A stretch of DNA of 64,000 nucleotides from Owenia fusiformis (Eukaryota): contig CAIIXF020000001.1 in assembly GCA_903813345.2 (NCBI GenBank), forward strand, positions 1,922,001 through 1,986,000. Direction: 5' to 3'. Every line of letters begins with the position of its first letter. Within the stretch, counting starts at the first letter, position 1. Positions 1-64,000 of this stretch are shown here, in pieces. The position numbers were made by a program, and so were the translations under genes. The notes under the pieces are model-generated. The model searched no databases. It saw only the letters and a list, made by a program, of their open reading frames with translations, and had not been told where the DNA came from.

Positions 1-98
1 CTAGATGAGAAATTATTGTCCAGAGAACATCGAAAATTGATAAACAATGAGATTTATTTTTGTGATGTTATTTGCATTTCTTGTTATACAGATTGGTA

Positions 99-1414
99 TA
101 TTTCATTATTGTGAATATTGAACATGTAAATAAATATAAATATCTAGGAGTAATTCTTACTGATAATAATAAATTTGATATCAACACAAGTTATCTCAAA
201 GAACAATCACGAAAGGCAATATTCAAAATCAAACAGCAGTATAAGAAATTCAATGACGTGCCACCTGATGTTGCTCTTCACCTTTTTGATTCATTAGTCA
301 GTCCAATACTATGTTATGGGTGTGAGATTTGGTATGACAAGAAGCAGATGAAAGCAATTGAAACAATACATTTGTCCTTTTTAACATCTATTTTAGGTGT
401 CAAAACTCAAACAGCTAATCCCGCAGTGTATGGTGACCTTGGTAAATTTCCTTTATCCATTAAAATTAAATTTTCAATTGTAAAATACTGGTTAAGACTT
501 TTTAAACTACCAAATTCTAATATTTTAAACCAGGCTTACTTATATAGACAAGAAAAACATGCATTAGGGTTTAAATCTTGGTCTGCAAAAGTTTATGATA
601 TACTTCATAAATGTGAACTAACAGAGTATTGGGATGACCAAAGTCAAATTACAGACCACTTAGTAAATTTGGTTGACAAGAAATTAAAGAATATGTTTGT
701 AGAAAATTGGAAAAAGGACATTTTGATATATCCCAAATTAACCCTTTCCCGACGTGAATATAAGAGGAAAAATTTGGCCCTTGTGACAGATAAGTAAGAG
801 CGGTTTTTAGGGGAAAACTGCAAATTACCTACACCCTGGAACCTATACCTTGAATTTTATCACTGAAATACAATTTTCAGTAAGTATTATAACATAAGAA
901 CAACTTGTCAAAATTTGGTGTAAAAATATTGAATAGAACTGGAGATATTGTCATTTCATTGATGTATGTAAATAAATATAATGGTGCCAAAAGGAGCCTA
1001 TCGTCCTGAAAGGTATTACATATTAGGGCTCCATATGGAGCCCATCGTCGTGAAAGGGTTAAGGAAATATAAGCTGTTTAAGAAAGATTTTGCATTAGAA
1101 CTACGTATACAAAGTTAGACAATAAAAAATATAGATTGGCAATAAGTAGATTTACGTTGAGTTCACATCAGTTAAAAATAGAAACAGGAAGACACACGAA
1201 GCCAAAATCCAAACGAAGATGAATTTCACTTTATCATAAATTGTACAAAGCATTCTCAACACAGGCAAATATTTTTCAGCAAAATTTCTGAAACATTATC
1301 AAAATTTGATTTAAATAGTGATAATTTATTTACAAATATAATTTCAAGTGATAATACCATCATACAACGGCATCTTGGTAAATTTATATATCACTCATTT
1401 AACTATTTAGAATA
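99..1414 (+). pseudogene. 3' fragment of a non-LTR (LINE, CR1/L2-like) retrotransposon ORF2, disrupted
   Basis: Translation shows RT C-terminal motifs YKYLGV and LFDSLVSPILCYGCEIW. After the MITE come KLRKYKLFK, AISRFTLSSHQLKIETGRH and EDEFHFIINC, with frameshifts between blocks. Confidence 0.85.
742..1058. mobile_element. piggyBac-type MITE inserted in the LINE
   Basis: TTAA at 738-741 and 1059-1062. Terminal inverted repeats (TIRs) CCCTTTCCCGACG / CGTCGTGAAAGGG match 12/13. Removing the element restores the LINE frame (YPKL|RKYKLFK). Confidence 0.85.
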
Positions 1415-1889
1415 GTCAGCATATTTTGTACATCACACTTAAAAATATTCTGCCTCTCTTGTATGCTTTCAATATGCATATGGAATTTTTGTACATTACT
1501 TTGTAATTGTAGTTTTAGTTAGTCTTAGTGAGTAGTTGTGACTAATGTAATCATGTAATGATACAATATGTCAATAAAAGTTATATATTAAACATCAATT
1601 CAATATTCACAATAATAAAATATACCAATCTGTATAACAAGAAATGCAAATAACATCACAAATATGACGGACTGACAATCATCAGCCATTCTAACAGAGT
1701 AATTAGTAAAGTAATTTGCTAAAGTTATACTAGAAAAACAGCAACTCCACGGAGTAGCAAATCCCACCGAACAAAACATATTATGCTTATTATGCTTATA
1801 TATGTAAATGTTGAAATGTTTGTGCATTTTGTGATAGAAGCATGAAATTTGGCTCAAAGTTAGTTTATACCATTGTGAACTAGGCATCA

Positions 1890-2158
1890 TCATATAAAAT
1901 TTGAACCAAATCCGTTCACTGGTATATGAGTTATCAACAATTACATTTTTTACGAAAAATGGCGGCCATTTTGAATTGAGTGGCCATATTGAAAATTCCT
2001 TCTCGAGCAGAGGTCCTACACTCATAAGGCATAAGCCTATAAAATTTGAACCATCAACCGGTATTGGAGTTACCGCCCGGACACACGGACGGACGAACAG
2101 ACAGACGGACGGCTTCTCTATATTATATCCCCCTCGAACTTTGTTCGGTGGGATAATT
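1890..2158 (-). mobile_element. Helentron-associated (HINE/DINE-like) element fragment
   Basis: Reverse-complement match to the copy at 42086-42490. It starts TTATCCCACC, followed by a (CCGT/CTGT)n microsatellite and AAAATGGCCGCC motifs. Confidence 0.65.
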
Positions 2159-3785
2159 ATGCATATTTTCATAATTTGTTTAATATTTCAAAATTTAAGG
2201 CTAAATAATAAAATAAATAACTATGCACTGTATGGTAGCGTGAATCAGCTCACTGTGGCACATCATTGACAAATATGCAATTTGAGGTAGCTAATAATAA
2301 ACCATTATTACCACTTAATAAAATCGGTGAAAAATGGTCAAAGTTTTTAGAAATAATATACAGAAAAACATTAAGAGCAAATGTATAATGCTAAAGAGCT
2401 GCAAATAATGAGATTTGGGAGAACTGTTATTCTCACTATTTGGATAGGCCTAGTTTAGTTATTATTTGCAATCGTTTATTTTCATAGCTAGAGAGTGTAT
2501 TTATTATGCCTTGCCGACGTGATATTAGACATGTCATTACAGACTCTACAATAGCTTTTAAACTGAATAGCTACTCAATGACTTCTTTGACTGAGCAAAT
2601 AAGAATTTTATGCAAATAAATAAACAAATAAACTGTATTGTGTTTTTTTGATTTGCAATTTAATATTTTTTGGTATCTAGAAGGTCTATAATTTTCAAGT
2701 GGTTCTAATAATAAAATTTCACATATGAACACTGCAGTTTCACTGGGTCACTGAACAATGGGTTTCTAGAACAAAAAGAGAAACCTTGACATGCTTATGG
2801 GTCCACATGTTATGAACAAAACTACATCAATATAAGGAGAGAACTTAGATAGACAAGTCATGTAACACATTTCCTACCAAATAATCACAACATCAGAAAC
2901 ATCACTTTTGAGAGACATCATTAATTGAGCTCTCCTTTATAAGTTGCTTTTTTCTGCTTTCGTTGATCTTCATAGTTACACAACACAATTTTCTATTTTT
3001 TCAATAAAAGAGCAATTAAGAATTGTATTTTTGAACAAAATAAATGAATATTGAAGAAATTCAATACATAAAACAAACGTGGGTTTGTGAATGTTCCCTG
3101 GATGGTTAAGGCAAGGACGTGTATCTCAGACGTCCTTGGTTAAGCTTATATTGTATTGAACCTTGTTTGTTCTGTTTTCGAATTTTATATTTATTCTTTG
3201 TGATTTCATTTTTTTTCAAATGAATAAAAGACAACCATGATTCAATGTATTCAATACCATTGTTGACAATCGCTGACATTCGTAATCTAAATATACATAA
3301 ATATTTGTCAAGCCCCTGTATATTTAGTTTAAGGGGGTTTTTCTTGAAAGGTAACCATGGGCATTGTGAGGTAATTATTCAGATTCTGTGTTCATCAACA
3401 TAGATATGAAAAACCCAAACTGGTGACCAAGTACAATGTACAGGGAAGACCAAATAAAAAAATACCTCTATCAGTTGAACACAAGTGGAAAAATTTTCAT
3501 TGAATAAGTGTTAATGAAACCTTTATAAGTGGAACATCTTCTTGGTAGAATCAATGGTATTACACTTATTCACGTTCTACTATAATCTAAGTATAAACAG
3601 AGGTACTTAAATAAAATAAAATGAATACCATTAGAAAGGGAATTCAATACATGAACATGATATAATTTTCAAATAAATCAAAATGGGCCAATTTTATTGA
3701 CTCACCATGTATTATTGTAAAAAAGCAATATATATTTTTTGTGTCCAAACAATGTTCCATTTCTGCTTGCAACAGTTGTACAAGA

Positions 3786-6700
3786 ATGAGGGTTTTAATT
3801 TTGCTCTCAGGTAAGATAAGATTATCAATATTTTTTATGAAATAACAAAACTGTTAAAATCTTTAATTAATTATACAAAGATCATATGTGTATATGAGTA
3901 TACTATGAAAATAATTATTGCCTTTTATCTAAAAGACAACTTCAACTGGTGTTATTATAAAAGCCAAAATTCCAAATAAATACATGAAATTATAATAGAA
4001 GTAAATATGGTACATGGCATGTAAGAAAGTACCTTTCTTCTTTTAATTATTAAAAATATGTACATATCATCAGTAAACAAAATAAATTCAAAAAAAATTC
4101 TTGAAGTATACATATCATTCACTTATTTCTGCAATGTGCCACCTCATTTGATTTCATATAAGTGCAGTTACAATAGTATCAAAAATATTTCATTTTCAAT
4201 CATTTGATTTCCTAAAAGATTGTACACCTAATCAGTGAATTCTCAGAAATTTCATCTCACACACATAAATATGATGTTGGAAATTTTGATAATTTTTACA
4301 TAACCTTTGATTTAATTCTAAATTAGCCAAACCCTGGGCTTTGAAGAGAACAGAATAAAGTTGAATTTATAACTAAGAAAAATGCAAAATACCATACCAC
4401 TTACTATTTTTTGTGTTTAATTAAGGGACATGGGAAAACCATTAAAAAGAATGAGATAAAGCAAAAATACTTAAGTGATAGGAATTCAAAAACAATCAAT
4501 TGAATACTCTGTATTCACACATACTGAAATTAGCCTTGTTATGTAGTTTGTCCACATATTTTTGTTGTGTTTGTTTAACTAGTGATACTGGGCACCCAGG
4601 CTCAATTCTTTGGCCCAGGAATCGACCCAAATTCCAATGCCTTCCCAGGAAATGGTACTGATGATGAAAAGTGTGTGCAGTATGGTGCCTTGAGTTTTGC
4701 TGATTACTGGTGCAAGGATAGTTTGAATCGATGGAATAGTGCTATAATGAGCAACTCACTACAGGAGCAGACCCAGACTGATTATTCCAGTATAGTGACA
4801 GATTCTATGAGCGAATCAGAAGCTAAAGAAGCTCTAATTGAGGCAGTAGTTGATTATCTTGATACAATGATTTGTGGGTAGGTGTTATACATACAAGAAA
4901 ACCTTACTCTACTTGTTGAACCATTTAGCATATTATGAGCACTCCCAAAGATAATATCAATATGTGTTTATTTCTCATTAAGTTTTTCTTATCTTAGGTT
5001 CTATACCAAGACGAGAATAAGTTTATTGACAGTTCCTAAACTGAAATAAGTTAATATATGTCTTACTTCTAGAATCAAAACACTTGTTCGAGTCATTTTA
5101 TTTTCTTTGTGACACCTTTTGTTATAGCCTTGCCCAAGTCGGTATTTTTTACTTATCTGATCTTGAATTATTACCACCTTGTACAATCCAATACATCTCC
5201 GCTGTTATTATGCTGAAATATTCAACGGTTTCGAGATTTCCATTATACCTACGCTATCAGGGGTATCGCGAAACCTTATTGATTGACAGATAACGCGTGG
5301 ACACGACGTGTGACTTCAGGCTGAATGACCAATCAAAACGTTATTAGGTTGAGCTGCATAAACAAAACAAACTTCTCATCTACGACTTGAAATTCAATGA
5401 TCTGATCGAGTGTTTCTTTAGAGTTACAATATATTATGGAATTAAATGTACACTGGAAGGTAAGAGTCATTAATATAAATTAAATCATGCGATTCAATGT
5501 TGATTTAAAACTGATATCGCGATGAAAATGCAATGTAGCGGGTCATGTTGTCGATCGATCGGTGATTGAATCTCTACATGTTCAGCGATCGTTTCAACGT
5601 TTATTGTTGAAATCTTCTCACCTTTGGTTATCCGATCGATGTCCCGGCATCCACTAAACTCTCATTGATATTTATCTGATAAAATATTTGTATTTTCATG
5701 ATGAATTCGTGATCAGATTCGTGCAAGATTTGTTCGTGAAAAGTCCCGGTGAAAAGTGCACTTGTTTTTGACCTTGCATAATAATGAGCTAACGCTACAG
5801 GGCCGTTGTTGATTGGTCAAATTTTACCGACATCAACAAACTGTCGGTAAAGCACGTGGCTTTCTCTTTGGTACAAGGCGGTCATAATAGAAATCAAGAT
5901 AAGTAAAAGAGACCGACTTGGGCAAGGCTACTTTTGTTATTCAATTTAATATCATCACTAAAAAGGGATTTCACAATTTCATACACCTATATTTATAGAA
6001 GAATGGGATACTTGGATTCCACAGATGGGTCTGTGGCTCCATATGCCTCATATGCGGCATGTGTAACTGATGTAATGACCGAAGCAAATAACTGTGATGA
6101 AGAGAATGCATCCACTAAATTAATGTTGGCCAACTTAATTGGAAAAGCGGAATTTGCATGTAACAGTGATGGTAGCACAAAAACAGATGTTATACGCGAT
6201 GGTAATACCAGACAAGCTGTTCTAACTTTATTTCTGAATGATTCTTCCATCTTAACGTTATTTAGAAATAGTTTTGTAAAAGACAATATCTCTTTTCATA
6301 ATTCCAATGAATTTTGACACTTTCTTACTAACTCTCCAATGCTTTTTATCAGATATGTCTCAATTATTTTTGGCATGCTTTTTGAAAAAAAATACATTCT
6401 CTATCCCCTAAGATTCCTTCAATTAAGGAATAAAGACAGAGATCTTATGATTTATTGCGCAAAAATGATATATGACCAAACATTTAATCCTGTTCATTGT
6501 TATAAGACTGAAATCATGTAGCAATTACCTGTGACGTAACATATTGTAGCGGGAGCGCATTTTTCTTATTTATTTTCAAGTTTTATTTTCATGCTTTTCT
6601 GATCAAGATCAAATTATGTTTTATATATGGTTAAAAAGAACATTTTTTTAACAATTTATTCATTTTTATTTCATGCAAAAAGGAATAATAGTTTTTGAGT

Positions 6701-9700
6701 AAGACATGTTTAAATAACTAGTGTAAACGTGTGATTTTATTTAATTCATGGCCGCTTGGCACACATGATTTCAGTTCTTATTTACTCATGTTCTTTCTCA
6801 TTAAATATAGAGAAGAGTATTTGTCTGTAAATTATAATAATTATTTCTTAAATTAAGGGTGAATTGAGCTTTTAAACGGTGTATTAAACTTTGAATTTGA
6901 TCTCATACTTTAGGAGATATTGTAATTTAAAAAGAGTGATTTTCAGTCAAGTTTTATATTTCTGACGGCATTTTGCCGATACTTTTACAAACTTTCCCAC
7001 ATAGTAAATTGATTGACAGGCTAGCGCTAGGTTTATTAGTCTTTGATGTGACAGCTATTTTGACATTGTAGCAAGCTAACAGACCTGTTGTCATAGTTGC
7101 ACTTCCTTATATGGAAATAGATTGTCAAAAATATAAACTTTCTCATGATCGTTCGGGAGAACGATCAGTCTAGTTTTGAATGCTGAAGAGTAAGAACCTG
7201 CGATTACATTTTGGATTTATAACAGAATTGTATCATTGGATTTATAACAGATTTTGGATTTATATTGCTGTATTAAGTTACGCTGGATATTTGTGCCACT
7301 GGTGATCGTATTATTGTGGATTTATATTGAACATAACTGGATATATCTTGCGTTTACACGGAGATACGTTGTTAGCCTGAAAGTCGTTCAGCGCTGCTTG
7401 TGACTATGTATTCTGATATAAGGTAATTATTACAATAAAGTCTTGTTATTTGTTCATTTAAATTCACTGTGTCTGTTTTGATATAAACAAGTGAAGCTAA
7501 AGTGAGTCAATCTAGTCCACATTTACTGCTTAATTTCCATTGCAATTCAAGAGTGATAAGGGAAATAAATTCAATTTTACATCCTTCATTCAATCAATTC
7601 ACAGTCCATTGTTTCAAATATTCCATTTATTAGCATTCGCTATCACCAATTCTTTATCCCCAGTATTTCTATCAATCTAAACGTTTCGCATATTCATTAT
7701 TTTTATCCTTAATTCCCAGTGCTACTGTCAATTATTCCAATCTCATTACATTCATTTTTGCTACAATTTACAACATTCATATTTCTTTGTCTAAAGATTG
7801 GCCATATCTGTAACAAATTGCTCCTACCAAAACTGCTCCTTACGTTTTGCTCCGGAGCCAATTTCTCTTGTGTGGAGTAAAGAATTTATTTCAAAGAGGC
7901 AAGGTAGTGTAAGACTATTGCTATGTGACTTAATTGGTATAACCAAGGTAGTAGTAATTCATATGCAATAGGTACTTAATTGCTCTTAATTGCTCTCAAA
8001 GCTCCTGTTTTGCTGTTAAACTATTGATTTGGAGCATTGTGCTTTGCTCCGGAGCCCATTGAGAGCTCCTGCTTGATTGACTATTAATTTGGAGCCTTGC
8101 ATTTTGATCTGGAGCCTGCTTTGCTTTAAGGCTCATTGATTTATTGACTCATTGAGAGCATTACATTTTGCTCCGGAGCTTGTTATTGACTCTAATTGTA
8201 TTTGGAGCCTGACGGAGGCATTTATTTGAGCACTACATTTTGCTCCGGAGCCTTGCCAAGCCATTTGTTTTAATATTGCACTTTGCTCCAGAGCCTGTTT
8301 CTGGCTCCTTAAATAAAGAGCACTGCATTTTGCTCCGGAGCCTGCTGCTTGCTCATTTTGTGCATTGAGCTTTGTGGAGCCATTATTCTGAATATAGTAT
8401 TTTGCTCTGGAGCCCAAGTCGCTAGGAGCCTACCATACTCAGTGTTTATTACATTTTGCTCTTTTAGCCATCAAAGTGTGCTCTAATTGTTTCAGGGAGC
8501 TATGTTGTAGAATTTAAATATTGGCCAAACCTTTCATTATCATCATTCCTCATTCACATATTCCTCCAATTGAACTTGTTAATTTTACAAATAATCAAAG
8601 TTATTATATTTCCCTTGTCATTCTTTGTTATTCTACTTGTATAATATCAGTGGCAGAACGATAATTAAAATCAACACAACAAAATCCTTTCACCAACAGA
8701 CGTTCCCCGCCGGCTCTCATACCACGTGAGAGTTTTAAAGTGACACACGGGTTTCCGCTCGGCCCAGACGCCACGTTCCGTCACAATATCATATCAGATA
8801 TTGTCATTCCAGAAAAATACACAGATAGGTTGTGGAAAAATCAAAGTTTTTGTTAAAAACAGACATATGCTTATTGTATAGGGTCAAGATTGCAGTTAAA
8901 AATCCCACTGAGGACCATTATAACGTTTAATTTCATAATATATTCATGGGCACAAATCTAGCTCAGCGAAACAGTGCCCAGTGTTCATTGGAGTCTTGTC
9001 TAGCTTGCCGTTACAAAATAATGATACGGTGACCACACCGTTTTTGAGATTCAATCAAGAACTCAATCTGGAGAGAGCTACCACTGTAAAGCTACCTGTT
9101 TCAGAAAATTATTCTGCTCTACATAGTCTCCAAAATCACTCCGCCATCTCAAAAAATTCTGTTTCTAACAAAACTTGTAAATCTTTCCTGATATTTACCC
9201 TATCGAGAATAAACATTGATTCATTTATCAAACACTAGATAGCGCTGCGACGGGCCAGAAAAGGAGAAAAAGCTTTTTTATACAGGAAACCAAATAACCA
9301 ACAGTAACCGCTAGTATTCCTACTCCGAACTATATTCATATGGTTATGTATTTCCAGTCATGGCTCAAATGTACCCATTTTTCTACCAAAGTAATACATA
9401 TAACCTGACTACACTTGTTGAGCAAAAAGGGGTTGAAATGCCAGCATGTTTCGAAGATATGGACACTCTGATGAATCAGTTTATGGATTGTTATCCTGAC
9501 ATTTTCCTATTTGGTGGGGCAGATTTCTGGAATGATGCTCCTTCAGAAACTGCTAGTGAAATTATTCCAAAGATCAATAGGTATGCGTAACTTTATTTTT
9601 TGCATGGTTTTGTATGACAACTACTTTTAGTTTAGAACTCTTGCTTCCATTTGATTCAGCATTTAAGATTTGGGTTACATGGCCCAAGTCCTATTATAAG

Positions 9701-12700
9701 AGTTCACTAGTTATTACAAGTACTCAGAACAGGGACAGACCTGAAAATCAAATGGAGGGGGGCAAAAATCTTCATAAATGCAGTATTTTTTTGTCCTAAA
9801 TCTGAGATTTTGGGCCCAGTTTCCTAAAAATAGGCCAAAAATTTACAAATGCCCATTATGGCCAGTCTGTTACCAAAATTGGGAAAAGCAGATATTAGGC
9901 CCTAAAATTGTTTAACCCCCCCCCCCCCCCACTGCAAAAGAGTAATAGGCTAATCAATTTATTTCAGGGAAGTCAAGAACATGGCTTTATGTATGGGAAA
10001 CATAGTCTTACCAGACTCTGAAAGTGGTACGACACTCACAACTGAAGAACTTACTGAATGCAAAAGCTTTGGAGTGAGCTTGAAGAAATATGTAGCATTG
10101 ACTTTTCCTGTACAATATGGATTTGTATCGTTAGACGACTTGGAAAATACAGCATATGTAAGTATTCTCTGAAAAGTATATAAAACAAACCTTATTCAAA
10201 ATATAATCCATGTTACTTTATTTCTACCACAAATCATGCATTAATATATTTCATTAATAAATGAATAATATTATGCATGTATATGTAAATTCAAATGAGA
10301 AGAATCTAGATCATCTCAATGGAGTAAATGATAAGTGTTCATAACCTTCACAATCATAAATGGCCCTTGGAAAATGATATCAGTCAGTTCCAATCGTGAG
10401 GTAGCAAATTCAATAAAGCTATTGAAAACAATAACAACCTCAACAAAAATTAGAATCTAGTTTGTCTTTGCTTTCAGACACCACGTTCGGTTGAACGAAG
10501 AACTCTGATGTGTTTCGGTGACCCGCATTGCAAGTTCTATGATTCTGATGGAAGCCAAGGCTCTGATTGGGTAACATGTTCTGCACCAGGAAACAATGTC
10601 TGGTTGAAGAATGCACTGTTCACACTAAACATGACAACTACTGAAGTTTCTGGCAGCACTGGGAATCCAAGGCCTACCATTATAACTGCGGTGAGTATTC
10701 AGTGCATAAAATCCTAATTCAGTACTTAATTCATTTTCACTGAATTAATTTGCTTTAGCAATCACTATTCTATGAAACTGATGGAAAATTGGAGATAACT
10801 TAGCTTGGCTGAATATTGTAGCATAATGGAAGCACAAGAGGGTCCAGCGCTAGTTATCTTGAACCTGGGCAACCATTTATTGGAAAAAAAACATAGCAAG
10901 TGCCAACTTGTCTGAATTCATAATCTTTATGTCAGAATATGACTGACTTAAAAATGACAAGCAATTAATACAGAATTTTCTTCTTTCATGAATTGCAAAG
11001 GATAGGTATCGATATAGTGAACTGAATTCAACATTGTTTTTCTCTTAAACTAATTATTGAAAACATTCTGTAGAAAAACACCTCAGACCTCTCAATATTA
11101 TAGTTATACAAAGGAAATTTTGGTTGATTTAATAAAAAGCATGCAAAAACTTGAAACAACCCCCCCCCCCAAATAGATAAAATTAAGATAAACTTTTATT
11201 TCATTAACAAGATACCTTTTTAAAATCAACCAAACTTTCCTTTGTACAATTACAATATTGAGAGACCTAAACACGTTGTGTTTATGTCGTTTTGTTCCGA
11301 TGAGGTTCGGAAAGACGTTTCATTTCATTCGGAACATATGATACCAAGAACGAAAGAAGTGTCTGATGTGTTTTCTCAAACAATATAGAGAAACGTATAT
11401 ATATATATATTTCAAATTATAATGTTATTATCCAAAAGATGACCATTAAATTGACGATGTGTAAAATTTTCAGAATGTTTTGATGACTGGTTTAAGAGAA
11501 ACGCGTGTTCAAAAAGTTCACCATATCGATACCACTCCTTTGTCTGGGATCCAAGAATATTCAAAGTTCCCATACTGAATCATGGAAATAATGTGTTATA
11601 ATGTGTTACATTAACAACTTTAAAATTTATTCTTGTCATTTTAGTTCCACATTTCATTCAGATCATCACTGGGTGCCTATATGGGTTCATATAGTGCCAG
11701 TGCTGGAACCTTACCAACAGCATTTGATGGATCAGGATCAGATTTGCTAACAGCACAAGGTATGTAACCTAAATATTGCCAGGTTCCAGTAGCACTACCC
11801 TTTATTTACAGATTACTTAACAGTTTCTATGGTGGCATGAGATATTAACTATCTAAAATATAGCTTTCATGTCCTTTAATGTGAGTTTCAAGGTACATTA
11901 CATGATCAGAATGAACAGAAGTTACAATCTAGATTCAATATATCTCAATGATTTTAGAAGGGTCCAAGATGTACATCCAAAGATCTTAAGCCCAAATAAA
12001 TTATATGTATTCATAACTTCTATTTAGATCCGATATATCTAATTTAACCTCTATCACACATTTTTGCAGTCAACAAAAGAAATACATTTCAAAAGGATAA
12101 CAATAGATACTGATACAATGGAGTAAAAGTGTATATTTCATGTAACAAAAACTGTATATTTATTATTTATTATGATTATAGGCGAGGATGGGACAGATGA
12201 GGTAATAAATGTTGTGGACTCACAATCCAAAAGAGATCCCAGTGTCAACTATGTAAAGGTTAAGGGTGTAAAGCATGGTTTCCTTGCAACATTTATCAAA
12301 CGAAGGTTTGTAGCATTATTACTCCAAAAGTAACCTTGTGCTTAACCACACTTAGCACTGTATGTACAGTGATCGCCTACTATTAAAAGTGGGTGATCAA
12401 AGACTCGACAAGATGCGCAAAATTCGAAATGTCGGAGGAAAGGTATGTTTGTTTCTCTTCTCCACCTTAATGTCATTTTACCTACAGATGGTATTCCATA
12501 TGCTGTATAAGAGACTCAAGATTCATTTGGCAACAGAATTCAGTGATTGGCTCAACCGAATTACCTGAACTGAGTTGATAAATGAAGCAAAATCAAAAAC
12601 CCGCCGACTGAAAATGTATATTTCACCAAATTTTCTGTTTTTAGATTACCAAAACCACAAAACTGACATGCCTATGATTAATGTACATAATACTTAACAT

Positions 12701-15700
12701 TACATGCATATAAGACGTTCCAACTCCCCTTCAGTGTCGAGTAAGAAGGATGTTATGAAAACAATTTATGATCAGCCAAGTGAGTGATTTTACCATGTGG
12801 ATTCTAATGATATGTTCTTTGCATTTCAGAGTGGTTGGGTTTACATGATTTTACTGTCCTTCATTTCGAACTCCTAAATTTCAAATCATTATAAACCACC
12901 TTGTAGAACATCATGAAGAAAAGAGATGAAGATGGGAAAGATTACTGAAAATAGAGGCAAATTTAGAATGATAACAAGAAATTTCTCTTGAGTAATACCA
13001 AATGAAGTGAAATCAATAAATAAACACATACTTGTAGAAAGTAATTAATTTATGACAATTTCAGTGATTGACAATAATCGAATGAAATCATCCAAAATCC
13101 CTCATTCAACTGCTACAAAATAAAATAAAATCACCATTATTAGAGATAATAGCATGGTATTTATTTCACACTTTGTAGAGTTTCTTTAAAACACCCACTG
13201 GGTGTTTATTATGTATTCGATTACATGCAATTCTAAAATCCTCAAGCTATTCACCTATAGACCTTAGTTGAAAATTGATTAATACATCTACTGAATATTG
13301 AACTTTAGAGGAGCTTTCCCTTATACCTGTCATTCATATATGACCCAAGTTAGCCACCTCGTGGTGAAACTGGGAACTGACAACTGGCATCTACTGATAC
13401 TTATTGATACCTTGATGCAAAAGAATGATTTAATTCCCCAATGAAATAGATAATGTACAGATTTTATATTTCATAAGTTTATTATGAGACCCCATGTCCA
13501 AAACAGACACAATCATGACAATGGGCGATACAGTAACATGCATTTTCATTTATGATTTATTCAATTCTTGCATTACAATTCGTTAATCATCTTGAATGCC
13601 AATGTGTAAAGTTCTCGTTCCTTGGATCAGAAGGTAAAATAAATGGACTGAAATAGGACTTAAAAACTGTTCCTCGTATAAGGTGTTACGCTTCAAGAGG
13701 TGTTTCACTTAGCAGGTTGTACTGTACAGTGTACTTATCATTAATGGTAATGTATTCAAACCTAGGCAGAAACAAAATGTACGCACACACAGTGACCATT
13801 TAATTGACTGAGTCAGTGAAAGGTGATGAACATGTTTATTTTAAACATACATTTTGCGAGAAACCCCTTTTTTCTTTTCTTGAAAGCATGTATGAAAATG
13901 ATATATAGTTTGCTGAAACTCACGCTCTGGCTGATCCATTCGTTTCTGTTTTAGAATATTAATTCCATGTTATTTAAGAGGAAACGTGAATTTCATCATG
14001 GTCAAATGGAAGCCAAAGACCCTACCTAAGTATTAAAAATAAAGAGAGTAAAAATGTTCAATTGTTTTCGATATTTTTAAGCTTTTTTAAATAAAATAAC
14101 ACATATTACATCGCATTTATATCTTTACATCGTAAAATCAATAACATTTACGAAAAATGGTCAAACTGATATATATTTCTCAAAGCATAAGGGTGTTCCT
14201 GTGCCTACAAAAGCTAATTGAATAACCAGTAGCCTGTAATATAAACACAAATAAATCTTTTGAAAATAACCGTTACAAAATATTTGAATTTTGCGCATCT
14301 TGTCGAGTCTTTGATCACGCACTTTTAATAGTAGACGATCACTGTACATACAGTGCTTAGGTAGCAACACAATAGAATGACCTGTGTTTTATTTATAAGG
14401 ATATCCAGTTATAATAAAGAGCAATGTATTATTTTTCTATTGTTTTTTAAGTATGTACACTTGGCAATAGCTATCCAAAACCAGTGTGGCACAAAAGATG
14501 ATTGACCGTTTCATGCAGTGCATTAAAGCTTAACTAATTATACCCTATTCACTCTTTCAATAGTTGAATAGTAAACACAAAAGAAACAAACTTAAAACTA
14601 TATATGCCCTGTTAAATGCAGTGCACTGAAGCTGAACTAATTACACCCACTCACTTCCCAATACACTTACCTCATAGTCAATACAAACAAATTCAAATTA
14701 TTGACAATAATTTCATTTATGGCAATGTGAGAGTCGGTTAAGGTTTAGGTATGAACAAGCCCTAAGAAGACCATTCCCCGGTTATCCCAGGTAAATGTTT
14801 CTGGTAAGTTACACTGAACGAAACATCAAGCTTCAGATCTCGAGAGTACGAGATGAGACTTTAGACGAGATATCGATAGGATTGTAGTTGGAGGGTTTTC
14901 TCCCTAGGTGCGTACAAAATCCATTAACATCAATGTAAGTTATACATTTCGATTCTTTTCCCTCACCTCCTTCCCCAGCTTACACCACCAGTTGGAGCCT
15001 TATTTTCGCCCAAGAAGATGAGTTGGAGATGGTATTATAATATATCCAATTGAGCTAATTAACAGTTATGTCAAATTGTAAACTCTTGTAGCTAATTAAC
15101 TTAAATTAGCCATTATTTTCCAAGGTATTGTGTTTTGTGTTAATTGGCTCAATATTTATTTATATTAATTTTATATTAATAATTTTACATGTACGACTCT
15201 CACGGCCATATCTATACTCTACATGAACATAAATCAAGTTTTCCTAAAATTGATCTTGATCCACTTACCTTTGATAAGAGTTAGTGCCCATTGTGTGGTT
15301 TAAGTTAGATAAACAATTCGTCTTGGGTCTTAGGAAAAATAATGGCCTCTGGGCTTTGCCCCTTGGCTATTATTCATCCTAATCCCCAAGACTCATTGTT
15401 TATCCATTACATAATGTCCTGTAATTACTGTTACTGCAGATGATTTTTATTCTGTAACACTTAGTTTTTTTTCATTTAGCACTTTGTACTTGTAGCACTT
15501 TGTACTTGTACATACATAACAGATGGAATTTATTGTGTTCATTCAGTGATAGCTACCCTGTGGTTCTGCTACGAATCTCTAAATCACTCCTGGATGTATC
15601 TTCTGGTATGTTTGTCACTGGGTGTCCAGAGGATCAAATCATTGGTAACTCAGCAAAGAGACGCAGGCGCAGAAAGCGTCAAGCTAGTTGCGTAGATGCA

Positions 15701-16114
15701 TGTAGTGGACAAGGAGATAGACAAAGCCAATGTGAATTGGACTGTGATAATCTTGGAGTTGAGGTATTTCAATCATTTATAAAACCTAATACACACATTT
15801 CATGAAAATTAGAAATGTTCAATCTGAAGACAAATCTTGAATACTTGATCAGTGATAACATATTTCGATTGTGATGCCATTGAAAAAATGACTGAAACTG
15901 TCAAACAACACATCAAAACATAAAAAAGGTATACAATTTCATTTTATTTCAAAATATTTTTCAGTATGCTCAAGCAGCGTCCAGTTCAGTTGTAGTAGTT
16001 GAGGAGGAGGCTGCAGAAGAGGACAGCACCCTGGCTGATAATAGTAATGCGAGGACAACAGCTACAGCTTCTATGATACTGATGGCTTTAGCACTCCTGG
16101 TTCATCTTCACTAG
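3786..16114 (+). CDS. Divergent RGM (repulsive guidance molecule/hemojuvelin)-like GPI-anchored protein, 584 aa, 10 exons
   Basis: Exons 3786-3810, 4583-4877, 5999-6201, 9358-9580, 9968-10157, 10478-10690, 11645-11759, 12182-12305, 15547-15763, 15965-16114; all introns GT-AG and phases join into one ORF. Motifs: signal peptide MRVLILLSVILGTQA, CFGDPH, TC, LPTAFDG, GCP, KRRRRRKR, C-terminal Cys cluster, hydrophobic tail MILMALALLVHLH*. Confidence 0.85.
5125..5930. mobile_element. Mutator-like MITE in intron 2 of the RGM-like gene
   Basis: TIRs TAGCCTTGCCCAAGTCGGT... of about 55 bp; 9-bp TSD CTTTTGTTA at 5116-5124 and 5931-5939. Confidence 0.85.
6545..8785. mobile_element. Probable solo LTR (~2.2 kb) in intron 3
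   Basis: TG...CA ends, 4-bp TSD ATAT (6541-6544, 8786-8789), internal AATAAA at about 7434. An alternative left end at 6530 (TGTGACGTAAC) is a 10/11 inverted match to the right end. Confidence 0.5.
7845..8415. repeat. Irregular array of the TTTTGCTCCGGAGC motif
   Basis: About 8 imperfect copies at irregular spacing inside the putative LTR. Confidence 0.6.
10997..11541. mobile_element. Non-autonomous TIR element, copy 1
   Basis: TIR AAAGGA(G)TGGTATCGATATGGTGAAC plus an internal inverted repeat; a longer relative lies at 31573-32391. Confidence 0.75.
12356..14355. mobile_element. 2.0-kb non-autonomous DNA transposon, Transib-like or Harbinger-like
   Basis: Near-perfect TIRs of about 75 bp starting CACTGTATGTACAGTGATCG; CTTAG on both sides (12351-12355, 14356-14360). 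Confidence 0.85.
15308..15404. repeat. Imperfect palindrome / hairpin MITE
   Basis: GATAAACAAT...ATTGTTTATC arms pair over most of the length around a GGGCTTTGCCC centre. Confidence 0.65.
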
Positions 16115-17981
16115 ATCTCTATGCCAACCACATCCTTGTATAATTCCTGGTGTTCTTCCATAAGGGATATATAGGGCAAGATGCATGGTACATCAAAGAG
16201 ATAGACTATCTAAAAAGCTAACCTTGGATTAACATAAATCTGACTCTCAGCACTGTATTTGATTGATTTAAAATGTTCATAATATTATGAAATTGACAGT
16301 TTGTCCATATCTGATAAAGACAGGATACCTTCAGGTACACTTAGACCAAAAAAGATATTTCTGGTCATTTATACTTCAAAAAAGTAATAAATACATTACA
16401 ACTAGAAATATCTTGATAATGATGATAGTTCAAAGTGTCAATTTTGTGCTCATTGGACAAAAAATCTCAATTCATACTCATGTTATGACTTTATTTAGAA
16501 ATTTTAATAGACGTTATATGTAATCAAAATCATAAGCAATCAACAGTCTGCTGGCAGATATTTTTGCACACTTTGCACACAAAATTATTGAAATGTTAGC
16601 TTCATGGACTATTCATGTAAGAAATAAAGTATCCTATATTGTTCTGTATTCTACAAATTAAAAGCATGAGGGCCCTGCCCAATTGAGTTATCTTTAAGAG
16701 ATTCTGCATACATGAATGCTTTAAATGTTCAATATGGAATGATAAAGGATTCTTAATTGCAAATCACCTGCTTGATGGAAATGAGTACAAAACTTTCTTT
16801 AATTAAATATTCAAATACAAATTTGAGGAGATTTTTGCAAAGATCAGTTTTATTTACGAAGTTTGTATTCTCCATCCATTCATCCAATGGTACATGTAAC
16901 ATGAAGTATGCATTTAACAATTGATGTGAATTGCACAGTTTACAAACACACACTTATTGTATTTATATTTGAGATAATTTAGGTGCACTGTTAGAAATTT
17001 TCTTAAAGTACAGTAAAACTTGTCATATCCGAAACCCCACTGGAACTAGCCAAAAGTGTTAGGGCTAGCAGGTGTGTTTATATTTTAAGATTTTCTTAAT
17101 AAGTGTGTCTATGAGACAAAATTGGGACTGAAAAAAGTGTTCACATTGAGAGATTTTCTGATCAGTGTTTGGATATGAAGGTTTCACTGAAGTTAAATGA
17201 GTATTGTATTTACATGAAAGATGTTGTACTTTCAATAGATTTTTACTCCTAACGTTATTTGACTAACAGTGAATAAATATAACATAATAAATATATGATT
17301 GAGGTTTATGTATTTATTTTTTACACAAAAATATGTATAAAAATATACATGCAATATATTTAAATAAGCACCTATATATTATATAATACTATTATTCTTA
17401 TCCTAAATGTTTTTTAATTATAATGATCTGAAGATAGCATCATAAAAAAAGATTGGTACTTTTGGTTCTTCTGAAAATATAAAATCTTGAAAAATAGCTC
17501 AAATATTAATGAACAGAATTTCACAACTTTCGCCTTTTCAATCTTTAGAGGCAGAACAAATATACATGAAATAAATGTTTAAATGAATTCACTGTCTATA
17601 TAAACTTTGATAATTCCAGAAAAGCAGGTTATATCATCGTCTTTTGATGGTGAAAATCACATATCATACTGACTTCAAAGTGTTTTAACGTCATTTAGGA
17701 TAACAAATACTGACTTTTAATTGCAAAAAATTGTGTATCAATTTGAGATCAATGTTTTAATAACAAGTAGTACAAATATAACATAAATATTCATCTTTAA
17801 TACAGATATCTCAAACATAAATTTGAGATGATGAGAGAAACACTAACTGTAATTGTTCCTATATCTAGTATAATTTAATCACTGTCATATCACAGCCTTC
17901 AGTTTTAAAATTCTTTCACTTATAAAAGGTCCATTACGGGTTATCGTCATCTGAGATCACTTTCCACATTTCATTTGGGAT

Positions 17982-19016
17982 TTAATAATCATCATCTGCA
18001 TACTTTCCAATCCTATCTGGTGTATCCTGTTCTTGTTCTACTTCTCCAGATGTGAAGTGGAATGGTCCACGGAGGAACTCACCCATATCCAATATACCAT
18101 CATCTAGAAGCACAAACACAGAAAATCAGTTTAAAGACAGAATCATTTAGAGAATATATATTTCCAATAAAAACTTACCGCTTTTGGTGAATCACTGAAA
18201 CTAGAGTATATTGGTGAAATTTATGAGGTAGAAATGCTTGTTCACAATATTCTAAAAAGGCTCAATACAACACTAATCTAAATCCCAAAAATTGAATCAC
18301 ATGTCTGTACATATACAGTTATAGAACCTGTTAAGTGAAACAACTCTACAAATGGAACACCTCTGTGAGTGGAACACTTTTCAGGTGACTAAACCTTAAA
18401 TAAACTTCTATAAGTGGAGCACCTCCCATGTGGAACACTTTTAAGAGGTTCCATAATTGAATGGTGTTCCATTTAAAAAGGTTTTACTGTATATATATTC
18501 TGCCACTTGCAGTAATAACTAATATTCATTTAATGTGCATGATTTGATTATCAGATACTGACTTATACCCCTCAAACTTTAAAAAATCTGTTTCAAATGT
18601 GATACTTTTTTCTTTCAAAACACTAATTTAGCAATAACATCACAATTTAACGTACCATTTTCATCAGCCATTCCAAAGGCTTCAATGCACTTTTCAGGTG
18701 TTGATGAGATGGCTTCAGCAAACTCTGTCAGGGTCACTCTGTCGTCATTGTCTGAATCATATTTGGAGAGATCAGAAGAAAATGGCTTCTCGTCATCATT
18801 AATGGCAACTGATCGGCGTTTACGCCCAATATTGCAGACTTTGTGGCAGACAGGAGCACAGATCCCTGGGAGGGTGCATTTTTGGTTACAGTACATACTG
18901 CAGACTGGTGCGATGATACGACGGAGACCAAGTCTTGGGAGACGTACCCTCCAGGCATCACTTGTGTGTAAAGAGGCAACAACGGCCAGAAGGAGGAAGG
19001 CAATAGTGGCTTTCAT
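17982..19016 (-). CDS. Secreted precursor: cationic six-cysteine peptide plus acidic EF-hand pair, 160 aa
   Basis: Coding exons 19016-18656 and 18103-17982 with a phase-1 GT-AG intron. Layout: signal MKATIAFLLLAVVASLHTSDA; WRVRLPRLGLRRIIAPVCSMYCNQKCTLPGICAPVCHKVCNIG; RKRR; EF loops DSDNDDRVTLTE and DENDDGILDMGE (the second is formed across the splice). Likely 5'UTR exon about 19281-19360. Confidence 0.9.
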
Positions 19017-19384
19017 CTTAATACCTGCAAAACATTAGTAGTTATTGAATTTAAGGAAAAGGAATATATGCCATACAAATTTAAATCATTTATTTATTAG
19101 TGTTTGGAGCTATAAATAGCCTGATCAAAGCCTGACCATCACAATGTTTTGTAAACTATGTAAGATTTACAAATGTGCTTTCTCACTACAAAAACATAAA
19201 CTTGTGTTTCATAAACTCTGATAATGAGAAACTAATCAGCTATTGAAGGTTTCACTGTACTGGAATGTAATTTTGCTTACCTTTAAATTCAATTGTTCCA
19301 AAAAACTATAGTCTTCAGTGTTCTGATGCAGTGTTGTCTCTGAGAGTCCAGTGAACTATGTGAAGTAATCCTCTTCATTTTAGC

Positions 19385-19394
19385 TTTATTTATA
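19385..19394 (-). promoter_or_regulatory. TATA box of the peptide-precursor gene
   Basis: TATAAATAAA on -, about 105 bp above a GTAAG donor at 19280 that can splice to the acceptor at 19025, just before the ATG. Confidence 0.55.
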
Positions 19395-19949
19395 CAATTT
19401 CAGTGGAAGTAAATTGTTGTATTTTGAAGGCTTCTGCACAATTTCTGTGAAAAACTACCTTAACTTCAACCTTAACAGGGCACTAAAAGCAATAAATCTC
19501 TCAATAGAAATTCTGATACAGAGGACCTTATTTAGGTTTAACTGCTTTCCTGATTGTCTAGAAATAATTGATAACAACCGGTTTGTTCTATTTATCCTGG
19601 TGGAGCACTTTAGCAGTCTAATCAAGGTCAAGAAAAGCGGTAACTACATTTACACTCCCCTTCATGAGTTTGGAAATTGGAAGTTTTCATTGGATAGACT
19701 ATAAAAGCATGTCAATGTTTGTTCTTTTATAATTACAATAGATTTATTTATAATTACGAAAGATTTATGGCAAATTTTTAGAATTGCCAAACATAAATAG
19801 GCTTCGATAAGTGATTCAAAAGATGAATTTCTGTTGCCAAACTTATGGAGGGGAATGTAGTTAAAAGAGACATAATTAGTAAGAAGGTTAAGCTACACAT
19901 TTTTAGTGAACTTATCTGTGAACTGTAATATTCTGTCCCTGAGGCATCC

Positions 19950-20163
19950 GCATATAAAATTTGAACCAAATCAAATGGATTACAAATCCATTCTGCAGCA
20001 GAGGTCCTATCTTCATATAGTATTACCCTGTAAACTTTGAACCCAATCTTGCAACCAGTATTTGAGTTATAGCCTTAACAGTTGGATGTACAAACAGATG
20101 AACAAACGAACAGATGGATGGACGGACTGCTTCTTTATATCCCTCTTCGTTTGGTGGGATAAT
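19950..20163 (-). mobile_element. HINE-like fragment, same family as 1890 and 42086
   Basis: Shares GCAGAGGTCCTA, the (GGAC/GGAT)n microsatellite and the GGTGGGATAA terminus. Confidence 0.55.
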
Positions 20164-21525
20164 TAAATATTTCTAACAAAAAGTGTATATGGCATCAAGA
20201 GGCAAAATTTGAAGTTAGGTTACAGATTACCCATTGATTGAACAGCTTCCCTAATGGGAATTCCATCTAGAATTCAAAATGAGTCAATATCTTATTACAG
20301 AAGCTAAACAGTCATTGGTTCTAAACTCAACTTCCTTGTTGTCATTTGCATTGCTACATGTAAGTCTCAGCCTAGACAGGGGTTAAGTGAAACCACCCTC
20401 CTTAGAGTTTAAGTTAGACTAGAATAGTGTGCCCTTTCCAAGAACTTCTTATCCCGAATCAGCATTTTCAAGAAAGCGAGAAACAGTGGTTAAAGTTCAA
20501 AATATCCATTTTTACACCAGTTCCAAAGTTTTATACTTCAGGCTAGGCTTTTTCTCAACTTGGGCTTAAAATACAACTTCTTTCATTCATTTTTGGGCCT
20601 TTTTGAAAATTGTTTGTCTGAAATTTGAAAATATGTTGAATTGAAAACGTAGGTTTAAATAGTTTCACTGGTGTAAATTATTACAGTGACTGCAGTCACT
20701 GTACCATTCTTTCTTTTTAAGTGGACTAGGTTTTGTATTGTCTTGTTGTTGTGTTGCATTTTAAGCTGCAAGCCAATGAAGATCTGTGGATAAAGACAGA
20801 AAGGGATCCAATATTAGATGGATTCATCATTTTCAATCCTAGGTAATTGTTTTGTTCACACATGCAGAAATATCAATAACCTACCTTCATATTGGATATG
20901 GTTTCTTCAACGATGTTCAATATGTATGTCTGCATGGAGAGTAACACTAGTCTGGCTACAAGTTCCTTCACCTCATGTGGCAGTAAATCTCCAGATGACT
21001 AATTGTCTCAAACAGTACCTGTAAAATTCTTAATTGGCTTTATTTCATAGCAGGATTTAATGTGGGCTTATAGTACTGTATGTTGATTTTTAGTCATTTT
21101 TGTCAGTATGCAAAAAATGAGATTTCAAATCATCAGCAAGCGCATTTTAGCTTTCCATCTAAAAAAATTATATTGTACTTCTGGTTCCCCATACACCCTC
21201 TGAATCTGAAACAGTGGACTAACTTAAGTAACAAACATCACACATACATTGGTAATGTAAGCATTTTGCCTTTATGTTCTCTCATGGAAATATCAAAATA
21301 GCAAGTTGGCCACAACTGACAATCAACCTGGAAATTCTAAAAGGAAATAACAACAGGCTTTAAATCTGATTGACTGCCTGGTTCAAGGCACGTGCCGAGG
21401 TTCCCGATGCTTGTGTGCTCATGTCACTGGAAAGGGTTTTCTCTTGATTGCTGCCATTGAATTGTTGTCCTGTTGTTTTTCTCAATATATCGGCAATACT
21501 TTACCCATAAGTTGGTGTAAAGATA

Positions 21526-22575
21526 CAAGGGGCGATCCATATATTCTGATAAAAATGCTCTCATTTTGTGATTTTTTCACATATCCCTTTCATTTTTTCA
21601 GAACATGTAGATCATGTAATTACACATACAATGCTAAAACATTATAGCTATATCTTCAATTAATTTTGAAAAAAGGTTGCCATGGTAACCTGTATTTAGG
21701 GTAGGCAGGTCAGTTAAATTATAATGTATAAAATAGATAATTTTTTTTAATTTAATCCTTTCTCGGTACCTATTTTAAGCACATCAAACGCATTTTCTAG
21801 TCATTGCCAACTATTTGTTGAACTGTTCCATACACCTGTTGCCCTTATTTGCTAATTTCTACAGTGGGATAGTTCTCTCTTCATAAGTTGCAGCTCAATT
21901 TATCGTAGTGTTATTCTCTGTCCACAAGCTCTTCTTGCAACCAGATTGTGGATGATCTTCAACAATTACCATGCCTTCCTCTTTACAATAATACCTATAG
22001 ATTCTTTAAGCAGATATAACACCTTGCCCATAGATTTAAGTCCATATGTCTCTGACAGTGTTCTCTTACTTATTCTTGATAGTACATAAAATCTAATGGT
22101 ACTCTTAATGTATCTGTTAATGTCACACTCTGCATCAGCCTCACTTACCTCATCTGACATTTTGATTTTTGGTGTGTCTCATGACATGTAATGTTAACTG
22201 GTTAGTTCTGTCATACATTGCTATTGTGAGTTGTTGTGATGTTATAGTGAACACAAATAAACTTTTGTTTAGCAACAAACAACGAGCAACAATACCAAAC
22301 TTTTTTAGAAAAAAATGTTTGATTTCCGCATGCTTTAAAATAATTACAATAACAATTTATTATGATATTTTATATGTTTTAATTTGATTGACCTGCCTAC
22401 CCTTAATACAGGTTACCATAGCAACCCTATTTCATTAATCATTTAAGACATAGCTATAATATTTTAGCATTGTATGTGTAATTACATAATCTACATTTTC
22501 TGATAATATGAGAGGGATATGTGAAAAAATCACAGAATGAGAGCATTTTTATCAGAATATATGGATCGCCCCTTG
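21526..22575 (-). mobile_element. Internally deleted mariner element with decayed transposase N-terminus
   Basis: TA TSD; TIRs of about 200 bp starting CAAGGGGCGATCCATAT. The minus strand (about 22160-21760) reads IRFYV..SETY, VEDHPQSG, YGTVQQIV and *VPRK, matching the mariner HTH region and WVP motif with stops. Confidence 0.8.
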
Positions 22576-22917
22576 TATATCTACGGTATAAGCAATTATA
22601 ATGGGACATCACTTATTGTTCAGTAGAGAAACGTGTTTAATATGGCATAATATATCTTTAAGCAGAGAATTACATTTGTACATGTATTTACTAAATTTTC
22701 TTTCATTTGGTCTTCAAAAGATTAAAAACGCCAGTTCGCAAAATTTGGAAGAAGCCTTGAACCTTATAGACATGGATGCATATGCAGGTATCTAACTGTA
22801 AAAGATACAAGACATGTATACCCAAATGAAGAGGTATAAATCAGTTTATCCCACCCTAAGTGCTTTATATGATTGTATAATAGCATTGTATAACTGCAAT
22901 ATAAAACCAACACCCAT

Positions 22918-23008
22918 CGTATACAACTCTTGAGAACGATATACAACTCCTGGATAGCGTATACAACTCCTGGGCAGCGTATACAACTCTTCCACTCGAT
23001 ATACAACT
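22918..23008. repeat. ~20-bp tandem repeat, 5 copies
   Basis: CG(T/AT)ATACAACTC core repeated at about 20-bp spacing. Confidence 0.7.
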
Positions 23009-23054
23009 GCTGAATTTAGATTAACCTCTTATTGATTAAAGATTAGGGTGGGAT

Positions 23055-23208
23055 AATAAGATCATATAATGGTTGATTTTGTATATCGCTATACTCTCGT
23101 GAGTATATGATATATTCACTCGTTCCCTTCGGTCACTCGTGAAAATATCATATACTCACTTGAGTATAAACACGATATACAGAATCAACCATTATATAAC
23201 CTCATATT
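23055..23208. mobile_element. Palindromic hairpin MITE with CTTCGG centre
   Basis: ATATAATGGTTGATT...AATCAACCATTATAT arms pair inward to CTTCGG at 23127-23132. Confidence 0.7.
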
Positions 23209-25795
23209 ATAGGGTAAACACAATACAATACAATTTACTGTTCATACCTGCTATTATTCTACTGTTCTCCAACGTGACAGTAATGGTAACCTGTGTAGCC
23301 AGTGACAATCTCAATGCAGTTCTTCAGCTGGTTAAGCTCGACACCAATTTGAGCCATATCGTCTTTCACTTTGGGTAATCTCTCTAGAAATATATTTAAA
23401 TCAGAACTGAATACACTGGTGATATATATGTTGGGTGGGGTTGGATTCACATAGCTAAAACAGTAAAGAAGGTCAGCAAAAGTACTATAAATGTATAATG
23501 CTAAAAAACTGTAAAACTGCTAATTTTTACAGTGCAATAAAAATATTTGGATGAGCAACTTACTGCAAGATCTCTGTTATCAAGTGTAAAATGTACCTTT
23601 ATATGGCAAATTGCCATCTTTGACTGGAGAAGTCTTTCTGTGACACTGATTTTGGATGGTAATTTTTCAATCTAGCCCTATTTGATGAGTTGCTGAAAGA
23701 AAAAAATATGTTAAAAATCATATTCTAACCATGGATTTTAGGCTGATATAAAGATGGGACAGTTTGCATATAAACATTATGGAACATGCACAAAAAATGC
23801 AAAGATATTCATCAAGTAGTTTTTGAAAAACTATTTTTCTCTCAAAATCACGAAGAGAACGCGATTTGCAAATACATGTTGAAACTGTATTTTACTTTTA
23901 AAAATTCGTAAGATAGTCGATAGTGGTTCGAATTTCATAAAATAAGGTATGCTGGAAAGGGAATTCAACCTGTAAATGATTGTTTACCAAACAGAGCAAT
24001 AATGATTACTTTGCATTTTCCAAAGTATTAGAAACAAGGTAACTATGAATATCTTATGAACTCAATTTATTCACATTGAGAAAATATGACTAAAGAAGAG
24101 GGAAATTAAAAAGCCTTTTTTATTCTCACTTTCAACACTACGCATTTGCGTTGTGGCGTACATTGTTCCTATGCCACTGCTTATGGCATTTCAATAATTT
24201 AAAAATAAGTGGGGATTAAAAAAAATCAACAACAAAGTAGCGCTATATATTCAAATTGTTTATGTTTTCTGAAAATTCAAGAAATTATTATGGAAACTTC
24301 CCTGCCTCTAGTGACACTATTTTAACTCAGACAGTCAAAGTCGACAGCCCCTCCTATTTATAAATCCATGAACTTATAAATACAGTGGGGGACATAAAGA
24401 ATTGCTATAGCTATGAAAATTACAAGCTGTCGCACATGTAATAAATTCTTACCCCAGTATATTCAGTGATCTATTTTCTCCGTCCTAGTAAGTCCAAATA
24501 TAGTGGAATTTGTGTCCATAATGACAAATAAGAACTTAAAAAGTTGAAGAGGATATTTACATGTTAATTCCGACTCTTCAAATGTTGAGGTGATTTTGGA
24601 GCCCGATTACACTGAAGGGAGGATAGGCTCCCAGAATGCAACATGACACGTGCCAGCTTTCAAAATGCAGCTTCGCGATTTTGAAACCTGTTAGGAGTAA
24701 ATAAGGTAAACTGATGTTGCATTGTGGGAGTCAATCCTCCTTGGATCACAAACATGGCGATTCATGAAAACATTCATTCGATTTGGTAGGGATTTATCCA
24801 TCATTTGCAGGTATGAAGCTTTGGATTCATTTATTGTGTTACTTCAAGCTGAGCTTCAAGTGAATGGGAATTATTTTTCTACCACTTGGGAGAGTTTGAG
24901 ACACGAAACTTAGAATTTAGCTCATTGTGACAACTTTTGATGGTTGAGGTTTAGATCTAGTTTTGTCCCCCACTTTAGTATCTGATTTTGGCCAAAGGCA
25001 ATTGATTGTGACCTGAGGTCTGTAGAAATCCACATGCTATCTATTGCAAGACTTACGGCTGCCAGATTTTTTAGTTTTTTGTGCAATAAGCCTGTGCCGT
25101 CTTGTAATTTGAAGAATTTCAGACATGTTAATCTTATTGAAAATAACATGGCAGAGAAACATCCAAATATAAGAGGCCACACACTTTATATACAAATGTC
25201 ATTCATGTACATGAATATACTTTTCCATATATTATTGCACAATGGTCACCCAATTTCTTATTTTTGCCGTTCTACTGACGAAATGAAGCAGTGAAATGGA
25301 CTCTAAGCTTACTGTAGGCCCTACACAAAAAAAACATTTTTGTAATTTTGTGTAAATATTTCCCTCTAACTTGGCTAAATATTTAATATTGTTTTGTCGA
25401 CTTCATCCCTGATATATTATGCATCTACATGTTTACCTGCGAATACAAACATCGTCTTGAAAATGAGATAATAGATCAAAGATTTAGCACAAAACCCATT
25501 TTCATTTCAGCGTGTTTACATTTAAAAATGGCGCTCTATGTCACACAAACTGTAAATTCAATTATCATATATTACTCAGTTAAAATCGACAAGTATGATG
25601 ATTGTCTATCTTAAATAAAATTATTTATTTATTTTTTGTTGCCATTTACCACATTTTATCATTAATATAATTGTATTGTCTAATACATTTGGTTTTGAGA
25701 CTATTTTTTAAAGAACACTAATATAGGAGGCGTTACCATGTTGTACGTTCACATAATTGACAGATTGTATTAGTTCTGATGTTCATAAACTAAGC

Positions 25796-28700
25796 ATGCC
25801 ACCTGTAACAGTTACAGTTAGGTAAGAAGATTATTTTAGATTGCTCATATGTGCACGTTATCCATGAAAATATCAGAAAACAGTAATCGAAAATGGAAGA
25901 GTTTACTTCCGGGTATCAACAACAACAACAACAAAAAGTAATTTATGTGCTTTGTGTTTCACTATTTATCGTTGTTATTGATGACCACATGACATACAGT
26001 TCGGGACATAAATAAATGACAGGTGGATTTGCTGAAGTGAGAATTTCCCATGTTAAAAATAAGAGAATTTACAAGAGGCCATACATCAGTGGATGAGATT
26101 ATACAAAATGTGAAATATACAAATTTTAAGGGATATATATCTAGACAATATTGGAAATTATGGGCTTTCAGACGACCATAATTAGGAAATGGTGATCGAA
26201 AATCGACCTGTCATTTATTTTTGTCCCCAACTGTAATGTAACGGATTATCACCATTTTCCACTGAATAACAAATGAAGTTGTATAAGAAAACATTACACA
26301 GTGACCCCTTACCCTATGTTACACATGTAGTAGCTACGATAAAGCCCAGTGACAGTGACAGGAACTTATCATGTATCAACACCTGACAGTAACATCTATT
26401 GGTGAAAAAACCTAGAAGTCTAAGAGATAAAAGGTTTATTTCTAGTGCATTTTCACTGTGGTGACAGTTTTCATCATTCTGATTTAGATCCGTGTCCACA
26501 GGGGCGTAGCCAGCTTTCAGTCAGGGGGAGATGCGATCGCTAGAAAATTTCAGTTTTCAGTCAGAAGGGGGGGGGGTTGATTTTGGCATAAACAAGATAT
26601 TTGATTTGAATTTCACAAAAAGATCGCACCCCCCTGGTTACGCTTATGCATGTCCCTCTTTCTGAAGCTTGTGAGAGACAGCTAGTACCCCAAAGGATAG
26701 TACAGGCTGTGGATCCCATAATGCCTCCTAATCATCAGTTTACATGATTCAATCATTTGCTGATTACTGCAACGACCTGAGGGCATCTCTGGGAATTAGC
26801 CATCTGCCGAGCATAGTGAAACAAGCCAGACATAAAAGAAAGTGTGCTAATTCAATTCCCAATATAATGTATTGTAGAGATTCCCAAACTCCCTATTTGT
26901 TTTTTTAATGGATCCATGATTTTTTGTAGAGAAATCAAGAACAAGGATATAGGACTAGATATCAGTGTGCCAAATCACAATGAGATTTCTGGGAAGATGA
27001 CATCAACTATTGAATACCATGTGGTGGTGGTGACGTCGCTAGATTGCTTCAAATTACCAAAACATAAAGAAACTGATAATGTGCAATTCATGGTAAGTCA
27101 TAATTCCTAAATCAAAATTAACATTTTTATCAAATAACTCGAATTAAAAGAATACATGTTTATGTAATAACGGGAGGGTGCCTCTTTGTAGTGACTATTG
27201 CAAAGTGTAATGTAACAAGCCAGACAGTTTGCATTCTTCAACACCCTGTGTGGGAATCAAACCTAATTAGTCTAATTAGATTGTCAGAACCAAATCAAAC
27301 TTTGTAGGAGTCTTGAAGATTTTTATAAACAATGTGTTTTACTTGGAATACCCTTCTTGATTTATTTAGATTAAAAAGACAATGGGAGATTTCGATGACT
27401 TTCATAAAAAGATGACAGCAGCATTCCCTGGCACGATCCTCCCACCGCTGCCACCAAAAACATTATTTACGAGTGATAAACTCGCGAGAGAAAGAAGGAA
27501 TGCTCTGGACCATCTGTTAAAAGTCATTCACAAAGTCCCAAAGCTGGTGAACCATCCTATTTTCTTAGAATTCTTGGGTAAGTTGTTTAAATGATAAGGT
27601 GCTCTCAACCCCTAAGTTCAAATTGTCAACACTTCACCTAAGAGACGAACAAAGTACAGGGTGTCCGGAAAGTAAAGATACAAATACTCTAATTTTGAGA
27701 GATTTAGGTTTTTTGTAATGAGATTGCTGCAAATTGTAGAGGAACTTTATTACAATACATCTACCAACTTTTATAACATTTAGTCTAAACGTGTTGAAGT
27801 TACAGTTGTCATGGTAATGGTGGTGAGGGGTATGCGGATCAGTTACAATTCCATTCTACAATCTGTAGCAATTTCATCTCACAACAGGTTAATCTATTGA
27901 AATTAGAGCATTTGTATCTTTACTTTCCGGACACCCTGTATAAGATCTCACTCCCTTCTTTAATAAAGCAGGTAGACATTGAAGTTGATGTAATGCAAAC
28001 TGGTTTTCATGGCAGTGCTTTATGAAATAATCAAAATAACTTTGCATGAGAAAGACATAGTAACAGTCCTAAAAGAATGTGTATTTGCATGTTTATGAAT
28101 CGTCCAATAAAATATAACTAACTCACAACTTAAACATGATAGTTGAAAACCTAATGAGTCATGAAATGTATACGCCGTAGGGGTTTCTTTTTCATGCATT
28201 GTACGAAACATTGTATCATTGATTTTTACTGAATAAATTGAATTGGATTAAAAAAAAATTGAATTGAATACTGTTAACTAGTAAATAGGTCATTATCAAC
28301 TAATGGTAATTATAAACTAAGGGTGATTATAGAGTTATGGTGATTGAACTCATGATTATGAAGTTAGGCCATTCAAAGTTAATCATATGTTTAACGTTCT
28401 GAGCACATACAAGTAATGGTGATTGAAGAAGTCATAATTATTAATTATTGCAATTAAAGAGTTATATTAATTGTGTGTTCTGCATCAGGTGTTGACCCAA
28501 TGAGAGCCAGCCTCCACACTAAGAAGGACCAGAAACCTGTCACAAAAGACCAAGATGCAAAAGAGGAAGGAGATACTGAAGGAGGCAATGCCGACACGCA
28601 ACAAAAAGAAGTGAAACAGTAAGATTCCAAACCAAAAAAGACCAGCATAATAGTATCCCATAGCTAGAAATGGCCCCTTGGCAAAGCTAAATTGGAAAAT

Positions 28701-31028
28701 AAGATCCAAAAAGTATTTATGAAATTAGGTTCAATCATTCTTATCTTATGGCCGAGAAGAAATGGGAATTTATGAGATGTCATGGTTTATTATGATGAGG
28801 CTCAATCACATATAAAGAACACATCAATCTAGTGTATCCTTTCTCATATTTTGTGAAACATCGAGTTCAGTCCTTGGAAATTTGTTATCTGAAACTTTGA
28901 AAAATATCCAACTGCCACATTTGAGACAATTTTACATTTTTGTCATATATTGTAATAATTATTGAAAATGCTTTAATTGTACTTCCAACTTACTTCAACT
29001 TCCTCTAATATTGTTCTTCCAACTAACAATTACATTTTAGGAGTTCATTGTTTGACGAGGATGATGAACCTGAACATGACATGTTTACAAGTGTACCTGG
29101 CTCTGGAGACATTGATGATGACATCTTTAAATCTGGCAATGCCTTTTCAACAGGTACTTTAAAATGTTTTGTTCTTATTTTTTTATTTATGAGACGTTTT
29201 TAGTTATCAATATTTTCAGTAATGATATAAAATAAATGTCTTTCTTCCTCAAGTGTTAGCAATTGGACACTTTTTTGTGTGATCAGAAATTATAAGTTGA
29301 ATGATAAGCTAATGGAATGCCAAAGTAATATTTAAACGCAATTGTTATAGGTATCTTTCTTAGCTTAAAATGTTAAGCGATGTTGGAATTAATATTTATT
29401 TGGACTATCGTGGTGTGCTCTTTTCGAGAAATTGTCATTGGGATCAATGTATCTGCAGAGTGAAGAAGTACCAACTAAGCAAAGATTACAGTATGCAGAA
29501 ATATCTGTTTTATATAAATTAGCCATAAAGATGAATACAACCAATGATCACATCATCCTTACTACAAATTTCATCACTTAAGAGTAATATGATGTATCTC
29601 ATACTTGAGTGGGTTTGGGGTAGATATCACCCGGGAATATATATCGTATCTGAGGAGCGGGCAGGATATATTGTATATGTCCCGCTCCAGGCCAAATGCG
29701 GGCAGATATAATATATCCATCCCGCTCCCAGGAATTTTTCAAAAGTTTAAAAAAGTTTAAATATCAAAAGTTTTGATTTTTTAATTTTGAAATTTAAATT
29801 TTTTAAGTTTAAATGTTACAATTTCATTGTATTGAACAAAAAGAATAGTACGAAAATGTTAAATATATATTTGAAAAAGGTGGAAAAGGTTATATCTACC
29901 CTAAACCCACTCAAGTATGAGATACACCAGTTATGCACGGTCGGTTTGGATACATGGAATATCCCTTGGGATATACAATATATCTTCCCTCGGTCCCTTC
30001 GGTCCCTCGGGAAGATATATTGTATATCCCTCGGGATATTCCCTGTATCCAAAACCTCCCAGTGCATAACCCCTATATATTTACTCTAGGCCCAGATGCA
30101 GAAACTAAACTGTTCGATGATCAAGACTTTGGAGGTGGGATAGCAGAAAATGATGACCTTGCATCATTTGTCATCAGAGACACTGATGTAAAAGAAAAGT
30201 TCAATAAGGCAGATGCAGCTCCTGCTGCTGCTGATGGGGATTATTCTTCAGATCTTTTGAAGTATGTGGGTTTGTTTCTACATAGATGTCCTTGTCACCC
30301 TATATATATGATACAATATGATATGATATGAAAATTACACGGAAAAATTGCATAGGTTTTAGGCTGATTTAAAGATGGCAGCAGTAGTAGAATTATATAG
30401 TATGTGAAAATGATTGATAGCACTGCCATCTTTATTTAGAAATTATGTCTACTACCCTTTAGCTTATGAAAATTATAACGCCCAAGTGAACATGTAGCAG
30501 GTTTTTAAATGTGCACCATATTTTACCATTTTTCACAGATCACAGATAAAGAGGCGTGCTCAAAGGCATACCCTTGCTCTGAAACATCTTAAACAAGTAT
30601 TTCAGTGTTAATGTATATTGCTTAACTTATGTGTTTTCATGTATTTTTCCAGTATTGAAGATGACTTGGACAAATTACTAACTACACCAATTGAAAAACC
30701 AACACAGGACTCTAAAAAGCCACCACTAGGGGTAAAACCAAACATTAGTCCTAAACCCAAATCTAGTGACAAGCCAACTATTCAAAACAAACCTAAAATT
30801 GGACAGAAACCAGTGAAGACTCCCAACAAACCAGATATTAAAGACAAACCTACAATTGCCACTAAACAAACTGTTGTTAAAGAAGCCCCAAAAGCAATGA
30901 AAGACAATGATAGTTTATTTGCCCCTAACCCAGAGAGCTCTCTTGGTGATATGGATGATGATGATATCATGAAGTATATTCAAGACAATGAACAAAGTAA
31001 AGATGATGACTTGGATTTATTTTCTTAG
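25796..31028 (+). CDS. HS1BP3: HCLS1-binding protein 3 (PX-domain protein), 395 aa, 7 exons
   Basis: Exons 25796-25821, 26930-27092, 27370-27577, 28489-28618, 29041-29153, 30090-30261, 30653-31028 with consistent phases. GLDISVP..EISGKM...EYHVVVVT..FK..KH...VQFM, LPPLPPK.LF....RERR, LEFLG, LFDDQDFGG, IEDDLDKLL and MDDDDIMKYIQ match the HS1BP3 layout as I recall it. Confidence 0.92.
25997..26233. mobile_element. Tc1/mariner-type MITE
   Basis: TA flanks; TIRs CAGTT(C)GGGACATAAATAAATGACAGGT. Confidence 0.75.
26499..26648. mobile_element. hAT-like MITE, degenerate
   Basis: Ends CAGGGGCGTAGCCAG...CTGGTTACGCTTATG; imperfect 8-bp flanking duplication (6/8). Confidence 0.55.
27657..27938. mobile_element. 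Tc1/mariner-type MITE
   Basis: TA TSD; TIRs CAGGG(G)TGTCCGGAAAGTAAAGATACAAAT..CTCTAATTT. Confidence 0.8.
29590..29929. mobile_element. MITE with ~40-bp TIRs
   Basis: TG(A/G)TGTATCTCATACTTGAGTGGGTTT.GGGTAGATAT at both ends, inverted. Confidence 0.75.
29930..30070. mobile_element. Palindromic hairpin MITE with CTTCGG centre
   Basis: GTTATGCAC...GTGCATAAC arms; centre CTTCGG at 29997-30002. Confidence 0.75.
30352..30464 (+). repeat. Duplicated motif with interleaved inverted repeats, copy 1 (HS1BP3 intron 6)
   Basis: Aligns with 31048-31151; A-B-A'-B' complementarity. Confidence 0.65.
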
Positions 31029-31047
31029 AGGCAATCATACCTGATCT

Positions 31048-31151
31048 ATAGGTTTTAGGTCAATATAAAGATGGCAGCTGTGGTAGAATTGATTGTAAAA
31101 CAGATTGCACTGCCATCTGTATCTAAAAATTATTTCTACCACCATTTAGCT
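31048..31151 (+). repeat. Duplicated motif with interleaved inverted repeats, copy 2 (HS1BP3 3'UTR)
   Basis: Aligns with 30352-30464; A-B-A'-B' complementarity. Confidence 0.65.
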
Positions 31152-31572
31152 GACGCTTAAAATAATATACTTGCTGCAAGCGATCATGCATTAACGACCT
31201 GATTTTTTCAATTGAATGTATGCTTAAAGTCAATAACAGCAAAGGATGGATCAAGGTGTCTGATGGAAGCAATCTGTGCAATAAACATGTAAGAGGTGTC
31301 AGTAACGATACTTTTTTTATAACTGAGAAAAGATGTGAGGTAATTTATCAAATATTGAAGTAAATATGTTATTCGAGACTCACTAGGTATAAGTTTCTCA
31401 AAGATAAGTGATGGGTTAGTTTATCATAATTTTATTTAAAAAGAGAGTTAAAATCATGGTGGCCACTGTCCATGTATTCTACCCAATGTATAATAATGAT
31501 TTTTAAAATTGCTCAACCCGCATGACAGAAACAAACATTCACAATACATGTGTATAGGTAAGTCAGTACATC

Positions 31573-32391
31573 AAAGGAGTGGTATCGAAATGGAGAACTG
31601 AATTCAACAATGTTTTTCTCTTAAACCAATAATTGAAAACATTCTGTAAGAAACACGGTATTTTATATAATGTTGACTGATTGAATTTAATGCGAAAATT
31701 ATTTAGAAATATTTTATATAACTGTTTTTGTTAACATTTTTTTTGGTGCAATTGTTTTTGCTCCTTTCTACCAATTCTTTAGAATGAAATAAAATGTCTT
31801 TTCGAACCTTGTTGGAACAAAATAGCATACAAAACATGTTTTTAGATCTCTCAATATAATAGTTATACAAAGGAATTTTTGGTTGATTTTAAAAAAGTAT
31901 TCAAAAAATTAAAACAAAATCCCCCCAAAATAGATATAAATCAAGATAAACCTTTTATTTCATTAACAAGATTCATTTTTAAAATCAACCAAAATTTCCT
32001 TTGTACAATTACAATATTGAGAGACCTAAACATGTTGTGTTTATGTCGTTTTCTTCCAATGAGGTTCGGAAAGATGTCTCATTTCACTCTGGAAACATGA
32101 TACCAAGAACAAAACAAGTGTTTGATGTGTTTTCTACAACAATATCGATGAAAGTATATATATATATATATGATAAAAAGATAAATAACAAAATATGAAA
32201 AGATTTAAAAACTACACATGTTTCTATATTTCCTCAGTAGTTTTTAAATTTTATATATATTTCAAATTATATTGTTACCATTCAAAAGATGACCATTAAA
32301 TTGACGATGTGTTAAATTTTTAGATTTTTTTTATGACTGGTTTAAGAGAAACATGTGTTCAAAAAGTTCTCCATATCGATACCACTTCTTT
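31573..32391. mobile_element. Non-autonomous TIR element, copy 2
   Basis: Same TIRs and body as 10997-11541, with extra internal sequence. Confidence 0.75.
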
Positions 32392-33099
32392 CACGGGTAA
32401 GTAATCAAACTATAGTATAGATGTCATGCTAGTATGAAATCATTTCAATCATCTTCAATTTATAAATATATATATTTTTTTTTTATAAAACCTTTGGTGC
32501 TGAGCTATTCTGAGTGGTGAAATCTGTATTACAGTGGTGTTATTGCAAAATAGACAAGCATTGATTCAAAAAACAACTGTAAAACCAAAACATAATATTC
32601 AGAAAAAAGGTATGACAAGCATGTGTAAAATCTGAGACTAACATAAAAGGTAAAATAAGCATGTCAGCAAAATCAAAAATAAATACCTCATAATGGCTTG
32701 ATCATATATGGTCAATGTAATATCTAAAGGTCAAAATGTCAATGCCAAAATGAAATGTTTGTTACTCAACAAGTGTAGTTTATAGTTTATAGTTAAAGAG
32801 CATGTGCAGTCACATCTTCTATTGCTGGCTATGCAATATGAGCATATACATAGTTTTAATGAAGATCAACTAAATAAATTTAATCAAATTGAACAAAATA
32901 TTTTGTTTTGTGTTTTATTTTCAGCTAATTCTGTAAACCATCAGCTGTGTTCATTTACATCGAGAATACTCTGCCTGTTCGTCAATCCATTTGCCATTCT
33001 TTATCTATGTCTGCCCCGAGGATTGGTACAATAGCCCTCCTTGAAATCTGATTGTGTTATATTGTCTTGCAGCACTGCATGATCGTACCTGTATTTTCT

Positions 33100-35180
33100 C
33101 TTTTAGCATTGACTGCTTATTCCTATAGTATTGATTGTGCTTGTTGTTCCTATAGCATTGGTTGTGGTTGTTGTTCCTTTAGAATTGGTTATGCTTGTTG
33201 TTCCTACACTATTGGTTGTGCTTGTTGTTCCTATAGCATTGGTTGTGCTTGCTGTTCCTTTAGAATTGGTTATGCTTGTTGTTCCTATACTATTGGTTGT
33301 GCTTGTTGTTCCTATAGCATTGGTTGTGCTTGCTGTTCCTTTAGAATTGGTTATGCTTGTTGTTCCTATACTATTGGTTGTGCTTGTTGTTCCTATAGCA
33401 TTGGTTGTGCTTGCTGTTCCTTTAGAATTGGTTATGCTTGTTGTTCCTATAGCATTGATTGTGCTTGTTGTTCCTATAGCATTGGTTGTACTTGTACCTA
33501 TATTATTGGTTGTGCTTGTTGTTCCTATAGCATTGATTGTGCTTGTTGTTCCTATAGCATTGATTAATGATTGTGCTTGTTGTTCCTACACTATTGGTTG
33601 TGCTTGTTGTTCATATAGCATTGGTTGTGCTTGTTGTTCCTATAGCATTGATTGTGCTTGTCGTTCCTAAAACATTGGTTGTGCTTGTTGTTCCTAAAGC
33701 ATTGGTTGTGTTTGTTGTTCCTACAGCATTGATTGCGCTTGTCCTTAAAGCATAAATTGTGTCAATTGTTCCTATAGCTTTGGTTGTGCTTGCTGCTCAT
33801 TTAGAATTGGTCATGCTTGTTGTTCCTATACTATTGGTTTTGCTTGTTTCCAATAGCATTGGTTGTGCCTGTTGTTCCTATAGCATTGGTTGTGCTTGTT
33901 GTTCCTATACTATTGGTTGTGCTTGTTGTTCCTATAGCATTGATTGCGCTTGACCTTAAAGCATTAATTGTGTAAATTGTTCCAAAAGCATTGGCTGTGC
34001 TTGCTGTTCCTTTAGAATTGGTTATGCTTGTTGTTCCTATACTATTAGTCGTGCTCTTTGTTCCTATAGCATTGATTGTGCTTTTTGTTCCTATAGCACT
34101 GATTGTGCTTGTTGTTCCTATAGCATTGGTTGTGCTTGTTGTTCCTATAGCATTGATTATGCTTGTTGTTCCTATAGCATTGATTGTGCTTTTTGTTCCT
34201 ATAGCATTGATTGTGCTTGTTGTTCCTATAGCATTGATTGTGCTTGTTGTTCCTATAGCATTGATTGTGCTTATTGTTCCTGTAGCATCGATTTTGCTTG
34301 TTGTTCCTATAGTATTGGTTGTGCTTGTTGGTTCCTTTAGCATTGATTGTGCTTTTTGTTCCTATAGCATTGGTTGTGCTTGTTGCTCCTATAGTATTGA
34401 TTGTGCTTGTCCTTAAATCATTAATTGTGTCAATTGTTCCTATAACATTGGTGCTGCTTGGTGTTCCTATAGAATTGGTTATGCTTGTTTTTCTATACTA
34501 TTGGTTGTGCTTGTTGTTCCTATAGCATTGGTTGTGCTTGCTGTTCCTTTAGAATTGGTTATGCTTGTTGTTCCTATACCATTGGTTGTGCTTGTTGTTC
34601 CTATAGCATTGATTATGTTTGTTGTTCCTAAAGCATTGATTGTGCTTGCTGTTCCTATAGTGTTGGTTGTGCTTGTTCTTAAGGACAGGGTGCATGTTGG
34701 GAAATTTTCTGCATTCCTCAATTGAGTCACATGTTATTTTTCAAACATGAATAACTCCTTCCCCACATTGTCTACATCTTCCAAGTTTGCACTAAGAGTG
34801 CACTTCTGTGTCTAGAAAAGCCCTGTGAGAAGGTTTGTTTTGTAAAATGTATAAAAAATGAGAAAATTCAGTGAAAAAAATTTCTGAAAATTTTCTGATT
34901 TTTTTTCACTGAATTTTCTTGTTTTTTATACACTTTATCAAAACATTCTTCTCACAAGTCTTTTCTAGGCACATAAGTGCACTCTTTGTGCAAAACTGGA
35001 AGATATATAGACAATGAAGGGAAGGAGTGATTCTTGTTTGAAAAATAACATGTGACTCAATTGAGGAATGCAAAAAATTTCCCAACATGCACCCTGACCT
35101 TAAAGCATTAATTGTGTCAATTGTTCCTATAGCATTGGTTGTGCTTGTTGTGTCAATTGTTCCTATATTTACCATTGATT
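33100..35180. repeat. 27-bp minisatellite (ATTGGTTGTGCTTGTTGTTCCTATAGC)n, roughly 60 units
   Basis: Read directly; 81-bp three-unit higher-order period at about 33150-33450; interrupted by the MITE at 34683-35099. Confidence 0.95.
34683..35099. mobile_element. Fully palindromic MITE, Kolobok-like
   Basis: TTAA TSD (34679-34682, 35100-35103), GG...CC termini, arms pair along about 200 bp. Confidence 0.8.
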
Positions 35181-35762
35181 TTGCTTGTTATTCCATATAT
35201 AGACATTGAAATGTGTACCAAATACCATCGATCATTGCATTTCTGTAAATTTAATATAAAATGTTAAAGTGAGTGCAATATTTACATATTAACCACGTGC
35301 ATAGTAGCGCCCTCTGCAGTAGGTCATGATGACCAGTCCAGTCAAGCGAAAGGTGAGATAATCTTGTTATTTTATAGATTTTCAAAGTCGTCAGTTCAAA
35401 AATCAACTTTATTTATACCGTGTTTTCTAGAGGAGCTGTATTGCCATATGTACTTTATGACTATTCGTTATATAACAAACTGCAAAGCTGACATTTTTTG
35501 CTGATTTTCAGTTTTTGGAAATTGCATTTCTCCATTGATGAATTTTCAACCAAAACAAAATGAATTTTGTCACTATACAGTTTACAAAACCTGCTTCATT
35601 GTGACAGACGAGTTTTTAGATAACACATACACATAATAATGACACTAATTCCATGGACATGGGGAGTCACCACCCAATGCAACAACCCCCCCCCCTCTTC
35701 AGAAATTTCCAGGCCTGTAAACTTGGGAACGCCGGGGGGTTCACTATATATAAACCTTGACG

Positions 35763-36323
35763 TTACTCCCGTCGAGAGCTACTTAGATTTTGAAAGTATA
35801 GCTCTCTATCGCTAGAATCAACAGCTTAAGAATCCTGACTTCAAAGAAAATTCCGGGGTTAAATTCAGCTGACTCATGTTGCACATTATATACCTGAAAA
35901 TGTATCCTACATCGCCATCTTTCATTCAGCTCAACTATAGAATGTCTCACTGCCCTATGTATCGATCAGGACTTCATTTTATTGGTCGTTTCAAAAGTTT
36001 TGGCCAGGTATATTCAATATGGCGGCTTGACGTTTCCCAAGTTGCGCATGCGTCGATAATATTTCCGTTTAACCGCCATATTGGAAATGGGTATCAAACA
36101 ATGAAGATTAGAACTCCTGATCGCCATAGAAACACATCCGCGATCCTACATGCACGGGGAAAGTAGACACATATGAGCCCATATGTAGGCTACAGTTTGA
36201 GACAAACAGTAAGCCGCTGAATGGCGCTGATCAAATTTAGATGTCACAGTTCTTCAGCTGGAGATCCTCACGATGGAGAGCTATACTTTCAAAATCTAAC
36301 ATGGTAGCTCTCCACGTGAGTAA
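35763..36323. mobile_element. MITE with 8-bp TSD, inserted in the TIR of the previous element
   Basis: TSD CCTTGACG (35755-35762, 36324-36331); TIRs TTACTC.CGT.GAGAGCTAC...TTAGATTTTGAAAGTATAGCTCTC. Confidence 0.85.
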
Positions 36324-36804
36324 CCTTGACGGGGATCCTCGGCGCATGTGGGGTACCTTTTTCAACGTTTGGTATGGCAATGAACCCATATTTTAGGATT
36401 TGGTATGGGAATGCCCAGAAATTTCTGACCTCTGAGGTATGGCAATGGTTGGACTTTTGCTCTTCTGGTATGAGAATGGTCGTTGTAGATACATTACCTA
36501 ACATTCATGGTATGGCATTGGTCCAGTAGTTGCAAATTTGAAGTTGTTTTGGATCGTTTCCCGAAGTATCTTCTTTTCCAGGGCCTTCTTCAACTTTTGA
36601 ATTTTAGCCCTTTTCCCGGGAAATGAGGACCAATCATAGGCTTTGATGAAGTCTCGCTAGATTTTTCGTGATTTCAATACAAAACTTGCCGCCAAGAAAA
36701 ATGGACGCTCGATTCGAAAAGTGGTTGATTTCCAACGATTTGAAGCTTATGGTAGCGATTGGTCCTGTATTTGCACATTTGTATGACATTGATCCTATAT
36801 TTCA

Positions 36805-37835
36805 TTATCCCATCGAACGAAGTTCGGAGGGATATAGGGAACGCCTCCGTCCGTCCGTACGTACGTACGTACGTCCGTCCGTCCGTCCGTCTGTCTGTCC
36901 GTCCGGGCAATAACTCAAATACTGTTGGCCCGATTTTGTTGATATTTTGTACACATATACCCTATGGGGGTAGAAGTTCTGCTCGAAAGCCGATTTTCAA
37001 AATGGCCGCTCATTTCAAAATGGCGGCCATTTTAGTGCCAATTTTACAGTTATTTAGGTGCAATATGTAAAACTGTAATAGTAATATGTTTTAAATGTAA
37101 AAAAATTATAAAGGACATTAATAATGCTACAAATGTAGATATTAAAGAAGCACATGGCAGCCATCTTGAAAAATGGCGGCCTTTACTCGTCATTTTACGA
37201 TTTTTGCTGTAACTCAAAAAATAGTGGAGCAATTTTGTTCATATTTGGTATGTGAATACTATAAGCATTGCACACTGTCTAAAGACACTTTTGGTAGAAG
37301 GCGGCCATTTTCAAAATGGCCGCCATTTTAACATATTTTACTATAACTCGAAAAGTAGTGGAGCGATTTTGTTCATATTTGGTATGTGAATACTTTAAGC
37401 ACGGCACACTGTCTATTTCTAATGACACTTTTGGTAGAAGGTGGCCATTTTGAAAAATGGCCTCCATGTTAACGTATTTTACTATAACTCGAAAAGTAGT
37501 AGAGCAATTTTGTTCATATTTGATATGTGAATACTTTAAGCATGGCACATCGTCTTATAAAACTTTGGGGAGTAGTCAGCCATTTTGAAAAATGGCCACC
37601 ATTTTTATGTGTGTTATTTTACAAGTACGTGTGCGATTTTTTAAAAATTTTAGAGGTGGCTTCTTAAAAGCATATTATTCCTCCTGATGACAACTTGGCT
37701 AGTGAGCAACCATTTTGAAAATGGTGGCCTTTCTGGTGTGTTGTTTTATGATATTTGCTATTCGTTTGTAAAAATGCCAGCCATTTCTGTTCGATGGGAT
37801 TCGCTACGCTTTGGCGTTGCCGTTGTTCTGGTTTA
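36805..37835 (+). mobile_element. HINE/DINE-like element with internal ~120-bp tandem repeats
   Basis: Subterminal IR ATCCCATCGAAC / GTTCGATGGGAT, (CCGT/ACGT)n microsatellite, about 4 central repeats, 3' hairpin. Confidence 0.75.
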
Positions 37836-38324
37836 CTTTGAATTAAGGTATGGCATTGGTCCCATATTTGGACATTTGGTATGGCATTGGTCCTACATTT
37901 TGACATTTGGTATGGCATTGGTCCCATAATTGGACATTTGGTATGGCATTGGTCCTATATTTTTGGACATTTGGTATGGCATTGGTCCTATATTTGGACA
38001 TTTGGTATGGCCTTTGGGCGTTATTTTGGTTGGTATGGGAACATATTGAAATTTGACAGATTGGTATGGGAACATATTGATATTTGAGGCTTCAGCCTAG
38101 GACCCCGTCGAGTTTTATATACAGTGAACCCCCTGGGGGAACGCCTAACTTGAGACCCTCCTTCAAATTATGGACACCTTGGTTCAAAACTGAACACCCT
38201 GGTCAAAATATCGGACACCTCCGTCAATGGGAGGTGTTCATTTTTTTACCGTATCAGCATTTTATAAAAAGATTCTCATATCTATCTACACACATAAATG
38301 TTTGTTGTATGTGTACGTTTGGCC

Positions 38325-38861
38325 TTATCACATCCTACGACCCCTTTAGATTGTGGTCGTACGCGCATGTAATTGGTCAGTCAATGTTTTACAAAGTTGG
38401 ACACCTAAATGACCTACCTCGATACATTCCGTAGTATTTTAGAATTCTTATAATGTTGTTAGATCGCCAATTGTATGGGTTAATCGGCAGAACGAAGAGA
38501 TTTTAGTTTTTACATCGGAAATATATCAGCAATTTTCAAAATGTCGGAAGGGGAATTCCCCAGGGATTTCCCTTATGACTGGTGCATGCCGGGAACTGAA
38601 TGGAGGAATTTGACGGTTGAAATAAGTTAAATATTACACGCAAATATTGCTATCAAAAACGAAAACGTCTTCGTTCTGCCGATAAACCCATACAATTGGT
38701 GATTCAACTACAATAAAAGAATTCTAAAATACTAAGGAATGTATCGAGGTAGGTCATTTAGGTGTGCAATGCGTAGTATTTTCTCCAACTTTGTAAAAAC
38801 ATTGACTGACCAATTATACGCACGTACGACCACAATCTAAAGTGGTCGTAGAATTCGATAA
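38325..38861. mobile_element. Palindromic Mutator-like MITE
   Basis: 9-bp TSD CGTTTGGCC (38316-38324, 38862-38870); inverted arms of about 190 bp. Confidence 0.85.
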
Positions 38862-40055
38862 CGTTTGGCCCTAAAAGGGCATCAGCACAAATGAAACATA
38901 AAAATCAGTTGATTCTTCAAATCACATTAATGGGTTTAGTATCTCACCTAATGTTCAGCTGAATACTCAGTATCCAGCTTCAAGAAACTTCCCTCCTCTC
39001 TGGGCATCCCTCTTTTTGTTTTCACCTTTACACTAGACTATAGATCTATAAGCTTTTTATGTCCACACCATATAGTGCTGGGCCATATTGTCAGCCTAGG
39101 CGCTTCCGTCTGTCCATCCATTTGTCTGTCTGTCCATCCATCCGTCCATCTGTCCGTACGTCCGTAGTCTGGCAGTTTTCTCCAAAACTGCTACAGATAT
39201 CACCTTCAAATTTTCAAGGATAACTGGAGTTAACTTGAGATAACTATGAGTGCATACACACAGTCCCGTTTATTCTGGTCCGTATTAGTGGTTTTGTTGA
39301 TATTTATACGGAATAAATCATACCATTTCATGAAAAATGGTGACCTTGTCCTACGGAAATTGAGATTATGTTTCACAGCAAGTTCGCACGGATACTGTAT
39401 AGCACATGCTCTAGGGAACCGATTCTACTTTCTATAGACACCAAATACATCTCTGTCGATAGAATAATGAAAAAGCCTTAGGGTCCCAACCTCCTTTGTT
39501 TACATTTACAAAAACGTGAAAAAAGGACAAAAGTTGTCATAACTTTTTAAATTTAAAACTCTTGAAACCAATCTCACTTGCCAGCGACACAAACTTTAGT
39601 CTTTCACGGACCGAACATGTCAATTTGGTTCGTAATATCTCCAAATAATTGATTTCAACATTTTAAAAAACTCTCAAATTTTTGAAGTTTTTCCACAGGA
39701 ATATTTTTGCTTGACAATAAACAGGCAAAATGTGTATTTGCGTGACATATTCTGTCACTCGAAAATAACTGATGTGACTTCAAATTTTCCAGCAAACGCC
39801 TGATAAATATGCAAATTGTGGGACAGTTGGACAGCATCTGCTTACCTAGGCATGGCCCCTGCTTCCCTGCCTGTTTCACTCTGACTTCATCTATTTTCTA
39901 CATCATCTCATTACAAAATTGACTATGGTTAGCTCTAATATTTAGGCACCTATCAAATACAAGTAAGTGAATAGTTTGGAAGTATTGGCTTTAATCTCAT
40001 TTTTTCATGTTCAAGTTACTTGTGAACATTTCTCATTTTTATGTCACAATCAGAG

Positions 40056-41003
40056 GGGGTTTTCGGAAAAGACCGACCCCACCGACCACCGACCGGTCGG
40101 TGTTTTCCACTGGTAGCCTCAAAACAGGGTTTGAAGAAAATGTGTAAAAGACCGACCATATCATGTAAAAGACCGAACATATTTGTAGCCTTAGAATATA
40201 AATAATTTGATTTTGGATGTCAATCGTTGGACTAGGCAACGTTTTTTACCGATTTTGTACCTTGCAACGAATGGCAAGCAAACAAATAGGTCATGACCGT
40301 CTCCTCTCGATTAATTGTCCTGCCTTAGGTCCTAACCTATCATTAACCAACCTATCGTTTCTACGGGAATCTATCCTAATTTTCTACTGAAATTTAACAA
40401 TTTCGAAACAAAAATGATTTGTTATCGTCATAGCCTACTGAATACTGAACACGATATAATGTTACATGCGTTCTCTTATCGGGATTAAAAGTGACTTACC
40501 ATTTCAGTACACCATTAGAAAGCTTTTTTTGTCATAGTCTATCAAATGTAGTTTTTACCAGTTGACGTTTAACAACTGAGAAATCAAACATAACGTTACG
40601 ACGTCAACATCGACGATGTTTGTGTGTTTTTGTTATTGCGTTTCATATGAATGAAGAATGAACTTAATGCAATGTTACGTGCGTTTTTTTCAAAGTGACT
40701 AACCAAGATGAAATTGGTCTTCTAACAACTGAAACATCACTTAAAAATATGACATTACACACCACGACGATGTAACGTTTTCATCGTGAGTTGAAATGAT
40801 AATTATATGTTTTTAAATCACGACCTAGTAAAGGTACTATAGTCATTGGATTCCCAGTTTTAGTTTTACTTCTAATTTTGCATTTTTTCATCTTTATGTA
40901 AAAGACCGCCAGCCGACCACCGACCACATGTACCCAACTGTGGAGAGTGACTGGTCGGTGGTCGGTGGTCGGTGGTCGGCGGTCGGTGTTTTACGAAAAC
41001 CCC
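40056..41003. mobile_element. Non-autonomous element with GG termini and 8-bp TSD (Merlin-like)
   Basis: TSD AATCAGAG (40048-40055, 41004-41011); TIR GGGGTTTTCG.AAAA.ACCGACC; (GACCACC)n subterminal repeats; it splits the 5' end of a HINE related to 49303. Confidence 0.75.
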
Positions 41004-41900
41004 AATCAGAGGTGGTGACATGATGTTATGGTCTGCAACTTTTTTGGAGACAGCAATCAGAGTTCAGTGTCTGTAAAATTTTGCAATAATTAACATCAAG
41101 CTGGTAAATGCCTTGTAAGTAGTGAGGGACAGCTTAGATTAATGCACATTTTACTTTGAAGTTATTATGGTAAGTTGAATGTTTGTTCATGCGTTTAGAT
41201 TTCTCTGCTTCATCTGCCCCCCTCCCCCAGTAAGCAGCACCCTCACCCAGTCTAGAGCTAGAGCTGTCTCCCACTCATGGCTTGCCCTGAAGGGTTGTGT
41301 AAGTTCAAATTGTGTGTAGAGACAAATTTTTGTATTGATTCAATGTTTTGCATAATAGCATAAGGCTGGGCAGATTCCTAAAATGCCTTGTTTTCTTAAT
41401 CTTTTACATTTTACCCAATAGAAAGTGAATATAGCTTTTGTTATGAATTCAAAAATTTCAAAAATTCATCTGTTGGAAATCAAAATTCACATGTTCACCT
41501 GTAAGACTATCCGTTTTGTCACTTGCACAACTCTGGCTCTTCATGTACATAGCACTTATACAGTATGCACTATGCAGTCTCTCTTTGACTTGATTTCTTG
41601 AACATTGAGCTGCTTTTCATATCTTTGTAGATGTCATACATATGACGTCAAGATCTCCTAAATTTGCTTCAGAAGACCTGGAATATGCAATGGATCTAAT
41701 CTTTGCAGGAGGAAACCAAGGCACATGTAAGTTTGTTTTATTTAACAGGAGTTTCTAATTCTAAAGTTACCTTGACGTCATAGTCAAACAATAAATTTCT
41801 GAATTCCATTTGCAAAATAGATCCTTTAGTTACACATTTGGAGGTCTCTGAGGTTGATATCTATAATGGTTGGGTATCATCATTGTACTGTGACAATATT

Positions 41901-44900
41901 TCAGACTGTTGTTTTTCCTCGTATCAAATCTGCAGCCTTCTCGCCAATCATGATAGATGGTGCATTAGTATTCCCAGAGGTGACGAATGGCATGATAGAT
42001 GCATCCGCAACCCTCAGGTTATCAATTCCTTTTACTCTGAAACAAATAAATAACTAGAATTAACATCAAAACAACACTACCTTATTTATCCCACCAAACG
42101 AAGTTCCAGGGGGATATAGAGAAGTCGTCCATCCATCCGTTTGTTCGTCCGTGTGTCCAGACAATAACTCAAATTACAGTTGACGGATTTGATTCAAATT
42201 TTATAAGGTTATGCCTTATGGGAGTAGGACCTCTGCTCGAGAAGGAATTTTCAACATGGCCACTCAATTCAAAATGGCCACCATTTCTCGTAAAAAATGT
42301 AATCTTTGATAATTCAAACTGTAAACAGATTTCAGTCAAATTTTATATGCCGATACCGAAGGATATAGTAGCTCTGTTCAAGAAAGAATTTTCAAGATGG
42401 CGGCTGAACTTTAAAATGGCTGCCATTTTTCGTAAAAAATGTTATCTTTGATAACTCAAATACGAGTGAATGGATTTGGGTCAAATTTTGGGGTTTGTAG
42501 AAAAATTGGGTACCAGGTACCGGGTAGTAAGTCCTCCATGCTGGGTTCAAACTTGGTACCTGGTACCCGGTCAAAAAAACTGGGTACCCAAAAAACGAAA
42601 AATACGAATATATAACATAATTAGATCATTAGAAAACGTGTAAGATTTGTTTTGAATTTACAAAAATGTATGTAACTTCCTTCAAAATTGAGCTAGAAGC
42701 TTCAAATAAAAAGCATTTTAAGGCAAATTGCAAGCCTCTGTGACCCCTCCTTTACTTGACTACACACCTTCTCACACGGTGGGGGGGGGGTGTTACCAGG
42801 TGAGTGCTAGACTTTTGTTGTCAAAAATGTGCAGTAGCCTTGTCATCGATATGGTTTCCAAATCAGGGAATATTGCCACTGATGTTGAGAAGTATCACAT
42901 TCATTTTCAGCTTCCAGGGTTTTACTGTTTTCTCAGGGTTCATATCAGTAATTTTACCTACTTCAATTTAACCTACTTTTTAAACTTGACCTACTGTTTT
43001 AAAATAAAGACAAGTAATCACCATTTCACTGTGTAAGATAAGTCATATTTTGATGAAAAGGAAAATAATACAATAATATTTGGCTTTGGGATTCCCTCTT
43101 TGCAATAGTGTAGTTCGGTTGTAGGGTTAGAGTTATTTCAAGTTTCAACATATTTGTAGACCTGTAGCATATATTATAGTGCTATACTATGTCACAATCA
43201 AATCTTAACTCTGCCATGTTAATTTTGGTACCAATTGCTCAATGCTCCTTTGATAAAATACATGAAACCTTTTGAAGTGAGAACAATCTATTGGCACTAA
43301 AAACATGAAGAGTATTTTTGGCTGGAAGTATGGCCTTAACTCGCACGTTAGTTTAATACTTGTATTGAATTTGTAAAACATGAAAGTGTAAATGTCCTTA
43401 GTCAGTCTGAGCTGATAAAATAAATCCATTTTATAAATCTGAATACCTTAATCGTGGATCAACAACGGAGTTGTTGTCAGATTCAGGGCCCATCTTGCAA
43501 GTACTTGTAGGATGAAATACATTAAGAGGTGTTGCACGAATATAACATTCCCAGTATGGATCACTATTAAATGCATGTGTGGTACATAATGGGTGATGTT
43601 TAGCACTCATTTGAAATCCCCCATCTTTAAATGCTTGAGTTTTGGAAAGTGTTTCAGTCACAACCTTGATTCCTGTAAAAAAGGTGAGACTGTCAGAATG
43701 TAGTTGACTTTATCTGTGCATATAATAGAACTCTTATTGACTCACATGACCAGTGTGGCCAATGGAATTGCTCATTTCTCCAGCACTATGATATATGATC
43801 ATGATAATATAAAAGCTGGAAGGGAAACTGGAAAGTTAAAAACTTAGATTCACATATTAAAATCTGTCTGATTTCTTATGTGAATTTTTTTCATATGTGC
43901 ATGTAGAAGTTGTATAATATATACCTTCTACTAAATGTTTCACATCAACTGGGTCCTCCAAGTATTTTGGGTCAATCAGGGGATAATCAAATGGGTCAGT
44001 TGATCTCAATCTGATGGTCCCATTACTATGAGGGTGGAGTAACACAACAATAATGCTGAGACCCATCTTGCCATCATACTCTTCATGTGGATACATACTG
44101 TCCCATACCTAAAATATAATACCATAAAAGCTAAAACTTGAATAGATATGAATATAAAAGTTCATCATACAGCAGTCTTTCAGATATTTAAATTTATTAA
44201 ATATGAAATACTTAAGACAAAAGATTAGTCTTGCAGTTTGAGCTATCCACGTGGAGATCTTTTAGATTAAAGCGTACCTCATCACGGACCCCTATTACAT
44301 CTTTCCATATATCTCCAATTAGTGCTGCATTAATGAACATTTGTACATATGGGAATTTGTGGAAAGCTGGCTGATGTGAAGTCTTCATGAAGTAAACCAT
44401 ATCAGTTACAGTGCTCCTTTTAACACCTAGAAATATTGAGGGGAGTTGACATGGAATTATTGTGACATATAGCAACACAACAGTGTTGAGATTATAGACT
44501 ATGGTAGTCCCGTTATATTCATGTATTTATTATCTGATTTATATTGAATTTATTATTTTGTACTACTTTTTTTGAATAATAAAAAATACCTGTCCCAAAA
44601 AAATAATATTTCCATCTTTCTTGCCAAGAGGTAATGTCTTTCTCTGTTATTGTTTGAGCTTTAGTAAAGAAGTTGATATGCTGAGCTGCAACATGGTCTT
44701 GTAAATTCTCCCCAACTGGCAAATCTGCAACCACTGGGATCTAAGAGAGGATAATACTTATGAGTTTCTCTGTACCAAACTTATCAGTGGCGGATCCAGG
44801 AAAAATAAAAACTTCCGTACTTGCGCGTAAACTTTTTTTGCGCCCTTTATTTACAAATTTGGGCCCAAATTTTCACATTTTTGGGCCCAAATTTTCAAAA

Positions 44901-47900
44901 TAAGGGCCCAAAAATGTCTGGCCCACAATTTTTTTGGCCCTTATTTTCATAATTTCATTAAAGTCGGGGCGCTGTAAATGAATTTTGGGCATTGAATAAA
45001 CTTATTAACAACCAAATATTCATTTAAGGCCCGGAATGAAAATTATAGTGGCCTAGTTTCATTTGTTTAGGGCCCAGAATGCAAACCAAGGGCCCAATTT
45101 TCGGAGCCCAATTTTTTACTGCCATTTTTTTGGGCCCAACTTAGGGGGGGGGGGGGGCGGACCCCATGGATCCCACTGGATCCGCCACTGCTTATTCCAT
45201 GTACATTGTACAAGACCTTACATACCATATAAGCATTTTATTGGATCCACATTGACCTTATAATGCCAGGTTCATAATTATATACAGGGTGACACAAAAA
45301 ATGTTACGCTCTTATTTTGAAATAACTTTCTCAATTATGAAGGAATATTTTGAAGATAAAGTGTTCAATGTATGAAACATTTGTGTACTTGCTTATCATC
45401 AACAACTTGAAGATTTAGGCTCAAGAATTTTTGAAGCAAATGCATGACATTTGCGGGATTTGCGTGAAATGTCAGAACGGAATGTGTTCATTTATTTTTG
45501 GCGTTCATTTTTTGCTGAATCGGTGTTTTATAAAATGCAGAATTTTTTAAATATCAACATAATGCATAATGCGTGATTTGCTTGACATTTATGATACAAG
45601 CAAAATTAATACGTAATTTCACTTTTTCCATGCGTGAGGGTCGACAGGGCAGCTTTAGCAATTCAGAAATGACTCAAATAATGGCTAAAATAGCAATGCA
45701 AATTTCAGAAAATTGTGTTTTTGACGATTTCACTAAGATACATAAGATCTGTTTCTCAATGTCAAAATGTAAAAGAACCAATCCCACTTGTATGGAGGTA
45801 AAATACGAAGAAACATATCAAAAAATGTATAGATGGCCATAACATACTCACATTCATTGCCTCCAAATGGTTTTTTGGTCCAATACCAGAAAGTAAAAGA
45901 ATATGTGGTGATCCAATGACACCTGCAGAAAGTATCACCTCTTTTCTAGCATTCACTTTTCTCTTTACCAAGTCTCTGATGTATGCCACACCAACAGCCT
46001 TCTTCCCTTTTAGAAGCACCTAAATACAAAATACAAATAAATTTCAAATTAGAACTTATTTTGACTTTATATATTAAACATAAACAGTTGTAGCAGCTTA
46101 TGGCATTATAAGCCTCTTGAATGATCATAATACTGGGTGGTAAAAAATGGTACCCTATTTTTCCCCGTATCATTGTCATTGTAGGAATTTTCTCACTGCC
46201 CCACTCAGTTGGTCAGCATCGTGCTGTAGGCAAACCTGCACACATTGTCCAAAGTTGTCAATGACCTAATTGCATTCCTCTGCAAGTACATTTATGGCCT
46301 AAATGACACTTTTGAGGTTTGATGTTGTTTTGCCATTATTCTCCTTCACTCTATCTTTTGGGTATCCCCACTGGTAAAAGTAAAATGTAATCATGTCTGG
46401 GCTGTGGGTGCCCATTCATTATCTCTGATTCTGCTGATCATGTTATCATTGAAGTGGTCCCAAAGCCAGTCTAGTGCACCATTGGATGTATGGGACAATG
46501 GCTGTGTTTTGTTAGAACCAATGTTGCTGCCTGTCAACCCCTTGAGTTGACCTAAAGGCCCCCCTCCCAGAACTTCCTGAGAATCACAATATAATGTAAT
46601 GACCCGAGGGCGCCCCAGGGGAATGACTAACTAACGAGCACAGTGTGACAGGCCAGATGAAGAAATTGAAAGAAAGTGTGCTAAATTCAATGCCCCGCAT
46701 GGGAATTGAACCTAGGACCCTTTGACCCTCAGAAGTCTGATGCTCTACCGACTGAGCTATAAAGGCTAAAGCCACTACAGCTGGACTGTAGTAGCAACTT
46801 GCTATCAAGGGTCGTTACACTATCTCCCCCTTTGAAAGGACCACACCCTCGTGGTCAGCCCTGCTTTCCCTAGCAGTGACTACCACACACACACGGGCGC
46901 AAAGGATACAACCAATGCTTTGATCCCACTTCTGACACCAATGTAATGACCTGAGGGCGCCCCAGGGGAATGACTAACTAACAAGCACAGTGTGACAAGC
47001 CAGATAAAGAAATTGAAAGAAAGTGTGCTATATTCAATGCCCGGCATGGGAATCGAACCTAGGACCCTTTGACCCTCAGAAGTCAAGACTTAAGCCACTA
47101 CAGCTGGACTGTAGTAGCAACTTGCTATCAAGGGTCGTTACAATAACATACATTCGATGTTGACAGTTATTGCATTTCTGTAAGCATCTTCAAAAGTAAA
47201 GAACCCCTTTCTGCTGAGTATAAACTAAATTGTGGATCTGTCTGTGTGAATGGACCTTAAGGTTTTACTGTATAAGATATAGTGACAGATGGAGCTGTCA
47301 GTGTTTCCAGGGAGCATATAGTTTTTTGACTTTTCACTGTACTTTGTTATTCATTTTTGGTGTCTCGAACATAATACTGCAGAAAAACCTTACTTTAGTG
47401 ACATGGGCCTTTGTTGCAATATGCAGGTTCTCTCTGTGCATAACTGGATAGAGAAAGGCAGTTGCAGTACTGGATCTTTCTCCTTTACTGTCTACATTCA
47501 CTTGGTTGAAACTCATACCTTGATTTAAAAAACACATATGAAATTATGATATAAATAATAATTAAACTAAACCATCACCAATAGATCACCAATACACCAT
47601 GGAAAGTGATTTAGTCAAGTGGTTTGTAAGTTATGTATTAAAACTTGCAATACTCAACTAATACACCACTGTAAGGGTTTTGTAGGTGGAGTGGTTTGTA
47701 AGTTGTGTATTAAATTGATTTTTTCTGGAATGGTCTATTAGTAGTGTATTAAAACTGATCCTTGATTTAGAATGAGAAACCACTTTTAAATGGTGGAAAT
47801 AGTTAAAATGTGAGGGAATTTATTCTACAATGAAATGTAGCATTACAACCAAAAGGGTGACTGGTTGGATGTGGTGTATAAGACTTTAGGGAGTGATGTA

Positions 47901-50900
47901 TTAGTGGTCTATTAGTAATATTTGAGACTTCAGGAGTGATGTATAATTGGTGTATTAGTGATGTATTAGTATTACATGCTCTATGATTGGTCAATAATTT
48001 TTATCTCATTTGCATGGTAATTTTTTCAACTTATAAACCACTGTTAAATCAATGGCAAAAAGTGGTCTGTTAACGAAAGTTACCACTAACAAATCACTTA
48101 TAGAACATGTTCTACTACTACTAGTTGAGTATTGGTAGTCTATTAGTGGTTTATTAGAGTGGTATGTCAAGCTGTTTTTTCACTTGGGTCATTTTGGACA
48201 CATTTAGTATTTGTTTTCATATTACACATACATATTTAACCTATATTGACTTGATCTTGGAACGATTATAAATTATTTATTGTCAGTTGAAAGAAAGACT
48301 GTTTTACCTAGTTGTTCTTCTCCATTAAAATCCTCTGGTGTTTCAAGGCCTGCTTCAACTGCTGCCTTGTATACATACTTTGTTCCCTCTAGTCTAGGTG
48401 CAGGAGATATATGTAGAGGTCCTGAGTGCCCGTGGTATTCTGTTACAAGAAATATGCACAGTATGAATTAAACATCATTTCTTGGATTTTACAACATATG
48501 CCTTTATAGATATTATGTATGTATTTGTTGCATGCCACGTTTTTTCTTTTAAAACAATCTACACAGCCCCGTAACCAGGATTTGCCAAGGGGGGTCACTT
48601 TTTAAAGAAATGTTATAATATCTTTATTCCTGACAGTTTCCCCTTTCTATTTCAACTAAAATCCACGTTAGAAAAATGGAAAATAAAGGTTTTCTTACTT
48701 GATTTCTTTAAATCTTGGTCTAGTTGTGTTTGAGATTTCTTAAAGTAAGGAAGCACGTCCTCATAACTCCATCCAGTGTTGCCCATCTCTGCCCACATAT
48801 CATAGTCATGCTTGCTCCCTCTCACATATGAATTAGCATTAATTGAACTGGATCCTCCTAAGACTTTTCCCCTCGCTATGTTTTGCACCTACGTACAAGT
48901 AAAATTTCAAAAATGACCACTGCATATATTGCTGTTTTACAATTTACGAGTACAAATGTACAGCCAAATATTTGATAGTCTGATTATCCCCCGGGGATTA
49001 TCCTAACATTTGTTGTCAGAATGATGGGAAATACAAATATTGAAAGTTTTCAACTTCAACAATAGATAATAATTTTCAATCATAAAAAATATTTTCAAAC
49101 TATGCACCGGGACTTTGCACTTGGCCTTGAAAGCTGTTTTCAAACTATGAGAAAGATTTGGCTCCAGTACAACAGTTATTTTCCCCTATTAATTTGCGAT
49201 AGGCATAAAAAGATTTCTAAAGATTTCATAGCAATATATTTATATTATGAATTGCTGCTGTTGAAAAGCTGTTCCACCTTGAAACTCCTTTTAACTAAGG
49301 TTATTATGTCACCACCAAAAGTGGTGACATATTGTTATGGTCTCCGTTTTTTTGCGACGGCGGTTGGCGTCCGGCGGTTGGAGGTTGGCGTCCGGCGGTT
49401 GGCGTCCGGCGGTTGGCGTCCGGCGTCTGTAACAATTTCTTACAACTTCCTATAACTTAACAAATACTGTTTAGACTGACTTCAATTTTTTTCTAAATCA
49501 TCTACATGTTCTCAGAAGTTCAAATCTGACTTTAGATTTGACATTTGACCTTCAATGACCTTCTCAAGGTCAAAAAGGTCTTTTTTCAACTTGCTTCACA
49601 TTGACTAAATTTTTTTTCAAAATCATCTACATGTTCTCAGAAATTCAAATCTGACTTTAGATTTGTCTCTAGATTTGACATTTGACCTTCAAACCTGACT
49701 TTAGATTTGACATTTGACCTTCAATGACCTTCTCAAGGTCAAAAAAGGTCAAAAAGGTCTGTTTTCAACTTGCTTCAAATTGACTAAATTTTTTTTTCAA
49801 AATCATCTACATGTTCTCAGAAATTCAAATCTGACTTAAGATTTGACTTAAGATTTGACATTTGACCTTCAATGACCTTCTCAAGGTCAAAAAGGTCTGT
49901 TTTCAACTTGCTTCAAATTGACTAAAAAAAATTTTCAAAATCATCTACGTGTTCTCAGGAATTCAAATCTGACTTTAGATTTGACTTAAGATTTGACATT
50001 TGACCTTCAATGACCTTCTCAAAGTCAAAAAAGGTCAAAAAGGTCTTTTTTCAACTTGCTTCAAATTGACTAAATTTTTTTTTCAAAATCATCTACATGT
50101 TCTCAGAAATTCAAATCTGACTTTAGATTTGACATTTGACCTTCAATGACCTTCTCAATGTCAAAAAAGGTCAAAAAGGTATTATTTCATCTTGCTTCAA
50201 ATTGACTAAATTTTTTTTTCAAAATCATCTACATGTTTTCAGAAATTCAAATATGACTTTAGATTTGACTTTAGATTTGACATTTGACCTTCAATGACCT
50301 TCTCAAGGTCAAAAAAGGTCAAAAAGGTCTTTTTTCAACTTGCTTCAAATTGACTAATTTTTTTTTCAAAATCATCTACATGTTCTCAGAAATTCAAATC
50401 TGACTTTAGATTTGACATTTGACCTTTAATGACCTTCTCAAGGTCATAAAAGATCTGTTTTTAACTTGCTTCAAATTGACCAAATTTTTTTTTCAAAATC
50501 ATCTACATCTTATCAGAAGTTCAAATTTGACTTTACAAGTTCTCTGAAGTTCAAATCTGACTTTAGATTTGACCTTTGACCTTCAATGACCTTCTCAAGG
50601 TCAAAAAGGTCTTTTTTCAACTTGCTTCAAATTGACTAATTTTTTTTCAAAATCATCTACATGTTCTCAGAAGTTCAAATCTGACTTTACATTTGACCTT
50701 CAATGACCTTCTCAATGTCAAAAAAAGTCAAAGAGGTATTTTTTCAACTTGCTTCAAATTGACGAATTTTTTTTTCAAAATCATCTACATGTTCTAAGAA
50801 GTTCAAATCAAACCTTCTTAAGGTCAAAAGGTATTTTCCAACTTGCTTTAAATTGACCAAATTGTTTTAGGTGGTGACATTTTGTCATGTTAATGCCTTG

Positions 50901-52096
50901 TATTTATGTGCAATAATACTCTATGATAAATTGGAGATATATTTTTCTTAAATCCATGAGAATCTTGCTGAATCTTTTAATCCTCGACAGCAGTGATTCT
51001 GTGGTATTGTCTTGTATTGCCAGTCTATCCTAGTGCCAAGGTTGAATAGGGCTCCTATGGGAAGAGAGGTTGTAGGGTACCATGCCTCACCAGCTTCTAA
51101 CAAGAGTACACTGGTGTGGGGATCCTCTGACAATCTGTTAGCTATGACTGCTCCGGCTGAACCACCTCCAACTGAAACATACGAGGGGCGAAGAAAATAT
51201 AGAAAGTAATCTTTCGTAAAGGTTTATCCCGGAGGTTCAATGTGTACAAAATTCAGCGAGGGTCATAGGCTGAACCTTCAGATATCCATCTGTTCCCATA
51301 CTAATTTGTCAAATTTTGATGTGTTTCCATACCAACCAATATAACGCCCAAAGCCATACCAAATGTAAGACCAATGCCATACCAAATGTTTAAATGTAGG
51401 ACCAATGCCATACCAAATGTTTAAATATAGGACCAATGCCATACCAATGCTATGATTGGTCAAAAGTAGAATATTTTTGGGGAAAAAACTAATATTTAAA
51501 CTGAAGCACCCTAGCGATCTTTGAGGAAAACGTTCCAAAACAACCTCAAATTCAGGATATGTGTAACTATGCACACCATCCCGGCCTCTCCCTTTTCTAA
51601 TATATCTCCAAATTGCTCAAACACAGTATGCAACCAATTAACATACTACAAAATTAAGAGTTCATTTTAGAGGGTAACCAACCCCCCCACCACCCGAACC
51701 TTAACTACTGTTGATTTACGCTGCAAAATGACCAGTTTATTCATTTTCATAAAAACTGCACCCCAGCTACCCCTTGAAGAAAAGTGTCTGACGGCCCTGA
51801 TGCTTGAATAACTATAACAGATATCTAGGTTACAGTAACTTAAAACAGTCAAAATAGTTCATAGAGATATTGTTTACAATCTTACTACCTCACTACTAGA
51901 TACATGTGACCTTCACTTTGTGAAAAAGATATGCATATATACTATTCAATGTTAAAATGAAATTAAGCTTACCTATTACATAGTCATATTCCTCATCCAG
52001 AACATCTCTTATCATAGAATCAATGTCTAAATTATCCTTTGTGAAATACAAATACACAGCTACAAGTGCAATGAAAGCTGAGAGTTTCTGCAGCAT
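41901..52096 (-). CDS. GMC oxidoreductase (glucose/choline/alcohol dehydrogenase-like flavoprotein), 595 aa, 11 exons
   Basis: Exons 52096-51973, 51171-50969, 48888-48699, 48439-48308, 47518-47394, 46019-45852, 44740-44590, 44426-44278, 44108-43925, 43672-43447, 42036-41901. Motifs: [99 protein letters not shown]. Confidence 0.95.
42086..42490 (+). mobile_element. HINE-like element in the last GMC intron
   Basis: TTATCCCACCAAACGAAGTT...GGGATA hairpin start, (CCAT/CCGT)n, body shared with 1890-2158. Confidence 0.65.
44785..45190. mobile_element. hAT-like MITE with 5-bp TSD
   Basis: Perfect 15-bp TIR CAGTGGCGGATCCAG; TSD CTTAT. Confidence 0.85.
46595..47142 (-). mobile_element. TRIM (miniature LTR retrotransposon) with tRNA-derived LTRs
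   Basis: LTRs 46942-47142 and 46595-46819 (TGTAACGACCC...GGTCATTACA); primer-binding site TGGTGTCAGAAGTGGGAT; polypurine tract AAAGGGGGAGATAG; 122-bp internal part; 4-bp TSD ATAA. Confidence 0.9.
46691..46766 (-). pseudogene. tRNA-Lys(UUU)-derived segment inside the LTR
   Basis: GCCTTTATAGCTCAGTCGGTAGAGCATCAGACTTCTGAGGGTC...GGTTCAATTCCC. A and B boxes are present; the anticodon loop is deleted. Confidence 0.8.
49303..50900 (+). mobile_element. HINE/DINE-like element carrying a 10-copy satellite
   Basis: Subterminal IR ATGTCACCACC / GGTGGTGACAT; (GGCGTCCGGCGGTT)n near the 5' end; 10 units of about 125-180 bp (CATCTACATGTTCTCAG...TGACCTT...) at about 49490-50870. Confidence 0.8.
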
Positions 52097-52228
52097 GTTT
52101 CATACTTGAGCTTACTCGAGCAAAGTATAAAGTCCTCAAAGTGCACTCCTTAAAGGCCCCATATCAAGTTTAAACCACCTTGGCTTATATTGTAGTCTAA
52201 CCCAATGTTACCAAAATGTGATATGTGA

Positions 52229-53461
52229 GGGGTCAACCCAGTTGTCCGAAACCCAGTTGTCCGAAACCCAGTTTTCCGAAACCCAGTTGTCCGAAACCCA
52301 GTTCTCCGAAACCCAGTTGTCCGAAAATTAGGGGATCTTATTTGAAAAATACAATTTTTTTAAACGAATCTCGTTGTCGCAACCTCTGCGAATCACAACA
52401 TAACATTGGAATAACGTTGACATCATTGCAAAATTAGGCTAAATATGCGAAGTCAAGAAGTTAATTGTTTAAATGTTTAGCCTATGAAAGTTCATATACA
52501 GGTGATATAGATGTTCAAACAAACAAAGTTAAATTATGTTATTCTCATTGTAAAATGGCGTTTACACAACATACATAGATAGGGGTCTACAATTTTTAAA
52601 CCAATTTTCTTTATGGCCCATGGGCCTTTTTTGAGAGGAAACAACATTTTTCCAATGGGTGATGAGCGTTCATAAAAGGAAAAATAGCTTTCCCAAGCCA
52701 GTGGGTATTTATTTAGTAAAGTTGACATGTACATCTTTTGAAACCAAAACTTATTCTTCATTTACGTACTCTGTTCGAGAAATAGAGATTAAAAGGATGA
52801 AGTGAGTACATGGCGAAAATGAAACTTCTTGCGAATGGGAGAACATCCATTTTGATACGAGGACAGCCTGCCTTCGTTTCCAGTTGATCCCAAGTGATTA
52901 AGTTAAGAATGTTTTGTTCTTTTACGATTTGATAAAATACAGAGACTAAGAAATTAAATGCGACGAAATATTTTGACAACGTAATATGTATACTGTTTTA
53001 TTCTTAAAGTACTATATGCGTAAGCCTAAACTTATTTTATCTGTTTCAAAATGATTCATTTTATTTTGCCTATATAAAAGAGATTGAAGAAGATAAGATA
53101 AACTGTTCCGTAATATATATTGTGTTTTGATAACCTTTTTTTAGAATCACAATGTAAAATAAATCCCCCGTTCCTGCCATTCTGGTAACGCGTGCAATGG
53201 ATGCAATTCAAAGTGAGAGAGAGATCTATGAACATCAGAATGCGTCCATGCCATTAATTTGGCCAAATACATGGCATGAAACTGGCCTAAGCTTAGTACG
53301 GTTCCCCTTTCTCTGGTAAATTATGACTATATTTTTCGGAGTAATGGGTTTCGGACAAGTGGGTTTCGGACAACTGGGTTTCGGACAACTGGGTTTCGGA
53401 CAACTGGGTTTCGGACAACTGGGTTTCGGAGAACTGGGTTTCGAACAACTGGGGTGCACCC
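52229..53461. mobile_element. Foldback/Mutator-like element with tandem-repeat arms
   Basis: 9-bp TSD GATATGTGA (52220-52228, 53462-53470); arms built of 15-bp ACCCAGTTGTCCGAA units (6 on the left, about 7-8 on the right, inverted). Confidence 0.85.
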
Positions 53462-53914
53462 GATATGTGAAACGTTTTTTTAATTTTTTTTAATTTTCAA
53501 AAAGTGGTTTTTAAAGGACTTTTGTTCAAAAAATCATGAATTTATTTAAAACTAAATTTTATAGCTCAACATCTTTTAGTTTACTTCCTGCCAAAGCTAT
53601 GTGGATTTTGGTATAAAAGCTTTCCCACGGTGCACTGAACATTTGAATAATTGTGAACTTTAAAACATGAATAATGAGATCAGCGGCTTACTTTTGGTCT
53701 CTAACTGTGTCTTACATCAGTATCATCAATCCGTGCAAGTATTGGAGCACTGAAATACTTCTTTTTCGATCAAGACTTGTAGGCTTTGTATAAAAAACCT
53801 CCTACCTCATACCCACCTACCCACGTACGTTGGACATGATACAGTCTTTGAAGGGGTCAATTTTAAGGATCTTAGTTTATTAAATCTTAGTTTATGATGA
53901 ATTATGGATGCATT

Positions 53915-54081
53915 TGTAACGACCCTTGATAGCAAGTTGCTACTACAGGCAAGCTGGGTTAGATTCCCACTCGGGGCATCGAATTTAGCACACTTTCTTT
54001 CAATTTCTTTATCTGGCTTGTTGGACCTATGCTCTCGGTCGTTAGTTGGTTATTCCCCTGGGGCGCCCTCGGGTCATTGCA
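53915..54081 (+). mobile_element. Solo LTR of the tRNA-bearing TRIM family
   Basis: TGTAACGACCCTTGATAGCAAGTTGC...GGGTCATTGCA; 4-bp TSD CATT; 5' half of the tRNA part missing. Confidence 0.85.
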
Positions 54082-56440
54082 CATTACAATGCACCCATAT
54101 GCCTTTATTTATGGATCTGTCATCCGTCCGTTTTGACTCATTTCCAATATGTCCGAGCAGAAAACGCCATATTGGAATTTGGCAGAAAAAACATTCACTC
54201 GACTAACAATTACTATACCTGGTTTTTATTGATTGTCATTATTTTAATTAGGAGGTTACTGATGTTATGTAATCTATTAACAAAACATCCACAAAACACT
54301 AATTACCAGTTTCTATTCTTGTGATGTCTCAGGACCTTTAGTCTTGTATTCATACTAGAGTTCTCTATGCTAATTGCCAACATGTAAGAGAAGATACAAG
54401 GTTCTTTTATAACAAAATATTACACAAATTATATTACAAAATTATGAATAGAAGTACTTTTCAATATGTGATTGTTGTTTTATTTAATTTTATTAAGGGA
54501 GGAATTCAGATGTGAGTCACAATAAATCGATACTTTATTTTTCAATATTTTTTGAAAAGTGAAGTGATGTTTATCTGCCTGATGTGTTACCCCCATTGGA
54601 GAAAATAGAACACATGTGTTTGATGTACGGTAAAACCCATCTAATCTTACCTTCGTCTAAGGCTTCCACTGTATTCCAGTCTTACGCGAACCACAAATGC
54701 CTGCATGTTTTATTCTGCCGTATATGAGTCACGTCACGATCACAGAATTTGAAATCAAACCAGCCACCATTTTTTCACTTCACAATTTGAATTGTGAGTT
54801 TTGGTCTTATTACTTCACAAAAAATTTCAATACACAAGAAGTGATCACTATATTAATTCATAGACTATTCTTACAACAATTTTAAGAATATTTTTCAAAT
54901 TAAATTTTTTGTCTAAGGGAAAATTTTTCATAAGTTTACGGTGTTTCATTTGCCATGAAGTCTAGCCAAGTAATTTGGCTAGAGACCCAAGTAAGTCCAA
55001 TCAGATCACCAATGGATCAGCCAAAAGTGTTCAGGTTAACAGGTTTTCATAAAAAATGGGACTGAAAAAAGCATTCACGTTGAGAGCCTGAGGTCTTCAT
55101 ATTAGAGATATGGTCATCACCCCAAGGGGGTACTCCCATATATTTGCCATATGGGGACATGCCGCAAAAGTTTTACAGAAAAATCCCTAGATGTGGTTCC
55201 ATTTTGAGAAAAATCTCTAGAACTGGGTTTACTTTTTAAAAATTTGAAATTTAGTATTGTTCTTGAAAAGAAATCGCTGGAAGTAGGTCTTGTTTTTTAA
55301 AAATTACCTAAAGTGTCTCACATATTCGATCAAAATTTGCCATGCAAACATGTTAGTCTACTTTACTGGCCCCCCTTGCTGTAACAAGGAACCCAAAACA
55401 CATTAAAACGTAAACATAAACCAATTAGTCACTTCACTATGAAAGTGGGGGTGTTAGCAAATGTAATGTGTATTAGCAGAATACGCTGTGTGCATGGACT
55501 AACACAATATCAGTGGTCATTTACTGTATCAACTTAGTAACCCTTGCATATCGTGCTCACTCAAGTATTGAACAATTTTTTTATGATCTAAATGTTTGTT
55601 GTTTATAAAAAATGTGATAAATTTTAGTTAGAAATACATTAATTAATATATTTATTCAAACAGCACTAGAATGCGGGAAGAAAGAGCAATGGTGACAAAA
55701 TGCAGACAGAATTTTCCGTAAGGGTTTCAAACATTTCTGAACACAATCATACATGTACTTCTGTACTGTTATTTTTAGTGCTGTATTTATAGATATAATT
55801 TCACGTATTAAACTCATTTTTTGCAGCAATGACTTTAAATTCGGAACCACACCCATATCACATTTTCTTCAATAACTCCAAACATGTGTAAACATTGACC
55901 ATGTGCATATAAATTCAGATTTCACGAGCTCTTTCCTATTCGAGTACCTCATACACCCCTGCATGGATTTGAGTTGGATTCGCCTTTTATACGTGAGCCG
56001 ACACACTCGGAAACGCTGATTGGATAAAGATTGCGAGAATCTTTAAAGTAGGTCTATTTTTGAAAGAAAACCTTTTATATATAATTATGTAGGGCCATTT
56101 TTAGAGGAAAAATCCCTAGATATGGGTGGATATTAGTCACACACTATACTTAAATTGGTTAAACATAACATATATATTAATTTTAATGCACGTGAGTTTG
56201 ATTTCATTCGAATAAGCTATTATTAAAGGATTAACAAAACCACAAAATGCAATAACATTTTTCTTCCTTTTTTGAAAAAATAGAAAAATGACTAGTACTG
56301 TCAAAGATACTATATACATAATGGCACATAAAAGAAAATGCAGATTATTGTTAATTATTGATAAATATATATTGTGCTCTACTTTTACAATTAACATGCT
56401 GTGTCTCTGTGTGTTTATATGCAGAAACAGAATATAACAA

Positions 56441-57700
56441 GGAATGTTATAAAAACCCTTCGACCTTCGACCTGCACCTTCGACCTTCACCTTCGACTTA
56501 CAGGGTGTCCAAAAAGAAAATATTATAGAAGCTATTTTTGCCGATCTCAGACCACGCAAGAGTCACTTGATTTGTGGTTCACAGGTGAGATCATTAAGAT
56601 CTTAAATTGTGGCAACGTTTGCAGTACTCTAAGTTTAGTTACAGGGGTGAAATACAGGCCTGTCAACTTGGGAACACCTAACATGAGTGACTTGGAAATG
56701 TTGAACACCTCCCCTCAAAATGTGGACACCTTGGTCCAAATCTGAACACCTTGATCCAAAAATTTGAACACCTTGGTTTAAATCTTATTACATCTTGCCA
56801 AATTTTGAACACCTCAAATTTTTCGCGCTCGCTACGCTCACGTTTCAAATAACCGTCAACGGGGGGGGGGGGGGGGGGGGGGGGGTAGGTACGAAAAATT
56901 TCGAACGGATTGCGTGACAAATACGTAATTCGCGTGAAAAGTCCGAACGAAATGCGTACAATTTTTTTCCGCGTTCGTATTTTTCCTGTGAAGACGAACT
57001 TTTTTAGAAATTTTTCTACAGCAATAATTTTGCTTGACAATTACCAGGTAAAATGCGTATTTGCGTGACATTTTCTGTCACGCAAAAATAACTGGCGTGA
57101 CTTCAAATTCTTCAGCAAATGCGTGACAAATACGCAAATTGCGGGACAGTTGACAGGCCTGGAAATAGCGTTTTCATGTTATCAAATTAAGAATTAGTTT
57201 ATGTTGATCGGGTAGTCAATCGGGTAGTTTAAATGGAAGGTTCCCTTTTTAGAACTTACTTCCTGGTTTTGATTCGATTGAATCGAAGTAAAATTAGAGT
57301 AAGTAGCGATCAATTACTGTTCTATTTATTGAGTTCCAATTATAGTCTTGTTGTGTGATCAATATTAAAACGGGATATGGCGTCAATAACTTGTTATTTA
57401 ACTTTGAAATCTTGTCCGAAAAGTGATGACGTCACCAGGCCTATAAAGTATTTCGCCGATGTAAACTCAAGAGGTGACAGCTAGCTTTCGACGAGGACAG
57501 AGCTCCGTTCAATTTCATAATCTATGTGAAGTTGGACTTTCAAAGAAATATTTTTGGACTTTGACAATTTTCATAAGAAAAGTGGTGCAGGTCGAAGGGT
57601 TTTTATAACTTTCTTTTTGGCCCGCTTTTTGGGCACCCTGTAGGTCGAAGCTGAAGGTCGAAGGTGCAGGTCGAAGGTCGAAGGGTTTTTATAACATTCC
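56441..57700. mobile_element. Mutator-like non-autonomous element
   Basis: 9-bp TSD ATATAACAA; TIRs of about 75 bp, GGAATGTTATAAAAACCCTTCGACCTTCGACC. Confidence 0.85.
56655..57161. mobile_element. hAT-like MITE with 6-bp TSD, nested in the Mutator-like element
   Basis: TIR CAGGCCTGTCAACT; TSD GAAATA (56649-56654, 57162-57167). Confidence 0.8.
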
Positions 57701-60077
57701 ATATAACAAGGTAAAAAAGGTTATTTGCATCACTCAACACCCTATTAATACTGAAGCTGGTGTTGATTATATTTTTCGTCAGAGGAATTATATAATCCTT
57801 TACATGCAAGAAAATTATATTATCTTGTTACCATGGTGATGTCTGCTTAATTAGGGCTAGTTGTTTTTCTCGTTTTTAATGAAAAGGGTTACTGCCATAA
57901 GATTATATAACCTCTCAGATCAGAATCTATAATGAGTATCTTCTGATAGCATATTGGAAAAAGGTTTGGATCATACTGGTCAGGTAACATATTACAAGCT
58001 TCTTGATATTTTTTCATATATTTTTTGATTTAGTAGATAAATTATTTTTTTTCATGTAGGTTTAAATTGTGGGTTTTACTCCTAATGTCTTAACTTATAA
58101 GAAGAACACTACATTAAATAAGTAGATATGAACTCATTCTTTATCATGGTATACATTATAACATGACTATTTCATTTATATGCAGTTTAATATATGTAGT
58201 TATATGATGTGTATCTCACCTGCATGCCAAATTATAATTAAAAAACATTAATGAAGTAACCCCTATATGTGTTAAAATGAGCAATTTTGCATACCTTTAC
58301 CTTGTTGTGTTATTATTGAGAAGCAGGATGTTGACTTCAAGAGCCAAAGTAAAAACTTGATGTTTATAATTAACGGACATTTATCTGAAAATAATTAACG
58401 GACATTTATCCAAAAATAGACATAAAAACAGATAACGCATCTTCAAAATATATCATCAAATCTGAATGGTGAGTACTTTCCTATTCATTAAGCGTATTAA
58501 TTTCAATGTAGCGATAATCACATGGAAAATGAGACCTTCTGTCACCTTTCTAACCTTTGCATTGTTTCGGCTGACCTATTCAACAATAGCTACATACAGC
58601 AGGTCAGTGCAGTTTGTGTAAGGCATGCTTTACTTTGTGTAGTGTTTTATAAAGTCCTCAATGGATGTTAAGCTCTGATCGTGTATCTGATATCTTTAGG
58701 AATTAATTTAGCAAATATGGGACAATAGTATAAAAGACCAATGGAAAAAGATGAGATGATAAATCTACCTTTTGACCTCGTAAATGAGCTCAATGATATT
58801 TTATTTGATTGTGATTTAAAGATCATTTCATTTTTACTAAAACTTTTAGATTCTATCGTTTTCATGCATGTGATCAATATCTGACAAATGTTTCATAAAT
58901 GATAATTAGAAATCAAGAAAATTCTCCTATTTTCGACAATTATTTACTTAATAATTCACTGGTACTTTGAAGTAAATAGATGCATAATACACTAGAGTAA
59001 GCCACAACTATGTCATTTTTTATTGATTTTTCTGTATACCAGCTCTCATATCAAATATTTATCTCTAGTTGCACAATATTTTAAGTATCATATTTCTGAC
59101 AGTGTAATAATTTTAGATAAATGAAAATAATATTATTGAACTATTGCTTCAAATATTTCTGAATGTAAAAATAGATGGCATCTTATACAGTTTTCATATC
59201 TCATTGTGAAACAATCTGCTGAACGAAAATATTACAGCGCATGTGTCTTCATGGTAACTGCTACTCTCATAGATTTTTGTGACTTTTTAATGGCATCACA
59301 AAACCATACCTTTGTAGTATATTAGTTCCAGTCTTTGCCATAATCCATAACTTTCACTTACTTTATTCTCGTTGAACCATAACTAGTTTTTATAGTTGAT
59401 ATTGCTCTAGGCACACTTTTGAAGTCATTATTACAGGCCTCTCGAATTCTAATTAAAAATTATAGAGTTGTAAAGAATTAGTTACCGAGACATATAGTCT
59501 CGTGCCGCTAGGATCTTGATAAAGTTTTGTGGCCAGAAAGTAATTATTAGTGGTCAGAAAAGGGTCAAATTTGGCATAAAAAAGATATTATGTGGCTTTT
59601 AAAAAGGCACTAAAATGCCACATGTTTCACTCTCAGGGACCACAAAAAGTTATTACAGCTTGATTCATTGATTCAAGTCTTGCATGAATACTCTGAACCA
59701 GCCCCCCCCCCCCCCCCCCCCCCCCCTACTCCAGCCTATCTGCTTCACTTTGCATAGGGGCAGGGGGTTCACAAGGCGTGATGCAAGGTTTCATTGATGT
59801 AGGATTTTTAAGATGGTATGTCATCCTGATAACTTGTGATTGTCCAGGCAAACTAATTACGAGATGCATTTCAGTTTTGTGCAAGAGAATCTTCCGGGTA
59901 TAAAGATACCCGGTTAGTTCTTAGGATGCTATAGGTTTTTTTCAATTGTATCGCCACCTTCCACTGGGTCTAAAGAGGTTTCAGCAACTGAAACATTGTG
60001 AAAAGGATGTTGCTATCGAGGGATATTGATCACTGCAATTTGTTTTATTTTACTATTTGGAAAATCCATTTATTGCA

Positions 60078-60295
60078 CAGGCACGTAGCCAGGATTTGCC
60101 AAGGGGGGTTCATTTTTCAAAAAATTTCCAGGGGGGGTTCACATTTGACATTTTTGGCCCAAATATGGCTAAAATCACTTGAGAAGTGCTCAAAATGGTG
60201 AATAACTGCATGATTTGAAAGAATTTTTGGCCAGGGGGGGTTCGCCCGAACCCTGCGAACCCGAACCCTGCGAACCCCCTCTGGCTACGGGCCTG
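60078..60295. mobile_element. hAT-like MITE with 5-bp TSD
   Basis: TIR CAGGC(A/C)CGTAGCCAG; TSD TTGCA; partial relative at about 48563. Confidence 0.8.
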
Positions 60296-63200
60296 TTGCA
60301 GATCAGCTTTAGTTTCTGTATTCATCTGCTGTATCAACATATTTTGTTTATTTAGGAAAATTTCAACAATTATCACTAGACCATAAAACATTAGTGATAT
60401 ATGTGCATTATATTTAATTAAAGTATGTTTATAATTGAAAATATACAAATTTATGTTTCATATACATTTTATAGAAGTATCCTCGTAATGTTTACCAGTT
60501 TATTATCATTGGTCAAACAATTTTATGACAACTACTTATGTTAAGGTACATACCATCCAAATCAAGGGAATAAAGATATTGTTGACGAACATTTTTATAA
60601 AACAGTGTTCCTTATAATTTCTCAAGTTTGTTCCAATTCTTATCTTATTTTTATTTTCACAATTAATCCTGGGTATGAATAGATTTTCAAATGGGTGCAT
60701 ACCTTTTTTCTGAATCTCAAGTGGGTTGATTAAATACTGAGATTTCTGTTTTGTTTGTAGGATCAAGTCCAAACGGAAAATATCATTTACCTCTTTTACA
60801 TATTAATTTGTCAGTGAATAAATGATTTTGATGATTTTTTAAAACAAGATATAAAAATATGCTTGGTCAGTAGTGCCTGGTGACCCTTGGCATTTGCATG
60901 CTTTCTCGCTATAATTCTACGGCTAAACAAATGCAATAATGGAAAGCTAGTCTTTATCAAATGTATATGCGATCATTAAAAATATTAAGTGGAAAGTCTA
61001 GCAAATAAAATAGACAGATTTTAATGTTTTGCTGACATTTGAGGCAAACTTGCTCAATTAAAATTGGTCAATTTTGCGATTGGGTTTCAGTGATTTATGC
61101 TGATAAAGGATCGAGCATGTCGGTCTGAGAGTCCCATTTAACCTTTTTAATTTCGAAATTAAAATTAGAATCATCTAATATGTGGTAAAATCTTTCAATT
61201 TAAAATTATATCTGCGTGGCTATGAGTGTGTGGAAAGTTTTCACATATCGAAAAGAACAAAAGAAATGACTTAACACTTGATTTGTGGTTTTTGAGTTCC
61301 CGCAAGATTATCATTTTTAATGAATAATTTGATAAAAGAAAGTACAACAATTAGATTTATGACATTTTAACAGCATGAAGCTGCAATAGGCAAGTCATGT
61401 TTTATCTCAGTTTTGAATCTTTTTTGAATTTTAACGAACATTTAATATTTCCAAAGACGCTTGACTTTGGTATATTTTGATAGCATATTCCAATGCCGGC
61501 AAATATTATTGTATACATGTTAAAAGTAACGTCTGCCAGTAATCATGAATAACCACATAGTAATCATGACCAACCACAAGTGTCAATTTAGCATTAGGTA
61601 TGGGTTTGGGTGAGTGACAGGGTATATAAAACACAATTGAAATTCACCAGTGGAGCAATACTCTCATTGCAAAAATCAATCAAATTAATTTTGATATTTT
61701 AAAAGTTTGCTCAACAGTTCACATGAAACTGGCCAGCATATTAGGCATAACAGCAGGGCAACTTTTTGGAAAGAAAACCTATCTACCACATTGACCACTA
61801 ATAGGCCATGTTGGAATTACTCTTTTAGGCAATGTTATACCTCCAGTGAAAACAACCTAAAGAAATTAGAAAAAGTCATGGGAAGTTACCATTCTTAAAT
61901 GGTAAAAGTGCTATTTGTCCTTAAAATATTGATAAAAATCTGTTATTTTTGAGCATTTGTTGCTGGAGAAAATTGGGGCAATTTGTTACTTTAGGTTTTT
62001 GTGGTTTGCCTTCTTTTATGTTTGAAACAGTTAAGATCTTCATCTCTTTTTGTTTATCGTGAATTTTAAATTACTAAAACCATTAAACACTTCTGGTCAG
62101 TTTTTCAAGTTGAAGAAAACAAAAACAACAAATATGATTCTCTGTCAGTTATTTCCAAAAACTAAAACCAAATATTTTTTTTATTTTTTACTTTCAAGAA
62201 ACATATGGTGAATTATGTAACGCAATAAATTAGTCATAAAAGTGCCATATTTCACCTTGGTTTTATTACACATAGAAAGCAATATCCCTTTTAATTTATT
62301 TGGTACCCAATGATTTTCTTGATAGGATGGAAGCAGTTTGAAATAAATCAATTAAATTACAGATTTAGATGGCCAACCAAACAAAGAATTTTTCAAAATG
62401 GGTATTTGGATCATCATATGAAAAGGAAGCGAATGCTTGATTTATTTATGTATTGTCAAAACTAACCAAGATTTATCTTCTGTGTTATTTGAATTTCGCT
62501 TTTATCATGCTGCCGCTTTGAGAAGATCATGAATGGTGAATTCATTTGGGCAGAGCTTATGCAATTTTTTGACAGCTGAAAAAATTGATGGTTTTTCTGT
62601 GCTTTTATTGGCATCATGTCAGTAACCTTTTCAACTCTACTAGCTAGAATGTCATTTTCTGTATATTCAAGGAAGAGTTTTTGTAATTGTTGACATGAGG
62701 TATATTATTTATATGTTTTAATCAAAATAATAATAAATGTTTTAGTTTCATTTTTCAGGAGTTTGAAAGAAGTTTAAAAAGATAGCACTCTTATGTGCTT
62801 TCAAAAATGAATTTAATTTACAACATATTGTTTAGTATATATATCAAATATGTGTTAATTATTTTTTATAATAATGAAGATGAATGTTTCAGGTTTTAAT
62901 ACTTTAATTTAAAAAGTAAAATGGCATAGTAAAAGGAAATGTTCCTTTCTTGTTGGAGCCAAAGAAGTGTTCATTTTAATCAAAAAAATAAATATAGATA
63001 TTTTAGATTTCAATAATTTGAAAGGAGTTAAAAACATAGTAAAATGACAGGTCCCTGTTTTGTTTGTTCCAAAGAAGTGTTCATCCCAAAATATAGGGGG
63101 CAGTTATGTTGGTTGTAATGGGATCTGAAGGGTGTTATGCAAGATTTGATCCAGGGGAAAAAAGATACCAGTCAAAGAGGTCAGAAGGGCAAGCATGATG

Positions 63201-64000
63201 AGCAAAACCTGCAGGCGGCTGTACTGAATTAGCCTCATTTGAAGCAGTCATCTAGTCTAAGAATAGAAAACAGGATTTTAAAGATTTTAATTTCATTTGG
63301 GGTGTGTCTAATCTATCTATAAATCAAAGTTCTGATAATTGTGCAAAACTACTGAAAGAGATGGGTTCATTTTATTTATAGCGTGTGTGTTTTCGTGGTG
63401 GAAACAGTTTTATGAAATCATAATACAATCAACCTGTTTATGTGTGTGATGTCCATGATAAGAAACAATAATTCCAACCTTTATTTTCAAATTGTTACAA
63501 ATTATTACTCTCTATCATGCAGAAATCAGCCACATTTTTCCAAATTAATGTCTTAGTTCGTAGCCACATTTGAAGAATCATATTTTCTGTATCTCCAGGC
63601 ATTACTCTGTCATGTTTATAATTTAACTTTAATTCAGGGAACGCTGCTGTCAATTCAGATATAAAATGAAAGACTTGGTTTGCATATAAAACCCCAAAAT
63701 AAGCGGAATGAGGAATGTGGTTATATGCTCTATTGTAATAAAAGATTCGTTCGCATTTCATTTTTTACCGTTATTCTTTCTGGAAGACCACAATAGTCGT
63801 ATGTTTCAATGGCAGATGTTGGGTTTTTGCATAAGAAAAAACTGCTTAAATTCCCTTTAAGTTGTGGTTGTTTGAGAAATCAAATTGAAAAAATAATATG
63901 GGGTCCTTCTGGTCCCTGCAAATCCCACTTGGACAGTATGATTAACGACTTCCCTTGGGTTTTCTTTTTAAGCCCACATTGAGTAACTAGCCATCATATC

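Follow-up and report, generated by a model that had tools for sequence, protein, structure and literature searches.

The closest described counterpart of the precursor reported here is mytimycin, for which the available sections of the published account (PMC8004829) give a signal peptide, a 54-aa antifungal peptide with 12 Cys, a dibasic site and an anionic extension of 75 aa that contains an EF-hand. The same sections list 10 invariant and 6 accessory Cys positions and know mytimycins only from Mytilida (PMC8004829). Another secreted precursor, pleurin/HCS2, carries a neuropeptide of the PRX-amide type right after its signal (excerpts of PMC8398477, PMC7749107 and PMC8557429); in the parts of these sources that we used, pleurins are linear and short, with YPR-I/L/V-amide at their end (PMC7749107 Table 1), and one intron interrupts the coding part of pleurin genes (PMC8557429). 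Finally, the relevant sections of a 2026 review characterize beta-hairpin antimicrobial peptides (AMPs) as cationic, with at least 2 Cys pairs at least 3 residues apart and more Arg than Lys, in a class of 11-25 aa for which experimental evidence of membership is required, and derive the annelid beta-hairpin peptides from BRICHOS precursors (PMC13001179). In the annelid Owenia fusiformis, we describe here a precursor that follows a known design, a Cys-rich cationic peptide joined to an anionic EF-hand propiece, and that belongs to an uncharacterised family.

The locus lies on the minus strand of the window, i.e. the whole stretch of 64,000 nucleotides of O. fusiformis DNA that was analysed, and is a real expressed gene for a small secreted precursor. 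It has three exons, two of them coding (Table 1), with the ATG at 19016-19014 and the TAA at 17984-17982. Its spliced product (translation P0001, an Asp and translation P0002) is 160 aa long and identical at 160/160 residues to P0088, a public O. fusiformis "unnamed protein product". The protein itself is thus already public, as an uncharacterised one, and the gene is not new to databases. Intron 2, in phase 1, interrupts EF-hand loop 2 between its residues 3 and 4 (donor G/GTACG after 18656, acceptor TTCTAG/ ahead of 18102, slashes marking the junctions), and this splice is supported because exact identity with P0088 demands it. Further upstream, an acceptor (TTGCAG), a donor (GTAAGC) and the element TATAAATA suggest a short non-coding first exon.

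Table 1. Positions in the window of the features of the Owenia precursor gene.
Feature	Position	Strand	Remarks
Possible TATA box TATAAATA	19387..19394	-	~30 nt upstream of putative transcription start; read from sequence
Inferred non-coding 5' exon	19281..19360	-	5' end approximate; donor GTAAGC from 19280; weak read support
Intron 1 (5' UTR, GT...AG)	19025..19280	-	acceptor TTGCAG ends 19025, 8 nt before ATG
Coding exon A	18656..19024	-	8 nt 5' UTR, ATG 19016, aa 1-120 and first base of codon 121; translation P0001
Signal peptide, aa 1-21	18954..19016	-	hydrophobic core; predicted cut after S-D-A by -3/-1 rule
Arg/hydrophobic N-tail WRVRLPRLGLRRIIAPV, aa 22-38	18903..18953	-	conserved in annelid, chiton and bivalve members
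Cys hairpin core (predicted), aa 39-61	18834..18902	-	two CX3CX3C triads flanking TLPGI turn
Gly64 and R65-K66-R67-R68	18813..18827	-	furin-type R-X-K/R-R site with amidation donor; predicted cleavage
EF-hand loop 1 DSDNDDRVTLTE, aa 87-98	18723..18758	-	canonical 12-residue loop
EF-hand loop 2 DENDDGILDMGE, aa 118-129	18665-18656 plus 18102-18077	-	canonical 12-residue loop, intron-split
Intron 2 (phase 1, GT...AG)	18103..18655	-	sequence and P0088 identity
High-copy dispersed repeat in intron 2	18294..18509	.	outside gene product; RNA depth pattern
Coding exon B	17982..18102	-	last two bases of codon 121, aa 122-160, TAA; translation P0002
3' UTR	17750..17981	-	end approximate; ATTAAA signals near 17873-17878 and 17796-17801

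Transcription was followed in three RNA-seq runs (X13-X15) bearing the same species label, with samples of 6-12% per run, and one run of contigs was compared with the locus as well. Both coding exons and the 3' UTR are covered at depth 1-5 in the RNA-seq runs, the first mate always falling on the + strand; depth is 1-4 in exon A, 1-5 in exon B and 1-3 in the 3' UTR, down to ~17754. It is zero in the intron 1 bins 19050-19211 (X13-X15) and in the non-repeat bins 18132-18293 and 18510-18563 of intron 2, and at most 1.67 in bin 18564-18617 of the same intron. The intron 2 junction is absent among the read joints listed for the X13-X15 samples, and splicing is therefore supported by the coverage pattern together with the public model P0088. 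Around the putative 5' exon, X15 reaches a depth of 3.97 in bin 19266-19300, yet still shows 0.78 in bin 19212-19265, which is intronic under the 5' exon model. The repeat within intron 2 behaves differently from the rest of the locus, with a bin-mean RNA depth of up to 327, reads in both orientations and many loose ends. Some reads and contigs diverge from the locus at 10-15 positions per 140-220 nt; they fit P0003, the product of a second Owenia locus on the same chromosome, in which 11/160 residues differ from P0088.

A sequence-only reading of the locus had proposed a 21-aa signal and a 42-aa peptide at nt 18953-18828, and sequence, translations and residue count agree with both. The -3/-1 rule used to place the signal cut is an established guide to signal peptidase cut sites, and the D/G-A/G then W found at the end of the signal is conserved in the 20-sequence family alignment (A3). 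The peptide, WRVRLPRLGLRRIIAPVCSMYCNQKCTLPGICAPVCHKVCNI, covers aa 22-63 and is followed by G-RKRR. As that reading had counted, it contains 5 Arg, 2 Lys and no Asp or Glu (there is also 1 His), its six Cys, at 39, 43, 47, 53, 57 and 61, form a C-X3-C-X3-C-X5-C-X3-C-X3-C array (gaps 3,3,5,3,3), and 'APVC' occurs twice. An internal R32-R33 pair could yield other products.

The same holds for the rest of the protein, where a 92-aa tail with 26 acidic residues and two EF-hand loops had been announced: 16 Asp and 10 Glu are counted, for a net charge of about -19, and Pfam recognizes EF-hand_1 (26.5 bits, cut-off 25.4) and EF-hand_6 (26.2 bits, cut-off 25) in P0088, EF-hand_7 staying at 26.4 bits, under its cut-off of 30. 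The tail contains the two helix-loop-helix units of an EF-hand pair, with loops of the form D-x-D/N-x-D/N-G/x-x-hydrophobic-x-x-x-E (Pfam PF00036, PF13405, PF13499). It also carries one further Cys, C110, the seventh of the protein, which is present in Owenia tails. In the AlphaFold model of P0003, pLDDT is 90-96 over residues 81-130. Foldseek searches of the PDB gave no match at E <= 0.001 and EF-hand lobes only; the best matches were NCS-1 and calmodulin lobes (rmsd 1.1-2.3 A over 54-68 columns, E about 1.5e-2), and it was the EF-hand pair alone that was matched, by lobes of NCS-1, calmodulin and troponin C. Similarly, the whole protein retrieved only EF-hand clusters from the ESM Atlas, with scores <= 0.84 that are to be taken as leads only. 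A complex prediction of aa 69-140 (EF-hand pair) with aa 22-63 (peptide) and 2 Ca scored 0.00, a value that was obtained without alignment or controls and speaks neither for nor against such a complex.

Related proteins proved to be widespread. A word-indexed search gave 4 matches among 10 candidates, all from Owenia, and an exhaustive phmmer scan of 1.84 billion representatives returned 18 proteins at E <= 1e-3. Fifteen of the latter have a common layout, with a signal, CX3CX3C, a loop, CX3CX3C, a KR/RKRR cluster and two EF-hands, usually together with a W-R-x-R basic tail; two of these 15 are imperfect Owenia copies, one lacking the first arm in its gene model (P0006) and the other having lost some Cys residues and the RKRR site (P0007). 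The three other matches (P0011, P0020 and P0022) are generic multi-EF-hand proteins. Six loci on four chromosomes are found in Owenia, i.e. at least five paralogs besides this gene. Mollusc members come from the chiton Liolophura sinensis and the bivalves Tegillarca granosa, Ostrea edulis, Sinanodonta woodiana and Potamilus streckersoni, and further ones from a nemertean (Tubulanus polymorphus) and a sea anemone (Actinia tenebrosa); none carries an annotation other than 'uncharacterized', 'hypothetical' or, by automatic naming, 'EFCAB1-like'. Lineage-specific multi-copy expansions (six Owenia loci, several chiton loci, adjacent Actinia loci) form a pattern typical of effector families.

The cnidarian members deserve separate treatment. 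A search seeded with the Actinia protein matched 4 of 10 candidates, namely the query itself, its paralog at the adjacent Actinia locus, a fragment and an unnamed relative, and BLASTP aligned the whole precursor, triads included, between P0088 and the Actinia protein (pairwise E 4e-14). The Cys module alone of three cnidarian proteins scored 2.6-7.6 bits against a profile made of ten A5 rows (annelid, chiton, bivalve and two of unnamed source), and composition-matched shuffles equalled the three scores in 32, 1 and 7 of 1000 trials. As these module scores are low, the cnidarian link rests mainly on the architecture and the EF-hand part. A profile search yielded 62 rows among 3078 candidates, of which eight are family members and the remaining 54 bear EF-hand Pfam labels only; no row among the 62 is named mytimycin or pleurin. 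Judging from sequence similarity and layout, this is thus an old, unnamed and widespread precursor family, with members in an annelid, molluscs, a ribbon worm and sea anemones. The novelty suggested by the sequence-only reading stands in part: no paper naming or describing the family was found in a full-text literature search (with most subscription journals and supplements outside its coverage), but the protein is public as uncharacterised and belongs to a multi-phylum family.

Alignment A3 shows which traits are held in common (the Gly and junction counts were read by eye). Four Cys never vary (C39, C43, C53 and C61), and conservation reaches 90% or more at C47, C57 and R68. The Cys gaps are symmetric around a variable loop throughout, being 3,3,5,3,3 in Owenia, 3,3,4,3,3 in Actinia, 3,3,7/11/12,3,3 in the chiton and 3,3,3,2,3,3,3 in several bivalve-type members. 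Such conservation across phyla indicates that the Cys array is not a chance pattern. A KR/RR-type basic cluster occupies the junction between peptide and tail in 20/20 sequences. The Gly directly preceding it, which in the Owenia protein makes up the G-RKRR that had been read as an amidation signal, is found in 11/20 members and absent in 9/20, so that the signal is present here but amidation is not a family rule. The predicted peptide has a net charge of +6 or more in 15/20 members (+1 to +4 in 5/20), and the tail is net negative in all 20. Finally, identity to the non-annelid members is 0.39 for the N-tail and 0.34 for the hairpin, against 0.31 and 0.32 for the EF-hands. The peptide is thus as conserved as the EF-hands, which is unusual for fast-evolving antimicrobial peptides and would better fit a specific receptor or partner.

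The Cys core had been read as a helical hairpin, and this part of the reading is not supported by the models, which give a two-stranded beta ladder in two members. AlphaFold2 was run on P0003, which is 95% identical to the exon-A product P0001, with a 16-sequence alignment; the model has a mean pLDDT of 75, with strands at 39-49 and 52-61 in the Cys core at about 85 and low values (53-60) in the N-tail (aa 22-38). The oyster member P0014, which has 8 Cys, is modelled with strands at 38-47 and 56-65 (pLDDT 86-87), the two models not being independent because most of the alignment is common to both. These beta-hairpin models rest on only 16-20 aligned sequences, and structure models of short peptides are unreliable, as a passage of the review cited above warns (PMC13001179). 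Sequence features point in the same direction: the Cys positions pair to 100 (39+61, 43+57, 47+53), the L-P-G turn is central, and a Pro is conserved inside arm 2 (C-A/T/I/N-P-V-C in the family alignment), which together suggest a beta-hairpin with three ladder disulfides, probably C39-C61, C43-C57 and C47-C53, a pairing deduced from the positions. The arm-2 Pro also argues against a helix, and the triads stay symmetric while the loop varies from 2 to 17 residues, which fits arm-to-arm pairing. Plant alpha-hairpinins and twin-CX3C proteins are helical hairpins with CX3C motifs on two antiparallel arms. They share this arrangement with the Owenia core, but differ from it in that strands are predicted here in two members and that a Pro lies between two arm-2 Cys. 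We thus rank the predicted two-stranded beta ladder above the helical hairpin, which is less likely.

That the Cys module lies outside named families, as had been proposed, agrees with all searches made with it. In the 20 members, Pfam recognizes nothing for the N-terminal module, all labels being of EF-hand type except one weak NIF match in 1/20. When the peptide module was used for a profile search of the PDB, no significant match appeared, the best being a 32-aa chain ('m1-2') at E 3.2, rejected as a relative since this value is non-significant. The peptide part had no usable match in the ESM Atlas. An I2 conotoxin Pfam match (E 0.21) was likewise rejected, as it falls far under the cut-off.

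Comparison with the systems introduced above gives the following picture. The layout parallel with mytimycin drawn by the sequence-only reading holds: to go by the sections of PMC8004829 used here, both have a signal, a cationic Cys-rich peptide, a dibasic or furin-like site and an anionic EF-hand C-terminal extension, as well as a non-coding first exon (inferred in our case). The difference in Cys array that it drew holds too, the published passages giving 12 Cys in 54 aa where we find 6 in 42 aa, arranged as a symmetric CX3C ladder, and Mytilida as the only hosts where we find annelids, a chiton, bivalves, a nemertean and a sea anemone. No 12-Cys array occurs in any of the 18 phmmer matches. 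Membership among mytimycins was thus rejected on the Cys array, mytimycin being compared by its published description and not by its sequence.

The HCS2 precursor reportedly contains an EF-hand motif region, to go by the title of Bogdanov et al. 1998. Pleurin/HCS2, which occurs in molluscs, nemerteans and brachiopods, resembles the Owenia precursor by this region (if the title is followed), by being secreted and by the position of the peptide directly after the signal. There is one coding intron in pleurin genes, at least in the excerpt consulted (PMC8557429), and one here. The peptides differ, those of pleurins being described in the cited excerpts as short, linear and amidated, whereas ours is a 6-Cys hairpin by prediction. 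Owenia has LPRL-G-L-RR and unionids LPRI-H, and PRX-G-K/R-K/R is found in no member. Pleurin membership was rejected because the PRX-Gly-dibasic site is missing (this comparison, too, is with published descriptions and not with sequences).

Tachyplesin and gomesin share a CX3C...CX3C spacing. With these two, arenicin, capitellacin, theta-defensin and hepcidin, the Owenia peptide has in common a cationic and Arg-rich composition, Cys pairs that would cross the hairpin and, often, a C-terminal amide; it differs from beta-hairpin AMPs, which mostly have 1-2 disulfides, by three predicted rungs (four in molluscan members) and by an extra 17-residue basic tail. It shows the sequence traits listed for these AMPs: its net charge is +7, its Cys form three symmetric pairs and Arg outnumbers Lys by 5 to 2. 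Against the 11-25 aa of the class, the core (C39-C61) measures 23 aa but the predicted product 42 aa, and the hairpin, for which the class requires experimental evidence, is here an AlphaFold prediction. Pfam gave no BRICHOS match, whether in P0088 or across the 20 family members. This sets the precursor apart from those of the BRICHOS-derived annelid peptides (arenicin, alvinellacin, capitellacin and nicomicin), which have this domain in the proregion.

How could such a precursor work? Signal peptidase would cut between Ala21 and Trp22, and a furin-type convertase would cut after R65-K66-R67-R68; a carboxypeptidase would then remove the basic residues, and Gly64 would be converted to a C-terminal amide on Ile63. 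The convertase, carboxypeptidase and amidation steps follow established processing rules. The released peptide would have 42 residues and a net charge of about +7 to +8, and its calculated monoisotopic mass, with three disulfides and the amide, is 4772.47 Da. Its 23-residue core (C39-C61) is predicted to form a two-stranded beta-hairpin, which three ladder disulfides would zip and which the Trp/Arg/hydrophobic tail precedes, and the whole would most likely act as a membrane-active host-defence peptide. The acidic tail folds as a Ca2+-binding EF-hand pair and would serve as a charge-balancing propiece, so that the cationic peptide does no harm and can be packed within the Ca2+-rich secretory pathway before it is cleaved off. 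By analogy with mussel mytimycin, we give about even chances to the proposal that cleavage and amidation free a host-defence-type peptide from an anionic calcium-binding propiece. It is favoured by the family-wide charge opposition, the multi-copy expansions and the mytimycin precedent, whereas the weakly cationic peptides (+1 to +4) of 5/20 members and the length of the 42-mer, above the 11-25 aa typical of the beta-hairpin class, speak against a role in host defence.

Other functions can be envisaged for the same architecture. The precursor could be that of a hormone or neuropeptide, with the amidated Cys-hairpin, or else a short N-terminal piece cut off at R32-R33 (e.g. WRVRLPRLGL), acting on a receptor, the EF-hand region being a conserved precursor domain as in molluscan pleurin/HCS2. 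A convertase site with a Gly is classical prohormone grammar, the peptide motifs are as strongly conserved across phyla as the EF-hands, and W-R-x-R-L-P-R-L/I directly follows the signal in both Owenia and unionid mussels. However, the nemertean and cnidarian members are entirely without the L-P-R motif, and the PRX-Gly-dibasic site expected of a pleurin is found in no member (0/18 exhaustive-search matches), the Owenia Gly being followed by Leu and then RR. It would also be unusual for a neuropeptide to have many paralogs per genome or a net charge of +7 to +12, and no pleurin-named protein appeared among the 62 profile rows, so that we regard a signalling role as unlikely. An even less probable possibility is a toxin-like peptide for defence or predation, e.g. 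an ion-channel ligand from epidermal or venom-type glands, which is very unlikely in our view. Although toxin precursors usually place a compact amidated peptide with several disulfides after a propeptide, sea anemone and nemertean have members and there is a faint I2 conotoxin match, this match is non-significant, the PDB profile search gave no significant match to a solved toxin, and the family is equally present in oysters, ark clams, unionids and chitons, all non-venomous.

The secreted EF-hand pair may alternatively be the functional unit, as a Ca2+-binding protein of matrix, mucus, tube or granules which the Cys hairpin and basic tail would anchor or oligomerise, with or without cleavage at the junction. 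Chitons and bivalves biomineralise and Owenia builds tubes, which would suit this function; the canonical loops are kept in all members (EF-hand_1 and EF-hand_6 in 20/20), 7/20 weakly match the extracellular SPARC Ca-binding model of Pfam, and the free seventh Cys of the Owenia tails could bond intermolecularly. Nevertheless, the hosts of the sea anemone and nemertean members do not mineralise, and the two halves are strictly opposed in charge and in this resemble a peptide with its propiece. In 20/20 members the boundary between the modules coincides with the KR/RKRR cluster, which points to separation of peptide and tail; a Ca2+-binding unit of this kind is thus rather improbable. A broader and equally doubtful scenario is that the Cys-hairpin and EF-hand-pair precursor is an ancient secreted-peptide scaffold predating the cnidarian-bilaterian split, whose EF-hand pair would act like a calmodulin lobe and clamp, in a Ca2+-dependent manner, the Trp/Arg/hydrophobic tail of the precursor's own peptide, serving it as chaperone and inhibitor in one. 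The immune mytimycins and the neuronal pleurin/HCS2 would then be lineage-specific derivatives in which the N-terminal peptide alone was replaced.

If the precursor does release a host-defence peptide, it would be a structurally distinct addition to the fewer than 30 known beta-hairpin host-defence families, with a three- or four-rung CX3C ladder and an Arg/Trp tail, and the first annelid one without a BRICHOS precursor. The mytimycin EF-hand propiece would then be no mytilid curiosity, but a design common to annelids, molluscs, nemerteans and sea anemones, which could be used to test how a Ca2+-binding prodomain serves its cationic peptide. Should the peptide be a signal molecule instead, the family would mark a conserved peptide system of spiralians and cnidarians that has gone unrecognised.

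Both the contig run (X1) and part of the RNA reads contain a second sequence variant at the studied locus, which differs at 10-15 positions per 140-220 nt. It would fit either P0003, a paralogous locus situated on this chromosome too, or an allele. Among the Owenia paralogs, P0007/P0023 and P0006 form a tandem pair of imperfect copies, with adjacent accessions on one chromosome. P0007 retains the EF-hand pair, has lost several of the Cys residues and reads IGRILKR instead of IGRKRR. The gene model of P0006 includes neither a signal nor the first Cys triad. In P0029 (269 aa), a family protein from the bivalve Tegillarca granosa, one peptide module precedes a truncated EF-hand tail, after which comes a second, complete one; this layout reflects either a fusion of tandem genes in the gene model or a real duplication.

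Features of the window in the studied gene and elsewhere
Feature	Window position	Strand	Basis
Second sequence variant	17952-19001		X1 and some RNA reads
Dispersed high-copy repeat, within intron 2 of the studied gene	18294-18509
Diverged copy of this repeat	13663-13734		75% identity over 76 nt
Minisatellite, 27-bp unit, ~58 copies, 81% matches	33120-34677
Exon-like ORFs, GMC-type oxidoreductase gene	43431-43709 and 50948-51223	minus	Pfam matches
ORF segment, polybasic KRRRRRKR cluster then C-X3-C-X9-C-X3-C	15458-15805	plus	ORF translation

Within the intron-2 repeat, word depth is ~15,000 in X1. RNA-seq read mapping gives bin-mean depths of up to ~327 there, with reads in both orientations, and loose ends and rearranged joints are numerous among these reads. 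Farther along the window, the minisatellite generates spurious long ORFs in several frames.

One of the two oxidoreductase ORFs matches GMC_oxred_C (Pfam, E 3.7e-11), and the other corresponds to the N-terminal Rossmann GxGxxG segment (NAD_binding_8, E 1e-3). The polybasic ORF segment, for which a Pfam search returned no match, is located ~2 kb away from the studied gene and could represent an exon from a further precursor of a secreted Cys-peptide.
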